Assembly (NCBI GenBank): GCA_034716535.1
Contig: JAYEJW010000243.1
Span: 6,243-70,242 of the forward strand
Direction: 5' to 3'
DNA length: 64,000 nt
Source of the DNA: Pseudomonadota bacterium
Lineage (GTDB): Bacteria; Pseudomonadota; Gammaproteobacteria; Chromatiales; Chromatiaceae
Part shown: piece by piece, positions 1 through 64,000 of the stretch
Layout of the letters: each line of letters begins with the position of its first letter
Numbering within the stretch: position 1 is the stretch's first letter
Made by a program: the position numbers and the translations under genes
The notes under the pieces: generated by a model
Told to the model about the DNA's origin: nothing
What the model saw: only the letters and a program-made list of their open reading frames with translations
Databases searched by the model: none

Positions 1-1170
1 ACCCCGGAGGTCAGTCTGGAGCCCCCCCAGGCCCTGGTGCTGGAAGTTGCACATAGCCTGCGCTTGTTCGGGGGGGCGCAGGCCCTGCTGGAGCAGATAT
101 CCTCAGGGGTGAAGGGATTGGGCTATCGGGCCTGCTGCTGCCTGGCGCTCACGCCGGCTGGGGCACTGGCGTTGGCCGCCTGCGGTCAGGCCGGCGTGAT
201 TCCCGGTGCCGACGCCCTACGCGCGGCCCTGGCCCGGCTGCCGCTGGCCGCCCTCGGCCTCGACGAGCGGGAGCTCGCGGACCTGTGGCGCATGGGGTTG
301 CGCCGGATGGAGGATCTACTGCGCCTGCCGCGGGCCGGACTCGCCGAGCGTCTGGGGGTGGAGCGCATCCACCAATTAGAGCGGCTGTTGGGGGAGGCGC
401 CGGATCCGCGCCCCCGCTTCGAGCCGCCGGCCCGCTATCGGGGCCGTCTTGAGCTGCCAATGGAGGTGCCTGAGTCCGGCGCCCTGGTGTTCGCCTGTCG
501 GCGCCTGATCGACGAGCTTGCGGGATTTCTGCTGAGCCGTCAGGGCGGAGTACAGCGGTTGGAGTGGCGCTTCCACCATGAGGAGGAAGAGGACACCCGG
601 CTCACCCTCGGCGCCGCCCGACCCGAGCGGGACCCAAGCCGCTGGCTGGATCTGCTGCGGGAACGCCTGGACCGATTGCAGTTGCCGGCGCCGGTGCGCG
701 CCCTGAGCCTGGATGTCCGTGACCTGCAGCCTCTGCCTCCGGCCACCCTGCAGCTGTTTCCGGAGCTCGAGCGCCCGCGTACCCCCGATGCCCGCCTGCT
801 CGACCGCTTGCGGGCGCGGCTGGGTCAGGATGCCGTGCGCGGGCTCGCACTGGTGGCGGACCACCGCCCGGAGCGGGCCTGGTGCTGGTGTTCGCCTGGG
901 GAAGTGGGCTCAGGTGGGGGGCGGCGCCGCGACCGTCCCCTCTGGCTGTTGCTGGAGCCGGTGCCGCTTCAGACGCGCAACCGCCGCCCCTGGTGGGACG
1001 GCGAGCTCGATCTCGGCATGGAGAGAGAACGCATCGAGACCGGCTGGTGGGATGGTCACGAGGTGGCGCGAGACTACTTCGTCGCAACCACCCTCAAGGG
1101 CGAACGGCTATGGATCTTCCGGGAGCTCAAGGGCCGGCGGGGGTGGTACCTGCACGGGTTGTTCGGCTGA
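1..1170 (+). CDS. imuB: ImuB-like Y-family polymerase accessory protein, C-terminal part (5' end outside window)
   Basis: Frame 1 is open from nt 1; the track ORF 37..1170 only marks the first in-frame GTG. SLRLFGG lies near the start. The C-terminal block RPLWLLLEPVPL...ERIETGWWDG..VARDYFVATT..GERLWIFREL..RGWYLHGLFG is the ending I associate with ImuB of imuA-imuB-dnaE2 cassettes. Confidence 0.65.
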   Translation, partial: TPEVSLEPPQALVLEVAHSLRLFGGAQALLEQISSGVKGLGYRACCCLALTPAGALALAACGQAGVIPGADALRAALARLPLAALGLDERELADLWRMGLRRMEDLLRLPRAGLAERLGVERIHQLERLLGEAPDPRPRFEPPARYRGRLELPMEVPESGALVFACRRLIDELAGFLLSRQGGVQRLEWRFHHEEEEDTRLTLGAARPERDPSRWLDLLRERLDRLQLPAPVRALSLDVRDLQPLPPATLQLFPELERPRTPDARLLDRLRARLGQDAVRGLALVADHRPERAWCWCSPGEVGSGGGRRRDRPLWLLLEPVPLQTRNRRPWWDGELDLGMERERIETGWWDGHEVARDYFVATTLKGERLWIFRELKGRRGWYLHGLFG

Positions 1171-1292
1171 CTGGACCGGGTTGCATCACGGCTTCCACCG
1201 GGCTCCGACTCTTGCACCTGCGTTGGGGTGCATCTCGATGGTTGCCATTGCCGCCAAGTAACCCGTAGCAACGACAGCGGCTGTCCGTAACG

Positions 1293-2828
1293 TCAGGTGC
1301 GGTACTGGCCCAAATCCAGTCGGTACTTGGATAGTTTGAGGTAGATCGAACGACTGGTGAGTCTCATATTATTGGCGATTGCGCTCACATCACCGCGGTA
1401 ACGCCTTAGGGAATGCTCGAGGTATCTCATTTCTGCCTGCTCGATAAGCTGGCGTTTGTACTCTTGCCATTCCTGGGCGGGCGGTTCGGCAACATCGGCC
1501 AACGCGGTTTCCGCTTCGATCTCAACATTCAGGGCGATATTCTCAAGAATCTCACCGCTGGCAAACAGATAGCTTCGTTCCAGGACATTCTCCAGTTCCC
1601 GTACATTCCCCGGCCAGTCGTGGGCGCACAATTGCTGCATGACATTAGGGCTCACCGCGACAACCGGTTTTCCATACCGCATCCGCAGTTTCCCAAGGAT
1701 GTGCTCTACCAACCGCGGAATGGCCCCAGGGCTCTCGCGCAACGGTGGGATATGAAGGTTGACGACATTGATACGAAACAAGAGGTCATTCCGGAACTCA
1801 CCTCGCCGCACCGCTTCGCAAAGCGACTTATTGGTAGCAGCGATGATGCGGGCATTCGTTCGCAACACTTGGGTTCCACCGACGCGCTCGTATTTGCCTT
1901 CTTGCAGCACGCGTAGCAGGCGCCCTTGGGCCGATGGGGTGAGCGAGTCGATCTCATCGAGAAAGAGCGTGCCGTCTTGCGCACGCTCAAAATAACCTGC
2001 GCGCCTTTGAAAGGCGCCGGTGAAGGCCCCTTTCTCGTGACCGAACAAGGTACTGTCCACCAACTCCTCGGGAATGGCCCCACAGTTGACTGCGACGAAA
2101 TCTTCCTCGGCGCGACCACTGAGAGCGTGCAGCCGTCTGGCTACCAGCTCTTTGCCGACACCTGTCTCACCGGTGACGAGCACGGTGGCGGGCGTAGGAG
2201 CAACGATATCGATGGCAACCAGGAGGCGCTTGATAGCCGCCGAACAAGCCACGAGCTGAGGCAATTGCTCATGCGTACCCTGCCCCCCAGGAGCACCCCT
2301 GAATCCGGATTCGGAGATATCGCAGTATTCGACACCCGGGCGATTGCGTGCGGTATCCCGGTCCAGGTAGATCGCCAGCTCGCAGTGCCGGGCAATCCCC
2401 TTGCAGTGTCTGTTGATCGCGACCTTGGCGTAACCGAAATTGCGAGCCGCGATGTTACCGAGTATTTTGAAGCCGATTTCGCACAGGCCGGAGTCGAGCA
2501 GTTCCTGGTAGTCGGTCAGGGGACACTCGGTGTTCACCAGTCGCACCGCGCCATTCCCTGCGGACAGGACGCCGGATTTCGCACAGCCACCACAAGCGAC
2601 CCGATCGATCAGGCGAGCATATTCCTTCACCGTCATGGGCCGGTCGAGCAAGTCGGCATCAATACGATATGTTGCTTCCAAGCAGGCGCTGGCGTTCTGA
2701 TCTAGTTGTGACCATTCCGCCGGCCGCCTCCCTTTGCGAACCTTGGTGCAGGCATCCAACAACCCGATTACCATCTCGCGTGACGGCGCTTGGCTACGCC
2801 GCGGACGCAGTTCCGTTATGGTATCCAT
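1293..2828 (-). CDS. Sigma-54-dependent transcriptional activator with Cys-rich V4R-like N-terminal sensor
   Basis: 511 aa. AAA+ RpoN-interaction module: Walker A GETGVGKE and the GAFTGA loop (HEKGAFTGAF). C-terminal Fis-type HTH (VSAIANNMRLTSRSIYLKLSKY). The N-terminal ~190 aa ends in CEIGFKILGNIAARNFGYAKVAINRHCKGIARHCELAIYL, which fits the C..G..G....C..G...C pattern of V4R effector domains in XylR/DmpR-class activators. A purine-rich SD-like tract (AAGGGGAGGA) lies just upstream of the ATG. Confidence 0.85.
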   Translation of the reverse strand: MDTITELRPRRSQAPSREMVIGLLDACTKVRKGRRPAEWSQLDQNASACLEATYRIDADLLDRPMTVKEYARLIDRVACGGCAKSGVLSAGNGAVRLVNTECPLTDYQELLDSGLCEIGFKILGNIAARNFGYAKVAINRHCKGIARHCELAIYLDRDTARNRPGVEYCDISESGFRGAPGGQGTHEQLPQLVACSAAIKRLLVAIDIVAPTPATVLVTGETGVGKELVARRLHALSGRAEEDFVAVNCGAIPEELVDSTLFGHEKGAFTGAFQRRAGYFERAQDGTLFLDEIDSLTPSAQGRLLRVLQEGKYERVGGTQVLRTNARIIAATNKSLCEAVRRGEFRNDLLFRINVVNLHIPPLRESPGAIPRLVEHILGKLRMRYGKPVVAVSPNVMQQLCAHDWPGNVRELENVLERSYLFASGEILENIALNVEIEAETALADVAEPPAQEWQEYKRQLIEQAEMRYLEHSLRRYRGDVSAIANNMRLTSRSIYLKLSKYRLDLGQYRT

Positions 2829-2896
2829 GATCCTCCCCTTGACAGGATCTGGCTGGCACTAGCTGGCGCGCCTGACACGCGGCTGCGAGCAGCCTG

Positions 2897-2933
2897 TTGT
2901 ATTATAAAATTATTATATTTAGATTTAGAAAAA
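2897..2933 (-). promoter_or_regulatory. AT-rich island with two TATAAT hexamers (minus strand); candidate sigma-70 promoter of the activator gene
   Basis: A 37-nt tract of about 90% A+T (ttgtattataaaattattatatttagatttagaaaaa) in an otherwise GC-rich region, 70-105 nt upstream of the activator ATG. On the minus strand TATAAT occurs at 2901-2906 and 2912-2917. No convincing -35 element. Confidence 0.3.
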
Positions 2934-3138
2934 CCCCCGTACTCTTGTCTTTTTTTCTAAGCGTACGCTCGGCGGGTGTTCCCAATGGGGAGTATCGAAC
3001 AACTATCTGAGTGAATCAAGCAGGTATTTCTTGGCGTTGGTGGTACGAACGTACAGGTTGTCGTAAGAACAGACCTTGGCGGTGATCAATCCGGCTGGTA
3101 GCCGAAGCCGAAAGCCACCGGCTTGGCCGGTGAAGTAT

Positions 3139-3855
3139 TCACGACACCGCATCCGCCGGAGGCGTTTCCTCGAGGCTGCCGTTCAGGTAGTCGAGCTCCA
3201 GGGGCGCTATCTGCGTCAACAGCTTGCCCAGCCAGATGTAGAATGGAGTCGGGCAGCTTGCCTCCAGCCGAGCGCCGAACGCCGGTAGCCACCCGACGAG
3301 GTGGCGCTCTAGAAAGTCTCGCTGGGCGAGGAGGTAGCCGTGCAGAAGCTCTCCTTCCTGCTCGTCCCGGGCCTGTGCCTCCTTGAACGCAAGGAAGTGG
3401 AGAAACTGCAACTCCACACAGAGGTGGTCCGGGAGCTCCCGCTTGCCCTCCTCCGGGTTCACCTTCAGGCCAAAGTGTTTGTAAAACTCGCTTAGCCGGA
3501 TCATGTGCCCTGTTCTCTCGACGCCCTTCAGATAGATGCCTTCATAGGGAGGGCAGGGAGGCTCCGGGGCACCGACATCGAAGGTTCCCGTATAGGCCGC
3601 CTGAAAATCCTCGATTCGAACCTTCTCCAGGTCGCGCTGAACCTTGTCCTTGTGACCCGCCTGTTCGTCCACCAGGCTCTGGAGGTGCGGGAGCAGGGAC
3701 AGTTTGTCCCAGAGCTCTGACAGGAAATCCCCGTTCTGATACCGTGCAAAAAGCTCAGGTGTCGGATACCTGAATGATTGAGACAACAAGCTGTAAACCG
3801 CACTCCTGACGGTTGGGTCGGCAGTCATCATGGGTGATGTTGGCAGGTCACTCAT
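3139..3855 (-). CDS. TorD/NarJ-family redox-enzyme maturation chaperone (delta subunit) of the adjacent molybdoenzyme
   Basis: 238 aa, no signal peptide. The N-terminal VYSLLSQSFRYPTPELF and later AAYTGTFDVGAPEPPCPPYEGIYL resemble the TorD/NarJ/EbdD family core. It is the last gene of the alpha-beta-gamma-delta string. Confidence 0.7.
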   Translation of the reverse strand: MSDLPTSPMMTADPTVRSAVYSLLSQSFRYPTPELFARYQNGDFLSELWDKLSLLPHLQSLVDEQAGHKDKVQRDLEKVRIEDFQAAYTGTFDVGAPEPPCPPYEGIYLKGVERTGHMIRLSEFYKHFGLKVNPEEGKRELPDHLCVELQFLHFLAFKEAQARDEQEGELLHGYLLAQRDFLERHLVGWLPAFGARLEASCPTPFYIWLGKLLTQIAPLELDYLNGSLEETPPADAVS

Positions 3856-3961
3856 TTTTATTCCTCTTTCCGTCTGACTTCAGGTTGAGTATAAGCGTCC
3901 GGCTGGCTTGCAGCCGGACGCTCTCGTACCTGCGATAACGTGCCAGGCAGTCAGTCCTGGG

Positions 3962-4882
3962 TCATGGTGCAATGATCAGGGTGCCGAACAATCCGATGAA
4001 CTTACTGCCGTTTCGCTCGTCCCTGTCACCGTCCCAGTTTGCCCAAACCGTTGCATAGGTTCCACCCGCCTCAAGAGTGACCATGTATCCGCCAGGCCCG
4101 ACGTCGGTGGCGTCGGGGTGAGCCGGGTCAGGGTTAGGCGGGCCAACCATGGCCCGCCCCATGATCACCGTCCACCGGTCGTTGCTCCACTCCTGGGCGG
4201 CATGAAACAGGGTCGGGTCATCGGTTTCATCGGTTTCCAGGGTGGTGCCTGCGCCATTGGTGACGATGTTCTCGACCTCGACCTTATCAGGCCGCCAGAA
4301 ATGGAGATTCACTGGGCAGCACCTGGCAAAATCGAAGCCTGGCTCGCCGGGCAGAAGACCATGCTCATCACGCCCATCGCAGCGCATCCCCATGTGGATC
4401 ATGGGCTCACTCGTCTCACCGGGGACACAGCCTGGATAGTCGGATTCCGGGTAGGGAATCATGAGCGCGAGGGCATCGAAGAAACGCGGCACATCCCTCG
4501 CGTTCTCGTCGAACGTCTCATCCTCAAATTCCACCCGGAAGAGTATCTCCCCGCCGTCGTGAATCGATTTGATGGACAGGTGCCGTACCGCTTCAGGATT
4601 TACCTTGGCCCAGTCATCGAACGAGTCCTTGGCATTCGCGCTGGCGAAAACAATATACTCCAGCGGCACGTCGGTCGCCGTCGCCGATGTCCAATCCGGG
4701 TGTGACGGGTTATTCGCCGGCCCAGTGGGATCGGCAAAAGTAAAGCTCCCCACACGCACGGCGTTGACCTGATAGGTATCCGTATCGGTCGGGAAACCAC
4801 TGCCTGTCGTAGGTATGAGCAGGGCTGGGAGGACCAGGCTCAGTGTCAGCGCCTTTGCGATCTTCATAGAGACTCTTTTCAT
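3962..4882 (-). CDS. Gamma subunit, EB_dh-type heme-b protein of a type II DMSO-reductase-family enzyme (Sec signal peptide)
   Basis: 306 aa. Signal peptide MKIAKALTLSLVLPALLIP. It lies 15 nt after the beta subunit gene. Candidate heme-ligand contexts are DALALMIPYP (Met) and ERNGSKFIGLFG (Lys), comparable to EbdC/SerC/DdhC as I recall them. The start could be M1 or M6. Confidence 0.65.
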   Translation of the reverse strand: MKRVSMKIAKALTLSLVLPALLIPTTGSGFPTDTDTYQVNAVRVGSFTFADPTGPANNPSHPDWTSATATDVPLEYIVFASANAKDSFDDWAKVNPEAVRHLSIKSIHDGGEILFRVEFEDETFDENARDVPRFFDALALMIPYPESDYPGCVPGETSEPMIHMGMRCDGRDEHGLLPGEPGFDFARCCPVNLHFWRPDKVEVENIVTNGAGTTLETDETDDPTLFHAAQEWSNDRWTVIMGRAMVGPPNPDPAHPDATDVGPGGYMVTLEAGGTYATVWANWDGDRDERNGSKFIGLFGTLIIAP

Positions 4883-4896
4883 GGTTTACCCCTCCG

Positions 4897-6105
4897 TTAT
4901 CCCAAGTACAGTTGCAGCCGATCGGACTCTTCGCGTGCCACGAGGATGTCTACCAGCGCGGATGATCCGCCGTTCGCCACCTTGGCCCGCTCAGTCTCCA
5001 AGATCCTGAAGATCTCTTTGATCCTCCTCATGCGTTGGCGAAGTGTCTGGTTCGCGTCGTCGCCGAACATTTTCGCCAGCAACTTGATCGGAATACGCTG
5101 GCTATTGGGTACCAGCCGGCCATTTCGCCGAAACCCGGGTGGGCTCAGCGGTGGGATGTAGAAGAGGTTCGGCGCCGTGCCGAACTCGGGGTGCAAGCGC
5201 AGCGCGACCCCCCAAACGTCGACCAGTTGGTTGACGTTTTTCGCCAGGTTCTCCGCCGCGTTCGGGCCCAGGTCGGGATCGTAGAACCCCGCGAAGCGGA
5301 TGCGGCCGACGCACTGGTTAAAGCAGAAGTTTTCCCGCGGTGGTTGGAGGTTGTCGGGACCCGTATCCTGCTCGATCCTCGGGTAGCAGAAGATACACTT
5401 CTGCGACTTCTTCTTGGCCGCATTGTAGTAAACCTTCTTATACGGGCAGGCCGCGACGCAGCGGCGGTAACCTTCGCAGCGGTCCTGGTCGATCAGGACG
5501 ACTCCATCCTCTTCCCGCTTGTATATCGCGTTCTTGGGGCATGCGGCCAAGCACGCGGGTTTGGTGCAGTGGTTGCAGAGTCGAGGCAGGTAGAAGTAGT
5601 GGGTATTGGGGTACTTGCCGGCCCCGACATCTTCATCCCAGTTACTCGAATAGGCATCGGGGCCGTCGGGCGACGGAATCGGAACCATCTGGCTCTCTGT
5701 CGCCGCGAAGGTATCACCGACCGGAAATGTCCCAGGGGGCTCATCCACAGCGGAGCTTCCAAGCACCTCATCATAATTGTATTCCCAGGGAGCGCCATAA
5801 TCCTCAACGATGCCGGGGAGTGGGCCGAGCGGATCGACCCTCCAATCGTCGGGGTCTGTGGGGTTTGTGAACCCCCCGCCCAGTTCAGGAGTAAATACGC
5901 CTCTGGGATAGCCCCTGCCGGGCATGGTTTCGACATTGTTCCAGTACTGATACAACAGCCCTTCGGGGTTGTCGGGGAGGTTCTCCAGCGGAATATCGAT
6001 TCTGCCGTCCGTCCACTGGGTCTTGCATGCCATGGTGCAGGTATGACACCCAATGCACTTGTTGAGGTCGAATACCATTCGAACCTGTTTTTCAATTGTG
6101 GCCAT
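4897..6105 (-). CDS. Beta subunit, four-cluster Fe-S protein (NarH/EbdB/SerB-like)
   Basis: 402 aa. Cys clusters: CIGCHTCTMAC, CNHCTKPACLAACP, CEGYRRCVAACP, CIFCYPRIE...CFNQCVGRIRF. The C-terminal region LHPEFGTAPNLFYIPPLSPPGF parallels NarH/EbdB. Confidence 0.9.
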   Translation of the reverse strand: MATIEKQVRMVFDLNKCIGCHTCTMACKTQWTDGRIDIPLENLPDNPEGLLYQYWNNVETMPGRGYPRGVFTPELGGGFTNPTDPDDWRVDPLGPLPGIVEDYGAPWEYNYDEVLGSSAVDEPPGTFPVGDTFAATESQMVPIPSPDGPDAYSSNWDEDVGAGKYPNTHYFYLPRLCNHCTKPACLAACPKNAIYKREEDGVVLIDQDRCEGYRRCVAACPYKKVYYNAAKKKSQKCIFCYPRIEQDTGPDNLQPPRENFCFNQCVGRIRFAGFYDPDLGPNAAENLAKNVNQLVDVWGVALRLHPEFGTAPNLFYIPPLSPPGFRRNGRLVPNSQRIPIKLLAKMFGDDANQTLRQRMRRIKEIFRILETERAKVANGGSSALVDILVAREESDRLQLYLG

Positions 6106-6168
6106 ATCGTTCTCCTAGCTCTTTAACATTTGGTTGAACCGAGATGTTGACTCGCTAAGGCCTTATGC

Positions 6169-9051
6169 TTAAACCTTGCGGACGTCCACCCGAGTATCCT
6201 TCTGGTTTCCCGTAGGACCCCAGTAGTTCAACCGGAATGTGAGCTGTCCGTACTTACCGGCGAGCTGGGTCGGGTTGATGCGGACATGGGTCGGCGCCTG
6301 CCATCCCGTATTGGACTGGTAGCGCTCCCAGCCGTGGTACATCAACGCCATCCCCTCCGGTACTCGTGGCGCAATATTCAGATGCACCTGGACGGCTCCA
6401 TGATCATTGAAGACCTCGACGAGCTCGTTGTCCCGCATGCCGCGGCGTTCCGCTTCCTTGGGGTTCAGATAGACCACTGTCCGGCCGCGTTGCAGTCTTA
6501 GCTGGAACTTGGCATCGCGCCAGGTGGAATGGATGGACCAGCGGCCGTGCGGCGTACTCCAGCGCAGCGGATAGGGGTCGGCATCCACCGTACCCTTGTA
6601 CGTCGGCAATTCCTCGCCAAACTCATTCAGATACCAATCGTGATCGATGTAGAACTGCTGGCGGCCAGTCATGGTCCCTATGGGCTCGAGCTCGTCAAAC
6701 ATTCTCCCGTGGGTGTGATAGGCCACGCCCTCCTGCAGGCTGGTGGTCCAGGCCTCGCTGGTCGCTCCGAAACGGTAGGGTTGCTTAATGATTGAACCTG
6801 CGGGTTGCGCATTCAGGTGGGCGTCATCCACGAACCTGTGCTCTCCGTCGAGGGTCATTGCAATACCGCCTTCGGAACCATTGGTCTCGACGGCATTGTC
6901 CAGGATGAACTGGCACGCATCCTTGTCGTCTCCAACATCGCCCCCCTCGACGTTCAAGGTATCGAAGTCGTCCAGGAGGCTGCTGAAATCCCTCGTAATG
7001 GTTGTGCCGTTCGGCACCTGGTCGTCAAACACGAACCCGGTGGCCGCGAGCGCATCGGCCAGGGAGCGCCAGATCTGCCAGTCGCTTCTGCTCTCGTGCA
7101 GGGTGTCGATGACGGGCGTGAACGGAATGGCGTAGGTGTGCAGGTCCGTGGTGTTGAGGTCCCACTTTTCCATCATGCTGGCCGCAGGGAGCACAATATC
7201 GGCAAAGGTCGCCGTGGTATCCATGCGCAGATTGACGTCAACGATCAGATCAATCTTCGGCAGGAGGTTGTTTACCAGATCATTCCAACCCTTGGCCTGA
7301 TTGATATAGTTGGCGCCCCAGACGAACAGGACCTTGGGCACTCTGCCGTTGTTGAGGGTGCCTTCGGGCCACAGCGGCATCCAGCCCTTGCCGACACTCT
7401 CTTTGATGTACTCATTGATGGATCGCGGATAGAGATTGTCGACATCGGATTCGGCCTCGCCGTGGACATAGGTCCACAGGGTCGTGTTCTGGAAGCGCTG
7501 GGCAGGACGGCCATGGGGGAAGGCGAGGTGGAACCACGCCTCCTCCGGCCAGATCTTCTCCTGGCCGACATAGTGGTCGAAACCGGTACCCGGCTTGCCG
7601 ACGTTCCCGGTCAGGGCCAGCAGGAGGATCTGGGCGCGGTTGGTAAGGTCGTTGTGGAAATAGTGGTTCGTCCCTGCGCCTTCGATGATCCGGGCCGCCT
7701 CTGCTGTTGCAAACTCTTCCGCCATCTGGACGATCAGTTGCGCGTCCAGATTCGTGATGCTGGCGACTTCGCTAATCGTAAAGGGTGCCAGTTTCTCGAC
7801 GAGCCGTGAGAAGACGGTGGTGACCTCTGTACTCGTGGGCATGTCGTTGCCGGGCCAAACGGTGAAGGTCCCTTCCAGTGCCGGATCGATTGCTCCCAGA
7901 GCCAGGGTTTGGTTGGGACTTCCCAGGGTTCCGGGGGCCTCCACTGGCCCGCCCGTGTTGATGTCCCACAGGTAGTAGGTATTAAACCCGACTGGATTCA
8001 CAGGACTGCCATCCGCGTTCAGTCGGTCATCCTTGCGCAGGAACTTCCCGGTATCGGTTCGGACCAGGAAGGGCATGTCGGTGAAGTGCTTTATGTAGTC
8101 GATATCATGCAGGCCGTTGTCGATGGCGTATTTGGCCATGCCGAGGCACAGGGCGGCGTCCGTGCCCGGCGCGATGGGCGCAAAGATATCGGCGTGGATC
8201 GCGGTCGGGTTATAGTCCGGGAAGACCGCGATGCTGCGGGTCCCTCGCATGCGTCCCTCGGTGTAGTAGTGGGCATCGGGGATACGGGTCTCGAGCAGGT
8301 TTGCCCCCATCAGCATGATCAAGGTCGAGTTCACCCAGTCTGCGGACTCGCAGGCATCGGTCTGAATCGCCCAGGTCTGCGGTTGGCCCGGAGGCAGGTC
8401 GCAGTACCAGTCATAGAAACTACAGGCCACGCCGCCGATCAGGTTGGCCAACCGAAAACCGCCTGCCACGGTAATATGGTGCTTGGCAGGGATGGCGGCA
8501 AAGAAGGTGACAGCATCCGGGCTGTAAGGCATCTCAGAACCGGCATTGTCCATCCATGGCGTGTCAATGGTATCTACTATCTTATTGGCGATATGGCTGA
8601 GGGCCTCTTCCCAGGTCACTCTTACCCACTTCCCTTCACCGCGCGCCGTGCCCGGTTGTCGCATCAGGGGATACTTGGTCCGCTGGGGCCCGTACACGTA
8701 TTCCTTGTGGTTTGCGCCCTTCTGACAGCCCCTTGGGTTGTAGACGGGCAGCACATTGTTGATCTCCGGATAATCCGCAAACTGCTCCTCCTTGAAGACG
8801 ACATTGTTCTTGACGTACGCCTTCCAGGTACAGGAACCGGTGCAGTTTACCGAGTGCGCCATACGGCCGAAGTAGTCAAAGGTCCATTGCTCCCGGTAGA
8901 AGTCCTCCCAACTCCTATAGGGATAAGCCCCCATCGGGTCCAAGACGGGGAGCAAGAGATCGAGTGCCAAGAGATCTTTGGCAGCGAGGACCCCTGCTGC
9001 AGCCGCTGCGGTCTGCAAAAATTGACGTCGGGTAATTTCTTTCATAGCCAT
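6169..9051 (-). CDS. Alpha (molybdopterin) subunit of a Tat-exported type II (Nar-like, Asp-ligated) DMSO reductase family enzyme; substrate unknown
   Basis: 960 aa. Twin-arginine signal EITRRQFLQTAAAAAGVLAA. FS0 motif HSVNCTGSCTWKAYVKN...RGCQKG. A NarG-type block SFYDWYCDLPPGQPQTWAIQTDACESADW contains the Asp Mo ligand. SD GAGGAGGAG lies 5 nt upstream of the ATG. Confidence 0.9.
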   Translation of the reverse strand: MAMKEITRRQFLQTAAAAAGVLAAKDLLALDLLLPVLDPMGAYPYRSWEDFYREQWTFDYFGRMAHSVNCTGSCTWKAYVKNNVVFKEEQFADYPEINNVLPVYNPRGCQKGANHKEYVYGPQRTKYPLMRQPGTARGEGKWVRVTWEEALSHIANKIVDTIDTPWMDNAGSEMPYSPDAVTFFAAIPAKHHITVAGGFRLANLIGGVACSFYDWYCDLPPGQPQTWAIQTDACESADWVNSTLIMLMGANLLETRIPDAHYYTEGRMRGTRSIAVFPDYNPTAIHADIFAPIAPGTDAALCLGMAKYAIDNGLHDIDYIKHFTDMPFLVRTDTGKFLRKDDRLNADGSPVNPVGFNTYYLWDINTGGPVEAPGTLGSPNQTLALGAIDPALEGTFTVWPGNDMPTSTEVTTVFSRLVEKLAPFTISEVASITNLDAQLIVQMAEEFATAEAARIIEGAGTNHYFHNDLTNRAQILLLALTGNVGKPGTGFDHYVGQEKIWPEEAWFHLAFPHGRPAQRFQNTTLWTYVHGEAESDVDNLYPRSINEYIKESVGKGWMPLWPEGTLNNGRVPKVLFVWGANYINQAKGWNDLVNNLLPKIDLIVDVNLRMDTTATFADIVLPAASMMEKWDLNTTDLHTYAIPFTPVIDTLHESRSDWQIWRSLADALAATGFVFDDQVPNGTTITRDFSSLLDDFDTLNVEGGDVGDDKDACQFILDNAVETNGSEGGIAMTLDGEHRFVDDAHLNAQPAGSIIKQPYRFGATSEAWTTSLQEGVAYHTHGRMFDELEPIGTMTGRQQFYIDHDWYLNEFGEELPTYKGTVDADPYPLRWSTPHGRWSIHSTWRDAKFQLRLQRGRTVVYLNPKEAERRGMRDNELVEVFNDHGAVQVHLNIAPRVPEGMALMYHGWERYQSNTGWQAPTHVRINPTQLAGKYGQLTFRLNYWGPTGNQKDTRVDVRKV

Positions 9052-9105
9052 GTCGTCTCCTCCTCGTTGTCAGGGCTTCGCGAGCCCTTTCTCAAGAAAG
9101 TGCCC

Positions 9106-9120
9106 GCAATTCCCGCGCCA
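9106..9120 (-). promoter_or_regulatory. Sigma-54 (RpoN) -24/-12 promoter of the molybdoenzyme operon
   Basis: The minus strand reads TGGCGC-GGGAA-TTGC. This matches the consensus TGGCAC-N5-TTGC with exact spacing and conserved GG/GC dinucleotides. It lies 55-69 nt upstream of the alpha ATG (9051). A sigma-54 activator gene flanks the operon. Confidence 0.6.
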
Positions 9121-9170
9121 TGAACGAATTACCTAAGATTGTTAATGAGTTACGCTTGGCTCAAGCGGGT

Positions 9171-9317
9171 GAAACTCCACCGCACTGAAGTTTCGTGTGT
9201 CGGCCGCAAACTATCGTCAAAGCCAAAACGTACTAATAATGAAGGAGTTGCCTCGTTGAAACGGGGTTTCACAAGGGAAATGGGGTTTCCCGGCCAAGCT
9301 AGCCGTCTCACCGAAAC
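9171..9317. promoter_or_regulatory. Field of GAAAC/GTTTC inverted repeats; candidate enhancer (UAS) sites for the sigma-54 activator
   Basis: GAAACT-N12-AGTTTC (9171-9194), GAAAC-GGG-GTTTC (9258-9270), GGAAA-TGGGG-TTTCC (9276-9290), and GAAAC again at 9313-9317. GGGGTTTC is repeated 19 nt apart. The field is located 50-200 nt upstream of the RpoN promoter. An AT-rich tract (9127-9150) between them could be a bending site. Confidence 0.3.
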
Positions 9318-9507
9318 GTGGGCAGATTTGACTCTTGTCAAAGCGTCCCCCCGGCCTACCGTCAGGCCAAGATGAAACGCATGGGTACGGGGCCGGAGCT
9401 GGGCCGTTCGCAGAAGTGTTTCTTAAACCCGCTGCCAGCCCTGCGGCGGCATCAGGATTTGGGGGGTGGGTGGGTTTCCAGCAAATGCCCCGGGAATCTT
9501 GTGGCTC

Positions 9508-9542
9508 AAAAAAAGAAAGCCCGCCGATTGGCGGGCTTTTTT
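9508..9542. terminator. Bidirectional rho-independent terminator (ends the SCP2 gene transcript on the minus strand)
   Basis: AAAAAAA-G-AAAGCCCGCC-GATT-GGCGGGCTTT-TTT: a perfect 10-bp stem with a 4-nt loop, an A-run on one side and a T-run on the other. It lies 21 nt downstream of the SCP2 stop. Confidence 0.8.
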
Positions 9543-9562
9543 CTGCCGGACGGAATCGTCGC

Positions 9563-9976
9563 TCAGCCGAGCTCGTCCGCGCCGATCTTCTGCATCAGGC
9601 CGAAGCTCTTGACGAAGGGGCCGGCCATGCGCGGGTCCTTCATCATTGCCTTGTAGTCACCGACCTTGAACTTGAGCTTGCCGGTCGCATAGGAGGTGCC
9701 CAGCCCCATCATGCCGATGCCCTTCTTCACCCACTTGAGCCAGTCATCCATATCGGCACGCATATCCCAATCGGCGGTCTCGCCGTTCCAGTCGCCCGCA
9801 CGTGTACACACGCCGTTTTCAACGACAAAGACCCCGCGGGGGTTGTCCTCGTTCTTGAACCCGCAGCAGATCACGGAGTTGAAACCGATCTCGGCCAACT
9901 TGTCCTTGACCCCGGGATCGCCGTTCCAGGCGTCCATGAGCTGCTTCATCCACTCGTCGGAAAAAAGTGCGGCCAT
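9563..9976 (-). CDS. SCP2 (sterol-carrier-protein-2-like) lipid-binding fold protein
   Basis: I take the internal start MAALFSDEWMKQL at 9976 (SD GGAGGA 8 nt upstream). The upstream 63 codons of the track ORF are Arg-rich junk. The C-terminal GKLKFKVGDYKAMMK...F is SCP2-like. Confidence 0.65.
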   Translation of the reverse strand: MAALFSDEWMKQLMDAWNGDPGVKDKLAEIGFNSVICCGFKNEDNPRGVFVVENGVCTRAGDWNGETADWDMRADMDDWLKWVKKGIGMMGLGTSYATGKLKFKVGDYKAMMKDPRMAGPFVKSFGLMQKIGADELG

Positions 9977-10315
9977 TTCGTTTTGTCCTCCAGGTACGCG
10001 GTAACAGGCGCCGCCGCGCACGGGTCGGCTACGGCGGCAGGGGGTACTGTTGTGGTTTTGACGCGGGTGGCGCCGCGCCTTAGCCATGCGAATTCTAACA
10101 GGATGGCGGAAAAAGCATATGCGTAGAGCCCCTCTTTTCGCCCCTGACGCGCGGTGGCGACGCAATTTAATGATTTTGAAAGTGAAAAAGCGCGTCTGGG
10201 ATGCTGTACGGGGATCTGTACTTGCTGTTGGGAGAGACTCTGCTCACGGAGGACTTCTCCGTCGGGGACAAACGGACGCGAGGCGAGCATTTCGCGCAGA
10301 CTTGTGCGCCGACCG

Positions 10316-11836
10316 CTAAGCGAATTCGAGCTTGAGTCCCGCCGCCTTCAGGCGCTCTGCCTCCTGCTCCAACTCCAGGCGGGTTAAGGGGTGCTGCTCC
10401 AACCAGTCGTCGGGAAAATCGAGTCGCAGCCGCTCGCCGATGGCGCTGAGCATGGGATGCGGCTTGTTGGTGGGGGACCGCCCCCTGTGCAGCAGTACCG
10501 CCAGGCGCAGGATGACGCATAGGTGCCGCGCGCAGTCCTGTACTGGCCGTGGCAGGCCGAGGAACTCCTGAACCGGGAACTTGCGTCGGTGCCCGAGCAC
10601 GAGGGCCGCGAGCACGGCCTGCTCCTGACGGGTGAAGCCGGAGAGGTCCGCGTTACGTAGGAGGTAGGCGCCGTGCTTCTGATACTGGCTGTGCGCAACC
10701 ATGAGCCCGATCTCAAACAGGCGTGCCGACCAGCCGAGGATGCTGGGGTAGTTGGGGTTGTCTAGAGACCAGGCCTGGGCGACTTGGCCGAACAGAGAGA
10801 GCGCCGTGGTCTGCACCCGGGCGGCGTGGTCCTCGTCGATCCCGAAGCGCTGGCTCAGGGAGCTGACGGTGCGCTCGCGCACGTCTTCGTGGCGGATGCG
10901 GCCCATCATCTCGTAGATGAGCCCTTCGCGCAGCGCCTCGTCCGAGACCTGTATGTGCTCGATACCGAGATTGGTGAACAGTGACCGCAACACCGCGACA
11001 CCGCCGGCGAAGACGGGTTTGCGCTCTTCGGCCAGACCTTTGAGGTCGATGTCCGAGGCATTGCCGAAGTTGATCAGGGCCTTGCGTAGATTCGTGAGGG
11101 AGTCGGCCGAGATGCCGTCCTGGCACCAGCCTTGAGCCGCCACGACGGCGGCGATGGCCTTAATGGTGCCGGAGCTGCCGACCGCGTTGCGCCAGCCCGA
11201 ATGGCGGAAAAGCTCTCGAACGGGCCGCACTTCCAGCGCCCCTGCGAGCTCGGCTCTGTCCATGCTCTTCGCCGTGATCTTGCCGCTCGGGAACTGCTGG
11301 CGCGACATGCTCACGCAACCCATGTGCAGGCTTTCGCGCAGCCTCGGGGTGAAACCTTCCCCGACGATGAGCTCGGTGCTGCCGCCGCCGATATCCACCA
11401 CCAACCGCCGCTCGTCTCCCGCCGCCAACCCGTTGGCGACCCCCAGATAGATCAAGCGCGCCTCTTCCCGGCCGGCGATGACGTCGATGGGATGACCCAA
11501 TGCCCGTTCGGCGTGCTCCAGGAACCCCGTCTCGGGGCGCACCTGGCGCAGGGTGTTGGTCCCTACGGCGAGCACGCTGCCCGACGGCATACCGCGCAGA
11601 CGCTGGCCGAAACGCTCCAGGCAGGCGAGCGCCCGCTCCGCAACTTCGGGGCGCAAGAGCTTGTTCTCGGTGAGCCCCTCACCCAGGCGCACCATCTCCT
11701 TTATGCGATCGATCGCCTGCAGGTGTCCTTCATTGACCCGGGCAACGATCATGTGAAAACTGTTGGAACCCAGGTCGATCGCCGCCACCGTCTCAGGAAG
11801 GGACGCTTCGATGCGTTGGGAGGGCTCTGCAGGCAT
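10316..11836 (-). CDS. ppx: Exopolyphosphatase / guanosine pentaphosphate phosphohydrolase (Ppx/GppA family)
   Basis: AAIDLGSNSFHMIVARV and DIGGGSTELI are ASKHA phosphate-binding motifs. The C-terminal region is HD-like. The start is uncertain: ATG at 11836, or the longest-ORF start at 11896. Confidence 0.85.
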   Translation of the reverse strand: MPAEPSQRIEASLPETVAAIDLGSNSFHMIVARVNEGHLQAIDRIKEMVRLGEGLTENKLLRPEVAERALACLERFGQRLRGMPSGSVLAVGTNTLRQVRPETGFLEHAERALGHPIDVIAGREEARLIYLGVANGLAAGDERRLVVDIGGGSTELIVGEGFTPRLRESLHMGCVSMSRQQFPSGKITAKSMDRAELAGALEVRPVRELFRHSGWRNAVGSSGTIKAIAAVVAAQGWCQDGISADSLTNLRKALINFGNASDIDLKGLAEERKPVFAGGVAVLRSLFTNLGIEHIQVSDEALREGLIYEMMGRIRHEDVRERTVSSLSQRFGIDEDHAARVQTTALSLFGQVAQAWSLDNPNYPSILGWSARLFEIGLMVAHSQYQKHGAYLLRNADLSGFTRQEQAVLAALVLGHRRKFPVQEFLGLPRPVQDCARHLCVILRLAVLLHRGRSPTNKPHPMLSAIGERLRLDFPDDWLEQHPLTRLELEQEAERLKAAGLKLEFA

Positions 11837-11939
11837 AGGTTTTCTCGGCGTGAAAAACGGTGCGGATGGTACCAGGATCGCCCCGGAAGAAGACACAGTA
11901 ACCAGGATTCGTTAGTGACACGGCCACGGGGGGCTGAAG

Positions 11940-12293
11940 ATGGTGAAAGAAAGTCGGCTAGGTGCAGATTCCGGCGTTTCCTGCCCGTTGCCTCAGGCGC
12001 CGGATTTTTCGGGTATCACCTTGGTGAAGCTGCATCCGAGACCGGTGCTCGCCGATTACCTGGCAGCGATGCAGCTGGCGAACGCGGAGGCGGCCGAGCG
12101 TCTGGGAGACTATATGTTGCTGTCCTGGTACGACCGCGATCGCGACTTCGAATCGCCGCAGCATTCGAGCGAGTGCCACCAAGCGAGCGCGGTCCCCGGC
12201 TACGTGGACTACGGCATACATCACGGGGCCACCTTGATGGTAGACATTGAGGACGGGCGCTTCGTCTTCTTCTATCTGCCGGTCTCTATCTAG
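11940..12293 (+). CDS. Conserved hypothetical small protein
   Basis: 117-aa ORF with non-shadow composition (LLSWYDRDRDFESPQHSSEC...PGYVDYGIHHGATLMVDIEDGRFVFFYLP). It occupies an otherwise empty gap and is divergent from ppx. I recall seeing this YDR..ESP / C...PG pattern in small uncharacterised proteins. The start is uncertain. Confidence 0.45.
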   Translation: MVKESRLGADSGVSCPLPQAPDFSGITLVKLHPRPVLADYLAAMQLANAEAAERLGDYMLLSWYDRDRDFESPQHSSECHQASAVPGYVDYGIHHGATLMVDIEDGRFVFFYLPVSI

Positions 12294-12437
12294 TTTTGGA
12301 TTCCGGACGCTTTAACCATTCGGGTAGACGCTGAACTCATGACCGGAGCGCCCAGCACCACGCCTTCGCGCGCAAGGGTGCTCCGCTGGAGAACCGGTTG
12401 GAGAACCTCTACAGCCTGATGCCGCGAGGAGAGAAAC

Positions 12438-12477
12438 CGCAAGACGGGGGCGTTTGTTTCGCCGTCCCCGTCTTGCG
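12438..12477 (-). terminator. Stem-loop downstream of the RRM gene; probable terminator
   Basis: CGCAAGACGGGG-N16-CCCCGTCTTGCG, a perfect 12-bp stem. On the minus strand it is followed by GTTTCTCTCC. It lies 39 nt after the RRM gene stop. Confidence 0.45.
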
Positions 12478-12515
12478 CGGCAGTCACGCCGGTCCGGCGC
12501 TGCTGCCGCCTAGAA

Positions 12516-12791
12516 TCACCACCGTGGTCCGCGTGAAGGACGCTCGCCGCGGGGTTTGGCCTGGTTGACTTTGATGGTGCGGCCCTTCAGGGCCGTCTCG
12601 TTCAGCCCCTTGATGGCGGCATCTGCCTCCGCGTTGTTCGACATCTCGACGAAGCCGAAGCCTTTGGATTGGCCGGAGAATTTGTCGGTGATCACGCTGA
12701 CGCTGGAGATTTCACCATAGGCCGCGAAAGCCTGCTTCAGATCGTCTTCGGTAACGCTGTAAGCCAGATTGCCTACGTAAATGTTCATCAA
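12516..12791 (-). CDS. RRM-type (RNP-1/RNP-2) RNA-binding protein
   Basis: RNP-2 NIYVGNL and RNP-1 KGFGFVEM, with an Arg/Gly-rich tail. The start is M1 or M2 (MMNIYV). Confidence 0.85.
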   Translation of the reverse strand: MMNIYVGNLAYSVTEDDLKQAFAAYGEISSVSVITDKFSGQSKGFGFVEMSNNAEADAAIKGLNETALKGRTIKVNQAKPRGERPSRGPRW

Positions 12792-12971
12792 GTTTCGCTC
12801 TCTTTAGGACTTGTGCATTGGCATAGTGAGAAAACGGTCGAGTAATCAATGCACAACTTAAACGACGGTCGAAGGGAACCCCTGAGTATCTCAGCGGTAC
12901 CCTAAATACAGTATGTGCGCGCCATTTTCAAGGTCAATGAGCCTCATCCGGCGCTGTTTGGCGTGCAAGAC

Positions 12972-14225
12972 CTATAGGGTGCGGTCGTCGCGACGCCGCT
13001 GCTGCCGGCCGGAGCGGTTTCCGCTCCGATTGTTTCGACGACGCGGCGGCGCGTCAGAATGCCGTGAAGGCTCCGCTGTACCTGTGCGGCTGCCGCCGAG
13101 CAGCTCAAAGCCGTCGACGTGCTGCAGCGGGATGTCCCGCCGCAGCAACCGCTGGATGTCGATGAGCATCTTGTTCTCCTCCGGACTGACCAGGGACAAG
13201 GCGGTGCCGTCGGCTCCTGCGCGGCCGGTACGGCCGATTCGGTGGACGTAGTCCTCAGGCACGTTGGGCAGCTCGAAGTTGACCACGTGAGGCAGGCGGT
13301 CGATGTCCAGACCGCGGGCGGCGATGTCGGTGGCCACCAGGGCGCGGACCTCACCCTGCTTGAAGTCCCGCAGGGCACGCGTGCGGGCGCTCTGACTCTT
13401 GTTACCGTGGATGGCAGCAGCGCTGATGCCGTCGCGCACGAGTTGATCCGAGAGCCGGTTGGCGCCGTGTTTGGTGCGGGTGAAGACCAGTACCTGCTCC
13501 CAGCTGCCGCTATGGATCAGGTGTGAGAGCAGCTCGCGTTTGCGCCCCTTTTCCACCGGGTGTGCGACCTGGCTCACGCCCTCGGCGGCGGTGTTGCGGT
13601 GGGCCACCTCGATAAGGACCGGGTCGCGCAGCAGACGGTTGGCGAGCTGCTCGATCTCTCGAGAGTAGGTGGCCGAGAATAACAGGTTCTGGCGCGTTTT
13701 GGGGAGCAGGGCCAGAATGCGGCGGATGTCGTGGATGAAACCCATGTCCAGCATCCGGTCCGCCTCGTCCAGCACCAGGATCTCGATGCGGGACAGGTCC
13801 AGGGTCCGCCGGCCGGCATGGTCCAGCAGTCGGCCCGGCGTGGCCACTACAAGATCCACGCCGCGGCGTAGGCGATCGATCTGCGGCTGCATGCCGACGC
13901 CGCCGAAGATAACGGCCGAGCGAAGAGGCAGATGCTTGCCATAGGTGTGCACGCTCTCACTCACCTGGGCGGCCAGCTCCCGGGTCGGGGTCAGCACTAG
14001 GGCGCGTGGGTGACGGGTCCTGTTTGGACTCTGATTCAGCAACTGCAGCATCGGCAGCGTGAAGGCGGCAGTCTTGCCGGTGCCGGTCTGTGCCCCGGCG
14101 AGGATATCCTTCCCGGCGCGGACCTCGGGGATGGCCCGGGCCTGGATCGGCGTGGGATTGGCATAGCCTTGCGCGGCTACGGCGCGCAGCAGTTCGGCCG
14201 ATAGGCCGAGAGATTCGAATGACAT
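12972..14225 (-). CDS. rhlE: DEAD-box ATP-dependent RNA helicase, RhlE-like
   Basis: Q-motif PTPIQ, motif [16 protein letters not shown] (VLDEADRM), [13 protein letters not shown], and a basic C-terminal tail. Confidence 0.9.
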
Positions 14226-14464
14226 GGTGCTCCTGGGTCGGCCTACCCAGGATCACTGGGCCGGTCTAGGCGGGATGACGATAGACGTTCGGGATGAGCC
14301 TGAAAAGGAGGGAATCAACCGCGAGACGGGTGCGCAGACCGGACAGCGCATAATCAGGGCGCGAGTATAACCGACAAGGACATTTGGTAAACAGAAATAT
14401 TCCCAACGGCCCTGCCAGGCGTTTGGATTCGTCGTGGGCGCTGAGGAGCCCGGCGCGCTCGGAC

Positions 14465-15589
14465 TCAAGAGGTGGTGGGGGAGGGGACTCCGAGTGCCTC
14501 CAGATAGTGGTGCGCGCTCTTGGCCTGGTTGTAGTCGGCCACCGCGGCCTTCAGGGTCTCGGGGGACAGGCGCCGGTCCAGTGTTTCAGCCATGGCCCGA
14601 GCGAGCGCTTCCACGTCTCCCACGGGGACCAGCGGGCCGAAGCGACCGCCGTCCAACAGCTCCCGCGGTCCGCTCGGGCAGTCCGTGGACACCACGGGCG
14701 TGCCGAGTGCCATGGCCTCGGTGAGCACGTTGGGGGAGCCTTCCCAGGCGGAGGAGAGCACGAAGAGCGCCGCTCTGGCGACGAACGGAAAGGGGTTGCG
14801 CTGGAAGCCGGGCAGGTCCACATCCTCGCCAAGGTCCAGCTCTGCAATGAGCCTCTGCAGACCCTCCCGGCCACCGCCTTCCCCCAGGATGACGAGTCGG
14901 CTGGGGCGCTGCTCCCTGATCCGGGCGAAAGAACGGATCAGGGTCGGGAAGTCTTTCTGGCGCTGGAAGCGTCCCGCGCCCAGGATCACCGGCGGTTGCC
15001 CTTGCTCGAACCAGGGGTGGGGGCAGGGCTCTGCGGCCAGGTCCATGAGCTCCGGTGTGATGACGGGGTTTCGGATGACCCGGATGCGGTCCCGCGGCAT
15101 GTGCGCGACGGTGGCCGTGTCCTCGGCGACCCCTTCCGAGACCGCGACGATCTGATCCACTTTCGGATACAGCCAGCGGATCGGCAGGTATCGCAGCCAG
15201 CGTTCCGGAGGCGACTTGTCTGCCATGGCAGTGGACAGGTTGGTGCCGAGGCGCATGAGGATGGGGGTATCGGTACCGGCCAGGCGGCGCGCCAGCACGG
15301 CCGCGCGTCCCGCCCTGTCTTTGGCGGCCAAGAGGGCCGCTGGGCGACGCTCGCGCAGGTAACGCGCGAGGGCCGGCAGGGCGAGGAAGGTATGATCTGT
15401 CTTGAGGCGAACGACATTCACCTCCGGTGGGAGCCGCTCCAGGTGCGGACTCTGGGCGCGCACCAGCACTAGATCTACGGCCCGTCCCAGGTCCACGAAG
15501 CCGCGGATCAGGCTCACGACCATGCGCTCCACCCCGCCGGTCCCGGAGAAAGAAACAAAGACGGCGATGGGGCGGTTCTTTCCGGACAT
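14465..15589 (-). CDS. Glycosyltransferase, GT4 (GT-B fold) family
   Basis: 374 aa. N-terminal VFVSFSGTGGVERMV. The C-terminal half has the EGSPNVLTEAMALGTPVVSTD (E-x7-E region) typical of GT4 enzymes. Confidence 0.8.
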   Translation of the reverse strand: MSGKNRPIAVFVSFSGTGGVERMVVSLIRGFVDLGRAVDLVLVRAQSPHLERLPPEVNVVRLKTDHTFLALPALARYLRERRPAALLAAKDRAGRAAVLARRLAGTDTPILMRLGTNLSTAMADKSPPERWLRYLPIRWLYPKVDQIVAVSEGVAEDTATVAHMPRDRIRVIRNPVITPELMDLAAEPCPHPWFEQGQPPVILGAGRFQRQKDFPTLIRSFARIREQRPSRLVILGEGGGREGLQRLIAELDLGEDVDLPGFQRNPFPFVARAALFVLSSAWEGSPNVLTEAMALGTPVVSTDCPSGPRELLDGGRFGPLVPVGDVEALARAMAETLDRRLSPETLKAAVADYNQAKSAHHYLEALGVPSPTTS

Positions 15590-15694
15590 GTTCAGCGTCG
15601 TTGCGGCGGACCTTTACTCGCGGCATTCTAACGAAGACCTTGCGGTCCCTGTGCTATATTCCAGCGCCTGCCGCACTTCAGCCCTCCACACGCC

Positions 15695-17380
15695 ATGAGC
15701 GACCCTGCAGCGCCTGTCGTCCAGAACGAGTACAAGCCGGCCTGGACCCTGCTCGTCGGCGTGCTCCTGATCGCCGCCGCCTACCTCTTCCCGGGACTTG
15801 TTGGCCACGATCCCTGGAAGCAGGATGAGGCCTATTCCTTCGGCATCATCTACAACATGTACGACACGGGGGATCTGGTCGTTCCCACCCTAGCGGCGGA
15901 TCCCTTCATGGAAAAGCCGCCGGCCTATTACATCACCGCGACCGGAATGGTCCATCTGCTGGACGACTGGCTTCCCCTGCACGACGCCGCACGGCTGACG
16001 ACAGCCATCTATCTCGGACTCGCCTTCCTGTTCACGGGGCTCCTGGCCCACGCCACCTGGGGGCGCGGCTACGGCGCGCTCGGCGTGCTGTTTCTTATCT
16101 CCACCTTGGGCCTGCTACAGCACGGCCACTACATGATCACCGATATCGCCTTGACGGCGGGCATGGCCATGGCGTTTTACGGCCTTCTGCGGGCCCGCGG
16201 GAGCGTCGGTTGGGGTGGTCTTTGGTTGGGCACCGGGGCGGGGCTTGCCTTCCTGTCCAAGGGGCTGTTGGGACCGGGGATTCTAGGGGTGAGCGCATTG
16301 CTGCTGGTCATGTTCCGTCCCTGGCGCACGAGCCGCTATGCAAAGGCGTTGATGGTCGCTGCGGCGGTGGCGCTGCCCTGGCTGCTGATCTGGCCCACGG
16401 CGCTGTATCTGGATTCCGAAGAGCTCTTCATGCGCTGGTTCTGGGACAACAACTTCGGTCGTTATCTGGGATTCGTGGAGCTGGGTCCGCCGTCCAAGGA
16501 CCTGTTCTGGCTGCGTACCCTGCCCTGGGTGACCTTTCCGACGCTGCTGGTGGCCCTGTGGACCCTGTGGCGGCGGCGACAGGACGCCTTCGCCAATGAC
16601 GGAGTGCGCGTCGCGCTTGTCGCCTCCGTGGTGGGCTGGGGGGTACTCTTCGCCGCCCACACCGCGCGGGATCTCTATGCCATGCCGCTGCTGCCCTTGC
16701 TGGCGGTGGTGGCGGCGGGTGCCGTGCGCAGTCTGCCCCGCTGGGTCGTGAGCGGTATCTACTGGTTCAGCGCCGTCCTGTTCGGGTTGCTGGCGGCTGC
16801 CCTGTGGGCACTGTGGCTCTATGGTGTGACCAAGGGTCAGCCGCCGCAGCTCTCGGTACTTGGAAAGTACCTGCCGCTGGATTTCGAGCCCTCCTGGCGC
16901 TGGGGGGCTTTCATCATGGCGCTCGTGCTGCAGATCTGCTGGGCCTGGATTCTCAGCCGATATCGGCCCGGGCGGCCCGCTGCGCTGCTTGCTTGGCCCG
17001 CCGGATTGATTCTGGCGTGGGGCATCGTCGCCACCCTGCACCTGCCCTGGATCGATCACGGGAAAAGCTACCGCTCCGTATTCGTCGAGCTGAAACAGGC
17101 CCTGCCTGCCGCGTACGATTGCGTTGCCGATCTTCGGGAGATGCGCCTGCGCGAGTCCGAGCGCGGCATGCTGCACTATGTGGCCGGTGTCACGACCCAG
17201 CATATCGAGCGTCCGCAGGACACGGACTGCGACATCATTCTCGTCGAGGCAAGGCTGCGTACCCATGGGGCCGACGTGGAACTCGGCCCCGGATGGCGCC
17301 GCATCTGGGAGGGCCAGCGCCCCGGGGACCGGAGGGATCTGTTCGTTCTTTTCCAACGCGTCGGGCCGAGCGGCTCTTGA
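15695..17380 (+). CDS. ArnT/PMT-like membrane glycosyltransferase (GT39/GT83-type)
   Basis: 561 aa with more than 10 predicted TM helices. The first loop contains HDPWKQDEAYSFGIIYNM, DE-containing as in ArnT/PMT. It is divergent from the GT4 gene. Confidence 0.75.
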   Translation: MSDPAAPVVQNEYKPAWTLLVGVLLIAAAYLFPGLVGHDPWKQDEAYSFGIIYNMYDTGDLVVPTLAADPFMEKPPAYYITATGMVHLLDDWLPLHDAARLTTAIYLGLAFLFTGLLAHATWGRGYGALGVLFLISTLGLLQHGHYMITDIALTAGMAMAFYGLLRARGSVGWGGLWLGTGAGLAFLSKGLLGPGILGVSALLLVMFRPWRTSRYAKALMVAAAVALPWLLIWPTALYLDSEELFMRWFWDNNFGRYLGFVELGPPSKDLFWLRTLPWVTFPTLLVALWTLWRRRQDAFANDGVRVALVASVVGWGVLFAAHTARDLYAMPLLPLLAVVAAGAVRSLPRWVVSGIYWFSAVLFGLLAAALWALWLYGVTKGQPPQLSVLGKYLPLDFEPSWRWGAFIMALVLQICWAWILSRYRPGRPAALLAWPAGLILAWGIVATLHLPWIDHGKSYRSVFVELKQALPAAYDCVADLREMRLRESERGMLHYVAGVTTQHIERPQDTDCDIILVEARLRTHGADVELGPGWRRIWEGQRPGDRRDLFVLFQRVGPSGS

Positions 17381-17534
17381 GGACGCGCTGATATACCTAG
17401 CGATTCCTTTGATCCTCTTTGACCTGGAAGCCTTGTTTCGTAACGGATTGGCGCAAGGTAGACTTTCAATTGCACGAGCGTCGACCAAAGCGCGTAGGCG
17501 CAAACAGCCAATGGCTTCTTAACGAAGGTTTCCG

Positions 17535-18512
17535 ATGAGCGATTCCGACCCCCTCACCGCCCCGTCCCGCTCCACCCCCAAGACCCACCAGCGGGGCAAG
17601 GACAAGCTCTCGCGCATTCCGGTCAAGGTGACGCCCTCGGACAAGCCGTTGCGCAAGCCGTCCTGGATCCGCGCCAAGGCGCCTGTCGGGCCGGGGGTGT
17701 CGCGTATCAAACGGCTCCTGCGCGAGAGCAAGCTCTCCACGGTCTGCGAGGAGGCCATGTGTCCGAACCTGGGGGAGTGCTTCACCCACGGCACCGCCAC
17801 CTTCATGATTCTGGGGGACGTGTGCACCCGCCGTTGTCCCTTTTGCGACGTGGCCCACGGTCGGCCCCAGCCCCTCGATCCAGCGGAGCCGGAGCACCTG
17901 GCGGAGTCCGTCGCCACCATGGGCCTGCGCTATGTGGTCATCACATCGGTGGACCGGGACGATCTGCGTGACGGCGGTGCCGGCCACTTCGCCTCCTGCC
18001 TACGGGCCCTGCGGGCCAGGAATCCCGGGATCAGGCTGGAGGTGCTGGTTCCGGATTTCCGCGGTCGGGAGGGGGCTGCACTGGATCAGTTCATCGGTGA
18101 GGCGGTGCCGGACGTCTTCAACCACAATCTCGAAACCGTGCCACGGCTCTATCGGCAGGCGCGGCCGGGGGCGGACTACGGTGGCTCGTTGGGTCTTCTT
18201 GAGGAGTTCAAGCGCCGCAACCCGGGCGTCCCGACCAAGTCCGGTCTGATGTTGGGCCTGGGCGAGGAGCGGGAGGAGGTGCTCGCGGTAATGGAGGATC
18301 TGCGCTCGCACAGTTGCGATATGCTGACTCTGGGGCAGTATTTACAGCCGAGCCGGGCGCACCTGCCGGTGGCGCGCTACTGGACGCCCGAGGAGTTCGA
18401 GGCGCTGCGTGAGGCCGGAGGGGCCATGGGCTTTTCCAACGTCGCAAGCGGGGCCATGGTGCGCTCGTCCTACCACGCCGACCGGCAGGCAACAGATATC
18501 GTCCGTCCATGA
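17535..18512 (+). CDS. lipA: Lipoyl synthase
   Basis: [12 protein letters not shown] auxiliary cluster motif plus the radical-SAM CTRRCPFC motif. Length and C-terminus are typical. Confidence 0.95.
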
Positions 18513-18685
18513 CACTGCTGGCGATCGCTATCGCCTTTCTGACAGTTGGATTGCACTCTACGCGGCCCCGCTGATGACGCTCGCGGCGGTCGTCCTGCTG
18601 CTTAGCGTTCTGTTCCGGAACCTCGCGGTTGCGGATGGACACTGGACTGATTAAGTGGGCTCCCTGTCCGGCTGAGTCATGAACG

Positions 18686-19465
18686 ATGGATACGGTGTTC
18701 TATACGGTCGTCAAGAGCTTGATCCTGCCTCCGGGCGGGCTGATTCTGCTTTTTCTACTCGGTTTTTTTCTGGTGCGGGGTGTGCTCGGGCGGGTCTTCA
18801 TTTTCATCGCGCTCACGGTCTTCAGCCTGATGACCTTGCCCGCAGTGGCGGGAAAGCTTATGGCCGGACTTGAGTCCTATCCCGCGTTGAAACTCGGCAG
18901 GTTGCTGGGGACCGACGCCGACGGGATACTGATCCTCAGTGCCGGTCGTTACACTTGGGCGCCCGAGTACGGCGGCGATACCGTGGGGTCCAATACCCTC
19001 GAGAGGTTGCGTTATGGGGCCTTTCTGCACCGTCAGACCGGATTGCCGATCTACGTGACCGGCGGCAGCCCGCCGCCCGAGGACCCACCCATGGGTCGGC
19101 TCATGGCACAGGTACTCGCAGGGGAGTACGGCGTCGAGGTGGCGGGCGTGGAGGACCGCAGTCTGACCACTGCCGAGAATGCGGTCTTCTCGGCGCAGAT
19201 GCTGGAGCGTGACGGCATCGGTCACGTGCTTTTGGTGACCCACGCCTGGCACCTGCCGCGTGCGGTGGACGCCTTCGAACGGGCGGGCGTAGAGACGACG
19301 CCGGCGCCGACCTACTTCGTTCATCGTGAAGGCGAGGGTAAGCCCGATTACCGGCGCTGGCTACCCGATGCCGGGGCCTTCACGACCAGCTACTACGCCC
19401 TCCATGAGTATCTGGGCCGGGCCTGGTATCAGTTCAAGGCGACCGTGGGGGGAGGTGGTCGTTGA
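18686..19465 (+). CDS. DUF218 / YdcF-ElyC family membrane-anchored protein
   Basis: Two N-terminal TM helices followed by the DUF218 core (ILILSAGR...YVTGG...TTAENA...LVTHAWHLPRA). Confidence 0.7.
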   Translation: MDTVFYTVVKSLILPPGGLILLFLLGFFLVRGVLGRVFIFIALTVFSLMTLPAVAGKLMAGLESYPALKLGRLLGTDADGILILSAGRYTWAPEYGGDTVGSNTLERLRYGAFLHRQTGLPIYVTGGSPPPEDPPMGRLMAQVLAGEYGVEVAGVEDRSLTTAENAVFSAQMLERDGIGHVLLVTHAWHLPRAVDAFERAGVETTPAPTYFVHREGEGKPDYRRWLPDAGAFTTSYYALHEYLGRAWYQFKATVGGGGR

Positions 19466-20528
19466 AACGTTCCATGAGGTAGCAGAGACAGTCCTGGCGG
19501 ATGACGGCCTCGTTGCGGGTGAGCATGGAGGGCATAACCGGCAGCTTGAGGCGTAGCTCTCCGTCCACAAAGTGGAAGTAACGGTCGTTGACGTCGCGGC
19601 CTTGCTCGTCCCGCACATCCAGTCGGATTCCGTTGTTCCCGCCCAGCCGACCCAGAGGCGTGCCGCCGGGAAGCTCCCTGAAATTGAGCCGCTCCAGCTC
19701 GGGGGTGAAGAGGATGTCCGCGGCTTCCGGCGGGAATCCGAAGCTCACCTCTTCCGGCACCTTCACCTGCGCCACGGTGTGGAAAAGGTCGATGTCGTGG
19801 AGTGCCACTGGATGCTCCGGCAGGGCCGATAGATGGAGGCAGGCGTTCAGGTACTCCCGGGCGTGCTCGGTGCCGTGCTTCTCTCCCACCTTGCCGCACT
19901 CCAGGGTCACTGCCGGACAGAGCTCGGCCATGGCTATGGACTGTACGCCCCGCGGGCGGATGAAGTAGACCACGGTGCGACTGAACAGGGTTGCGAGGTG
20001 GAGGTAGCGGTTGTCCAGCAGGTTCACGCATCCGTAGTGGGGGTTGCAGCCGGTGTTGTTGTGGATGTCCACGCTGGCGAAGACCCCGCGTCGGGACATG
20101 ATGTTGACAACCTGCTGCATCAGCGTGTGCTCCGGGGTGTGAGGCAGCTCGGTGCCGGGCCATACGCGGTTGTAATCCGGTTGGCCCGGAAGGCGGCGCA
20201 CGCCCGCCGCCGCTGCGGAGGTGTTGCCGATGAACAGGCTCAGGGCCCGCGGCAGGCGCAGCTCGCCGAAGCGCTCCAGGTACCCCTGCAACAGGGTGCG
20301 AATGCCCTCCCAACCTACGGTCTCGTTTCCGTGCATGAGTACGGAGACGAACAGGGGCGGCTCCCGTTCCCCCGGTAGGTGGATCAGGGTGGGGGCGCCG
20401 AGCCGTGTTTCCAGGTTCCGGGAGTCCGTCTCCAGGAGTCCGTCGGGGAGCGTGTGAAGTTCCTGCAGCATGATGTTCTGGGGTGTGCGGTGCTCGTGTC
20501 TTTCGAAGTTCCAGGCTATAGCGTCCAC
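19434..20528 (-). CDS. M14-type zinc amidohydrolase, succinylglutamate desuccinylase/aspartoacylase (AstE/AspA) family
   Basis: SVLMHGNETVGWE (H-x-x-E zinc motif), then the NPHYGCVN and ECGK contexts of the AstE/AspA family. The start overlaps the upstream GCS2 gene by 13 nt. Confidence 0.7.
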   Translation of the reverse strand: MDAIAWNFERHEHRTPQNIMLQELHTLPDGLLETDSRNLETRLGAPTLIHLPGEREPPLFVSVLMHGNETVGWEGIRTLLQGYLERFGELRLPRALSLFIGNTSAAAAGVRRLPGQPDYNRVWPGTELPHTPEHTLMQQVVNIMSRRGVFASVDIHNNTGCNPHYGCVNLLDNRYLHLATLFSRTVVYFIRPRGVQSIAMAELCPAVTLECGKVGEKHGTEHAREYLNACLHLSALPEHPVALHDIDLFHTVAQVKVPEEVSFGFPPEAADILFTPELERLNFRELPGGTPLGRLGGNNGIRLDVRDEQGRDVNDRYFHFVDGELRLKLPVMPSMLTRNEAVIRQDCLCYLMERFNDHLPPRSP

Positions 20529-21934
20529 TCATGCACGGGCCGGCCAGCCTGCTGACGCTCCAGATAGGCGCTGGTCAGCTCGGGCATCTCGGCTCCGTGA
20601 CGCCCGACAAAGGCGCGCTGCCAGGCTGCGCCCGTCTGGCCGTTCTCCAGCCGACCGGCGATGATGCCCAGCCAATGGTCCGCTTCAGTGTCCATGATCC
20701 CGAGACCCAACAGGCCTCGGCGTGCCCGCGGCAACAGGTCTTCCTTCAGGATCTGGGCCAGGCCGGCGACGCGGCCATCGAGCCACTGGATCTCGGCCTG
20801 CAGGCCCGCGCGGGCGGCGGCGTAGAAGTTGTTCCTGGCAGTGGGGAAGGGGAGAGACTGTTCCGGTGGCTCTTCCTCTCGCGCCAAGGAGTGGACGGCA
20901 CCGAAATAGAAAGCGGCATTGGCAATCGCGTCGGCGACGGTGGGGCCGGCCGGCACCACGCGGTGCTCGATGCGAAGATGGGGAGCGCCGGTATTGTCGA
21001 AGCCGATGAGTGGGCGGTTCCAGCGCCAAATCGTCCCATTGTGTAGTCGCAGGTGAGCTAGCCGTTCCGGGGGCTCGCCCATGACCTGCGGAAGCAGCAC
21101 CGGATAGCGGACGAGATTCGCGCGGAAGCACTCGAGGATGGAGTGCTCGGCGTATCGGATGCCGAAGTTGACGCGCTCCGAGAGGATCGAGCCGCCGACC
21201 GAGACCGCTTGTTCGAACAGCGGAATGCGGGTCTCGTCCCACAACTCGCAACCGAAGAGAAACGGGGAATTTGCGCTCACTCCCACCATGGGGGCGGCCA
21301 GGATCTTGGAGCAGTTGTAGACGCGCGCCGCCTCCCGCGCACCGACTTTGAGGTGGATCTGGAACGAGGTGGCGGCCGACTCCAGCATCACGTCCTCCTG
21401 CTCCAGGTAGAGGCGGTCTTTGCCGCGGATCTCAAGCGAGAGTGGACGTCCCCGGCGCAGGTTGAGGATTTGCTCGTTCAAAGCCCGGTACCGCTTGCGC
21501 GGAGTCATGTGGTCGATCACCAGGTGCTCCGGGCGCACGGTCGGCAGGATACCGATCATGGCGAGCTGCGTATTCAGTCCGGCCGCGGCCCGGTTGCAGC
21601 GGGCCCACGTGGATTCGAGCTCCTTGGCCAACCGGCTCAGGGCGTCGCCGCGAAGGGGCTGCGGCGTGCCGTTGATTTCCGCGTTGAAGGTGGCGAGCTC
21701 GGGCACGACGAGCGGGTCGTTCAGGCGCTCCAGGAAGGGTTCGATGACCGGGGCGGGAAGCATGTCCTGACCCACCAGCCAGGCCTCCAGCTCGAAGCCC
21801 CCGACCTCCGTGGTGCCGGCGAGGACGCCCTCCTCGAACCAGGTCTCAAGAAGCTTCGTCTCTTCACGCAGGCGTTCGTCGAACGCTGCGAAGTCGGCGT
21901 CGGTGAAACGGGCTGCCTCGATTTCCTGTCCCAT
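20516..21934 (-). CDS. Carboxylate-amine ligase, glutamate-cysteine ligase family 2 (YbdK-like)
   Basis: 472 aa. GFELEAWLV..., SFQIHLKV and RIEHRV blocks are characteristic of GCS2-type ligases. Confidence 0.75.
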   Translation of the reverse strand: MGQEIEAARFTDADFAAFDERLREETKLLETWFEEGVLAGTTEVGGFELEAWLVGQDMLPAPVIEPFLERLNDPLVVPELATFNAEINGTPQPLRGDALSRLAKELESTWARCNRAAAGLNTQLAMIGILPTVRPEHLVIDHMTPRKRYRALNEQILNLRRGRPLSLEIRGKDRLYLEQEDVMLESAATSFQIHLKVGAREAARVYNCSKILAAPMVGVSANSPFLFGCELWDETRIPLFEQAVSVGGSILSERVNFGIRYAEHSILECFRANLVRYPVLLPQVMGEPPERLAHLRLHNGTIWRWNRPLIGFDNTGAPHLRIEHRVVPAGPTVADAIANAAFYFGAVHSLAREEEPPEQSLPFPTARNNFYAAARAGLQAEIQWLDGRVAGLAQILKEDLLPRARRGLLGLGIMDTEADHWLGIIAGRLENGQTGAAWQRAFVGRHGAEMPELTSAYLERQQAGRPVHEWTL

Positions 21935-22051
21935 CGGGAATGCTCGACAAACGATCGGTGATCAGCAACAGAGCCGTCAGGTTCCCCGCCCCCAGCACTG
22001 GAAGGGTGCGGCAAAGGACGGCAACCTCCGCGGCGCAAGGGCGCACCCTCA

Positions 22052-22768
22052 CTAGGACGGGGGCTGAGACTCTCTCGGGGTCATGGGGCCGAAATCTCCC
22101 ATATCCCCCTCAACCTTTAGCATTCTGTCTAACGCTTGTAAACGTGCCGGGGTGCCGATATCGAACCAAAGCCCCGCGTGGTGCTCGCCATTCACCAGTC
22201 CCCGCTGCATGGCATCCCGTAGGAGGGGCGCGAGGGGAAAGGCGCCGCGGGCACAGTTGCGGAACAGCTCCGGGTGATAGATCCCGATACCGCTGAAGGT
22301 ATATCGTGGGTTCCCCTGTGCGAGCACCTGCCCGTCATGGAGCGCGAAATCTCCCTCTGGATTGTGGAGCGGATTGTCCACCAGGACCAAGTGAGCCAGA
22401 CGACCCTCGGAGATGCGCAGGCGTGAGACATCGATGTTGCTCCAGACGTCGCCGTTCACCACCAGAAACGGATCGGGGCCAAGCAGGGGCAGGGCCCTGA
22501 ATATGCCCCCGCCGGTCCCCAGGGCGCGGTCCTCGGGAGAATAGCGGATCTCTATATCCCAGCGGCTGCCGTCGCCGAGGGTCTCCTCGATTCGGTGACC
22601 GAGATGGGCGTGGTTGATCACGATTCTTCGGAAACCGGCCGCGCTCAGACGCTCGATCCGGTGAACGATAAGCGGCTTGTCGCCTACTCGGAGCAGGGGT
22701 TTGGGGGTTTGGTCGGTGAGCGGGCGCATGCGTTCGCCGCGCCCGGCGGCCAGGATCATGGCGTTCAT
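22052..22768 (-). CDS. murU: Sugar-1-phosphate nucleotidyltransferase, MurU-like (MurNAc-1-P uridylyltransferase family)
   Basis: MNAMILAAGRGERMRPLTDQTPKPLL is a G-x-G-x-R nucleotidyltransferase signature. At about 238 aa it is close to the ~220-aa length of MurU-type proteins. The start is ATG at 22768, or GTG at 22795. Confidence 0.7.
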   Translation of the reverse strand: MNAMILAAGRGERMRPLTDQTPKPLLRVGDKPLIVHRIERLSAAGFRRIVINHAHLGHRIEETLGDGSRWDIEIRYSPEDRALGTGGGIFRALPLLGPDPFLVVNGDVWSNIDVSRLRISEGRLAHLVLVDNPLHNPEGDFALHDGQVLAQGNPRYTFSGIGIYHPELFRNCARGAFPLAPLLRDAMQRGLVNGEHHAGLWFDIGTPARLQALDRMLKVEGDMGDFGPMTPRESQPPS

Positions 22769-22878
22769 CGATCGGTCCGTGAGGCGGCTCTTCACCCGCC
22801 TACATCATCGGGGCGGCTACGGTTGTCAGTTCTTCGCTGGGAATCGAGCGGCGCGCGGGCAGGGACGGATCGCGCATG

Positions 22879-24186
22879 CTACGGCGAAATTTCCTTGAGG
22901 TAGTCGGGATTGCCGAGAACGCTCCGATCGATATTGCACTCGTCGGGTTGAAGAACTCTTGTGATCTTGAGCTTCTTATCGGGCTTCCCGGAGAAATCGG
23001 CAAGGTCCACGTAGTGTGGAGGCACGGTCCGGTGCTTGGCGTTCTTGAATACAAGCACCAACGGGCGGAACTCGTTCTTCGGGTTGGTCCGGATGACCAC
23101 ACCAATTCTCCCGTCTGTGAGCTGTATGATGCTGCCGGGAGGGTATAGACCGAGCGCTCGGAGAAAAGTGGACACCAGTTCGCTGTCATAAAGGTCGCCG
23201 CTCGAGGATTGTAAGATCTTGATGGCCTCTATGGTGGTCCTGCGGTTGCTGTACACGCGGTCGCTGGTGACCGCATCGAATGTGTCCGCGACCCCGGCGA
23301 TCCGCGTGAACAGATCCAGCTCATCTTCCTTCAGGCCGCAGGGGTAGCCTGATCCGTCCATCCGTTCGTGATGAGAGTACGCCACGTTGATCACCGAGCT
23401 GCTCGCTCCTTGTGAGGAGATGAGTATGTCCCGACCTTGCGCCGCGTGCATCTTTATGATCTGAAACTCTTCTTGGGTCAGCCGTCCGGGCTTGTTCAGA
23501 ACCTCCTCCGGCGCCCGAATCTTGCCCACGTCATGCAGCAGCCCGCCCATGCCCAACTGCTCAAGTCGTGTCTTCGGCATGCCGAGACGATGCCCGAGCA
23601 ACATAGACAGGATCCCTACATTGATGCTGTGCCGAGAAGTGTACTCGTCTTTATCCCTAATGCTGCTCAGGAGCAGCATGGCGTCCGCGTTGCGGGTGAT
23701 CTGGTCGGCGCAGGCCGTAACGACCTCCTTGACCGCGACCATATCGACAGTATGTCCACCGCGAACATCGGTGATTAGGGTACGCACGAAGTCTGTGGTC
23801 TCACCGAAGGGGCGGCGAGCGGCTTCCACCGATTCGATAGCCTCTTTCACCGACCGATGGGTGGGCATTCGCCGCGCCAAACTACGCAGGAGCCCCCCCA
23901 ACTTACCCTTCCGGCGCGGGTCGGGCCCCCTCGGGCGAGGCTCGTTCGCGGCGGAGCTGATGCCTCGCGGCGGAGTGGGTTGCGTTAGCCTTGGCGTGCC
24001 GCCCTTCTCCGTGTCGACGTACACGTAAGAACAGGTCTCTTGGACGGCTTTGATGTCCTCGGTCGTCCTTAGGGGAAAGCCCTGAAATTGAAAGGGCGAC
24101 TCCAACCAAGGACGGTCGAGCTCGCAGACGTACATGCCGATCTCGAGCTGCGAGACGGGCACCTTGATCCTATCGGCCGACGACAA
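22879..24186 (-). CDS. HD-GYP domain cyclic-di-GMP phosphodiesterase with DUF3391 N-terminus
   Basis: N-terminus VPVSQLEIGMYVCELDRPWLESPF (DUF3391-like). HD (LLHDVGK) and HHERMDGSGYP motifs. Confidence 0.85.
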   Translation of the reverse strand: MSSADRIKVPVSQLEIGMYVCELDRPWLESPFQFQGFPLRTTEDIKAVQETCSYVYVDTEKGGTPRLTQPTPPRGISSAANEPRPRGPDPRRKGKLGGLLRSLARRMPTHRSVKEAIESVEAARRPFGETTDFVRTLITDVRGGHTVDMVAVKEVVTACADQITRNADAMLLLSSIRDKDEYTSRHSINVGILSMLLGHRLGMPKTRLEQLGMGGLLHDVGKIRAPEEVLNKPGRLTQEEFQIIKMHAAQGRDILISSQGASSSVINVAYSHHERMDGSGYPCGLKEDELDLFTRIAGVADTFDAVTSDRVYSNRRTTIEAIKILQSSSGDLYDSELVSTFLRALGLYPPGSIIQLTDGRIGVVIRTNPKNEFRPLVLVFKNAKHRTVPPHYVDLADFSGKPDKKLKITRVLQPDECNIDRSVLGNPDYLKEISP

Positions 24187-24383
24187 GGTCCCTCTCCCGT
24201 GTCCCTATTTTCTCTCCGTGCGGCATTTCATCTGTGACTCCCGGCGAGCGGCTGCGTTGACGATCACGGCAGGGGCGTAAGTGCGAAGAAACAAAGAACA
24301 CTATAGAAGAGATCAAAGACATCCGCGTTGTCGTTTTCGCGACCGTGACTGGCGAACAAGCGATCGCGGCAAGGATCCCTTTG

Positions 24384-25640
<1,257 letters not shown>

Positions 25641-25815
25641 GATGTATTTCTGAGGTTATGACACGGGTTGATCTGTACGCCCCGCCAAAGGATGTGGTTC
25701 GAGGTGCGGGGCGGGGGGGTGGTGACTTTCTCTGAAGAGGGGCGCCCGGGCGGGCTCCCCAATGGGTTAGGTCAAACGCCAGGGGCGACGAATTCGGGCT
25801 AGCTCGCGGGTCCTG

Positions 25816-26142
25816 TCACAGGTTGCTGTCGATGAAGGCAGTGAGCTGCGATTTCGAAACAGCGCCGACCTTGGTGGCCTCCACGTCGCCCTCCTTGAAC
25901 AGCATCAGCGTCGGAATACCGCGGATACCGTAGCGCGGGGGGGTGTTGGGGTTCTCATCGATGTTGAGCTTCGCCACCCTGATCTTGCCGTCGTACTCGT
26001 CTGCGATCTCGTCCAGTACCGGTGCGATCATCTTACAGGGGCCGCACCAGTCGGCCCAGTAGTCGACGAGTACCGGATCTGGGGATTGCAGGACTTCTTG
26101 TTCGAAGGAGTCATCCGTTACATGGATGATGCGTTCGCTCAC
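25816..26142 (-). CDS. trxA: Thioredoxin 1
   Basis: GTG start at 26142 gives [18 protein letters not shown]...[13 protein letters not shown] (108 aa, WCGPC). SD GGGAGA lies 8 nt upstream. The longer track ORF adds 62 non-homologous codons. Confidence 0.95.
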
Positions 26143-26424
26143 TGAGATAGTCTCCCATTGGGTTGGTTCTTGAGGGATGCAGGCTTGGCCTTTCGGGCAC
26201 TCCGTGCATGGACGGAGAAGCAGGCGGGCGAATTGGCGTTGGAGTTTGCCCTTCGGTAAGATGCTATTTGAGCCAAGAATCCACAATTTTGCAAGTCCTC
26301 TGGTCACGGGAACCTCCGAATAACCCAATCTTGTGGTTTTTCAGAGTCGGGCATCCCCCCTGCCGAAGCAGGGTCCGAACGGGTCGGATCCTGCCGAGAG
26401 GACCTTTAATCGTTCCTCGTTTTC

Positions 26425-27828
26425 ATGACCCAGACACACCTCACCGACACGCGTTTCGACTCCTTCGAGCTCGACGAGCGCATCCTCCAGGGACTCTCCG
26501 ACGCAGGCTTTACTCACTGCACGCCCATACAGGCCGAGACTCTGCCGTTCGCGTTGGCCGGGCGCGACGTGGCCGGACAGGCCCAGACGGGAACCGGCAA
26601 GACCGCCGTTTTCCTCGTTGCCGCTTTGCAGCGGTTGCTCACACATGCCCCGCGACCGGAGCGTCGTGCGAACCAGCCGCGGGTGCTGATCGTGGCCCCC
26701 ACTAGGGAGCTCGCGGTCCAGATCCACAGAGATACGGTGGTGCTCGCCAGGCACACCGGTTTCCGCCTCGGGCTCGTGTTTGGCGGCACGGGTTACCAAC
26801 AGCAGCGCGACGACCTGGCGGCAGGGGTGGACCTCCTCATCGGTACGCCCGGACGGCTTATCGATTACTTCAAACAGCGGGTGTTCGACCTGCGGGAGGC
26901 CGAGGTGGTCGTGATCGACGAGGCGGACCGCATGTTCGACCTCGGCTTCATCAAGGATATCCGTTACCTGCTGCGCCGCATGCCGCCGCCGGAGAAGCGC
27001 CTCGGGATGCTGTTCTCGGCCACCCTGTCCTATCGAGTGACCGAGCTCGCCTACGAGCACATGAACCATCCCCACCCGGTGGAGATCGAGCCGGATCAGG
27101 TGACCGCCGATCGGGTGACGCAGCGCTGCTACATGGTGGCGAACGACGAGAAGATTCCCCTGCTCATCGGGCTGCTGCGCGGCATCGAGAACGCCCGCGT
27201 GATCGTCTTTGCCAACACCAAGCGGGCGACCGAAGGCATTTGGGGCTACCTCGAAGGCAACGGACTGCGCGCAGCGGTGCTCTCCGGGGACGTCCCACAG
27301 AAGAAGCGCCTGCGGCTGCTCAAGCAGTTTCAGGAGGGAGAGCTGCCTATCCTGGTAGCCACCGACGTGGCGGCCCGGGGCCTGCATATCCCGGACGTGA
27401 CCCACGTGGTCAACTTCGACCTGCCGGACGATGCGGAGGATTATGTCCATCGCATTGGCCGTACCGCCCGTGCCGGCGCAACGGGCGATGCCATCAGCTT
27501 CGTGTGCGAGACTTACGCCTTCTGCCTGCCGGATATCGAGGAGTTCATCGGTGCGAAGATCCCGGTGGAGCCGGTGACCCCGGAGCTGCTTGCGGAGATC
27601 GATCCGCGGAACTTCGTGCGTACCGAGAGGCGGCCGCATCCCAAGGACAAGCGGCGAGGGCATGGTGTCGGGCACAAGTCCCACGGAAAGCCCTCCGCCG
27701 CCGGGAAAACCAAGGCGGAGAGCAAGGATGGTGACGCAGCGACCGCCAAGAAGCGGCGCCGCAGGCGCAGGCGCAGGCCGGACGAGACCGGCGGCGGTGG
27801 GGGCTCTGCAGCGGTGCCCCAGTCCTGA
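26425..27828 (+). CDS. rhlB: DEAD-box ATP-dependent RNA helicase RhlB-like
   Basis: F..F.L...[23 protein letters not shown] and [10 protein letters not shown] motifs with a basic tail. It is divergent from trxA, as in the E. coli rhlB-trxA-rho arrangement. Confidence 0.88.
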
Positions 27829-27878
27829 TCGTTCTCGCGCCCGTTTCGGCTTAATCGCACAGAGGCGCCAGGATCTCT

Positions 27879-28544
27879 TCAGCAGGCCCGCAGCCCCGGC
27901 AGGAGATCCGCGAAGTGGTGGATGGAGGTGAACTCGCCCGTTTCCCGTGGTGGTGCCTTGGAGTCGGGTTCGAGCACCGCCAGCAGCCAGCGGAAGCCGT
28001 AGTCCCGCGCCGTGAGCAGCACCGCCTGGCTGTCGTCCACGAACAGTGTGCGCTCTCTGTCGAACGGCTCCACCGTTTGAACCCGGGGCCAGAAGTCGGC
28101 CGACTCCTTCGGGACCCGCAGGTCGTGGGCACAGATGATACGCTCGAAGTGTCCCGCCAGGCGCGTCTTCTCCATCTTCAGCGCGATGGACTTTTGATGC
28201 GCATTGGTTACGAGCACCCGGCGTTTTCCGCGGGCCGCGAGGGCCTCCAGGAAGTCCACGACGTGGGGGTGGACCGCGATCAAGTGATTCACCTCCTCCT
28301 TTAGCAGCGCGATATCCAGCCCCAGCTCTCGGCTCCAGTGGTCGATGCAGTACCACTCCAACGTCCCCTCGCGCCCCTTGTACCGGGCGTAGAGCTCCGA
28401 TCGCGCCTGTTCGACCGGCAGCCCCCGCGCCTCCGCGTAGCGCCGAGGCACGTGCTCGAGCCAGAAATGGTTGTCGAAGTGCAGGTCGAGCAGGGTGCCG
28501 TCCATATCCAGGAAGACGTTGTCGACGGCGTTCCAGTCGATCAT
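27879..28544 (-). CDS. HAD-superfamily hydrolase, YrfG-like (GMP/IMP nucleotidase family)
   Basis: The DMDGTLLD motif I (FLDMDGTLLDLHFDNHFW) is typical of YrfG-type HAD proteins. Motif III/IV is FVDDS. Confidence 0.7.
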   Translation of the reverse strand: MIDWNAVDNVFLDMDGTLLDLHFDNHFWLEHVPRRYAEARGLPVEQARSELYARYKGREGTLEWYCIDHWSRELGLDIALLKEEVNHLIAVHPHVVDFLEALAARGKRRVLVTNAHQKSIALKMEKTRLAGHFERIICAHDLRVPKESADFWPRVQTVEPFDRERTLFVDDSQAVLLTARDYGFRWLLAVLEPDSKAPPRETGEFTSIHHFADLLPGLRAC

Positions 28545-28740
28545 GGCGTGATTTGGCCTATGATGGTTCTAGACGAAGTTCCCGAGAGCATAACCAAGTC
28601 CTGATATCCGTGTCACAGAACGGGCCTGCAGAGGATCGCGTCGTGATCCGTGGATTCCACCCTCGCCCAGGCCCTTTTCAGTGCAGAGAGGGGGATGCAG
28701 CACGCCTGCGGTGCAGTATCCTTTGATCGGAGGGCCTCGC

Positions 28741-29319
28741 GTGTCCGAAAAACCGAAAATTCTCAGTCGCAAGCTCGTTGCTCAGACCGGTATCTTCAAG
28801 GTGGAGCAGGTCGATCTACAGTTCTCCAACGGCAACGAGCGCAGCTTCGAGCGTATCCTGGGCGGGCGGGGATCGGTGCTGATCGTGCCCATGCGGGATG
28901 CGGAGACGGTGCTCCTGATTCGGGAGTATGCCGCAGGCCTCGATCGGTACGAGCTCGGTCTGCCCAAGGGTATCGTGGAACCGGAGGAGAATCTGTTGGA
29001 CGCCGCTCAGCGGGAGATCCGGGAGGAGGTCGGCTTCGGGGCGCGCGATCTGCGCCTGGTGCACAGTGTCTCGCTGGCACCTGGCTACATACAGCACCGT
29101 ACGCACATCGTGCTGGCGCGGGAGCTGTTCCCGCAACGGGAGGAGGGCGACGAGCCGGAGCCCATCGAGGTCGTACCCTGGCGCCTGGACGAGGTGGATG
29201 CCTTGCTGGAGAGGGAGGATTTCAGTGAGGCGCGCTCAATCGCGGCCCTCTACCTTGTTCGGCGTTTTCTGGATCGCGAGTTGGGGAATTCCGGAATAGA
29301 CGCCACCCCGCCGATTTAG
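28741..29319 (+). CDS. nudE: Nudix hydrolase, NudE-like (ADP-compound pyrophosphatase)
   Basis: GTG start at 28741 (MSEKPKILS). Nudix box GLPKGIVEPEENLLDAAQREIREEVGF. It lies next to the yrfG-like gene, as in enterobacteria. Confidence 0.7.
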   Translation: MSEKPKILSRKLVAQTGIFKVEQVDLQFSNGNERSFERILGGRGSVLIVPMRDAETVLLIREYAAGLDRYELGLPKGIVEPEENLLDAAQREIREEVGFGARDLRLVHSVSLAPGYIQHRTHIVLARELFPQREEGDEPEPIEVVPWRLDEVDALLEREDFSEARSIAALYLVRRFLDRELGNSGIDATPPI

Positions 29320-29437
29320 TCGAATAGCTGAATAGCGCGCGAGCGGCGCAGAATCACCGCCCTCGACGACTCGGGAACGCCCGCCGCGTTCGGGCCGGTC
29401 ACGGAGGAAACGAGAGCATCAGTACTGGAGGCAAGGC

Positions 29438-30472
29438 ATGACCCGTTTTTCCGTGCTGTTGTCAGCGGTCTTAGCCGTCTGCTTGGTTTTACCGCCGACA
29501 CCGGTTCGCGCTACTGTCGCGGATGACGACGCGATCTACAGTTTCGACGATTCCCCCCGGGAAGAGCCGCTGGTCTATCCGGACTGGTTCAACGACAGCT
29601 TTCTTGACCTGGGGGACGACCTGAAGGATGCCGCGGATGCCGGCAAGCAGGGACTCATGGTCTACTTCGGTCAGCGTCGTTGCGCTTACTGCCACAAGCT
29701 CATGGACGTGAATTTCGGTCTGACCGATATCGTCGAATACACTCAGCGCCACTTCGACATTGTGCCCATCGATATTTGGGGCGTTGCGGAGGTCACCGAT
29801 CTGGATGGCGACCTCTTGACGGAGCGCGACTACTCGCTGAAGAAGGGCACCAGCTTCACCCCATCCATCGTCTTCTTCGACACCTCCGGCCGGGAGGCCC
29901 TGCGGTTGCGCGGCTACTACCCCCCCTACCAGTTTCGAGCCGCGCTGGAGTACGTGGCGGACGGCCACTATCAGCGCGAGTCCTTCCGCGACTACCTGGC
30001 TCGGGGGGAAGGGGGCATGGTCTTCGATTCCAGCGACCTCAACGACGAGGATTTCTTCGCTGCACCCCCGTTCAACCTGGATCGTAGTCGCTTCTCCAGT
30101 GAGCGGCCGCTGGCGGTGTTCTTCGAGCAAGGGGACTGTCACGCCTGCGATGTGCTGCACGGCGAGGCCCTGCGCGAGTCCGCTATTTATCAGCACTTCG
30201 AGCAGTTCGATAACGTGCAGCTGAATATGTGGTCGGACACCCCGATCATTACGCCCCAGGGCGAGCGGACGACTGCCAGGGACTGGGCCGCGGCCCTGGG
30301 GTTGTTCTACGCGCCCTCGATCCTCTTTTTCGACGAAGGGGGACGCGAGATCCTGCGCGTGGACTCGGTCGTGCGCTTTTACCGCCTGGGCAACGTGCTC
30401 AACTATGTCGCCAGCCGCGCCTATCTGGAGGAGCCGAACTATCAGCGTTGGCGGGTTACGCGGTCGCTCTAG
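29438..30472 (+). CDS. Secreted protein with two tandem thioredoxin-fold domains (CxxC in each)
   Basis: Signal peptide MTRFSVLLSAVLAVCLVLPPTPVRA. Domain 1 is LMVYFGQRRCAYCHKL...PSIVFFD..GRE.LRLRGYY. Domain 2 is LAVFFEQGDCHACDVL...PSILFFDEGGREILRVDSVV. SD GGAGG lies 6 nt upstream. Confidence 0.65.
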   Translation: MTRFSVLLSAVLAVCLVLPPTPVRATVADDDAIYSFDDSPREEPLVYPDWFNDSFLDLGDDLKDAADAGKQGLMVYFGQRRCAYCHKLMDVNFGLTDIVEYTQRHFDIVPIDIWGVAEVTDLDGDLLTERDYSLKKGTSFTPSIVFFDTSGREALRLRGYYPPYQFRAALEYVADGHYQRESFRDYLARGEGGMVFDSSDLNDEDFFAAPPFNLDRSRFSSERPLAVFFEQGDCHACDVLHGEALRESAIYQHFEQFDNVQLNMWSDTPIITPQGERTTARDWAAALGLFYAPSILFFDEGGREILRVDSVVRFYRLGNVLNYVASRAYLEEPNYQRWRVTRSL

Positions 30473-30531
30473 CGGTTTATCGAAGCGCGGGAAAAATCCA
30501 TCCTGGATTTCTCAGCGGTGCCCGGCCGACG

Positions 30532-31008
30532 TCATTCGCAGAATCGGTCGATGTATGCTTCGTAGGTCTTGCGCTTACGGCGCAGGACGACGCCCTTGCC
30601 GGCCTCGTAGCCGCGCCGGAGCTTCCAGTTGACCTCGTCGAGGAGCTGGCGTTTCTTCCAGCATTGCTCTTCGTTCCGCGCGGCGGGGGCAGGCTGCTTC
30701 GAGGCCGCGGTCCGAGGGTTTCCGCGGGGTTTCTTCGTTCGGTCCGCCCCGGCTTCCGACGGGAGCTCGGATGGCGTCCAGCCGGTTTTCCGGTCCTCCA
30801 CCGTGACCTCTCGCCCGCTCATGTCGGAGTCGCAGGGGTGCTGGCGAAACTCGATCTCTCCAAGCGAATTCGTACAGCGGTAAACCCTGGTCTGTGCGCC
30901 CAGGTCCACAGCAGTCGTTAGGAAGAGAGCAAGCATCGCCGCCGCGAACGCCGGGTACGATCTCCGGCGCATTGCAGACGTACAGGATTTGGTCGGTCGT
31001 TGGTCCAT
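30532..31008 (-). CDS. DUF4124-domain secreted protein
   Basis: Signal/anchor AFAAAMLALFLTTAV followed by VYRCTNSLGEIEFRQHPC (DUF4124 signature). The start may be the internal MRRRS at 30972. Confidence 0.65.
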   Translation of the reverse strand: MDQRPTKSCTSAMRRRSYPAFAAAMLALFLTTAVDLGAQTRVYRCTNSLGEIEFRQHPCDSDMSGREVTVEDRKTGWTPSELPSEAGADRTKKPRGNPRTAASKQPAPAARNEEQCWKKRQLLDEVNWKLRRGYEAGKGVVLRRKRKTYEAYIDRFCE

Positions 31009-31181
31009 GTCGCCCTGGTGTCCCTTACGCTACCTTTGCCGAAGTGTGCATGCCGTCGCCGGGGCTGTAAACAGCCGTTAACATATTCGAGCCGCCCTTT
31101 CGGCATTATGATCGATTGTCCGTGCTAACAAGACGGCCCATCTCGGGCCGAGCACCTAATCAAGTGGGAACCAGAGACAAG

Positions 31182-33284
31182 ATGCAGAGTCTTTATGTCG
31201 CCGGTGCCGGTTCCGGCAGCGGCAAGTCCGTTGTGGTCCTTGGCATCATGGAGATGCTGTCCGCGGTCAACCGCAGGGTGGGCTTCTTCCGTCCCGTGGT
31301 GCGCAGCGGCGTTGAGGAGGACGACCTCACCAGCCTTATCCGGAGCCGCTATGCGCTCCCGTTCGCACCCGAGATGCTCTATGGCTGTACCGCGGAGACC
31401 GCGCGCCAGCTGGTCGCCGGTGGGCACTACGACGAGCTCATCAAGCTTATCCTCAACAAGTTCAAGATGTTGGAGGAAAAGTGCGATCTGGTTGTGTGCG
31501 CCGGCACGGATTTCGACGGCGTCGTTCCCTCATTGGAGTTCGACTTCAATGCCGACATGGCCAACAACCTGGGGTGCCTGATCGTCGTCGTCGTGAAGGG
31601 ATTCGACCGGGGCCCAGAGGAGACCCTGGACGCCGTCCAGCTGGCCCACGAGTCGTTGTTGGACCGGGGCGGCGAGCTTCTGGCCACGGTGATCAACGGT
31701 GTTCCACCGGAGCATCTTGAGCTGCTGACGACCCGCGCCCGCAACGCGTTGCCGGATACCGAGCTCGTCTATGCGCTGCCGGAGCAGACAACACTCGGCA
31801 TGCCCACCGTGGGTGAGATCCGCAAGGCCCTGGACGCCGACTGCTTGTGTGGCGACGGGGACGCCATGCTGCAGGTGGTGTCGAACTACAAAGTGGCGGC
31901 CATGGAAGTGCCGGACTTCCTGAATTATATCGAGGACGGATGTCTGATCATCACTCCCGGCGACCGTTCGGACATCATCCTGGCCAGTCTGCTCGCCGAC
32001 GCGTCCGCGTCCTTCCCGCGGGTAGCGGGTCTGTTGCTCACCGGCGGATTGCAGCCGGCGGACAATGTGCAGAAGCTGGTGGAGGGTCTGCGGCGGACCA
32101 AGGTTTCCATCCTGCGGGTGCTCACGGATACCTTTACCACGGCCATGCACATCAATCAGGTGGAATCGACCATCCTGGCCGGGGACGAGCGTAAGCTCGC
32201 CGCCGCACTCGGTCTGTTCGAGTCCCATATCGACGTGTCGGAGCTGCAGCAGCGGGTGGCCGTGCGCCATTCGGTCCGGCGCACGCCGCTGATGTTCGAG
32301 TACGAGCTTATCCGCCGCGCCAAGTCCCAGCGCCGCCATATCGTGCTTCCGGAAGGCACGGACGAGCGGATTCTCCAAGCGGCGGAGATCCTCACTCTGC
32401 GCGACGTGGTGGACCTTACTCTGCTCGGCAACAGGGACAAGGTAGAGCGGCGTATCGCGGAGCTCGGCCTGAAGCTGGACGGTATCCCCGTCATCGACCC
32501 GGATTCGGCCCCGCAACGGGAGCGGTATGCCCAGACCTATTACGAGTTGCGCAAGCACAAAGGCATCTCCGAGCAGATGGCCTACGACTTGTTCGAGGAC
32601 GTCAGCTATTTCGGCACCGCGATGGTTTACCATGGCGACGCCGACGGCATGGTCTCGGGTGCCGCCCATACGACCCAGCACACGATCCGGCCCTCGTTCG
32701 AGATGATCAAGACGCGGTCGGACGTGCTGATCGTCTCCAGCGTCTTCTTCATGTGTCTGGCCGATCGGGTCCTCGTCTACGGCGATTGCGCTGTGAACCC
32801 CAACCCGAATGCGGAGCAGCTGGCGGACATCGCGATCACCTCCGCGGCTACCGCCGCCGCCTTCGGCATCGAGCCGCGGGTGGCCATGTTGTCCTACTCG
32901 ACCGGCGAGTCGGGCAAGGGCGCCGATGTGGAGAAGGTGCGCGAGGCGGTTCGCATTGCCCGCGAGCGGCGCCCCGACCTCAAGCTGGAGGGGCCGATCC
33001 AGTATGATGCGGCTGTCGATGTGGGCGTTGCGCGATCCAAGATGCCGGGCAGTGAGGTGGCGGGGCAGGCCACCGTCTTCATCTTCCCGGACCTCAACAC
33101 CGGCAACAACACCTACAAGGCGGTGCAGCGCAGTGCGGGTGCGGTGGCCATCGGCCCGGTGCTGCAGGGTCTGAACAAGCCGGTCAACGACCTGAGCCGC
33201 GGCTGTCTGGTTCCGGACATCGTCAACACCGTCGCCATTACCGCCATTCAGGCCCAGGAAAGCGGCACGACTTCCGCGCAGTAG
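31182..33284 (+). CDS. pta: Phosphate acetyltransferase (long form with N-terminal P-loop/DRTGG regulatory domains)
   Basis: ATG at 31182 gives MQSLYVAGAGSGSGKSVVVLG. The C-terminal PTA_PTB catalytic domain includes YSTGESGKG and GPVLQGLNKPVNDLSRG. Confidence 0.92.
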   Translation: MQSLYVAGAGSGSGKSVVVLGIMEMLSAVNRRVGFFRPVVRSGVEEDDLTSLIRSRYALPFAPEMLYGCTAETARQLVAGGHYDELIKLILNKFKMLEEKCDLVVCAGTDFDGVVPSLEFDFNADMANNLGCLIVVVVKGFDRGPEETLDAVQLAHESLLDRGGELLATVINGVPPEHLELLTTRARNALPDTELVYALPEQTTLGMPTVGEIRKALDADCLCGDGDAMLQVVSNYKVAAMEVPDFLNYIEDGCLIITPGDRSDIILASLLADASASFPRVAGLLLTGGLQPADNVQKLVEGLRRTKVSILRVLTDTFTTAMHINQVESTILAGDERKLAAALGLFESHIDVSELQQRVAVRHSVRRTPLMFEYELIRRAKSQRRHIVLPEGTDERILQAAEILTLRDVVDLTLLGNRDKVERRIAELGLKLDGIPVIDPDSAPQRERYAQTYYELRKHKGISEQMAYDLFEDVSYFGTAMVYHGDADGMVSGAAHTTQHTIRPSFEMIKTRSDVLIVSSVFFMCLADRVLVYGDCAVNPNPNAEQLADIAITSAATAAAFGIEPRVAMLSYSTGESGKGADVEKVREAVRIARERRPDLKLEGPIQYDAAVDVGVARSKMPGSEVAGQATVFIFPDLNTGNNTYKAVQRSAGAVAIGPVLQGLNKPVNDLSRGCLVPDIVNTVAITAIQAQESGTTSAQ

Positions 33285-33330
33285 CAAGCTTGGATCTGTG
33301 GCGCACCGAATGCTGCTCCGGCATACGTGT

Positions 33331-33379
33331 GGAGTGCGGAGTGCGGAGTGCGGAGTGCGAAGTACGAAGTAGGTAGTGC
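33331..33379. repeat. Heptanucleotide tandem repeat (7 units) in the pta-ackA spacer
   Basis: GGAGTGC x4 (33331-33358), then the degenerate units GAAGTAC, GAAGTAG, GTAGTGC. The 3' units pair with downstream inverted copies: GTGCGAAGTAC 33355-33365 with GTACTTCGCAC 33414-33424, or alternatively GTACGAAGT 33362-33370 with ACTTCGTAC 33402-33410. Confidence 0.9.
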
Positions 33380-33490
33380 AGGGCCTGTCAGAGCAGCACG
33401 CACTTCGTACCCCGTACTTCGCACGCGCGTCTCGTCCTGCGTCGGGCGTCGTACCGGGGGGTCTGAATCGGATATCTCGGAGCATCGACC

Positions 33491-34690
33491 ATGAAAGTCC
33501 TGGTACTCAACTCCGGCAGCTCGTCCATCAAGTACCAACTCTTCCGCAGCGAGGACTGGGAGTCCGTGGCATCCGGTGCGGTCGCCCGTATCGGCGAGAT
33601 GGAGAGCGACATGCGGGGCCGCTGGACGAACGCCAACGGGAGCAGCGATTCCTGCCGCGAGACCATGTCCATCCCCAGCCACCGGGAGGGACTCGAGCGC
33701 ATTGTCGCCAGGCTGCGCACAAGCGGCGTTCTGGCGGACCTCTCGGAGCTGGGCGCCATTGGTCATCGGGTCGTGCATGGCGGCGAGGCGTTTCACTGTC
33801 CCACGCTCATCGACGACGACGTGGTTGCGGTCATCCGCGACATGATCCCTCTCGCGCCGCTGCACAACCCGGCGAACCTGGCCGGCATCGAGGTGGCGCG
33901 CAGGCTCTTCCCCGGAGTGCCGCAGGTGGCTGTGTTCGACACCGCGTTCCACCAGACCATGCCGCGCACAGCTTACCGTTACGCGATCCCTGAGTATCTC
34001 TATCGGGAGCACCGGGTGCGCCGTTACGGTTTTCACGGCACCTCCCATCACTACGTGGCCAAGCGCGCGGCCGGCTTCCTCGGCAGGCCTTTGGAGGGTT
34101 GTAATCTGATTACTCTCCATCTCGGCAACGGTGCCAGCGCCACCGCCATTCGGGACGGCAAGAGCCTGGATACGTCCATGGGTCTGACGCCGCTCGAGGG
34201 GCTTGTAATGGGTACACGTTGCGGCGATATCGATCCGGCCATCCACTTCTACATCGCCAAGCACCTCGGGTTGGATAACGATACCCTGGACGATCTGCTC
34301 AACCGCCAAAGCGGTTTGCTCGGGATCTGCGGCGCCAACGACATGCGGGAGATCCACCGGTTGGCGGACGCAGGCGACGAGAATGCCGAGTTGGCGATCG
34401 GCATCTTCTGCCACCGACTGAGAAAGTACCTGGGCGCCTACTACGCGGAGCTGGGCCGGGTTGACGCAGTGGTCTTCACCGGCGGCATTGGTGAGAATGA
34501 CGGGGAAACGCGCGCCCGCACCTGCGCCGACCTGGGGAGTCTCGGCATCCACCTCGATGCCCGGGCCAACGGTTCCGGGAATCGGGGCGAGCGGGCCATC
34601 AGCGCGGCGACCAGCCCGGTCAAGGTGCTGGTCATCCCGACCAATGAGGAGCTGGAGATCGCCCAGCAGGCACTGCGGGCGGTTGCTTGA
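33491..34690 (+). CDS. ackA: Acetate kinase
   Basis: MKVLVLNSGSSSIKYQLF, GHRVVHGG, and FDTAFHQTMP motifs. 399 aa. Confidence 0.95.
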   Translation: MKVLVLNSGSSSIKYQLFRSEDWESVASGAVARIGEMESDMRGRWTNANGSSDSCRETMSIPSHREGLERIVARLRTSGVLADLSELGAIGHRVVHGGEAFHCPTLIDDDVVAVIRDMIPLAPLHNPANLAGIEVARRLFPGVPQVAVFDTAFHQTMPRTAYRYAIPEYLYREHRVRRYGFHGTSHHYVAKRAAGFLGRPLEGCNLITLHLGNGASATAIRDGKSLDTSMGLTPLEGLVMGTRCGDIDPAIHFYIAKHLGLDNDTLDDLLNRQSGLLGICGANDMREIHRLADAGDENAELAIGIFCHRLRKYLGAYYAELGRVDAVVFTGGIGENDGETRARTCADLGSLGIHLDARANGSGNRGERAISAATSPVKVLVIPTNEELEIAQQALRAVA

Positions 34691-35086
34691 TCCGGGATTT
34701 CGTAAGCGATGCCGCTCTCGCCGGGGGCCGGGGTGCGGTTTCCGGGTTCCCGCTTTGATTCCCATGTAAGAGACGACTTACAGGTTTTTCGGAAATGACA
34801 ATCCTGTTAAGAACCAGCTGCGATCTATACTTCGCTTCAGCTTCAAACTGAGGGTTCGAGCCAGAGCCGACGGTTCTGGACCCTCCGGGCCGAAGCCTTT
34901 CCCAAGAAAGACAAAGAAATGGAGGATGATGTGGCAGAACTGGGCTGCAGCGCAGGAAGAGCTAACGGTCGCGAGCGCCTGATCCGGTGTCATCCTCATC
35001 AAAGGGAGACACGCGCGCGCGGGGACTTGAGGAAACGCTGATTGACCCAGCGCTCCGGTAAGAAGTGCCAATCGTTCAGACAAGGA

Positions 35087-35117
35087 AGCCGCCCCCGAAG
35101 TGGTGTGTGGGGCGGCT
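35087..35117 (-). terminator. GC-rich stem-loop; possible terminator of the pstS-like gene
   Basis: AGCCGCCCC-N13-GGGGCGGCT (9-bp stem). On the minus strand it is followed by TTCCTTGTCTG, only moderately U-rich. It lies 146 nt after the pstS-like stop. Confidence 0.3.
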
Positions 35118-35262
35118 CATAAGGAGGAGTGGATGATTGCGATAGAAAAATACCGGTTTGAGATCTGCGGGTATTTGACAATTCGCAATCCGGTCATTCT
35201 TTTAGAAGGTTTTTCGCCCGTACCATCGAATCTTATGGTTTCCGCAAGGCGAGAAGCGACCC

Positions 35263-36312
35263 TCACTGGCGCTTTTCAACGAGCTCTCGAATCTTCTCCG
35301 CGTTGGCTTTGCGCTCCGGCGCCGGAACGGGGATCAGACCTCGGTCGATCAGGTATCCCTCCTCACCCGAGGCTCGCTCGTCCATGAGCTCGGAAAGGAA
35401 AGGCTCGAGTCCCGGGATCGAGTCCGCATGTGCGGCCTTGACATAGATGTACAGGGGGCGTGCGAGGGGGTAATCGCGGCTGTAAATGGTGTCGAAGGTA
35501 GGCTCGATACCTTCGATCTCGGAGGCTTGGAGCTTGTCCCGGTTTTGGTCGTAATAACTGAAACCGAAGATTCCGACGGCTTGGTCCGATTCGCCCACCT
35601 TGCGAACGATCAGGTTGTCGTTCTCACCCGTCGATGTGTAGGCGCCGTCCTCCCGGATAGCGCCGCACACCTGTCGGAATCGCTCGGGATCCGACTGAGA
35701 GAGCGCGCTCAGCCAGTCGAAGGACTTGCACCCCCTGATGAGCCCCCGCTCCACTAGCACGTCCCGAGTGCCCGAGGTAACTGGTGGACCGTAGACCTGA
35801 ATCGGAACGTCGGGTAGCGTCGGGTTTGTCTCCTTCCAGCTCTTGTAAGGGTTCGGGACCAGTTGTTCCTCGCCATTTGGGTCCGGTATCCGCCTGCCGA
35901 GGGCCAGGAAGAGATCCTTCAAGGTCAGGCGCAGATGCGGGCCCTTGCCCGCGGTGGCGAGGATGATGCCGTCCCACCCGAAGCGCAGTCCCAGAATATC
36001 GGATACCCCGTTTTCTTGGCATTGTTGCAGCTCGCTGGCGACCATTTCGCGGGATGCCAGCGCAATATCCGCTTCGCCGACGCCCACGCCTCGGCAGAAG
36101 AACTTGATACCGCCGCCGGATCCCCATGCCTCCACCTGCGGGGTCTTGAAATCGGTGGTTTTTCCGATGTGCTCGGCGACAACGGTCGCGAATGGGTAGA
36201 CGGTCGAGGACCCGACGGCCAGCACTTGGTCGCGGGCACCTGCCATGGGCGCGGCCGTGATCAGGGCGAGCGCGCAAAGCATCCTCGTGGCGGTCTTGCG
36301 TGTTTTCATCAC
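35263..36312 (-). CDS. PstS-family phosphate-binding periplasmic protein (orphan; no pstCAB adjacent)
   Basis: Signal peptide MLCALALITAAPMAGA, then LAVGSSTVYPFATVVAE and WGSGGGIKFF...ADIALASR, typical of the PBP_like_2/PstS family. Confidence 0.75.
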   Translation of the reverse strand: MMKTRKTATRMLCALALITAAPMAGARDQVLAVGSSTVYPFATVVAEHIGKTTDFKTPQVEAWGSGGGIKFFCRGVGVGEADIALASREMVASELQQCQENGVSDILGLRFGWDGIILATAGKGPHLRLTLKDLFLALGRRIPDPNGEEQLVPNPYKSWKETNPTLPDVPIQVYGPPVTSGTRDVLVERGLIRGCKSFDWLSALSQSDPERFRQVCGAIREDGAYTSTGENDNLIVRKVGESDQAVGIFGFSYYDQNRDKLQASEIEGIEPTFDTIYSRDYPLARPLYIYVKAAHADSIPGLEPFLSELMDERASGEEGYLIDRGLIPVPAPERKANAEKIRELVEKRQ

Positions 36313-36337
36313 TGTTGAAAGCTTCGCGGATCCGGTC

Positions 36338-37213
36338 TCAGCCGAGGTGCCGGGACCCGGGTAGGCCGAGGTCTTGCCATAGACGCAGGGTGGGACCGGC
36401 CTGGTTCATGGTGTAGAAGTGGATGCCTGGCGCTCCCCCATCGAGCAGGCGCCGACACATACCGAGCACGACGTCGTGGCCGAAGGAGCGGATACCGTCG
36501 ATGTCGTCGCCGTAGCCCTGAAGACGCTTGCGGACCCAGCGCGGAATCTCTGCGCCGCAGGCGTCGGAGAAGCGGGCCAGCTGCGTGAAGTTGGTGATGG
36601 GCATGACGCCCGGGACGACGGGGACCCGGATGGCGAGCCGCTCGCAGCTCTCCAGGAACGCAAAGTACGCATCGGCGTTGTAGAAGTATTGGGTGATGGC
36701 GGCGTCGGCCCCCGCCTCTACCTTGCGCTTGAAGTTCTTCAGATCCTGCTCCGCGCTGGGGGCCTGGGGGTGATATTCGGGATAGGCCGCCACCTCGATG
36801 CGGAACCGGTCCCCGGTCTCCTCGCGGATAAAGGCCACCAGCTCGTTGGCGTAGCGGAATTCGCCGGCGCCTCCCGCCCCCATGCCCGATGGCAGATCGC
36901 CGCGCAGGGCGACGAGTCGGTGGATGTCCTGTTCCTTGTAATGATGCAGGATCTCCCTGATCTCCACGCGGGAAGAGCCGATGCAAGAGAGATGGGGGGC
37001 CGTGTCGATGCCGCGCTCGCGCAACAGAGTGACGGTCTCGAAGGTACGTTCCCGGGTGGAACCGCCTGCTCCGTAGGTGACCGAGAAATACCCGGGCGCA
37101 ACGGCGTCCAGGCTCTGCACGTTGCCCTTGAGCTTCTCCATGCCCTCCGGCGTCTTGGGCGGGAAAAGCTCGAAGCTGTACGTCTTGTCGTCTTGTCGTT
37201 TCATGAGGGTCAA
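36338..37213 (-). CDS. metF: 5,10-methylenetetrahydrofolate reductase
   Basis: YSFELFPPKT...FSVTYGAGGSTRERT...LSCIG; a 291-aa MetF layout. Confidence 0.9.
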   Translation of the reverse strand: MTLMKRQDDKTYSFELFPPKTPEGMEKLKGNVQSLDAVAPGYFSVTYGAGGSTRERTFETVTLLRERGIDTAPHLSCIGSSRVEIREILHHYKEQDIHRLVALRGDLPSGMGAGGAGEFRYANELVAFIREETGDRFRIEVAAYPEYHPQAPSAEQDLKNFKRKVEAGADAAITQYFYNADAYFAFLESCERLAIRVPVVPGVMPITNFTQLARFSDACGAEIPRWVRKRLQGYGDDIDGIRSFGHDVVLGMCRRLLDGGAPGIHFYTMNQAGPTLRLWQDLGLPGSRHLG

Positions 37214-37301
37214 CCCGCCGAGGCGCCGAAGACGCCAAGGTCATATTGGAATTGGGCACCGGTCGCACGGGGCAAGCCCCCGAGCGCCGCGCAACCCACC
37301 G

Positions 37302-38717
<1,416 letters not shown>

Positions 38718-38732
38718 CTCCGGTGAATATCA

Positions 38733-38808
38733 GAGTGAGCGCCGTTAGAAAGGGTGTCCTTCTACCGAGCCTGGCGGGTCCTGACCCGTCGCAGCGCTCC
38801 TCCGTGAA
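38733..38808 (-). promoter_or_regulatory. SAH riboswitch in the ahcY leader
   Basis: The minus-strand RNA reads CACGGAGGAGCGCUGCGAC-GGGUC-AG-GACCC-GCCAGGCUCGG...(23 nt)...AACGGCGCUCAC. This reproduces the conserved AGGAGCGCUGC / CAGGCUCGG / AACGGCGCUC blocks and the P2 hairpin of the S-adenosylhomocysteine riboswitch class as I recall it. It ends 17 nt before the ahcY ATG, close to the SD (CCGGAG). Confidence 0.75.
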
Positions 38809-38829
38809 AGAAAAAAGACAATTCAGAAA

Positions 38830-39999
38830 TTAGAGTCCCGCGGCATCACGCAGGGCCGCGGCCTTGTCCGTGCGTTCCCAGGTGAACTCCGGCTCCTCGC
38901 GCCCGAAGTGGCCGTAAGCGGCCGTCTTCCGGTAGATAGGCCGGACCAGGTCGAGCATCTGGATGATGCTGTAGGGCCGCAGGTCGAAGTGCTCCCTGAC
39001 CAGGGCGGCGATCCGGTCCTCCGGAATCTTTCCTGTGCCGAATGTGTCGATCGTGATCGAGGTCGGCTCCGCCACGCCGATGGCGTAGGAGATCTGGATC
39101 TCGCAGCGCTCCGCAAGGCCCCCTGCCACGATGTTCTTTGCAACGTAGCGACCGGCATAGGTGGCCGAGCGATCCACCTTGGAGGGGTCCTTGCCTGAGA
39201 ACGCGCCGCCGCCATGGCGGGCGGAGCCGCCGTACGTGTCGACGATGATCTTACGCCCCGTCAGGCCGCAGTCCCCCACCGGGCCACCGATGATGAAGCT
39301 GCCGGTGGGATTGATATGGAACTTGGTGTCGCCGTGGATCCATTCCTCCGGTAGTACGGGCAGGACGATGTTCTCCATCACCGCCTCGCGCAGGTGCTTG
39401 TAGTCGACGTCCGGATCATGCTGGGTGGAGAGCACCACTGCGTCCACGGCCTTCACCTTGCCCCCCACGTAGCGCAGCGTCACCTGGCTCTTGGCGTCGG
39501 GCCTCAGCCAGGGCAGCACGCGGGCCTTGCGCATCTCGGACTGGCGTTGGACCAGGCGGTGAGCGAAGGTGATGGGCGCGGGCATAAGCACGTCCGTCTC
39601 GTTCGTGGCGTAGCCGAACATCAGCCCTTGGTCGCCTGCGCCCTGCTCCTCCGGGCTGAGACGATCCACTCCCTGAGCGATGTCCCCCGATTGTTTTCCG
39701 ATCAAGGAGATCACCGCGCAGGTCGACCCGTCGAAACCGACGTCCGAGCTCGTGTAACCGATGTCGGTGACCACCCCTCGAACTAGATCGTCGAGGTCGA
39801 CCCAGGCGTCGGTGGTGATTTCTCCCGCGACGATCACGGCGCCGGTCTTGACCATGGTCTCGCAGGCCACCCGTGCACGCTCCGGGTTCGGATCCTTGGT
39901 CAGGATCGCATCGAGCATGGCGTCCGAGATCTGATCCGCCACCTTGTCCGGATGCCCCTCGGAGACCGATTCGGACGTGAAAATAAAGTCTTCTGCCAT
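38830..39999 (-). CDS. metK: S-adenosylmethionine synthetase
   Basis: [32 protein letters not shown], and [16 protein letters not shown]. 389 aa. Confidence 0.97.
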
Positions 40000-40204
40000 T
40001 GATGGATGTCCGTTGTCGAGATTGACAAATTACCAGGGACCTTGGGTTTTCAAGGTCCCGAGCGCCGCGCCGCAGCTGGCGGCATGGATAAAATTTCTAA
40101 TTCTATCGCCTGCATATACGCTTTCCTAGGGTCGGGGTTGGAATTCCCGTGACTTCGGGTAACATGTCGCGGCGACAAGTCAGGCCAGTTCAGGAGGCAT
40201 ATCC

Positions 40205-40762
40205 GTGGTTTCATTGCAGACCCCAGTGTGTGAGTTCGGCAGGCCAGCACCGAATTTCTCGCTTCGCGGTGTGGACGGCAGGACCTGGACCCGCGATCAG
40301 TGCAGAGGCGAGAGGGGCCTGCTCGTCATGTTCATCTGCAACCATTGTCCTTACGTCAAGGCGGTTCGCGAACGCATTGTCCGCGATGCCCGCGAATTGG
40401 TGCAGCAGGGTATCGGTTGTGTTGCAATCATGTCCAACGATCCGTCCGATTATCGCGAGGATTCCTTCGAGAACATGCGGCGGGTGGCGGAAGAGCACGG
40501 GTTCCCGTTCCCCTATCTGGTCGACGAGACACAAGAGGTCGCGAAGGCTTACGGGGCCGTGTGTACGCCGGACTTCTTTGGCTACGACGCCGGGCTGGGC
40601 TTACAGTACCGTGGACGGCTGGACGAGAGTCGCAAGGAGGCAGCCCCCCCAGGGGTCAAGCGCGACCTGTTCGAGGCCATGAAGCAGGTGGCTGAGACTG
40701 GTAACGGACCGCGCGACCAGCTTCCCAGCGTCGGCTGCTCCATCAAGTGGAAGGAGTCCTGA
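40205..40762 (+). CDS. Thioredoxin-fold (AhpC/TSA-TlpA-like) thiol-disulfide oxidoreductase
   Basis: GTG start with SD AGGAGG 7 nt upstream. APNFSLRGVDG...LLVMFICNHCPYV (CxxC)...VAIMSNDP...FPFPYLVDETQEVAKAYGA. Confidence 0.75.
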   Translation: MVSLQTPVCEFGRPAPNFSLRGVDGRTWTRDQCRGERGLLVMFICNHCPYVKAVRERIVRDARELVQQGIGCVAIMSNDPSDYREDSFENMRRVAEEHGFPFPYLVDETQEVAKAYGAVCTPDFFGYDAGLGLQYRGRLDESRKEAAPPGVKRDLFEAMKQVAETGNGPRDQLPSVGCSIKWKES

Positions 40763-41155
40763 AGCTGGACAACAGCTGAAAGCGCGCCGCCTGCCGCGGG
40801 TCAGCCGAGGGGCTCGTTGCTGCCGATGGCCCCCTGCGGTCGGGAACGCTTCCGGCCCGCGCGTCCGTCAATAAATCGAAATATAAGGAAGTTATAAATC
40901 AATTTTTGACCGCATAAGGTGAGTTTCTTTGAAGAGACCCGCCTGGTTGCGTCAGAATAGGCGACCGTTCAAATCTTCTGGTTGCCGGCTCCGTTCGGGG
41001 AGGGGTTGCCGGGGCAACGAATCAGATGCCGGCCGTATCCGGAGCGGAACGCCCATTTTCGTCGTTTCCCTCCTACCACTCGTCGTAGGTTCGCCGCTCG
41101 GGCCCGCTTGCGGCTGGCGGAACGCTTTGGTCATTGTTTACAGAGGAGGGGTTAA

Positions 41156-43162
41156 ATGTCCTCACGCAGAGAGCTCGCTAACGCCGTCCGCGCCCTAAGC
41201 ATGGATGCGGTCCAAAAAGCCAAGTCCGGCCATCCGGGCGCCCCCATGGGCATGGCCGACATCGCCGAGGTGCTGTGGAACGACTTCATGCAGCACAATC
41301 CGGCGAATCCGGGTTGGGCCAACCGCGACCGCTTCGTGCTGTCCAATGGTCACGGCTCCATGCTCATTTACTCCCTGCTGCACCTGACCGGCTACGGTCT
41401 GGGCATCGACGATCTGAAGTCATTCCGTCAGCTTCACTCCAGGACGCCGGGGCACCCCGAGTACGGCTACGCGCCGGGTGTGGAGACGACCACCGGTCCG
41501 CTGGGACAGGGCATCACCAATGGCGTGGGCATGGCGCTGGCGGAGAAGGTGCTGGCCGGCCAGTTCAACAAGCCGGGCCACGAGATCGTTGACCATTACA
41601 CCTATGTGTTCCTGGGCGATGGCTGCCTCATGGAAGGCATCTCCCACGAGGCATGCTCGCTGGCGGGTGCCCTCGGTCTGGGTAAGCTGATCGCCGTCTA
41701 CGACGACAACAACATTTCCATCGACGGCGAGGTCCGCGGTCATGGCGACACCCCGGCCTGGTTCCTCGACGACACCCCCAAGCGCTTCGATGCCTATGGC
41801 TGGCACGTGATCCCCGTGGTGGACGGTCACGATTCGGAGGCCGTCAAGGCCGCCATCGAAGAGGCCCGCTCGGTGACCGACAAGCCGTCGCTCATCTGCT
41901 GCCAGACCATTATCGGCTATGGCTCGCCCAACAAGCAGGGGAAGGAAGATTGCCACGGCGCGCCCCTGGGCGACGACGAGATCGCCCTGACCCGCGAGTC
42001 CATCGGCTGGGGCCACGCCCCCTTCCATGTGCCCGATGCCATCTACGCCGGCTGGGACGCGAAGGAGGCCGGCGCCAGGGCCGAGTCCGACTGGAACGAG
42101 CGTTTCTCCGGCTATGCCGACGCCTACCCGGCCGAGGCCGCCGAGTTCGAGCGCCGCATGGCCGGAGAGCTGCCGGCTGACTGGGAGGTGCAGGCCCAGG
42201 CATTCGTCGATTCGGTGGTGGAGAAGGGCGAGACCATCGCATCGCGGAAGGCCTCACAGAATGCCCTGAACGGTTTGGGCCCGCTGCTGCCCGAGTTCCT
42301 CGGCGGCTCCGCCGATCTGGCCGGCTCCAACCTGACTATCTGGAAGGGCTGCAAGGGCGTCGGCAAGGAAAATGCCTCCGGCAATTACCTGTACTACGGC
42401 GTGCGCGAATTCGGCATGTCCGCCATCATGAACGGTGTGGCCCTGCATGGCGGCTTCATCCCCTACGGCGCAACCTTCCTGATGTTCTCGGAGTACGCCC
42501 GTAACGCGCTGCGCATGGCGGCACTGATGAAGATCCGGTCGATCTTCGTCTACACGCACGACTCCGTCGGTCTGGGCGAGGATGGCCCGACCCATCAGCC
42601 CGTCGAGCAGGTCCCGACCCTGCGCATGATCCCTAACATGAACGTGTGGCGTCCCTGCGACGCGGTCGAGTCGGCCGTCTCCTGGAAGGCCGCCATCGAG
42701 CGCAAGGACGGCCCGAGCAGTCTGATCTTCTCGCGTCAGGGGCTGGCCCACATGGACCGCACCGATGCGCAGATCGCCGACATCGCCCGTGGTGGCTACG
42801 TGTTGCGCGACTGCGACGGTACCCCGGACGCCATCATCATCGCCACCGGCTCCGAGGTCAAGCTGGCGGTCAAGGCCGCCGAGGCCATGGCTGACCGCGC
42901 CGTCCGCGTGGTGTCCATGCCCTCCACCGATGTCTTCGACGTCCAGGACGCCGACTACAAGGAGTCCGTGCTGCCGAGCGCCGTGACCGCCCGCGTCGCG
43001 GTCGAGGCCGCGGTTACCGACGGCTGGTGGAAGTATGTGGGCAGCCAGGGCGCCGTGGTCGGCATCAACCGCTTCGGCGAGTCCGCTCCGGCCGGCGAGC
43101 TCTTCAAGGAGTTCGGCTTCACCGTGGACAATGTCGTGTCCACCGTGAAGGGCGTTCTCTGA
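41156..43162 (+). CDS. tkt: Transketolase
   Basis: [30 protein letters not shown], the ThDP motif [13 protein letters not shown], and a 668-aa length. Confidence 0.97.
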
Positions 43163-43181
43163 ATCCGAAAACAGGGGGTAG

Positions 43182-44264
<1,083 letters not shown>

Positions 44265-44463
44265 GCTGCGGTCAGCACTCAGCTGTCAGCTGATAAAGAC
44301 ATTGGTGGCCGGCGAGAGCTGGCCACCAATTCAACCAAAGCTGATCGCTGAAAGCCGAACGCAGACAGCTAAACGCTGAAAGCTGCCGTTACAGAACGAT
44401 GCGCCAAGCCCCGCGGCTTGTCAGATCGTTTTTCAGAGCCAACACCCCCGGAGGACCCCTCCC

Positions 44464-45645
44464 ATGTCTTTCATCAAATTGACCGATCTCGATCTCGCCG
44501 GTAAGCGCGTTCTGATCCGGGCCGACCTCAACGTCCCCGTCAAGGACGGCAAGGTGACCTCCGACGCCCGCATCACCGCCTCCATGCCCACGGTCGAGCA
44601 CTGTATGAAGGCCGGCGCGAAGGTCATGGTCTTCTCCCACCGCGGCCGCCCGGAAGAGGGTGTCGTCGACGAGGAGAACTCCATGCAGCCCATCGCCGAC
44701 GACATGTCCGCCAAGCTCGGCAAGACCGTCCCGCTGGTCAAGGATTACCTGGACAACGCCCCAAACCTGGGGGACGGTGAGGTTGTCCTGCTGGAAAACG
44801 TGCGCTTCAACAAGGGCGAGAAGAAGGATAACGAAGAGTTGGCCAGAAAGTATGCCGCCCTTTGCGACCTGTTCGTGATGGACGCCTTCGGTACCGCCCA
44901 CCGCGCTCAGGCATCCACCCACGGCGCCGGGAAGTTCGCCCCGGTGGCCTGTGCCGGCCTGCTGCTGGCCGAGGAGCTCGACGCCCTGGGTAAGGCCCTG
45001 GCCAACCCGGCGCGGCCCATGGTCGCGATCGTCGGCGGCTCGAAGGTCTCGACCAAGCTCACCGTGCTCGAGGCCCTGTCCGAGAAGGTGGACCAGCTCG
45101 TGGTCGGTGGCGGCATCGCCAATACCTTCCTCGCCGCCTCCGGTTACAACGTGGGCAAGTCGCTCTGCGAGCACGACCTGATCCCCACCGCCAAGGCGCT
45201 CATGGAGAAGATGACCGCCCGCGGCGCCACCATCCCCATTGCGGTGGACGTGGTGTGTGGCAAGAACTTCTCCGAGACCGAGCCGGCCGTTCTCAAGGAC
45301 GCGTCCGACGTGGTCGATGACGATATGATCTTCGATATCGGCCCGAAATCCGCCCAGGAGCTGGCAGACATCATCGCCAAGGCGGGGACCATCGTCTGGA
45401 ACGGCCCGGTCGGCGTGTTCGAGTTCGATCAGTTCGGCGAGGGAACCAAGACTGTGTCCATGGCCATCGCCAATGCGTCCGGCTTCAGCCTGGCCGGCGG
45501 CGGCGACACGATCGCTGCCATCCAGAAGTACGACATCTACGACAAGGTGTCTTATATCTCCACCGCCGGCGGCGCCTTCCTGGAGTACCTGGAAGGCAAG
45601 ACCCTGCCTGCCGTGGCCATGCTGGAACAGCGGGCGAAGGACTGA
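44464..45645 (+). CDS. pgk: Phosphoglycerate kinase
   Basis: [19 protein letters not shown] (cf. canonical SHLGRP), GGGDT, and [14 protein letters not shown] motifs. Confidence 0.97.
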
Positions 45646-45719
45646 AGGTAGGAGCGGCGCCCTTGCCGCGATTGGCACGCTGATCGCGCCGGGTACGGCG
45701 CTCCTACAGTCGAATTTCT

Positions 45720-47168
45720 ATGCCCAGACGCACAAAGATCGTCGCCACCCTCGGGCCCGCCACGGACGATGTCGAGGTCCTGGACGAGCTGGTTGCTGCC
45801 GGTGTCGACGTCGTCCGTCTCAATCTCTCCCACGATTCCCACGAGCGGCATCGGGAACGGGCCGAACAGATCCGCGATCGTGCTTGGGCATCGGGGCGCC
45901 AGGTCGCGGTCCTGGTCGACCTGCAGGGCCCGAAGATCCGCATCGGGCGCTTCGGCGCCGGAGCGGTCGAGCTCGCCGCCGGTGACAGCTTCTGTCTCGA
46001 TGCCGACTGCCCCCTCGACGCCGGCGATTCCAGTCGGGTGGGCACCACCTACCGGGAGCTGGCCGACGACGTGGCGCGCGGCGACACCCTGCTACTCGAC
46101 GACGGCGCCATCGAGCTATGGGTCGACGATGTCACCGGTCGCAGCATCCGCTGCAAAGTGATCGTCGGGGGAAGGCTTTCGAACAGTAAGGGCATCAACA
46201 AGAAGGGCGGTGGGCTGTCCGCTCCGGCCCTGACCGAGAAAGACAAAGAGGATATCCGCTTTGCGGCCCAGATCGAAGCCGACTATCTGGCGGTGTCATT
46301 CGTGCGCAGCGGCGATGACGTCCGCATGGCCCGGGAGCTGTTTCAGGAGGCCGGGGGCAAGGGTGGAATCGTGGCCAAGATCGAGCGTGCAGAGGCCCTG
46401 CGCGGGATCGAGGACATCGTCATGGCGGCGGACGTCATCATGGTCGCCCGCGGTGATCTCGGCGTGGAGATCGGCGATGCGGAGTTGCCTGCGGTGCAAA
46501 AACGCATTATCCACAAGGCACGCGAGATGAACAGCGTGGTCGTCACCGCAACCCAGATGATGCAGTCCATGATCGAGAACCCGATCCCGACCCGGGCGGA
46601 GGTCTTCGACGTGGCGAACGCGGTGCTGGACGGCACCGATGCAGTGATGCTTTCCGCCGAGACCTCGGTGGGCCGGTACCCGCCCAAAGTAGTGGAGGCC
46701 ATGCACCGCATCTGCCAGGAGGCGGAGAAGCACGCCATCGCCCGCCGTTCCAGTCACCGTCTCGATACCGTTTTCGGCCGCGTGGACGAGGCCATCGCCA
46801 TGTCCACCATGTACACCGCCAACCACCTGGGGGTGAAGGCCATCGCCGCGCTGACCGAGACCGGCTCCACCGTCAAGTGGATGTCGCGCATCAGCTCCGG
46901 CATCCCCATCTACGCCTTGACGCGTCATGTGGCGACGCGTAGAAAAGTCACTCTTTTTCGCGGCGTGTATCCGGTAAGCTTCGATGTGGCAAGCACGGAC
47001 ATCCACGAGGTCAATCGCGAGGTCGTCGAGGAACTGCTGCGTCGCGGCACGGTGCGGGAAGGCGACCTGGTGATCATCACCAAAGGCGACCGCTCCGGTG
47101 TCGAAGGACAGACCAATATCATGAAAATCATGCGGGTCGGGGAGCACGCGCTCCTTGCCGAGGACTAG
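45720..47168 (+). CDS. pyk: Pyruvate kinase
   Basis: RRTKIVATLGPA, the MVARGDLGVEI motif, and ATQMMQSM. 482 aa. Confidence 0.95.
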   Translation: MPRRTKIVATLGPATDDVEVLDELVAAGVDVVRLNLSHDSHERHRERAEQIRDRAWASGRQVAVLVDLQGPKIRIGRFGAGAVELAAGDSFCLDADCPLDAGDSSRVGTTYRELADDVARGDTLLLDDGAIELWVDDVTGRSIRCKVIVGGRLSNSKGINKKGGGLSAPALTEKDKEDIRFAAQIEADYLAVSFVRSGDDVRMARELFQEAGGKGGIVAKIERAEALRGIEDIVMAADVIMVARGDLGVEIGDAELPAVQKRIIHKAREMNSVVVTATQMMQSMIENPIPTRAEVFDVANAVLDGTDAVMLSAETSVGRYPPKVVEAMHRICQEAEKHAIARRSSHRLDTVFGRVDEAIAMSTMYTANHLGVKAIAALTETGSTVKWMSRISSGIPIYALTRHVATRRKVTLFRGVYPVSFDVASTDIHEVNREVVEELLRRGTVREGDLVIITKGDRSGVEGQTNIMKIMRVGEHALLAED

Positions 47169-47219
47169 CCCGATCCAACCCCCAACTCAACCCGATAGCT
47201 GATACGAGGAGACCTAAAA

Positions 47220-48284
47220 ATGGCCCTAATCTCACTGCGTCAGATGCTGGATCACGCCGCGGAGCACGGCTACGGCGTCCCGGCCTACAACGTCAACAAC
47301 CTGGAGCAGATGCGCGCCATCATGGAGGCCGCCGACGAGACCGACTCCCCGGTCATCGTACAGGCTTCTGCGGGTGCCCGTAGTTACGCCGGCGCCCCCT
47401 TCCTGCGTCATCTCATCCTGGCCGCCATCGAGGAGTGGCCGCACATCCCCGTGTGCATGCACCAGGACCACGGGACCTCGGCCGCCGTGTGCCAGCGCTC
47501 CATTCAGCTCGGTTTCTCCTCGGTCATGATGGACGGCTCCTTGGGGGAGGACGGTAAGACCCCCGCCAGCTACGACTACAACGTGGACGTGACCAAGACC
47601 GTCGTCACGATGTCTCACTCCTGCGGCGTCTCCGTCGAGGGCGAGCTGGGCTGCCTCGGCTCCCTGGAGACCGGCCAAGCCGGCGAAGAGGACGGAATCG
47701 GGGCTGAGGGTATTCTGTCCCACGATCAGATGCTGACGGATCCGGAAGAGGCCGCCGACTTCGTGAAGAAGACCGGGGTGGATGCCCTGGCCATCGCGAT
47801 CGGCACCTCCCACGGCGCTTACAAGTTCACCCGGCCGCCGACGGGCGACATCCTGGCCATCGAGCGTGTCAAGGAGATCAATGCCCGCATCCCCAACACC
47901 CATCTCGTGATGCACGGCTCCTCCTCCGTACCGCAGGACTGGCTGGCCATCATCAACGAGTACGGCGGCGACATGGGCGAGACCTACGGCGTTCCCGTCG
48001 AGGAGATCGTCGAGGGCATCAAGCACGGTGTGCGCAAGGTCAACATCGACACCGACTTGCGTATGGCGTCCACCGGCGCCATCCGTAAGCACCTGCACGA
48101 CAACCCGTCGAACTTCGACCCCCGCAAGTACTTCACCGCCGCCACCAAGGCGATGAAGGACATCTGTAAGGCGCGCTACGAAGCCTTCGGTACCGCCGGC
48201 AACGCATCGAAGATCACGCCGATCTCATTGGAGGCCATGACAGGGCGTTACGCGACCGGCGAGATGGATCCCAAGGTCAACTGA
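47220..48284 (+). CDS. fba: Fructose-bisphosphate aldolase, class II (Calvin-cycle/CbbA-like subtype)
   Basis: [19 protein letters not shown], and [10 protein letters not shown] motifs. 354 aa. It is the last gene of the tkt-gap-pgk-pyk-fba string. Confidence 0.95.
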
Positions 48285-48311
48285 CCTCATTCCAGCTTAC
48301 AACGAGGGAAA

Positions 48312-48339
48312 GGGGCGCTTCGGCGCCCCTTTTCTTTTC
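48312..48339 (+). terminator. Rho-independent terminator after fba
   Basis: GGGGCGC-TTCG-GCGCCCC followed by TTTTCTTTT, 28 nt after the fba stop. Confidence 0.85.
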
Positions 48340-48388
48340 GGCTTCGGATATCTGTATAGTCTCAAGAGAGTTATGCGGTGAGCGATCG

Positions 48389-48784
48389 ATGTACGACAGG
48401 TTCAAATTCCCTTGTCCCTGCTGCGGCTACCTGAGCTTCGACTTCGAGCCAGGACACCACCAGATCTGTCCCATCTGCGGTTGGGAGGACGACCTCTCCC
48501 AGTTGCGTTTCCCGCTCATGCCGGGGAGCAGCAACACCGTCAGTCTGCAGGAAGCCCAGCGCAACTTCAGTGACTACGGTGCCTCGGAGCGGCGTAATCT
48601 CGGCCGTACCCGCAATCCTCTGGAAGATGAGGAGATCGATCGGGGATGGCGCCCCCTTGATCCAGAGGTCGACAACGTGGAGCGCCCCAGTCGCGGCAAC
48701 GACTACGGCGACTCCTACCCCTGGCGTGATACGACGGTCCTCTATTATTGGCGCTCCACCTACTGGAGAAGGGTGGTTAGCTAA
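48389..48784 (+). CDS. Cysteine-rich CPCC-domain protein
   Basis: FPCPCCGYLSFDFEPGHHQICPICGWEDD matches the CPCC / CPxCxWEDD pattern of the Cys_rich_CPCC family. Confidence 0.65.
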   Translation: MYDRFKFPCPCCGYLSFDFEPGHHQICPICGWEDDLSQLRFPLMPGSSNTVSLQEAQRNFSDYGASERRNLGRTRNPLEDEEIDRGWRPLDPEVDNVERPSRGNDYGDSYPWRDTTVLYYWRSTYWRRVVS

Positions 48785-48803
48785 GGCAGCGCTGAAGATC
48801 CAG

Positions 48804-49370
48804 TTACCGCCGCCGCGGGCGATATTTTCGCCAGAGCAGGGTCCCTCCTAGGGCGATGATCGCCAACACAAGCATGGCGACGGCAGCGTCGTTGATGAAG
48901 GCGATACCGATACCGCTGAGGAAGAGAAATGCCCCAAAGATCGCCATGCGCCAGTCCTGGTGGACTCCCGCCAAAAAGGAGGTCAATCCAAGAAGATAGA
49001 TGATCATCAGGCCGGTGATCTGATCGTTCAGGAGTTGCTGAACATCGTGGAGAAACAGCAACCAAACGACGACGAAGAGTGCGCCCCAGTGCAACAGCTG
49101 CTTCAGGACGTAGGTCTTGCGACCGCGTGCGTCGGCTCCGGACCGGTTCCACCCCGCGATGATCGCGATGACGGCAAATACAGGGATCAAGGCCTGCCAA
49201 TAGGTGATGCTCGCGGCAGCGTCTACGTCTGTATAGGCGACCCCGACGACGGCGAGGGCGTAAAGGACCACGTACGGGAGCTCACGGACCAGGAGGCCCT
49301 TCAGTCCGCCTTGTCTTGGGGCGGCCGAGGACGCGGTGGAGGCAGGATTGGGCTGAGACACGGCAAGCAC
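48804..49370 (-). CDS. Hypothetical integral membrane protein (about 5 TM)
   Basis: 188-aa ORF with a regular succession of hydrophobic helices (YVVLYALAVVGVAY, ALIPVFAVIAIIAGW, WGALFVVVWLLFL, GLMIIYLLGLTSFLAG, IFGAFLFLSGIGIAFI, AMLVLAIIALGGTLLW). GTG start with GAAGAGGA upstream. No family recognised. Confidence 0.5.
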   Translation of the reverse strand: MLAVSQPNPASTASSAAPRQGGLKGLLVRELPYVVLYALAVVGVAYTDVDAAASITYWQALIPVFAVIAIIAGWNRSGADARGRKTYVLKQLLHWGALFVVVWLLFLHDVQQLLNDQITGLMIIYLLGLTSFLAGVHQDWRMAIFGAFLFLSGIGIAFINDAAVAMLVLAIIALGGTLLWRKYRPRRR

Positions 49371-49411
49371 TCCTCTTCACGGGTGTGGGGTACTGGAGGA
49401 CATACAATACT

Positions 49412-50347
49412 TCAAAAACGACAGATGGTTTCCCCGCCGTGCTCGATCCAGCCGTGGATCATCTTCTTGGTGGTGAAGTCGCTGGCGCAGCTCCCGTCTT
49501 TGTCGATCACGATCACGCCTCCGCGCCCCGTCACCTTGCGCCGCAGATAGTCCATGCCCTCCGACACGGCTGTGCGGGCGTCGCCCCCCTTGAAGTACAA
49601 GGCGTCCGAGATGGTTTTCGCGATGACGGTGCGCATGAAGTCCTCACCGTAGCCGGTGGCGGAAATGGCGCAGGTCTCGTTGTCGGCATAGACGCCGGCA
49701 CCGACGATTGGGGAATCGCCGACCCGTCCCATCCGCTTGTTGACGATGCCTCCGGTGGAGGTGGCGGCGGCAAGGTTTCCTTCCAGATCCCGAGCCACCG
49801 CACCGATGGTGCCGTATTTTTGTTCCTCGCCTGCGGTCTCCTCGTCGTCGTGATCGAGCATGATCCGGTGTCTGAATCGGGCCCGCTCCAGCTGGGCGAC
49901 GCGGTCCGGGGTGAGAAAATAGTGGTCCGGGGTGTGCGGCATGCCGCAATGCTCGGCAAAGCGCAGCGCCCCTTCGCCGATGAGCATCACATGCTCGCTC
50001 CCGTCCATGACCAGGCGTGCGAGCTGGACCGGGTTTGCGATATTGGAGATCGCCGCCACGGACCCGGCGGCTAGGTCGCGGCCGTCCATGATGCCCGCGT
50101 CCATTTCGACGCGGCCATACTCGTTGAGCACCGAGCCGCAACCGGCATTGAACATGGGATCGTCCTCCAACTGTGAGGCGCAGGTCTCGACTGCCTCGAC
50201 GGCGCTGGCGCCGCGGGAGAGAATCTCACGGCCGTGCTCGAGGATCACGCGCATGCTCTCCAGATAGCGAACGGCAATCTTGTCATCTTTGATGTTGTCC
50301 AGGGCACCGGCGCCGCCGTGGATCATGAGGGAGAAGGTCTTGTCCAT
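49412..50347 (-). CDS. Isoaspartyl peptidase / L-asparaginase (Ntn-hydrolase, IaaA-like)
   Basis: MDKTFSLMIHGGAGAL start at 50347; the longer ORF would begin inside the upstream terminator. Autoprocessing site GTIGAVARD, plus GAGVYADN. Confidence 0.85.
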   Translation of the reverse strand: MDKTFSLMIHGGAGALDNIKDDKIAVRYLESMRVILEHGREILSRGASAVEAVETCASQLEDDPMFNAGCGSVLNEYGRVEMDAGIMDGRDLAAGSVAAISNIANPVQLARLVMDGSEHVMLIGEGALRFAEHCGMPHTPDHYFLTPDRVAQLERARFRHRIMLDHDDEETAGEEQKYGTIGAVARDLEGNLAAATSTGGIVNKRMGRVGDSPIVGAGVYADNETCAISATGYGEDFMRTVIAKTISDALYFKGGDARTAVSEGMDYLRRKVTGRGGVIVIDKDGSCASDFTTKKMIHGWIEHGGETICRF

Positions 50348-50394
50348 TTTTTCTAACAACGAGCGGGATGCTCCCGCTTGTGGGAGCCTGAACA

Positions 50395-50420
50395 TGAAAA
50401 AGGCACCGCAGCCGGTGCCT
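50395..50420 (-). terminator. Rho-independent terminator after the ATP-grasp gene
   Basis: The minus strand reads AGGCACCG-GCTG-CGGTGCCT followed by TTTTTC, 48 nt after the ATP-grasp stop (50468). Confidence 0.65.
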
Positions 50421-50467
50421 TCTCCTGATTGGCGCGCTTTGTCTCGGCGCCGGGTGTGCGAACGCTA

Positions 50468-51586
50468 TCAAAGTCGACGCTGTAGTTCCAGCGCAAGCCG
50501 CTCCTGGACAGGCGGAGAGCCGGCGAGAAGAAACAGCACCTTGCCCACCAGAACCGGTCCCCAGTTCACCATGATCACCCCCTCGCCTTTGTGTGCGCTG
50601 TACTCGATCCCCATCAGGTCGATATCCGCGAGAGAACGATGCCGGGTACAGAAGGTGCGTGCGAGCCACTTGCGCAGTCCGAGCTTGCGGGCAATCCCCG
50701 TGGGGTAGGAGGCACCGTTGAAGCGCGGATTGCACTCGATGGCTGAATACTCGACGCCGCCGCTTTGCTCGACCACGGCTACGTCGAAGGCGAATACGCC
50801 ACGCATGCCTTCCCGGTACAGCCACTCGGCCATGGGCTCGATGCTTTCCCAGGGCTCATGACTCGCCGGGTAGCGGTTGCCCTGGTGGGCAAAGCCGTCG
50901 AGCACCTGCTCGGTGGCGGCGAGGCGATGGAGCCCGTCCGCGTCAACCTCGTACTGCAGGTTCAAGAAGATCTTGGAGACAACCTCCGCCTGCAGCTGAA
51001 CCGGCACGCCCGGCTCGAACCTGCGCATCGCGGCCCGCAGCTCGGGCTCGTTTGCACAGCGGTAGATGCCGACGCCCGAAACCGATACTGCGGCCTTGAG
51101 ATAGCAGGGGTAAGGGAAGTCCCTGATGTCGGCCTCCGGGATCGCTGCGACATCCGCGAAACACAACGTCTTCGGGACCGGAACGCCGAGCTCGTCCGCA
51201 AGTGCCATGAAGTTGTTCTTCGAGTTGATGAAGTCCACCGCCCGGAACCAGGCGTTGTCGGATCGGGCTTCCTGCTCGCCGGCTCCGAAGTAGAAAACCG
51301 AAATCTCGTCATGCGGATGCTCCGCCAGTCCGCGGTGCCGGACGTGCCAGAGTACGTCCTTCGTATGGGTGAGGCCTACCCGCCGGTAGTGATTTGAGAT
51401 GTAGGGCCATTGGGGCTCCAGGTCCGGGTGGAGTTGGATGATGTCGCCCGGTTCCGTCATCCCCAGGGCGCGCCCGGAGTACAGGTGATTCCCCACTACA
51501 CCGTCGGCGGTACAGCCCATGATGTCGTGATTGAAGATGCGCTGCGGCTCGAGGGCCGCCGCGGTTGCTGCAAGTGTCGCCGTCAT
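50468..51586 (-). CDS. ATP-grasp fold ligase of unknown specificity
   Basis: ATG at 51586 (SD GGGGAG upstream) gives 372 aa. ADELGVPVPKT...YPCYLKAAVSVSGVGIY...VQLQAEV...FAFDVAV...AIECNPRFNG fits the ATP-grasp central and C-terminal lobes. Confidence 0.65.
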   Translation of the reverse strand: MTATLAATAAALEPQRIFNHDIMGCTADGVVGNHLYSGRALGMTEPGDIIQLHPDLEPQWPYISNHYRRVGLTHTKDVLWHVRHRGLAEHPHDEISVFYFGAGEQEARSDNAWFRAVDFINSKNNFMALADELGVPVPKTLCFADVAAIPEADIRDFPYPCYLKAAVSVSGVGIYRCANEPELRAAMRRFEPGVPVQLQAEVVSKIFLNLQYEVDADGLHRLAATEQVLDGFAHQGNRYPASHEPWESIEPMAEWLYREGMRGVFAFDVAVVEQSGGVEYSAIECNPRFNGASYPTGIARKLGLRKWLARTFCTRHRSLADIDLMGIEYSAHKGEGVIMVNWGPVLVGKVLFLLAGSPPVQERLALELQRRL

Positions 51587-51885
51587 TGCTCGAAGCTCCC
51601 CTTTTCGCTCTTTATCCGGACATCGAGTCTTGCAAGAATCGAACCGCGCCTTTTGCCGGGCTTTTCGCCAAAAATCGGCTAGATATCGGTGCATACTCGG
51701 CTTCGGATGCACCAGAACCGGGCGTCAAGGGCTGGTGGATCCGGACTCGGAATTGCGGACCGAGCGAAGGGGGAGGTCGCAAGTACAGCAGCGTCTAAGT
51801 TTCTCCAACAGTCATGATGCCAGTAGGTTCTCTTCGCGCCCTTCGCGGCTTCGCGTGAGACTCTCTCTTGTTACGGAGTACTAGG

Positions 51886-52812
51886 TCAATCGGTCACGGG
51901 CTGCCAGCTCTCGTCCGGATCGTACGTGGAGATGTCCGCAGCCAGCGACGGCGTCTCTTCACCCAAGTCCTTCTGAAACAGAATTCCCGACTGGTTGACC
52001 ATGAAGGTCGTGATGCCTGAATTGCCGTACTCCGCAGGGTGTGCCAGGAGGCCGAATCCCTTGGTCATGTGCCCGTTGTCGACGTATTCTTTGGATCCGC
52101 CCGGTGCGTTCTCGCCCTGGGCCGTGAGGACGCGGTAGTAGTAACCCTGATAGGGGCTCGGCTCGGCGCTTTCCCCGGGCTGGTAGCCCTTCGCGACCGC
52201 TTCGGCCACGAGTCGGCCCATGGGGCTCTGGGGCTCGCCCTCGGCCGTTGGCCAGAAAAGACCGTCGCGCGTGCCCTCGTCGCTCATGAGCTTCTGAGCA
52301 AATTGCCGGATGCCGTCACCGTTGCGGTCCTCGGCCGCATATTCGTATTGGGCGTCCACGTAGACCCTGGTCACGGCGATGGCATGAAGCTCGTTTCGCC
52401 CGACGCGGCGGTTGAGCAGCTCCTCTTTGCCGGCGGCGGCGTCGAAGCGCCAGCCGTCCGGCGCGCGGACCAGCGGGATGGGAAAAGGCCAGTTCTCGTT
52501 GCCGATGGAGAGCATCGCAAGATCGTCACCCTCCTGCTCGATTCGGGCCCCTTCGTCCGTGGCTTCGACGAAGGCCCGGCGCTCTTCTGCGTCGGCCACC
52601 GGGTCTCCCGAGCGGAGATCCTCGGCGCCCGGTCCTAGGATCGCAAGTATCGCGTCGCGGTCCTCCGAGCCGGCGGCCTCGATCAGGGCCTTTACGGCAG
52701 CGTCGGGGCTCGGGTACAGGCTCTGCTCTACCGCCGCCGTGGCACCGGCGAGGATGACCATCAGGGCGCCGCACATCAGCGCGATCCGGTTCGCACGTGG
52801 GTTCGAAATCAT
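51886..52812 (-). CDS. DUF2950-family secreted protein
   Basis: Start MISNPRANRIALMCGALMVILAGA at 52812 (AAGGAG 9 nt upstream). The body (YVDAQYEYAAEDRNGDG...YQGYYYRVLTAQG...GFGLLAHPAEYGNSGITTFMVNQSG) matches what I recall of DUF2950. The 5' 143 codons of the track ORF overlap the DUF3300 tail and are rejected. Confidence 0.7.
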   Translation of the reverse strand: MISNPRANRIALMCGALMVILAGATAAVEQSLYPSPDAAVKALIEAAGSEDRDAILAILGPGAEDLRSGDPVADAEERRAFVEATDEGARIEQEGDDLAMLSIGNENWPFPIPLVRAPDGWRFDAAAGKEELLNRRVGRNELHAIAVTRVYVDAQYEYAAEDRNGDGIRQFAQKLMSDEGTRDGLFWPTAEGEPQSPMGRLVAEAVAKGYQPGESAEPSPYQGYYYRVLTAQGENAPGGSKEYVDNGHMTKGFGLLAHPAEYGNSGITTFMVNQSGILFQKDLGEETPSLAADISTYDPDESWQPVTD

Positions 52813-52864
52813 GTCTGGCATCTCCTTGTACGAGAGAAGTTTTCGGGTTGGCATCCGGGGCCGA

Positions 52865-54295
52865 TCAGCCACGGCGGCCGCTTCCGCTGCGTCCGCCGCC
52901 GCGGGCACCGCCTCCACCGCCGCGCTTCGCCGCCCCGCCGCCGCGGCTGCTTGATCCGCGCTTGCTGGCCGCGCGGTCGAGCCCGCTCCTATCCACTTTA
53001 AAGGCGCTGGAGCGACCCCCGTCTCGCTTTGCCGGCGCTTTGACCTCGCGGCTCGCAGGGCGCTTGACCTCACGCGTCTGCGGGCGCTGCTTCTGGTCGC
53101 GGGTTTGCGCCCGTTTGGTGTCGCGGGACTCCGGACGCTTGGTCTCGCGCGGTGCAGGGCGCTTGGCCTCCCGGCTCTGCGGGCGTTTGACGTCCCCACT
53201 TGCCGGCCTTTTTGCTTCCTGAGTCGCGGGGCGCTTGACATCCCGCGTCTCGGGACGCTTTAGATCAGGTTGGCCCTGGCGGTCCCGGCCGCGCGCAGCA
53301 TCGCGGTCGATGCGGTTGTCCTGCCTTGCGCCGGCGTACTTTTGCTTGGTCTCCTGGTTGCGGTAACGGACCCCGCCGCGGCGTTCCGGATTGTGCTCCC
53401 ACTTCGTGAAGTCGTTGCCGACGATGCCGCGGTTGATGTTGACGTCACCCCGCTGGATATTCACGTTGCGGTTGATGTTCTCAGGCCTTCTCCAGCCGCC
53501 TCCCCAGTAGCCGGGATTGTTCCAGTAGCCGGGTCTGCCGTAATAGCCGCGGCCCCCGTAATAGACCCGGTAATCGTTCCTGTCCCAGAGAATGGCCGCG
53601 GTCAGCAGACCGCCGACCAGAGCGCCGACGCCGAAGCTCACCAGGTTGTCGCTGCTCGATGAGCCGGAGTCCGTGACGTAGGTGGTGGTCGGGGTGGTAT
53701 AGGTCGCGGGGTAGTACGTGGTTGCCGGCGGCGCTGTCTGGCCGTACACCGTGGAGGGGTTGTAAGCGGGTACGTAGACGACCTGCGGATCCGCCGGCTG
53801 GACGACGATGGTATCGCCTTCGGTCTCGACCTGTTGCTGCTCGGTCGTCTGCAGGTTTCCGGCATCCTGGGCCTCCTTGCGCAGGCGCTGAACCGCATCC
53901 ATGACGTCGTCGTCTTGGGCGAGCATGGCGTCCCCCAGGTCCTGGGTCCAGTCCAGATTGTCGTTCATGTAGTCCAGCACGTCCGGGAAGAACACCAGCG
54001 TCTTGACGCTCTGGTCCCAGGGCTCCGCCTCGGTGGCCTGCTCCAGGGCCTCGCCTTCGAGGTCCGGGTGGCCCTTGAGCCAACGTGCGGCCTGCACCAG
54101 GTCCAGAGGGTAGGTGGAGGCCATGAGCAACTGGGCCAGTAGCGCATCCGGGTACAGGGCAATGGGCGCGACCAACTGCTCGATCTGGTCCGGTGGGAAT
54201 AGCTCGCGATCCGGCTGTTCTTCGGCCACCAGTGCGCCGTGAAAAAGCCACAGTGCCGTGAGCCAGGCCACCGTCAGGCGTTTGAGTGTCTCCAT
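52865..54295 (-). CDS. DUF3300-family secreted protein with basic repeat tail
   Basis: Start METLKRLTVAWLTALWLF at 54295 (SD GGAGG). LVAPIALYPDALLAQLLMASTYPLDLVQAARW is the DUF3300 signature. There is a central Tyr/Gly/Pro-rich region and a C-terminal KRP repeat plus a Gly/Arg tail. Confidence 0.72.
   Translation of the reverse strand: METLKRLTVAWLTALWLFHGALVAEEQPDRELFPPDQIEQLVAPIALYPDALLAQLLMASTYPLDLVQAARWLKGHPDLEGEALEQATEAEPWDQSVKTLVFFPDVLDYMNDNLDWTQDLGDAMLAQDDDVMDAVQRLRKEAQDAGNLQTTEQQQVETEGDTIVVQPADPQVVYVPAYNPSTVYGQTAPPATTYYPATYTTPTTTYVTDSGSSSSDNLVSFGVGALVGGLLTAAILWDRNDYRVYYGGRGYYGRPGYWNNPGYWGGGWRRPENINRNVNIQRGDVNINRGIVGNDFTKWEHNPERRGGVRYRNQETKQKYAGARQDNRIDRDAARGRDRQGQPDLKRPETRDVKRPATQEAKRPASGDVKRPQSREAKRPAPRETKRPESRDTKRAQTRDQKQRPQTREVKRPASREVKAPAKRDGGRSSAFKVDRSGLDRAASKRGSSSRGGGAAKRGGGGGARGGGRSGSGRRG
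53024..53266 (-). repeat. Ten tandem 24-nt (octapeptide) repeats encoding x-x-K-R-P-x-x-R inside the DUF3300 gene
   Basis: Translated units: DLKRPETR DVKRPATQ EAKRPASG DVKRPQSR EAKRPAPR ETKRPESR DTKRAQTR DQKQRPQTR EVKRPASR EVKAPAKR. Confidence 0.85.
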
Positions 54296-54570
54296 GTGCT
54301 CGCCTCCGCTTGGGGTTGTCGGTCTAAGCGATTCATTCCGAAAACCGGCCCAGAAAGCACCAATTTGCCAAGGGGCTGGTACCTGCCCGGCCAGGTTGCG
54401 GAATTCAAGCTTCAACATAAGGGCTTTGATCGGGAACAAAAAATCGGTAGCTTCACTCTTCAGTGGACCCGGTTCGGGGTTGGTCTGGGATCTTCATGAC
54501 GACGACGCGCAACTCCTTTGCCGATATGTCGGCGGTCAGTAGTCCGGTGGCACCTCTCCACGGTTCAGGA

Positions 54571-55149
54571 TCAGGGGCGGGCGATCGGTTGGCCACGGCT
54601 GGTGAAGGAGAGGTTGTGGGACCTGTCCACGCCGATCATGACGGCCTCGACGATCGGCGGGTTGACCTCCCGGTCAGCCGACCACTCGACGATGAAGTTG
54701 GCGCCTGAGCCGCCCTCCGTGTCCCGCTTCTCCACCAGGTACGACACAGTCTCCAGGGGCCCCAGGGTGATCGGTGCTTCCGCGTATTCGCGGATCATCT
54801 GGCCCTGGGTGTCAAAGTAACGGACGCGATCGACACGGATCGATCGCTCCGGGTCGGTATTGCGCACGCTGAGCGTGACCTCGAGTAGGAATGCCTCGCC
54901 GCCGCGGGAGTAGATATGCGAATAGGCGGGGACGTACACCGCGGGACCTATGGAGCTTGCGGCCGGTTGCGCCGGTTGAGCGGCGGTCCCGGGTTGGGGC
55001 GGCCGGAAGCTCAACTGGTCCTCGATGGTCTCGAGTCGGCTGCCCACGTACAGCATCGTCAGGATGATCGCGAGCACGGCGGCGCTGGCAACAATGGACA
55101 GGGCGATCGGGACCTTCTTCTTCCGGTCGGCGGCGGTGGGTTCTGGCAT
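54571..55149 (-). CDS. DUF3124-domain protein with N-terminal membrane anchor
   Basis: Anchor IALSIVASAAVLAIILTMLYV. VYVPAYSHIYSRGGEAFLLEVTLSVRNTD...VRYFDTQG...ANFIVEW resembles the DUF3124 core. Confidence 0.6.
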   Translation of the reverse strand: MPEPTAADRKKKVPIALSIVASAAVLAIILTMLYVGSRLETIEDQLSFRPPQPGTAAQPAQPAASSIGPAVYVPAYSHIYSRGGEAFLLEVTLSVRNTDPERSIRVDRVRYFDTQGQMIREYAEAPITLGPLETVSYLVEKRDTEGGSGANFIVEWSADREVNPPIVEAVMIGVDRSHNLSFTSRGQPIARP

Positions 55150-55210
55150 GACTGATTTCGTCCTCTAAATTGCTCGGAATCAGGCTCGCTCAGGCGAATG
55201 CCAATAGTCC

Positions 55211-56176
55211 CTAGTTTCCGCGACCCAGTAGGGATTCGACCAGGTGCTGAGCCACGAGCCCGTGCCCCTCTTCGTTGAGGTGCCATACGTCCATCGCAAA
55301 GGCGCGGGGCATGGCACCTTGGGCAAGCGGTGATTCCAGAAGATTCAACACCGCCACACCCTTTTCCGAGAGCTGCCTGTCGATCTCTTCATGCGTGTGG
55401 GCGAGCGGATAGTCGGCGAATCCGTCTTCCGGGAAGACAGGAACGAGCGCTACGAAAAATTCCGCTCCTTCGGCTGCAAGCCTGTTCTTTATCTCAACAA
55501 TCCGTTCGAAGACCAGCGCCTTATTCTTCCGGAAATGATAGTCGTGGTACTCGGAGAATTGCTGAAAAAATTTCTCCAGGCGTAACAGGAAGAAGCTGTC
55601 CGGCTTGCGGAAGTACTTCATCTTTCCCGCGGAGTCGCCTTCCAGGTCGAAGTCGTTCATGCACATCACGTAAACGACGATGTCTGGACTGAACGGCATG
55701 GCCCTCTCACCGATCAGCTCCATGACCTGGATGGCGTTGTAGCCGTCGACGGCGAAGCCGAGGGTCTCGATCTCGGCAGTCGGGAAGCGGGTTCGCCCGA
55801 GGGCCTCGACACGTCGAACGAAGGTCCGATCAAGATCGACACCGATACCCAGGGTTACGGAATCCCCTGCGAAGGCAATCCGCAGTACGCCTTCTCTCTT
55901 GTCCCGCTCATGCTCCCGGTCCCGGAATCCGTGGCGGTTCGTCCTGATGACCGAGCCCCATTTTTCGACCTCTCCGTTGGAACGATACTCCCACAGCATC
56001 GTCGCGTTCTCTGATGGCACCGTGAGCTTTCCGTACCAATCGCCCGTTTCCTCGAACTCGGACTTCCAATTGTCGTATTCATAGCTTTTCCAAAGCTCGT
56101 AGGCCCCGACGAACAGCGCCAGAGCGAGCAGCGTGCTGACGGCGGACAGCAGGGCGTCGGACCAGAATTTCCTCAT
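55211..56176 (-). CDS. SGNH/GDSL-family hydrolase with N-terminal TM anchor
   Basis: Start MRKFWSDALLSAVSTLLALALFVGA at 56176. Block I is IAFAGDSVTLG (GDS). The late DVWHLNEEGH provides the D-x-x-H catalytic pair. Confidence 0.7.
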   Translation of the reverse strand: MRKFWSDALLSAVSTLLALALFVGAYELWKSYEYDNWKSEFEETGDWYGKLTVPSENATMLWEYRSNGEVEKWGSVIRTNRHGFRDREHERDKREGVLRIAFAGDSVTLGIGVDLDRTFVRRVEALGRTRFPTAEIETLGFAVDGYNAIQVMELIGERAMPFSPDIVVYVMCMNDFDLEGDSAGKMKYFRKPDSFFLLRLEKFFQQFSEYHDYHFRKNKALVFERIVEIKNRLAAEGAEFFVALVPVFPEDGFADYPLAHTHEEIDRQLSEKGVAVLNLLESPLAQGAMPRAFAMDVWHLNEEGHGLVAQHLVESLLGRGN

Positions 56177-56306
56177 CGTTTTTCGATAGATCGCAACCGG
56201 CCGCGAGTTTGACAGATCCCCGACATGCTCACAAGATAACGCTCCGCCCGGTCTTCCCTCGTCCACACCTTTCCGCCCCGAGTCCCCAAACGGTAACATT
56301 TTCACC

Positions 56307-58151
56307 TTGGCCATCAATATCCTTGGATTATCGGCTTACTATCACGACAGCGCGGCAGCATTGGTGCGCGACGGAGAGGTCATGGCCGCTGCGCAGGAGG
56401 AGCGCTTCAGCCGCAGGAAGCACGATGCGCGTTTCCCGCGCGAGGCGATCGACTATTGTCTGCGCGAAGGGGGCCTGGGGCTCGGAGAGATCGATCAGGT
56501 TGTTTTCTACGACAAGCCGTTGGTCAAGTTCGAGCGCCTGCTCGAGACGTACCTGAGCTATGTTCCCCGCGGGTTCCGCTCCTTTGTGGCGGCGATGCCG
56601 GTCTGGCTGAAGGACAAGCTGTTCCTGAAGGAAACGCTGAAGAAGGAGCTCGAGGCCGTCGGCAACCTCCAGCGGCGCGAGCTTCCCGCGCTGATGTTCT
56701 CCGAGCATCATCGGTCCCACGCCGCCTCGGCCTTTTTCGCAAGCCCTTACCGACGCGCGGCGGTGCTCTGCCTCGACGGCGTCGGCGAGTGGGCCACCAC
56801 CTCGGTGTGGCTGGGCGAGGAAAACCGTTTGATTCCCCAGTGGGAGATCGATTTCCCCCATTCCCTGGGCCTGCTCTATTCGGCTTTCACCTATTACACC
56901 GGATTCAAGGTCAACTCCGGCGAGTACAAGCTGATGGGCCTGGCGCCTTACGGCGAGCCGAAGTATGTCGACGTCATTCTGCGGGAGCTGATGGATCTCA
57001 AGCCCGACGGGACGTTCCGGTTGGATATGCGCTATTTCGATTATGCAACCGGCCTGACCATGACCAACCGGCGCTTCGACACCCTCTTCGGCGGCCCCCC
57101 GCGGAAGCCGGAGAGCCGTATCGGCCAGCGCGAGATGGATCTGGCGGCATCCATACAAAGGGTTACCGAGGAGGTGGTTCTGCGTCTTGCACACACGCTC
57201 CACCGGGAGCTGAAGATGGACCGTCTGTGTCTCGCCGGTGGCGTGGCCTTGAACTGCGTCGCCAACGGCCGCGTCTTGCGCGAAGGTCCGTTCCGGGACA
57301 TCTGGGTCCAGCCCGCGGCGGGGGACGCCGGCGGCGCCCTGGGTGCCGCGCTTGCCGCCTGGCACGAGTACCACCAGGGGCCGCGTCTTACCGACGGGGC
57401 AGACGGTATGCAGGGGTCCTATCTCGGTCCCCGCTTCACCAACGCAGAGATCACCGGTTATCTGGACGGCATCGGGGCCAAGTATCTTGTGCTCGACGAT
57501 GAGCAACTGATGCCGACTCTCGCCGAGCTTCTCGAGCAGGAGAAGGTGGTCGGCTGGCTGCAAGGGCGCATGGAATTCGGGCCCCGTGCCCTTGGCGGAC
57601 GCTCCATCATCGGCGATCCGCGCAGCACCAAGATGCAATCGGTGATGAACCTCAAGATCAAATATCGGGAGTCGTTCCGACCCTTTGCCCCCGCCGTCAA
57701 GGAAGACAAGGTCTCGGATTGGTTCGAGCATGCTCGCAGCAGTCCTTACATGCTGTTGGTGGCGCCCGTGGCCCAGGGGCGTCGCATCGCCATGACGGAT
57801 AAGCAGAAGGACCTGTTCGGTATCGACAAGCTCAAGGTCCCCCGTTCAGAGATCCCGGCGGTCACCCACGTGGACTACTCGGCCAGGATCCAGACGGTGC
57901 ACCCCGAGACCAATCCCCGTTTTTATCGCCTGCTGGATGCGTTCGAGCGAAGGACCGGTTGCCCTGTCTTGATCAACACCTCGTTCAATGTGCGCGGCGA
58001 GCCCATCGTCTGCTCCCCGGAAGACGCCTACCGGTGCTTCATGCGCACCGAGATGGACTATCTGGTGATGGAGAACGTCCTGCTGGCCAAGTCGGAACAG
58101 CCCGAGTGGTCCGAAGAAGACGACTGGCGCGATGAGTTCGGGTTGGATTGA
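56307..58151 (+). CDS. Carbamoyltransferase (NodU/CmcH family)
   Basis: INILGLSAYYHDSAAALVRDGEVMAAAQEERFSRRKHD (ASKHA-like N-domain). The C-terminal YrdC/Kae1-like part has NTSFNVRGEPIV. The start appears to be TTG at 56307 with no obvious SD. Confidence 0.88.
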   Translation: MAINILGLSAYYHDSAAALVRDGEVMAAAQEERFSRRKHDARFPREAIDYCLREGGLGLGEIDQVVFYDKPLVKFERLLETYLSYVPRGFRSFVAAMPVWLKDKLFLKETLKKELEAVGNLQRRELPALMFSEHHRSHAASAFFASPYRRAAVLCLDGVGEWATTSVWLGEENRLIPQWEIDFPHSLGLLYSAFTYYTGFKVNSGEYKLMGLAPYGEPKYVDVILRELMDLKPDGTFRLDMRYFDYATGLTMTNRRFDTLFGGPPRKPESRIGQREMDLAASIQRVTEEVVLRLAHTLHRELKMDRLCLAGGVALNCVANGRVLREGPFRDIWVQPAAGDAGGALGAALAAWHEYHQGPRLTDGADGMQGSYLGPRFTNAEITGYLDGIGAKYLVLDDEQLMPTLAELLEQEKVVGWLQGRMEFGPRALGGRSIIGDPRSTKMQSVMNLKIKYRESFRPFAPAVKEDKVSDWFEHARSSPYMLLVAPVAQGRRIAMTDKQKDLFGIDKLKVPRSEIPAVTHVDYSARIQTVHPETNPRFYRLLDAFERRTGCPVLINTSFNVRGEPIVCSPEDAYRCFMRTEMDYLVMENVLLAKSEQPEWSEEDDWRDEFGLD

Positions 58152-58564
58152 TGATGACTGAGATGCCTGTCGCGGTTGAAAAGAAAGCACTTCGTGAGTT
58201 CGGTTTGGTCACCGGCGGTATCGTCGCGGTGCTCTTCGGGCTGGTTCTTCCCTGGCTTTTCGGGGCCGCAGAGTTTCCCCGCTGGCCCTGGTTTGTCGGC
58301 GCCCTGCTCGCAACCTGGGGCCTTTCTTGGCCGGCGGGCCTCGGGCCCGTCTACCGGGGCTGGATGAAACTCGGCCACGCGCTCGGCTGGGTCAATACAA
58401 GGATCCTGCTCGGTATCCTGTTCTTCCTGCTATTCCTTCCCGCCGGGCTGATCATGCGCCTCTTGGGCAAAGACCCGATGGCGCGCAAACGGGATTCCGG
58501 CGCCACCAGTTACCGGGTCGCCAGCAAGGATCAGCCGCGGGACCACCTGGAGAGGCCTTACTGA
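58151..58564 (+). CDS. SxtJ-family small membrane protein
   Basis: ATG at 58151 overlaps the carbamoyltransferase stop codon by 1 nt (TGATG). KKALREFGLVTGGIVAVLFGLVLPWL...W...GWMKLGHALGWVNTRILLGILFFLLF matches what I recall of SxtJ-like proteins found next to carbamoyltransferases. Confidence 0.65.
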   Translation: MMTEMPVAVEKKALREFGLVTGGIVAVLFGLVLPWLFGAAEFPRWPWFVGALLATWGLSWPAGLGPVYRGWMKLGHALGWVNTRILLGILFFLLFLPAGLIMRLLGKDPMARKRDSGATSYRVASKDQPRDHLERPY

Positions 58565-58716
58565 TGCTCGACCTGCTCAAGGACCTTTGGGGTTTCATGA
58601 AGACGCGGAAGAAGTTCTGGCTGGCACCCATCATCATCGTGATGCTGCTCCTCGGCGGCCTGATGGTGCTGACTCAGGGCTCTGCGGTCGCACCCTTCAT
58701 CTACACTTTGTTCTGA
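58564..58716 (+). CDS. DUF5989-family 50-aa membrane peptide
   Basis: ATG at 58564 overlaps the SxtJ stop (CTGATG). MLDLLKDLWGFMKTRKKFWLAPIIIVMLLLGGLMVLTQGSAVAPFIYTLF is near-identical in pattern to the DUF5989 consensus as I recall it. Confidence 0.65.
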   Translation: MLDLLKDLWGFMKTRKKFWLAPIIIVMLLLGGLMVLTQGSAVAPFIYTLF

Positions 58717-58825
58717 TGGGCGGACTTAGTGGAATCATCGGGGCGTTTCTGAACCTTGCGGGATCTTGATGTCGGCGGCTGAGCAGTTACCCAGGGGTCC
58801 CGTACCTCCGGAGGAAGAGCGCTGA

Positions 58826-60736
58826 ATGGATCTTCGGCCCGCACCCGCCCGCTGGTTCGAGATCGTCGTCCCGACAGAGGACGCTCACGACACCATGGAG
58901 GTGCTTGCCCGCCGTGGCCGCGTCCAATTCGAATGGAAGGGCGAGCACAGTGTCGCCGCGCAGCTGGAGCCCTTGCGGGAGCCGATCGCCGGTTACCGAA
59001 CGTTCGCACGTCAGTTCGAGCGGTTCTGGCCGGAACCCGTATTCGAGGCGCGCTGCTGCACGCTTCCGGTGGAGATCGCCGCCCAGGCGGCGATTCGGCA
59101 GATCGAGCGCTGGCGCGAGGCCGCCGGGCCTTTGCTGGAACGTCTGAATCGCCTTCAGCGCCAACAGCAGGAGCTGGACCTGTGGCGGCCGCTGCTGGCA
59201 TCCCTTGCCATTTCGGGCTCTTCCTTTGATTTTGGGGCTCTGGCCGCCGCCGGACCGGTTCTTGCTGGTTACGCTCTCCTGTTGCCCGAAGCAGGGGAGC
59301 CGCCCGGGCCGTCCGGCGCCCTTTGGGCAGAGACCCGGTTCGAAGACAAGCGTGCCCTCCTGGGCCTGATTCCTCGGGACGACCTTCCCCTGTTGTGTGA
59401 GCGGGCTCGCGCTCGTGGTGCCGACTGTCTCTCTGTTCCTGATTGGTTCGCCGGGACGGCTGATGAGTGCAGCGCTGAGCTGCCTTATTGCATCATGGAA
59501 CAGGAGCGTCAGGCGGAACACCTGGAGCAGGAGTTGCGCAAGCTTGCCGAGGATCTCGGCATCGACCACGCCGCCGGGGTTCTGGAGCGGCTCGACTGGT
59601 TCCAGCGCACTGCCGAGAATATTTCTTGCGACAGCCGCTACTGCTGGATTACCGGTTGGACCAGCGAGGAGGACTCGGGAGCCATCAACAGGGCGCTGCG
59701 GGAGGTTGGCGTTGAATCGTCCGTCGAGTTCGTGGAGCCGCCGCAGGATGCATCCTTACCTTCGGTGACCCGAAATCCGGCCTGGTTGCAGCCGTTCGAG
59801 GTGTTCACGCACGCCGTCGGCGTACCCGGCGTGCGGGAAGCGGACCCGACGACCTGGGTCGCCCTGCTGGTGCCGCTGATGTTCGGCTACATGTGCGGCG
59901 ACATCGGGCACGGGGCCGTGATCCTGACGGCGGGGTTGCTCCTGAGGGGCCGCACCGAGCTGTGGCCCCTTTTCCTGTTCTGCGGCATTGCGTCCATGGG
60001 CTTCGGTTTCGCCTACGGCGATGTGTTCGGATTCGAGCACCTGATCGAACCGCTCTGGGTCCACCCGCTGGCTCAACCCTTCACCCTGTTGTTGGTGCCC
60101 GTCGTTGCGGGCGCCCTGGTGCTGACCGTAGGCGTGTTGCTGCACTTCGTTCAGACCTGCTGGAGGGGACAGGGGAGATCGGAGGGAGTCGCGGACGTCG
60201 CCCAGTTGCTCGTCTATTGGGGCATCATACTGGCCTTCCTGGATGTGCGTTTCGGGTGGCTGTGTCTCGCCGGCGCCTCCCTCTGTATCGTCAACCGGCT
60301 GTGGACCGAGCGATCGGCGACGGCGCTCCTGATTGGAATCGGCCAACAGATCCAGAACACCTTCGAGCTCTTGCTCAATACCCTGTCGTTCGCGCGCGTC
60401 GGCGCCTTCGCCCTAGCCCACGCGGCGTTGGAGTCCGCGGTCATAGCGATCGCCGATGGTGTTTCGACCCTGGCGGTTGCGGTGGTCATCATCGTCGTGG
60501 GGAATCTGCTGGTCATTGTCGTCGAAGGCCTAGTCGTTGGCATTCAGACGACACGTCTGGTGCTGTTTGAGTTCTTCATGCGGTTCTTCGAGGGGACGGG
60601 CCAGCGATTCCAGCCGGCGTCGCTTCCGCCCACCGACGCTCGCACCAAAGACGGCCGTGACCGTGCAAGTAGGCGCCGAAGGCGCTCCTCGTCCCCCTCT
60701 CCCCCCGGGAGAGGGCCGGGGAGAGGGCAATTGTGA
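58826..60736 (+). CDS. V/A-type ATPase subunit I (a-subunit, 116-kDa family) homologue, orphan
   Basis: 636 aa: an N-terminal ~310-aa soluble domain, then 7-8 TM helices. FEVFTHAVGVPGVREADPTTWVALLVPLMFGYMCGDIGHG and LSFARVGAFALAHAAL (stator Arg helix) match V_ATPase_I family hallmarks. VLFEFFMRFFEGTGQRFQP is a typical family C-terminus. The last ~35 codons run into a REP-like palindrome, so the real C-terminus is uncertain. Confidence 0.7.
   Translation: MDLRPAPARWFEIVVPTEDAHDTMEVLARRGRVQFEWKGEHSVAAQLEPLREPIAGYRTFARQFERFWPEPVFEARCCTLPVEIAAQAAIRQIERWREAAGPLLERLNRLQRQQQELDLWRPLLASLAISGSSFDFGALAAAGPVLAGYALLLPEAGEPPGPSGALWAETRFEDKRALLGLIPRDDLPLLCERARARGADCLSVPDWFAGTADECSAELPYCIMEQERQAEHLEQELRKLAEDLGIDHAAGVLERLDWFQRTAENISCDSRYCWITGWTSEEDSGAINRALREVGVESSVEFVEPPQDASLPSVTRNPAWLQPFEVFTHAVGVPGVREADPTTWVALLVPLMFGYMCGDIGHGAVILTAGLLLRGRTELWPLFLFCGIASMGFGFAYGDVFGFEHLIEPLWVHPLAQPFTLLLVPVVAGALVLTVGVLLHFVQTCWRGQGRSEGVADVAQLLVYWGIILAFLDVRFGWLCLAGASLCIVNRLWTERSATALLIGIGQQIQNTFELLLNTLSFARVGAFALAHAALESAVIAIADGVSTLAVAVVIIVVGNLLVIVVEGLVVGIQTTRLVLFEFFMRFFEGTGQRFQPASLPPTDARTKDGRDRASRRRRRSSSPSPPGRGPGRGQL
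60695..60727. repeat. REP-like GC-rich palindromic element, copy 1
   Basis: CCCTCTCCC-CCC-GGGAGAGGG-CCG-GGGAGAGGG. The 21-mer GGGAGAGGGCCGGGGAGAGGG (60707-60727) is repeated exactly at 60783-60803. Confidence 0.85.
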
Positions 60737-60767
60737 ACAAATGTTCCATGGACGGAACAACAGTTTT

Positions 60768-60803
60768 CTCCCTCTCCCGTTTGGGAGAGGGCCGGGGAGA
60801 GGG
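60768..60803. repeat. REP-like GC-rich palindromic element, copy 2
   Basis: CTCCCTCTCCC-GTTT-GGGAGAGGG-CCG-GGGAGAGGG, a direct copy of element 1 located 76 nt downstream. Confidence 0.85.
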
Positions 60804-60924
60804 TCTTCCTCATGACAGCCGTGTTTTCATGCTCCGGGGCGACACGCGTGTCATGATGGGTTAGGCTACACTGGCATTTCGGCTAAGCGATTGGCTTCTC
60901 CGTCCTTTTCGGTCCGGGGCCGCG

Positions 60925-61692
60925 ATGAAGAGAGACAAAACCGCTGCCATTGTTCTTATCCTTTTCGTCTGGGGGCTGGCAGGGGCGCTGTTTGGGAGCC
61001 TGTTTGCCGGTCTGTACCAGGTGCTCCTGGTTCTAGGCGTCGGCGGCTGGAAGCCCTTGGTGGTGGGCGCGGCGGCCGCGGCCATGACGACCTCGGCGTT
61101 CTACAGTGCCATGCCGGTCGCTCTCGTCGGGGCAATGGCTGGTGTGATTGCGTCCATCGCCTACCTGATGGTGACAGGACACCGGGTGGAGCTTTTTCTC
61201 ATCTCCAGTGTTGCTGCGGTTGCCGGGCTGGTGGCGGGGAGCTTCTACGCCTGGATGGTCAAGGGCGGTGGGCGACCGCTCGCGCAGACGCTTAGGGGAT
61301 TGCTCGCCGGACTCGCGGCGGGTGGTCTGTTGGCGGCGGGGCTCTCCTTTTACGGCGGGGATGTCGGCATGTTCGTCATGGCGGCGGGCGTCGTCGCCCT
61401 GGTCGGCAGCCTGTTCCAGTTGTCCGAGCGCTGGTTTGTGGGCCGCATTTCCGGCTGGTGCCCGCGGACAGTCTCCGCACCCGTGGTGGCCGCGCTGATC
61501 GCCGCCGTTGTCGGTGCCAGCGTCTGGATCATGGGCGGCGTGACCGCCGGAGCTCTGGACTCTGCGACCAAGGGGGCCATCGATCAGGTCCTGCGCGAGG
61601 TACCGGCGGGATTCCTCGGCGGGTTGCTGGGCGGTGCCGTTACGGGGGTACTGCTGGAGCTCATGGGTGTGCACCTGGAAGAGCGCGCCTGA
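60925..61692 (+). CDS. Hypothetical Gly/Ala-rich polytopic membrane protein
   Basis: 255-aa ORF with about 7 hydrophobic segments rich in G/A/V/L small-residue motifs (GLAGALFGSLFAGL, VGAMAGVIASIAYL, LLAGLAAGGLLAAGL, GGLLGGAVTGVLLEL). No family recognised. It could still be a GC-composition artefact, but its hydrophobic periodicity argues for a real gene. Confidence 0.5.
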   Translation: MKRDKTAAIVLILFVWGLAGALFGSLFAGLYQVLLVLGVGGWKPLVVGAAAAAMTTSAFYSAMPVALVGAMAGVIASIAYLMVTGHRVELFLISSVAAVAGLVAGSFYAWMVKGGGRPLAQTLRGLLAGLAAGGLLAAGLSFYGGDVGMFVMAAGVVALVGSLFQLSERWFVGRISGWCPRTVSAPVVAALIAAVVGASVWIMGGVTAGALDSATKGAIDQVLREVPAGFLGGLLGGAVTGVLLELMGVHLEERA

Positions 61693-61742
61693 TCCGGATC
61701 ACACGAGAAAACCATCGAGAAACGCCAGGGTCTATCACGCGT

Positions 61743-62546
61743 ATGAACAGGTTTCCGTTATCCATCCTGATCGGCTTGCCGCTTGCGGTTCTCGCCGCCG
61801 GGCAGGCTAACGCGAGCGAGACTGCTGGGTCGACAGGCGGAGCAGACACGACGGACGAGACCTCCGAGGCTGCGGCTGAGCCTCCGGCGGGGAACAAAGT
61901 CGTTCCGCCGACGAAGAAGCCCGCGCCGAGCAAGTCGCAGCTCAAGCCCATGATCGACCGCACCGCCAAGAACTACGGAGTCGAACGGGAGCTGGTACAT
62001 GCCGTCATCGCCGCCGAGTCGGCCTACAACGCCCACGCGGTGTCCCGCGCCGGTGCCATCGGCCTCATGCAGGTCATGCCGGCCACCGCAGCCGACTACG
62101 GCGTGACTTCCACGGAGGCGCTGTTCGAGCCCAAGGTCAATGTCAAGACCGGCACGCGCCACCTCAAGCGATTGCTCGGTAAGTACAGGAACGACTACGG
62201 ACGGGTCATCATGGCCTACAACGCCGGGGAGGGCGTGGTCGACCGCACCAACAGCAACGTCACCTATGCCGAGACGCTCGACTACACGGCCGCGGTCATC
62301 AGGCAATATCGCCGAAATGGGGGCAAGCAACCCACCGAGGAGGCGATGCGGAAAGTCAGCATGCTGCGAAGAATCAGCGGTTCCGGCAAGGCCCGGCGAT
62401 TAATGAAGAAGTACCTCGATCCCTCCCTGCTGTCGCTGAAGGTCCGTCCGACACTCCCTATCCGCTATCTCGATCCGGGCCTCCACAATGCGGGACCGAA
62501 AAGCCGGCCCATGATCGTACTGGAGTCGCCCAAGACAAAGAATTAG
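61743..62546 (+). CDS. Lytic transglycosylase (SLT domain) with signal peptide
   Basis: ATG at 61743 gives MNRFPLSILIGLPLAVLAAGQANA. The SLT core is VIAAESAYNAHAVSRAGAIGLMQVMPATA...AYNAGEG. Confidence 0.85.
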   Translation: MNRFPLSILIGLPLAVLAAGQANASETAGSTGGADTTDETSEAAAEPPAGNKVVPPTKKPAPSKSQLKPMIDRTAKNYGVERELVHAVIAAESAYNAHAVSRAGAIGLMQVMPATAADYGVTSTEALFEPKVNVKTGTRHLKRLLGKYRNDYGRVIMAYNAGEGVVDRTNSNVTYAETLDYTAAVIRQYRRNGGKQPTEEAMRKVSMLRRISGSGKARRLMKKYLDPSLLSLKVRPTLPIRYLDPGLHNAGPKSRPMIVLESPKTKN

Positions 62547-62845
62547 GGTGCAATGGGGTTCTCTTGTGCCTCCCGTTGCATGGGATGAAAACCCTCAGAC
62601 AGCGAGCCCAGTCGTCGAGTCACCCGTTGCTCAGTGCACACGATCCCTCTGCAAGGCTAACCCATCATGACACCCGGCAGCGGTTGCGGGCAAAGATCGC
62701 ATTCCTCGCCAGATCCTCGGAGGGGTGCTGGTCCGCGAGTAAATGGGCAAGGGGTCGGAGATTTCGCCTAAACTGACTTGGAACCTCCTGTAGGCAATGC
62801 GATACACTTCGGATCGTGCCCTTTCGGTGAGGTAGAGAACCAGAA

Positions 62846-62989
62846 ATGACAAAGTCGGAGCTGATCGAACTCCTCGTGAGCGGATAGTATCAACTTAGCG
62901 AACGGGATGTGGAGTTGGTCGCCAAGAGCCTGTTGGAGAGCAGGAGTGATACGCTCGCCTCAGGGGAGCGGATCGAGATTCGACGTTAG
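62846..62989 (+). pseudogene. ihfB: Truncated integration host factor beta / HU-family gene fragment with in-frame TAG
   Basis: The reading is [46 protein letters not shown]. It is colinear with the IHF-beta N-terminus ([11 protein letters not shown]..Q....K.VE.AVK.MLEHM...LA.GERIEIRGFGSF). There is an in-frame stop at codon 14, and the frame ends at codon 48 where GFGSF and the DNA-binding arm should follow. Confidence 0.7.
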
Positions 62990-63591
62990 CCGACACTTAA
63001 ATCCATCCTTACCAGAGCCGCCACCGACTCTGCGCGCATTTTGTGCATGATTCTCGCCCGGTGGGTGTGGACCGTTTTCTCGCTGATGTTCAGCTCGCTG
63101 GCGATCAGCTTGCTTGGCTTGCCGTCAACGATCTTTTTCATGATTTCCCGTTCGCGGGGCGTAAGAGTGACAATGCGGGCTTCAATCGCGGCGATCTTCT
63201 CCCCCTCGAGCCGCCTTCGACCTTCCCAGCTGATAGCATCATGGATCCTGTCCAAAAGATCCTGATCATTGAACGGTTTTTCGATGAAGTCAAAGGCCTG
63301 CGCTTTCATGGCGCGCACCGAGCTGGAGACATCTCCGTGTGCCGTGATGAAGATGATCGGAATCTGAACCTGCCGCGCTGCGAGCGTTTCCTGGAGCGCA
63401 AGCCCGCTCGTCCCAGGCATACGCAGGTCCAGCACCAGGCAGCCAGGCCTGCTTGGATCATAGTGCTTCAGAAAGTCCTCAGCCGAGGCGTAGATCTTCG
63501 AATTGAGCCCGACGGATTTGAGCAGGAATCCCATCGCCCCACGGACGGCTTCGTCATCATCAACCACGAAAACAGTCGGCTCAGTGCTCAA
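62986..63591 (-). CDS. Response regulator, FixJ/NarL (LuxR-type HTH) family
   Basis: Receiver domain VFVVDDDEAVR...LVLDLRMPG...ITAHGD...KA. C-terminal LTPREREIMKKIVDGKPSKLIASELNISEKTVHTHRARIMHKM. Confidence 0.9.
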   Translation of the reverse strand: MSTEPTVFVVDDDEAVRGAMGFLLKSVGLNSKIYASAEDFLKHYDPSRPGCLVLDLRMPGTSGLALQETLAARQVQIPIIFITAHGDVSSSVRAMKAQAFDFIEKPFNDQDLLDRIHDAISWEGRRRLEGEKIAAIEARIVTLTPREREIMKKIVDGKPSKLIASELNISEKTVHTHRARIMHKMRAESVAALVRMDLSVG

Positions 63592-64000
63592 CAGGACTCT
63601 CCTGGCTCACGGACGGCAAGGTAAAGTGGAACACGGCGCCAGGCCCGCTCGGTTGCTCCGCCCAGAGGCTTCCCTTATGGGCCTCTACGATAGATCGGCT
63701 AATGGATAACCCCATCCCCATGCCGTGGCGCTTGGTCGTAAAGAAGGCATCGAAGACCCGACTAGCGGCCTTCTCTGACAGGCCCGGGCCCGTATCACTC
63801 ACCGAAAACTCCACCGCCCCCTCCTTGTTACTGCGGGTCCGGACATCCAGGAAACGGGGCCTGGTATTGGTACCCTCCATCGCCTCCACCCCGTTTATTA
63901 GCAGATTCAGAATCACTTGCTCGATCTGAATTCGGTCTGCCTGCACATCGGGCAAGCCGGCACTCAGATCCAAACGCAGGCCGACGCGGCTCGCGCGCGC
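63581..64000 (-). CDS. Sensor histidine kinase, C-terminal HATPase_c part (5' end outside window)
   Basis: N box IEQVILNLLINGVEAM, G1 DTGPG, F box FFTTK, G2 GMGMGLSISRSIVEAHKG. It overlaps the response regulator start by 11 nt, typical of a coupled HK-RR pair (FixL/FixJ-like). Confidence 0.85.
   Translation of the reverse strand, partial: ARASRVGLRLDLSAGLPDVQADRIQIEQVILNLLINGVEAMEGTNTRPRFLDVRTRSNKEGAVEFSVSDTGPGLSEKAASRVFDAFFTTKRHGMGMGLSISRSIVEAHKGSLWAEQPSGPGAVFHFTLPSVSQESPVEH

Follow-up and report, generated by a model that had tools for sequence, protein, structure and literature searches.

The window analysed here, a 64-kb stretch of DNA, carries on its minus strand a five-gene cassette, and its list of open reading frames (ORFs) returned these genes at exactly the coordinates given by a first-pass annotation. 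The enzyme architecture proposed there, three subunits (alpha, beta, gamma) and a chaperone (delta), was confirmed by the ORF list and by family matches. The genes and features are as follows.

6169..9051, minus strand: alpha, the catalytic subunit, 960 aa, with the pocket signature of Nar-type enzymes (N, W, K, F, Y, D, H, E) and an Asp ligand for Mo, predicted to bind Mo-bisMGD and an FS0 [4Fe-4S] cluster (ORF list, family scans, alignments)
8962..9051, minus strand: Tat signal peptide of alpha, MAMKEITRRQFLQTAAAAAGVLAAKDLLAL (Pfam TAT_signal 20.7 bits, E 3.9e-4, under the 22.7 cut-off; TRRQFLQ read from the ORF)
4897..6105, minus strand: beta, 402 aa, predicted to hold four Fe-S clusters (family scans, alignment)
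3962..4882, minus strand: gamma, 306 aa, an EB_dh-type haem-b protein with a Sec signal (family scans, alignments)
3139..3855, minus strand: delta, a NarJ/TorD-family maturation chaperone, 238 aa (family scans)
1293..2828, minus strand: sigma-54 enhancer-binding protein, 511 aa, with a GAFTGA motif (ORF list, family scans)
2256..2828, minus strand: N-terminal sensor domain of the activator, aa 1-191, probably MetOD1-family, with a Bet3/V4R/H-NOX-like fold
1755..2249, minus strand: AAA+ sigma-54 interaction domain of the activator, aa 194-358 (Pfam scan)
1323..1445, minus strand: C-terminal Fis-type HTH of the activator, aa 462-502, a weak match (HTH_8 17.2 bits, under the cut-off of 22)
9105..9120, minus strand: sigma-54 -24/-12 promoter element, TGGCGCGGGAATTGCG, with TGGCGCGGGAATTGC at 9120-9106 (pattern search and conservation across loci)
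9255..9291, minus strand: palindromic upstream element, GGGAAACCCCATTTCCCTTGTGAAACCCCGTTTCAAC, a putative UAS (conservation across loci)
9169..9194, minus strand: second upstream element, GAAACTTCAGTGCGGTGGAGTTTCAC (GAAATTTCAC in orthologues), a putative second activator site (conservation across loci)

The cassette has a G+C content of ~58% versus 65–72% in its flanks, which agrees with the island-like setting described earlier. The left neighbour, first annotated as imuB, has a Y-family polymerase as its sole match (17 bits). No narXL, narK or moaA genes were found beside the cassette in the window itself. For the ORF at 9563-9973 an SCP2/UbiT identity, as for the neighbour in locus L001, was considered and rejected, since the ORF has neither a family match nor similarity to that neighbour.

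Alpha matches the Pfam families Molybdopterin, Molydop_binding and TAT_signal and, over its full length (residues 8-958), TIGR03479, where its 968.6 bits fall just under the cut-off of 984.75. All three motifs quoted in the first-pass annotation were recovered: HSVNCTGSC, which together with C74 forms the FS0 motif and is invariant in 62 of the 62 members of its clade (see below); FYDWYCD, which aligns with PcrA F164-Y165-...-D170 and contains the Asp Mo ligand; and TRRQFLQ, the twin-arginine motif, which with the TAT_signal match bears out the claimed Tat export signal. By these features alpha is a predicted Tat-exported, Asp-ligated type II enzyme of the DMSO-reductase family. In similarity scores (PcrA 687 bits, NarG 453, EbdA 326, Kuenenia NxrA 244) EbdA is a much more distant match than PcrA, NarG or the haloarchaeal pNarG, and alpha reaches 352 bits against the EbdA equivalog model NF042978, whose cut-off is 2000.

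In our trees, which are neighbour-joining only and weak at their deep nodes (16–52%), alpha falls inside a clade of 62 uncharacterised bacterial and Methanoperedens-like proteins with 100% bootstrap support. Because this clade contains no characterised enzyme, with both Haloferax NarG and E. coli NarG lying outside it and the closest characterised enzymes only 44–47% identical, alpha is not, strictly speaking, nested among enzymes of known function, which is the outcome that the first-pass annotation had named as refuting its claim. Its view that the operon has 'no assignable substrate' is nonetheless not supported: the scores above, the Nar pocket signature and the narXL genes beside close orthologues (both below) make the substrate more assignable than was claimed. 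Hosts of the clade include anaerobes (Geobacter, Syntrophobacteraceae, Desulfobulbaceae, Methanoperedens) as well as sulfur oxidisers (Thiodiazotropha, Chromatiaceae). Some members are called 'nitrate reductase / nitrite oxidoreductase' in the JGI annotation. Tandem paralogues with identical pocket signatures occur in Geobacter and other loci, a hint of sub-functionalisation; a nitrate phenotype for Geobacter pickeringii was not found in the literature searched.

The Methanoperedens-like clusters P0057, P0062 and P0064 belong to the same 100% clade (56–60% identity) and have the A-B-C-D gene order and the same pocket signature, but their beta (344–346 aa) and gamma (153–216 aa) are short and they lack a sigma-54 activator. 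We had at first used these homologues to tie the clade to nitrate-reducing physiology. By their gene neighbourhoods, however, the archaeal members form a second cluster, distinct from the NarG-NarH-NarJ-Orf7-HCOII-NapH cluster to which nitrate-dependent methane oxidation has been attributed (PMC4683180; PMC7327174), and because of this difference the argument was withdrawn.

For the active site, 12 positions lining the cofactors, the gate and the pocket were compared, chosen from published work on PcrA and NarG (PMC8301774; PMC6650914; PMC8387239); the roles of the PcrA gate residues are those relayed in two papers citing Youngblut et al. 2016. At these positions alpha reads H-N-C-C-W-C-K-F-Y-D-H-E, a signature identical in all 62 clade members. 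E. coli NarG agrees with alpha at 11 of the 12, the twelfth being a conservative K/R difference, and Haloferax pNarG departs from it once, with Asp for His at PcrA position 426. With roles as assigned in the same papers, the set of nitrate-reductase pocket residues is present in alpha: the Asn by FS0, the Trp after FS0, the F-Y pair, the His near Mo and the Glu at the position of PcrA W461. PcrA itself differs at H42 and W461, where alpha carries Trp and Glu, and with Glu at the latter position the aromatic gate F164/Y165/W461 is incomplete in alpha. ClrA and Ser-like enzymes have G35, V164, T/S165 and K426, and DdhA has F42, I164, F165 and R426; the Clr/Ser/Ddh group is thus marked by V/I164, T/S/F165 and K/R426, along with a gap at 461. 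Nar-type enzymes are promiscuous, acting on chlorate, bromate and selenate, and nitrite oxidoreductases (NXRs) share the Nar pocket; the signature therefore fixes neither the substrate nor the direction of the reaction.

One alternative is that the cassette encodes a general oxyanion reductase of the Pcr, Clr or Ser sort, serving respiration with chlorate, perchlorate, selenate or bromate. PcrAB of Azospira oryzae (PDB 4YDD) is the best-scoring solved structure (45% identity to alpha over almost its full length) and resembles it in fold, cofactor ligands, periplasmic location and Tat export, and chlorate is an efficient substrate of periplasmic Nar enzymes (PMC8301774). We nevertheless regard this alternative as rather unlikely. 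The PcrA gate residue Trp461 and His42 are both exchanged in alpha, and the third gene of the cassette, in contrast to Pcr, encodes an EB_dh haem-b protein. The Clr/Ser-like and Ddh enzymes do share a soluble periplasmic alpha-beta-gamma plan with a haem-b gamma and a delta chaperone, but they form a separate 100%-bootstrap clade, are 33–37% identical to alpha, have other pocket residues and follow the gene order A-B-D-C. Finally, chlorite dismutase (cld) was found neither in the 64-kb window nor in any orthologous locus, whereas it is adjacent in both cld-linked reference clusters.

Beta and delta also score below their family thresholds: beta reaches 377.5 bits against TIGR03478 (cut-off 480.7), and delta matches Nitrate_red_del and reaches 140 bits against TIGR03482 (cut-off 152.3). 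As first reported, beta and gamma are longer than their known counterparts, beta having 402 aa (PcrB 333, EbdB 352, ClrB 328, Haloferax NarH 352 aa) and gamma 306 aa (EbdC 214, ClrC 239 aa). The extra length of beta had been ascribed to a single insert between Cys clusters; aligned with PcrB and EbdB, however, beta shows five scattered insertions in loops. Gamma matches EB_dh, has Cys-flanked loop insertions, carries the Sec export signal claimed for it, and contains an invariant Met164 and Lys294, which are candidate haem ligands.

A contig scan for orthologous loci yielded six, all from metagenome-assembled genomes (MAGs) and none from a cultured organism. In two MAGs, whose alpha is 80–81% identical to that of the window, the cassette (alpha-beta-gamma-delta-moaA-activator) lies directly beside narL and narX. 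The NarL scores 290.7 bits, above the equivalog cut-off of 250, the kinase, with 420 bits, resembles NarX/NarQ, and one of these narXL-linked loci also adjoins ubiT and ubiU.

The enzyme might instead run oxidatively, as a periplasmic NXR or another dehydrogenase feeding cytochromes. NAR and NXR share a pocket, the JGI label on some clade members names both, and Met/Lys-ligated haem b, as predicted in gamma, is typically of high potential (Ebd, Ddh and Kuenenia NXR; PMC8387239). On the other hand, the known periplasmic NXRs (Nitrospira, anammox, Nitrotoga) belong to a different lineage (PMC6050957), consistent with the low score of Kuenenia NxrA, the orthologous cassettes sit beside narXL and anaerobic ubiquinone genes, and many of the hosts are anaerobes. 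An oxidative role thus appears improbable.

Among characterised systems, one close in plan is Haloferax mediterranei pNarGH with Orf7 and NarJ, in which alpha is likewise Tat-exported and the genes run alpha-beta-EB_dh-TorD. The A-B-C-D order remarked upon in the first-pass annotation is therefore common to the Haloferax nar cluster, clr being A-B-D-C. The two systems also share the Asp ligand, the H-x3-C-x3-C FS0 motif, the pocket residues N, W, K, F, Y, D and E, and, in the EB_dh cytochrome b Orf7, the Met/Lys haem ligands. They differ in that Haloferax pNar is only 44–47% identical, lies outside the 100% clade of the window alpha and has Asp for His at 426, and in that its cluster also contains genes for Rieske and cytochrome b proteins, its gamma has a C-terminal membrane anchor, and it has no sigma-54 activator. 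E. coli NarGHI is alike in its pocket and in its NarJ-type chaperone, but it is cytoplasmic, has no Tat signal, and is anchored by NarI in the membrane rather than served by a soluble EB_dh haem protein; its NarG, at 1247 aa with large insertions, is 38% identical to alpha.

Expression of the cassette appears to be under sigma-54 control, as had been claimed. The -24/-12 element begins 69 nt ahead of the start codon of alpha. Five loci share the pattern TGGYRY-N5-TTGC, whose spacer varies. Counted up to 100 nt from the ATG, it occurs in five of the six activator-linked loci and in none of six activator-less promoters; its distance upstream of the ATG is 57–95 nt in six loci. By itself the pattern shows no enrichment across the window (23 matches versus 26.8 expected), and it is the conserved position across orthologous loci that makes the element credible. 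The palindromic element, ~165 bp upstream of the -12 element and conserved in orthologous loci, is a putative enhancer (UAS) for the activator, and the element at 9169..9194 may be a second activator site.

The activator itself matches Sigma54_activat (E 5.7e-64), AAA_lid_14 and, weakly, HTH_8, for which its orthologues score higher; the MobR model matches only its AAA+ part. Its sensor is a rare cysteine-rich domain with conserved C102-P103, C116, IAARNFGYAK (126-135) and C149. The earlier assignment to V4R was not upheld: regulator residues 1-190 gave no match to any family, V4R (PF02830) and XylR_N (PF06505) included, even at E<=10, and V4R was absent among the best 25 families matched by the sensor homologues. 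The window sensor sequence likewise has no MetOD1 match at E<=10 in the Pfam scan, but MetOD1 (PF18546) is matched by 35 of its 46 HMMER homologues (best 2.9e-16); an 80% orthologue scores 20.1 bits (cut-off 23.8) and P0122, 41% identical, 46.7 bits. Through these homologues the sensor can probably be placed in the MetOD1 family, a little-known relative of V4R and H-NOX. The relationship to both is only distant (PMC5847659), as our fold search agrees, finding a superfamily-level likeness to Bet3/TRAPP and H-NOX at TM about 0.4–0.5. A likeness to the sulfide-responsive activator FisR is speculation.

This assignment removes much of the basis for the hydrocarbon or aromatic leaning of the first-pass annotation, namely an anaerobic hydroxylase of the Ebd, Cmd or S25d type, or else a DMS dehydrogenase, with a V4R/XylR-type sensor responding to a hydrophobic inducer. 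Gamma is of the EB_dh type, and XylR, DmpR and MopR resemble the window regulator in combining a sensor, an AAA+ domain and a Fis-type HTH, with a sensor of related alpha/beta fold in the broad Bet3/V4R/H-NOX class and a three-cysteine cluster (PMC5847659). But since the sensor is not a Pfam V4R or XylR domain and is probably MetOD1, the inference of hydrocarbon sensing fails; MopR, PoxR and DmpR were found neither by profile search against PDB sequences nor among the best 50 fold matches, and no link to aromatic catabolism was seen, with no hydrocarbon or aromatic catabolic genes nearby. The enzyme speaks against it as well, EbdA scoring less than half of PcrA and far below the NF042978 cut-off, DdhA falling in another clade with other pocket residues, and the pocket and the narXL neighbours of close orthologues being those of Nar. 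This reading is largely refuted and very improbable; the enzyme is by all appearances of a known kind and not a hydrocarbon enzyme.

What the activator senses is a separate matter. As the relatives carry NarXL in addition, it probably senses something other than nitrate. This, together with the three conserved cysteines, suggests an alternative in which the pocket is Nar-like but the physiological substrate is, for example, a sulfur, selenium or metalloid oxyanion; the thiol-rich MetOD1 domain would then detect either that substrate or a stress signal connected with it. None of the clade members is characterised, the hosts include sulfur oxidisers, and other MetOD1 activators adjoin genes for MerC, DUF1326, PpoB2/DUF2182, SQR-like flavoproteins, and Fer4 with a beta-carbonic-anhydrase-like protein. 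Against this, the pocket matches NarG at the tested positions apart from the one K/R exchange, the adjacent narXL points to nitrate or nitrite, and the operon-linked activators form an exclusive subclade (bootstrap 100/100) among 70 MetOD1 activators, apart from the metal- and sulfur-gene-linked ones, so that little can be learnt about them from genes adjoining the other clades. We consider a substrate other than nitrate unlikely. A further proposal, likewise unlikely, is that the three-cysteine MetOD1 subfamily has co-evolved with the exported Nar-like clade and senses a non-nitrate signal (e.g. thiol-reactive sulfur, metal or of NO type), the enzyme having a role, such as coupling to sulfur oxidation, unlike classical nitrate respiration.

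We favour, with a probability of roughly 0.55, the reading that this is a mobile cassette encoding a soluble periplasmic Nar-type ('pNar') nitrate reductase. From knowledge of the family, delta would hold apo-alpha in the cytoplasm during insertion of Mo-bisMGD and FS0, alpha and beta would be co-exported via Tat on the twin-arginine signal of alpha, and gamma would be exported by Sec and bind one haem b via Met164 and Lys294. Because the cassette encodes no membrane anchor, electrons would probably pass from the quinol pool through cytochrome bc1 and soluble cytochromes to the gamma haem b, the four beta clusters, FS0 and Mo, where nitrate would be reduced to nitrite. Transcription from the sigma-54 promoter would require the adjacent activator, bound at the two upstream repeat elements, with its N-terminal three-cysteine MetOD1 domain acting as the signal-responsive switch.

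If this reading is true, a periplasmic nitrate reductase of Nar type is present in bacteria of several phyla and in some Methanoperedens archaea, and, as standard annotation gives only 'molybdopterin-dependent oxidoreductase', metagenome surveys would underestimate the potential for nitrate reduction. The more novel part of the finding is the regulator. MetOD1 has so far been described only as an archaeal 'output' domain, and here it appears on the input side of a sigma-54 activator from a bacterium, whose defined target promoter and conserved upstream repeats would offer a tractable system for the MetOD1 signal.

The feature is real and the anatomy given for it in the first-pass annotation is correct. 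The ORF table reproduces the coordinates of all five genes exactly:

6169-9051, minus strand, alpha subunit (960 aa)
4897-6105, minus strand, beta subunit (402 aa)
3962-4882, minus strand, gamma subunit (306 aa)
3139-3855, minus strand, delta chaperone (238 aa)
1293-2828, minus strand, sigma-54 activator (511 aa)

Pfam and NCBIfam scans found Molybdopterin, Molydop_binding and TAT_signal in alpha, TIGR03478 in beta, EB_dh in gamma, Nitrate_red_del and TIGR03482 in delta, and Sigma54_activat (E 5.7e-64), an AAA lid and a weak Fis-type HTH in the activator. The type II DMSO-reductase model TIGR03479 matched alpha end to end at 968.6 bits (cut-off 984.75). The flanking genes are ordinary (exopolyphosphatase, RhlE helicase, lipoyl synthase, Rho), and the name imuB previously given to the left neighbour had a 17-bit Y-family polymerase match as its sole basis. 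Directly upstream of the operon lies an ORF of 136 aa (9563-9973, minus strand) that matches no family and does not resemble the UbiT neighbour in an orthologous locus; a strong hairpin and T-run terminator follow it at ~9505-9545. Further away, 22879-24186 (minus strand) encodes a response regulator of HD-GYP type, which the 'NosR family c-di-GMP phosphodiesterase' model matches weakly at 95 bits (cut-off 400).

We read the enzyme, with a probability of roughly 55%, as a soluble periplasmic Nar-type nitrate reductase, encoded by a horizontally mobile cassette whose sigma-54 promoter is under a MetOD1-type activator. Comparison of alpha with all solved structures gave 687 bits for PcrA, 453 for E. 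coli NarG, 326 for EbdA and 244 for Kuenenia NxrA. In tblastn, identity was 44% to the periplasmic NarG of Haloferax mediterranei, an enzyme studied biochemically, and 33% to ClrA; in the trimmed alignment the values were 47.5% for Haloferax NarG, 45% for PcrA, 38% for E. coli NarG and ~36% for ClrA and DdhA. Published work on PcrA and NarG points to informative positions, namely the substrate Asn adjoining FS0, the Trp after FS0 (His in PcrA), the Lys/Arg that follows FS0 cysteine four, the Phe and Tyr of the gate, the Asp that ligates Mo, the His near Mo, and the gate residue Trp461 of PcrA, replaced by Glu in nitrate reductases (PMC8301774, PMC6650914, PMC8387239). We tabulated 12 such positions across alpha homologues. 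The window alpha has H-N-C-C-W-C-K-F-Y-D-H-E, matching E. coli NarG except for a single K/R swap, and these residues are common to all 62 members of its clade. Haloferax pNarG differs solely by Asp for His at position 426 and PcrA at two positions, whereas ClrA/Ser-like proteins and Rhodovulum DdhA each differ at five. A general oxyanion reductase, to which the PcrA score might lend itself, is quite unlikely: neither the 64-kb window nor any of the orthologous loci has a chlorite dismutase gene, while both cld-linked reference clusters have one adjacent, and the cassette shares its A-B-C-D order with the Haloferax nar cluster, unlike the A-B-D-C order of clr.

Two neighbour-joining trees of alpha (87 and 95 sequences, ~905 columns, 200 bootstraps) placed it inside a 62-sequence clade with 100% support. 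Its bacterial members are Gammaproteobacteria MAGs, Desulfobulbaceae, Anaeromyxobacter, Geobacter pickeringii (with two tandem copies), Syntrophobacteraceae, Nitrospirota and Thiodiazotropha; three members are Methanoperedens-like archaea. PcrA, Haloferax NarG, E. coli NarG, an acidobacterial group (48-50% identity) and the Clr/Ser-like plus Ddh group fall outside, the last as a clade of its own with 100% support; deeper nodes are weak (16-52%). The archaeal members do not serve to anchor the clade physiologically in nitrate reduction: their alpha-beta-EB_dh-TorD genes adjoin citrate synthase, whereas the cluster for nitrate-dependent methane oxidation is NarG-NarH-NarJ-Orf7-HCOII-NapH (PMC4683180), and the main Methanoperedens enzyme grouped with NxrA-like proteins (Leu et al., PMC7327174). 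The clade therefore contains no characterised enzyme, a narrow point on which the first-pass annotation holds. The enzyme is an uncharacterised member of the type II DMSO-reductase/periplasmic Nar family. All three archaeal loci (L098, L099 and L100, 8001-13250 each) have this citrate synthase-linked cluster, and it differs from the nar cluster with NapH and HCOII to which nitrate-dependent methane oxidation is usually ascribed; L098 and L099 also have a SLAC1-type transporter gene nearby.

Beta does not carry the single acidic insert previously proposed; compared with PcrB and EbdB it has five short loop insertions and keeps every cysteine group. Gamma has several Cys-flanked loop insertions; its Met164-Gly165 and Lys294 are invariant, and the Met/Lys haem-b ligands of EbdC and Kuenenia NxrC align with Met164 and Lys294 (PMC8387239). 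An enzyme running in the oxidative, NXR-like direction, with which this alignment is compatible, is decidedly doubtful, NxrA itself scoring below NarG against alpha. Long beta and gamma are a trait of a 16-member subclade (89-92% support) within the 62 sequences.

Beta/gamma lengths in homologous loci
L001, 393/307 aa
L003, 380/319 aa
L004, 377/290 aa
L007, 399/308 aa

Geobacter pickeringii and two loci from metagenomes carry a long and a short operon in tandem. These paralogous alpha-beta-gamma operons (L003, 10001-21335; L005, 4100-15897; L007, 4532-15976) split short and long beta/gamma between them, both keep the Nar-type pocket, and giant fn3 and PEP-CTERM proteins lie beside them; the first copy in L005 is frameshifted.

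The closest relatives are, without exception, MAGs. Two gammaproteobacterial ones (alpha 80-81% identical) have the order alpha-beta-gamma-delta, moaA, activator, narL, narX, with NarL at 290.7 bits (above the equivalog cut-off of 250) and a NarX/NarQ-like kinase at 420 bits; neither moaA nor narXL occurs in the window. One narXL-linked locus has ubiT and ubiU (oxygen-independent ubiquinone synthesis) on the opposite side of the cassette. In L001 (6378-8224), beside an 81% orthologous cassette, ubiU/ubiV-like peptidase U32 genes were called as three fragments, which could be frameshifts or assembly errors. DNA similarity to two 90-94% relatives (L016 and L014) ends at the operon edges, 9045 and 3126, and G+C is ~58% in the cassette against 65-72% in the flanks on either side; together they support a transferable cassette. 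Flanks differ even between the window, L014 and L016, and the sequence after delta in L014 is unrelated to the window intergenic region.

The proposed sigma-54 promoter before alpha gained credibility when the upstream region was aligned with those of four orthologous loci; the alignment conserves TGGYRY-N5-ATTGC with a variable spacer and two further elements:

9120-9106, minus strand, sigma-54 promoter element TGGCGCGGGAATTGC
9291-9255, conserved palindrome GAAATCnCATTTCACTTGTGAAATnnGATTTC
9194-9169, second conserved element of the GAAATTTCAC type

The pattern as such is not enriched in the window (23 two-mismatch matches against 26.8 expected). A -24/-12 match within 100 nt of the start codon was present in five of six activator-carrying loci, among them Thiodiazotropha (56% alpha identity), versus none of six promoters in activator-less loci (Fisher's exact p ~0.008), and the activator contains GAFTGA. 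On this conservation, co-occurrence and motif, the predicted control of the operon by the adjacent activator via sigma-54 is well supported, and the conserved repeats are putative activator binding sites. In L004 (4155-4933; a 78% orthologue) the activator precedes alpha on the same strand. A good -24/-12 match occurs there just once, TGGCTCGCTCCTTGCC, at 411 nt ahead of the annotated start codon, which implies a long leader or a mis-called start.

The sensor had been taken for a V4R domain. It is V4R-like at the superfamily level, but it is not a V4R/XylR sensor: activator residues 1-196 had no Pfam match even at E<=10, and HMMER, run exhaustively against 1.84 billion representative proteins, returned just 48 clusters. 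MetOD1 (PF18546) matched 35 of 46 scanned homologues (best E 2.9e-16), and V4R was absent among their 25 most-matched families; the 46 include 22 sigma-54 activators and several histidine kinases. According to Galperin et al., MetOD1 is a domain of unknown function found in archaeal response regulators; it resembles H-NOX, V4R and ATC hydrolase and has a three-cysteine cluster in common with the V4R domains in PoxR and MopR (PMC5847659). Conserved features of our sensor are C102-P103, C116, IAARNFGYAK and C149. A confident AlphaFold model (pLDDT 82, pTM 0.78; 25-sequence alignment) found Bet3/TRAPPC3 proteins as best PDB fold matches (E ~1e-3, TM 0.43-0.5) and an H-NOX at rank 49, with MopR, PoxR and DmpR absent from the top 50; a profile search of PDB sequences gave nothing significant. 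The domain is no pointer to hydrocarbons, and the lean towards hydrocarbon catabolism drawn from it fails; a hydrocarbon or DMS dehydrogenase, despite the EB_dh-type gamma, is highly improbable.

A metagenome scan gave 328 relatives. Nearly all of the 80 loci examined (L018-L097) encode full MetOD1 sigma-54 activators, and a type II molybdoenzyme gene adjoins the activator in only one of them. Activators outside the molybdoenzyme-linked clade had, as recurrent neighbours, a gene of Fer4 plus beta-carbonic-anhydrase-like type (44 loci), DUF938 (40), SDR (33), DUF1326 (22), PpoB2/DUF2182 (21), MerC (11) and an SQR-like flavoprotein (10), a hint that the family's signal relates to metals or sulfur. 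A substrate other than nitrate, tied to the thiol-rich sensor, would suit such a signal and is unlikely beside the Nar-type pocket. In a tree of 70 MetOD1 activators, the six linked to a molybdoenzyme group together to the exclusion of all others (bootstrap 100/100) and appear to be a dedicated, co-evolving subfamily. Because relatives carry NarXL as well, the signal of this subfamily is probably something other than nitrate itself. The more original element here is the regulator, rather than the enzyme.

Follow-up and report, generated by a model that had tools for sequence, protein, structure and literature searches.

The solitary gene, its neighbours and its predicted fold

The window, that is, the whole stretch of 64,000 nucleotides that was analysed, belongs to the genome of a purple sulfur bacterium (Chromatiaceae), assembled in 706 contigs and 98.7% complete. 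On its forward strand, an intact open reading frame of 636 aa at 58826-60736 encodes a V/A-type ATPase subunit I (a subunit), as the original prediction had proposed, and both of the motifs quoted there are present: MFGYMCGDIGHG, on the forward strand within the membrane-domain stretch 59831..60634, and the Arg helix LSFARVGAFALAHAAL. Direct reading of the sequence places a Shine-Dalgarno element, GGAGGAAG (58810..58817, forward strand), 8 nt ahead of the ATG. A tblastn search of the 72-kb contig C243, including the whole window, with all subunits of the two V/A-ATPase operons of this genome found no other V/A-ATPase gene, which bears out the claim that K, E, C/d, F, A, B and D genes are missing nearby. 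Likewise, no c/K, d, E, F, A, B or D gene stands beside the gene in more than 15 orthologous loci. We refer to its product as orphan I.

Upstream, a carbamoyltransferase and an SxtJ protein were recognized by Pfam as predicted, whereas the third member of the proposed module, DUF5989, was not: at its place there is a small ORF without Pfam or NCBIfam match. Downstream, the two predicted REP-like GC-rich palindromes were located at about 60695-60803, with a weak hairpin between them; their 19-mer core, at 60709 and 60785, occurs in 23 copies on 16 contigs of the genome. They are followed on the forward strand by a Gly/Ala-rich polytopic membrane protein of 255 aa (60925..61692) and by an SLT-domain lytic transglycosylase (61749..62546, Pfam SLT 4.4e-29), the latter also as predicted. 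Pfam and NCBIfam searches with the 255-aa protein came back empty, in line with its description as unclassifiable. NCBI names its orthologues 'spermidine synthase'.

The Gly-rich protein had been put forward as the obvious candidate partner of orphan I, a role that a survey of their co-occurrence does not support. Its orthologues (at least 50% identity) are widespread independently of orphan I: of 151 Chromatiaceae genomes about 50 have them, compared with 8 for orphan I, and in four genomes having both the two genes are on different contigs. Adjacency is confined to the source genome (G000), G052, G110, G010 and a relic locus in G041, where the Gly-rich protein is intact beside a deleted orphan I; the SLT gene comes after the Gly-rich protein in the closest relatives, and the pair is retained in G052, G110 and G041. 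Phylogenetic profile and synteny together rule out a dedicated partnership, and we consider this gene a neighbour outside the system. All-against-all ORF clustering of 11 loci revealed no conserved neighbour beyond subunit I itself, and the Pfam contexts of six further loci have no theme in common. The gene neighbourhood of orphan I thus differs between genomes.

The similarity to the V_ATPase_I family is significant, as originally claimed: orphan I scores 61 bits (E 7.7e-17) against Pfam PF01496, for which the cut-off is 30.7 bits, and the gathering cut-off is also passed in a scan of its own genome. The NCBIfam models named 'V-type ATP synthase subunit I' (NF004427-NF004435) match it with E-values down to 6.7e-40, but the best score of 137 bits is far below the equivalog cut-off of 777. 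On these profile scores, orphan I is a member of the V_ATPase_I family and the equivalog of no curated NCBIfam subtype.

The AF2 model (pLDDT 92, pTM 0.81) has the two-domain architecture of the family. The N-terminal cytoplasmic domain (residues 1 to ~335, 58826..59830) is modelled as a pair of alpha/beta lobes with a long helical hairpin connecting them, with the canonical order of secondary structure and pLDDT mostly above 90. An eight-helix membrane domain, residues ~336-603 (59831..60634), occupies the C-terminal side. The remaining tail (60635..60736) is not conserved: orthologues have about 602-610 aa, beyond about residue 610 the pLDDT stays under 55, and the last ~27 codons of the frame extend into the first REP copy (REP sequence 60695-60727). 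Foldseek aligns the model over its full length with Thermus subunit I (6r0z_N; 679 columns, E 5e-19, TM 0.58), and further full-length matches are 6qum_N and eukaryotic a subunits, while the membrane domain alone reaches TM 0.72-0.74 against 9u6g/9u6h. The closest PDB sequence match is E. hirae NtpI (8wci_P). Orphan I therefore resembles the subunits I of Thermus thermophilus (6r0z/6qum chain N) and E. hirae (8wci chain P) in length and two-domain architecture, with the eight-helix membrane domain, the Arg helix and a terminal helix bearing E, Q and R. It is unlike these prokaryotic subunits in being encoded alone, as a third copy additional to the two in operons, and in its own promoter-like element, its fixed changes F357C and L465W and its NCBIfam score far below every equivalog cut-off.

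Resident operons, descent and distribution

The search of the genome for V/A-ATPase operons returned two, which we call T1 and T2, each with its own subunit I (on contigs C571+C593 and C646+C432, respectively); contig overlaps support the continuity of both. The T2-type operon has the order x-d-I-K-F-E-A-B-D, with its I gene at C646:1745-3568. Across the genome, the d, K, E, A, B and D genes come in just two sets, as against three I genes. The two operons are divergently adjacent and may be co-regulated.

These counts bear directly on the idea that orphan I is the displaced member of a V/A operon without its own I, which we now regard as highly improbable. No evidence in its favour was found, although an assembly of 706 contigs could miss an operon. 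Against it, an operon lacking I was not found in this genome, both operons here, continuous by contig overlap, and those in 14 of 14 related genomes examined have their own I, a genome that is 98.7% complete has no more than two sets of D, A and B, and a third V/A operon type present in some relatives also carries its own I. With an I gene in both T1 and T2, orphan I counts as a third copy rather than a displaced one. The excess of I paralogues over sets of the other subunits is common to the source genome and the other carriers.

Phylogenetic placement among subunits I, which had been proposed as a check, puts orphan I in a separate clade (SH-aLRT 100, IQ-TREE), apart from the Chromatiaceae T2 clade (98). 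This clade is restricted to Chromatiaceae and consists of solitary I genes that are related to the I of T2-type operons and lie outside it; its deepest member (P0089) is solitary too, while its nearest outgroup (L026) is embedded in an operon (I-K-F-E). An origin as a recent duplicate of Chromatiaceae T2 I is unsupported, as the clade falls outside the T2 clade. Nevertheless, T2-type operon I is the nearest sequence relative, with 35% identity over the full length and a shared N-terminal signature (M.LRP..RWFE) and membrane motifs, although orphan I is in its own clade and never in an operon.

Orphan I was found in 8 of 151 sampled Chromatiaceae genomes, all of which have both T1 and T2, and T1 and T2 are also present in all of five further carriers. 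The association of orphan I with T2 gives a Fisher p of 4.7e-5 over the 151 genomes, a statistic that ignores phylogeny in a case where the carriers are phylogenetically clustered.

The presence of T1 in every carrier, together with the adjacency and possible co-regulation of T1 and T2, favours orphan I being an alternative stator for the T1-type enzyme, or for both types. Sequence relatedness speaks against this: identity to T1 I is 30%, in the C-terminal half only, the membrane domain is 34% identical to that of T1 I versus 45% for T2 I, and the N-domain 16% versus 27%. In the tree, orphan I groups with T2-like I, and the branch between it and T1 I is about 3 substitutions per site long. We consider service to T1, or to both types, unlikely.

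Orphan I has been lost repeatedly, in many lineages. G041 keeps a relic with an internal deletion, and G155 keeps a copy consisting of the membrane domain only. From these losses and remnants it follows that orphan I is dispensable. The copy in G155 hints that a Vo part might act without V1.

Channel residues and selection

The stator Arg and the Glu and His channel residues are retained. In the Arg helix (LSFARVGAF), R524 (60395-60397) is invariant in 104 sequences and likewise in all three groups (orphan, T2 and T1); we take it to be the essential Arg facing the c-ring carboxylate, equivalent to Vph1p R735 and Thermus R563. The half-channel residues are kept as well: H532 after the Arg helix, and E567 (60524-60526), Q574, R577 (60554-60556) and E582 in the last helix, VVEGLVVGIQTTRLVLFEFF. 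All six residues are invariant within the orphan I clade, and invariant or at least 90% conserved over the three groups.

The dN/dS of orphan I genes is 0.19-0.24, about twice that of operon I subunits (0.09-0.13), in comparisons where dS reaches 1.0, which means purifying selection across a long divergence. The N-domain is the most relaxed and fastest-evolving part (dN/dS 0.25-0.30; mean pairwise identity 50%, against 67% in operon I subunits), compared with 0.08-0.21 in the membrane domain. Thus orphan I evolves about twice as fast as T2-type operon I, mainly in its N-domain, and two changes, F357C and L465W, are fixed specifically in its clade. About 90 clusters (at 90% identity) fall in the 44-72% identity band, and almost all of them have an uninterrupted frame. 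Judged from these substitution patterns, orphan I is maintained by purifying selection, more weakly than the operon copies.

One could still see in orphan I a slowly decaying leftover, the last gene to survive from a T2-like operon that was lost or rearranged, and now without function. The repeated losses, the deletion relic in G041, the truncated copy in G155, the doubled dN/dS and the lengthening of the C-terminus by a REP insertion would fit such a decay. The level of dN/dS at a dS of up to 1.0 argues against it, as do the uninterrupted frames of almost all ~90 clusters, the invariance of the catalytic residues, and the conservation of an upstream element and a good Shine-Dalgarno over differing genomic contexts; we think that this explanation is very unlikely.

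A different proposal, the second of the two originally made, is that the a-subunit fold has found another use outside rotary ATPases, in a membrane protein that conducts ions or serves as a scaffold, alone or with a non-ATPase partner, the Gly-rich neighbour included. It would agree with the fact that ATPase genes never adjoin orphan I in more than 15 contexts, with the relaxation of precisely the domain that binds the stalks, with the membrane domain persisting alone in G155, and with the clade's own F357C and L465W. Reuse becomes less likely because the Arg, Glu, Gln and His residues facing the c-ring carboxylate or lining the half-channels are all invariant and the whole fold of the stalk-binding N-domain is predicted at pLDDT above 90. 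In addition, there is no conserved neighbour to act as a new partner, the Gly-rich protein is found in far more genomes (~50 against 8 of 151) and often on another contig, and a T2 operon is present in every carrier. In our opinion, the probability of reuse is small.

The T2 operon I genes of carriers do not have the relaxed dN/dS that would be a sign of replacement by orphan I. An apparent T2 I pseudogene in one genome (G120) was rejected as proof of substitution: both of its frameshifts lie at C4/G4 runs in a long-read-like MAG, are probably assembly errors, and were left unused as evidence.

Upstream element and a candidate stator exchange

A -10-like element, CTACACT, with C at -13 and context TCTACACTT, lies at 58701..58707 on the forward strand, within the final codons of the small ORF upstream and 125 nt before the orphan I ATG. 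Its general form CTA-N-A-[ACG]-T (CTAnAnT) is found 45-170 nt upstream of 11 of 14 orphan I genes, in otherwise unrelated contexts, as compared to ~2% of 189-287 control upstream regions, an expectation of 0.02 per 220 nt genome-wide, and just 2 of 20 strand-scans of T1/T2 control regions. No conserved -35 accompanies it in the orthologue upstream regions, and sigma-S promoters do not need one; a scan for sigma-70 consensus promoters gave no match at orphan I. The sigma-S -10 consensus is KCTAYRCTTAA (PMC5650638); TCTACACTT matches its first 9/9 positions, the consensus being one defined in E. coli. The genome encodes rpoS (on C483, 440 bits with a cut-off of 379). We infer that CTAnAnT is a sigma-S-like promoter element and, from the match to the consensus, that orphan I may depend on sigma-S.

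Read-through transcription from the upstream gene is possible as well, because CTACACT is inside that gene and no terminator was found between the two genes in the window. No known RNA element was detected in the leader or around orphan I (Rfam, E <= 1), and the leaders, of 36-160 nt, have no obvious sequence in common.

Putting these observations together, orphan I is a stand-alone paralogue of subunit I, the stator and proton half-channel component, complete and maintained by selection. It would have a sigma-S-like promoter of its own and be transcribed apart from both ATPase operons; stationary phase or stress are leads as to when this promoter would be activated. The protein would assemble with the c/K ring, subunit d and peripheral stalks of the T2-type enzyme, replacing the operon-encoded I. 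The resulting enzyme would keep the same proton path and have a different cytoplasmic N-terminal domain, possibly with altered regulation, stability or coupling. Assembly into a V/A-ATPase, and the operon that would supply the partners, are deduced from sequence; T2 is preferred to T1 as the probable source of partners by relatedness and by a co-occurrence that is phylogenetically clustered. The dispensability of orphan I, its doubled dN/dS, the unrelaxed T2 operon I of carriers and the possible read-through weigh against this reading. Overall, we give about an even chance to orphan I serving the T2-type enzyme as an alternative stator subunit under separate regulation. More tentatively, and with somewhat less confidence, we propose for some purple sulfur bacteria a stator swap in which an a-subunit isoform controlled by a stress sigma factor replaces operon I and retunes the regulation, coupling or stability of the enzyme.

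Such an exchange would parallel the eukaryotic a-subunit isoforms. As with yeast Vph1p/Stv1p and mammalian a1-a4, a/I paralogues outnumber the sets of remaining subunits, and the isoform-like pattern of a conserved membrane core with a diverged cytoplasmic N-domain is observed here too. In eukaryotes, isoform-specific regulation and targeting reside in this N-domain (PMC10755780). Differently from those isoforms, orphan I is bacterial, compartment targeting is not known for it, it is an accessory extra copy with frequent losses, and its sharing of the other subunits is deduced.

A literature search found no relevant report of bacterial a/I isoforms or orphan copies. To our knowledge, rotary ATPases of prokaryotes have been viewed as fixed machines encoded in operons, with subunit isoforms seen as a eukaryotic elaboration. 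Orphan I genes are currently annotated as 'V/A-type ATPase subunit I' or 'hypothetical', with their status as solitary paralogues unmarked, so that a likely annotation transfer is corrected here. If orphan I is an alternative stator, it would offer a simple bacterial system for studying the effects of a-subunit exchange on a V/A-ATPase, and at least one cultured carrier, Thiohalocapsa marina DSM 19078, whose orphan I is locus F2Q65_12560, makes it directly testable. It would also help to explain why Chromatiaceae have two or three V/A-ATPases besides F-type enzymes. The stator swap, if true, would give prokaryotes an equivalent of the a-subunit isoform switching of eukaryotes.

Subunit I genes and ATPase operons of the genome

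The solitary subunit I (a) homologue is encoded at positions 58826-60736 of the forward strand (636 aa) and contains both motifs quoted in the original prediction. Its similarity to V_ATPase_I proved to be significant (61 bits, with a Pfam gathering score of 30.7 bits). Nine NCBIfam models named "V-type ATP synthase subunit I" recognise it too, the best at 6.7e-40, although it scores far under the equivalog cut-offs of all nine. The start codon is right, because the N-terminus MDLRPAPARWFEIVVP lines up with those of the orthologues, and a Shine-Dalgarno sequence, GGAGGAAG, sits ahead of it. The final ~27 codons are unconserved and extend into a REP-like palindrome. Such palindromes occupy 60695-60803, with a 19-mer core (GAGAGGGCCGGGGAGAGGG) found in 23 copies on 16 contigs of the genome; one copy forms the end of the ORF, which is thereby ~27 codons longer than its orthologues.

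An AF2 model built from 104 homologues (mean pLDDT 92, pTM 0.81) predicts the canonical order of proximal lobe, helical hairpin, distal lobe and eight membrane helices. Foldseek gives end-to-end alignments of the model to Thermus thermophilus subunit I (6r0z_N, E 5e-19) and to eukaryotic a subunits, and E. hirae NtpI is the top PDB match by sequence.

The source assembly (Chromatiaceae, 5.76 Mb, 706 contigs, 98.7% complete) was searched by tblastn with all subunits. Two V/A operons were recovered, each across two contigs with overlapping ends: T1 on C571 (d, I) and C593 (K, E, A, B, D), and T2 on C646 (d, I, K, F, E and the start of A) and C432 (A, B, D). Two F-type sets are also present (C82 and C308). 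Contig C243, of which the window covers positions 6243-70242, has no other V-type gene; therefore, subunit I alone occurs in a third copy, with three I homologues versus two D subunits, and the predicted orphan status is borne out. It had also been proposed that the gene is a displaced operon member. No operon lacking only subunit I was found: T1 and T2 each carry their own, both here and in 14 related genomes in which the two operons are divergently adjacent. That the orphan is a displaced sole subunit I is thus hardly credible.

Chromatiaceae commonly hold these two operon types head to head, ~1-2 kb apart (L030-L043), with the orders x-d-I-K-F-E-A-B-D (T2) and d-I-K-?-E-A-B-D (T1). Some relatives have a third type of unusual order, B-D-I-K-E...A, for example at loci L060-L063 (G048:C44, G010:C41, G120:C14, G041:C5), with its own very divergent subunit I (23-28% identity); the source genome lacks this type.

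Genomic surroundings and a candidate promoter element

The neighbours are largely as described in the prediction: carbamoyltransferase and SxtJ upstream, a 255-aa Gly/Ala-rich membrane protein (60925-61692, forward strand) and an SLT transglycosylase downstream. The small upstream ORF read as DUF5989 has no family match in Pfam or NCBIfam, and neither has the Gly-rich protein. The latter had been put forward as a partner of the orphan. Its orthologues (at least 50% identity) occur in ~50 of 151 Chromatiaceae genomes, mostly without orphan I, and lie on contigs other than the orphan's in G054, G047, G048 and G120; among relatives, the two genes adjoin in just the closest ones (G052, G110, G010) and at a relic in G041. 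The Gly-rich neighbour is no dedicated partner. It represents a widespread Chromatiaceae family without a detectable domain; "spermidine synthase", the name under which NCBI lists its orthologues, is probably misleading.

Clustering of all ORFs in 11 loci revealed no neighbour conserved with orphan I, and Pfam gene contexts vary between genomes: GGDEF, a photolyase-like gene and FeoAB in T. marina, and elsewhere DabA with Proton_antipo_M genes, FKBP genes, or GDT1, AbgT and MgtE.

Although the flanks are unrelated, 11 of 14 orphan genes have the element CTA-N-A-[ACG]-T at a distance of 45-170 nt before the ATG. An unbiased search for TAnAnT upstream of orphan genes found C preceding 11 of 13 matches. 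Genome-wide, 0.02 occurrences are expected per 220 nt, and ~2% of 189-287 control regions upstream of genes at the same loci contain the element; in the T1/T2 control regions (>1 kb), only 2 of 20 strand-scans found it. The window copy, TCTACACTT, lies at 58700-58708, within the final codons of the small ORF upstream. No conserved -35 element was seen upstream of the orphan genes, their leaders are not conserved among orthologues, and no Rfam family matches the region. The element is compatible with the sigma-S -10 consensus KCTAYRCTTAA (PMC5650638), and rpoS was found in the genome. Stationary-phase or stress control through a sigma-S-like element is thus a lead suggested by sequence. Read-through from the upstream module is also possible, since there is no terminator between it and orphan I.

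Descent, selection and decay

Approximately 90 relatives (clusters at 90% identity) fall within 44-72% identity, and every one comes from a Chromatiaceae-like genome or metagenome; after a gap, the next matches are at 33-38%. The high-identity class occurs in eight of 151 sampled Chromatiaceae species genomes (G000, the source, with G052, G110, G010, G054, G120, G047 and G048, the cultured Thiohalocapsa marina DSM 19078). T2 and T1 accompany it in all eight, and the association with T2 gives a Fisher p of 4.7e-5, the 151 genomes being counted as if independent, with no phylogenetic correction. A pattern scan added five carriers, with T2-type I in 5/5 and T1-type I in 4/5; G155 has a truncated orphan and T2 only.

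In a "quick" IQ-TREE search of 59 sequences, the orphans form a clade (SH-aLRT 100) that includes the deep member P0089, also solitary. L026, the outgroup that follows, sits in an operon (I-K-F-E), the other 33-38% matches lie in x-d-I-K-F-E-A-B-D operons of other Proteobacteria, and the Chromatiaceae T2 subunits are a clade of their own (SH-aLRT 98). Thus, by its phylogenetic position, orphan I is an ancient offshoot of T2-like I subunits; a recent local duplication of T2 I is not supported, as the two clades are separate. Branching inside the orphan clade mirrors the species groups of the T1 and T2 trees, a pattern suggestive of vertical inheritance and repeated losses. As side observations, the T2-type K (c) in L026 (2035-2397) is a single hairpin after a hydrophobic, signal-peptide-like N-terminal segment, and P0116, a 720-aa T2-like metagenome protein with both V_ATPase_I and ATP-synt_C domains, is either an I-c fusion or an artefact of gene calling on a contig of 2.7 kb.

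Residues R524 (Arg helix), H532, E567, Q574, R577 and E582 do not vary among 104 sequences and are the same in all three groups (orphan, T2 and T1), across which 54 positions are at least 90% conserved. Only ~10 positions are fixed otherwise than in T2, such as F357C (in MFGYMCGD) and L465W. Mean pairwise identity in the seven genomes having all three paralogues is 58.5% for orphans, 71.7% for T2 and 70.7% for T1; the corresponding values are 50%, 67.5% and 67% in the N-domain and 69%, 77% and 75% in the membrane domain. Nei-Gojobori dN/dS is 0.19-0.24 in orphan pairs (dS 0.29-1.0) versus 0.09-0.13 in operon subunits. Purifying selection thus clearly acts on orphan I, with roughly twofold relaxation relative to the operon subunits, and the cytoplasmic domain is the freest (N-domain dN/dS 0.25-0.30).

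Decayed copies do exist. The G041 relic (L038 6905-7552 = L057 783-1430; G041:C17) has lost residues ~124-525 and looks like loss caught mid-process; it lies immediately before a Gly-rich protein and SLT pair that is still intact. The G155 copy (273 aa; L016 8016-8837; G155:C3) starts precisely where the membrane domain does; it shows 72% identity, keeps every channel residue, and represents a truncated relic or, alternatively, a Vo-only variant. That orphan I as such is a slowly decaying remnant seems quite improbable to us. The T2 operon I of G120 (L036 12775-14588; G120:C14) lies in three frames, the other operon genes being intact. The frameshifts fall at homopolymers (a C4 and a G4 run), are probably long-read assembly errors and were set aside as evidence; if real, orphan I would be the sole intact T2-like I of G120.

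A possible alternative subunit for a T2-type enzyme

A role independent of any ATPase is unlikely in our opinion: it is hard to see what a complete stator subunit would do in the absence of a c-ring and a V1 head when its proton path is unaltered and its stalk-binding fold preserved. Matching c-rings in the carrier genomes are those of T2 and T1 only, and orphan I is nearest to T2 I in both its N-domain and its membrane domain. That it serves T1, or T1 and T2 alike, we consider improbable. The most economical reading, to which we give roughly even chances, is that orphan I may be an alternative, separately regulated subunit I that would enter the T2-type enzyme. PMC10755780 assigns isoform-specific properties of eukaryotic a subunits to their N-domain. 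We propose orphan I as a possible bacterial analogue of those isoforms, with divergence of the N-domain common to both.
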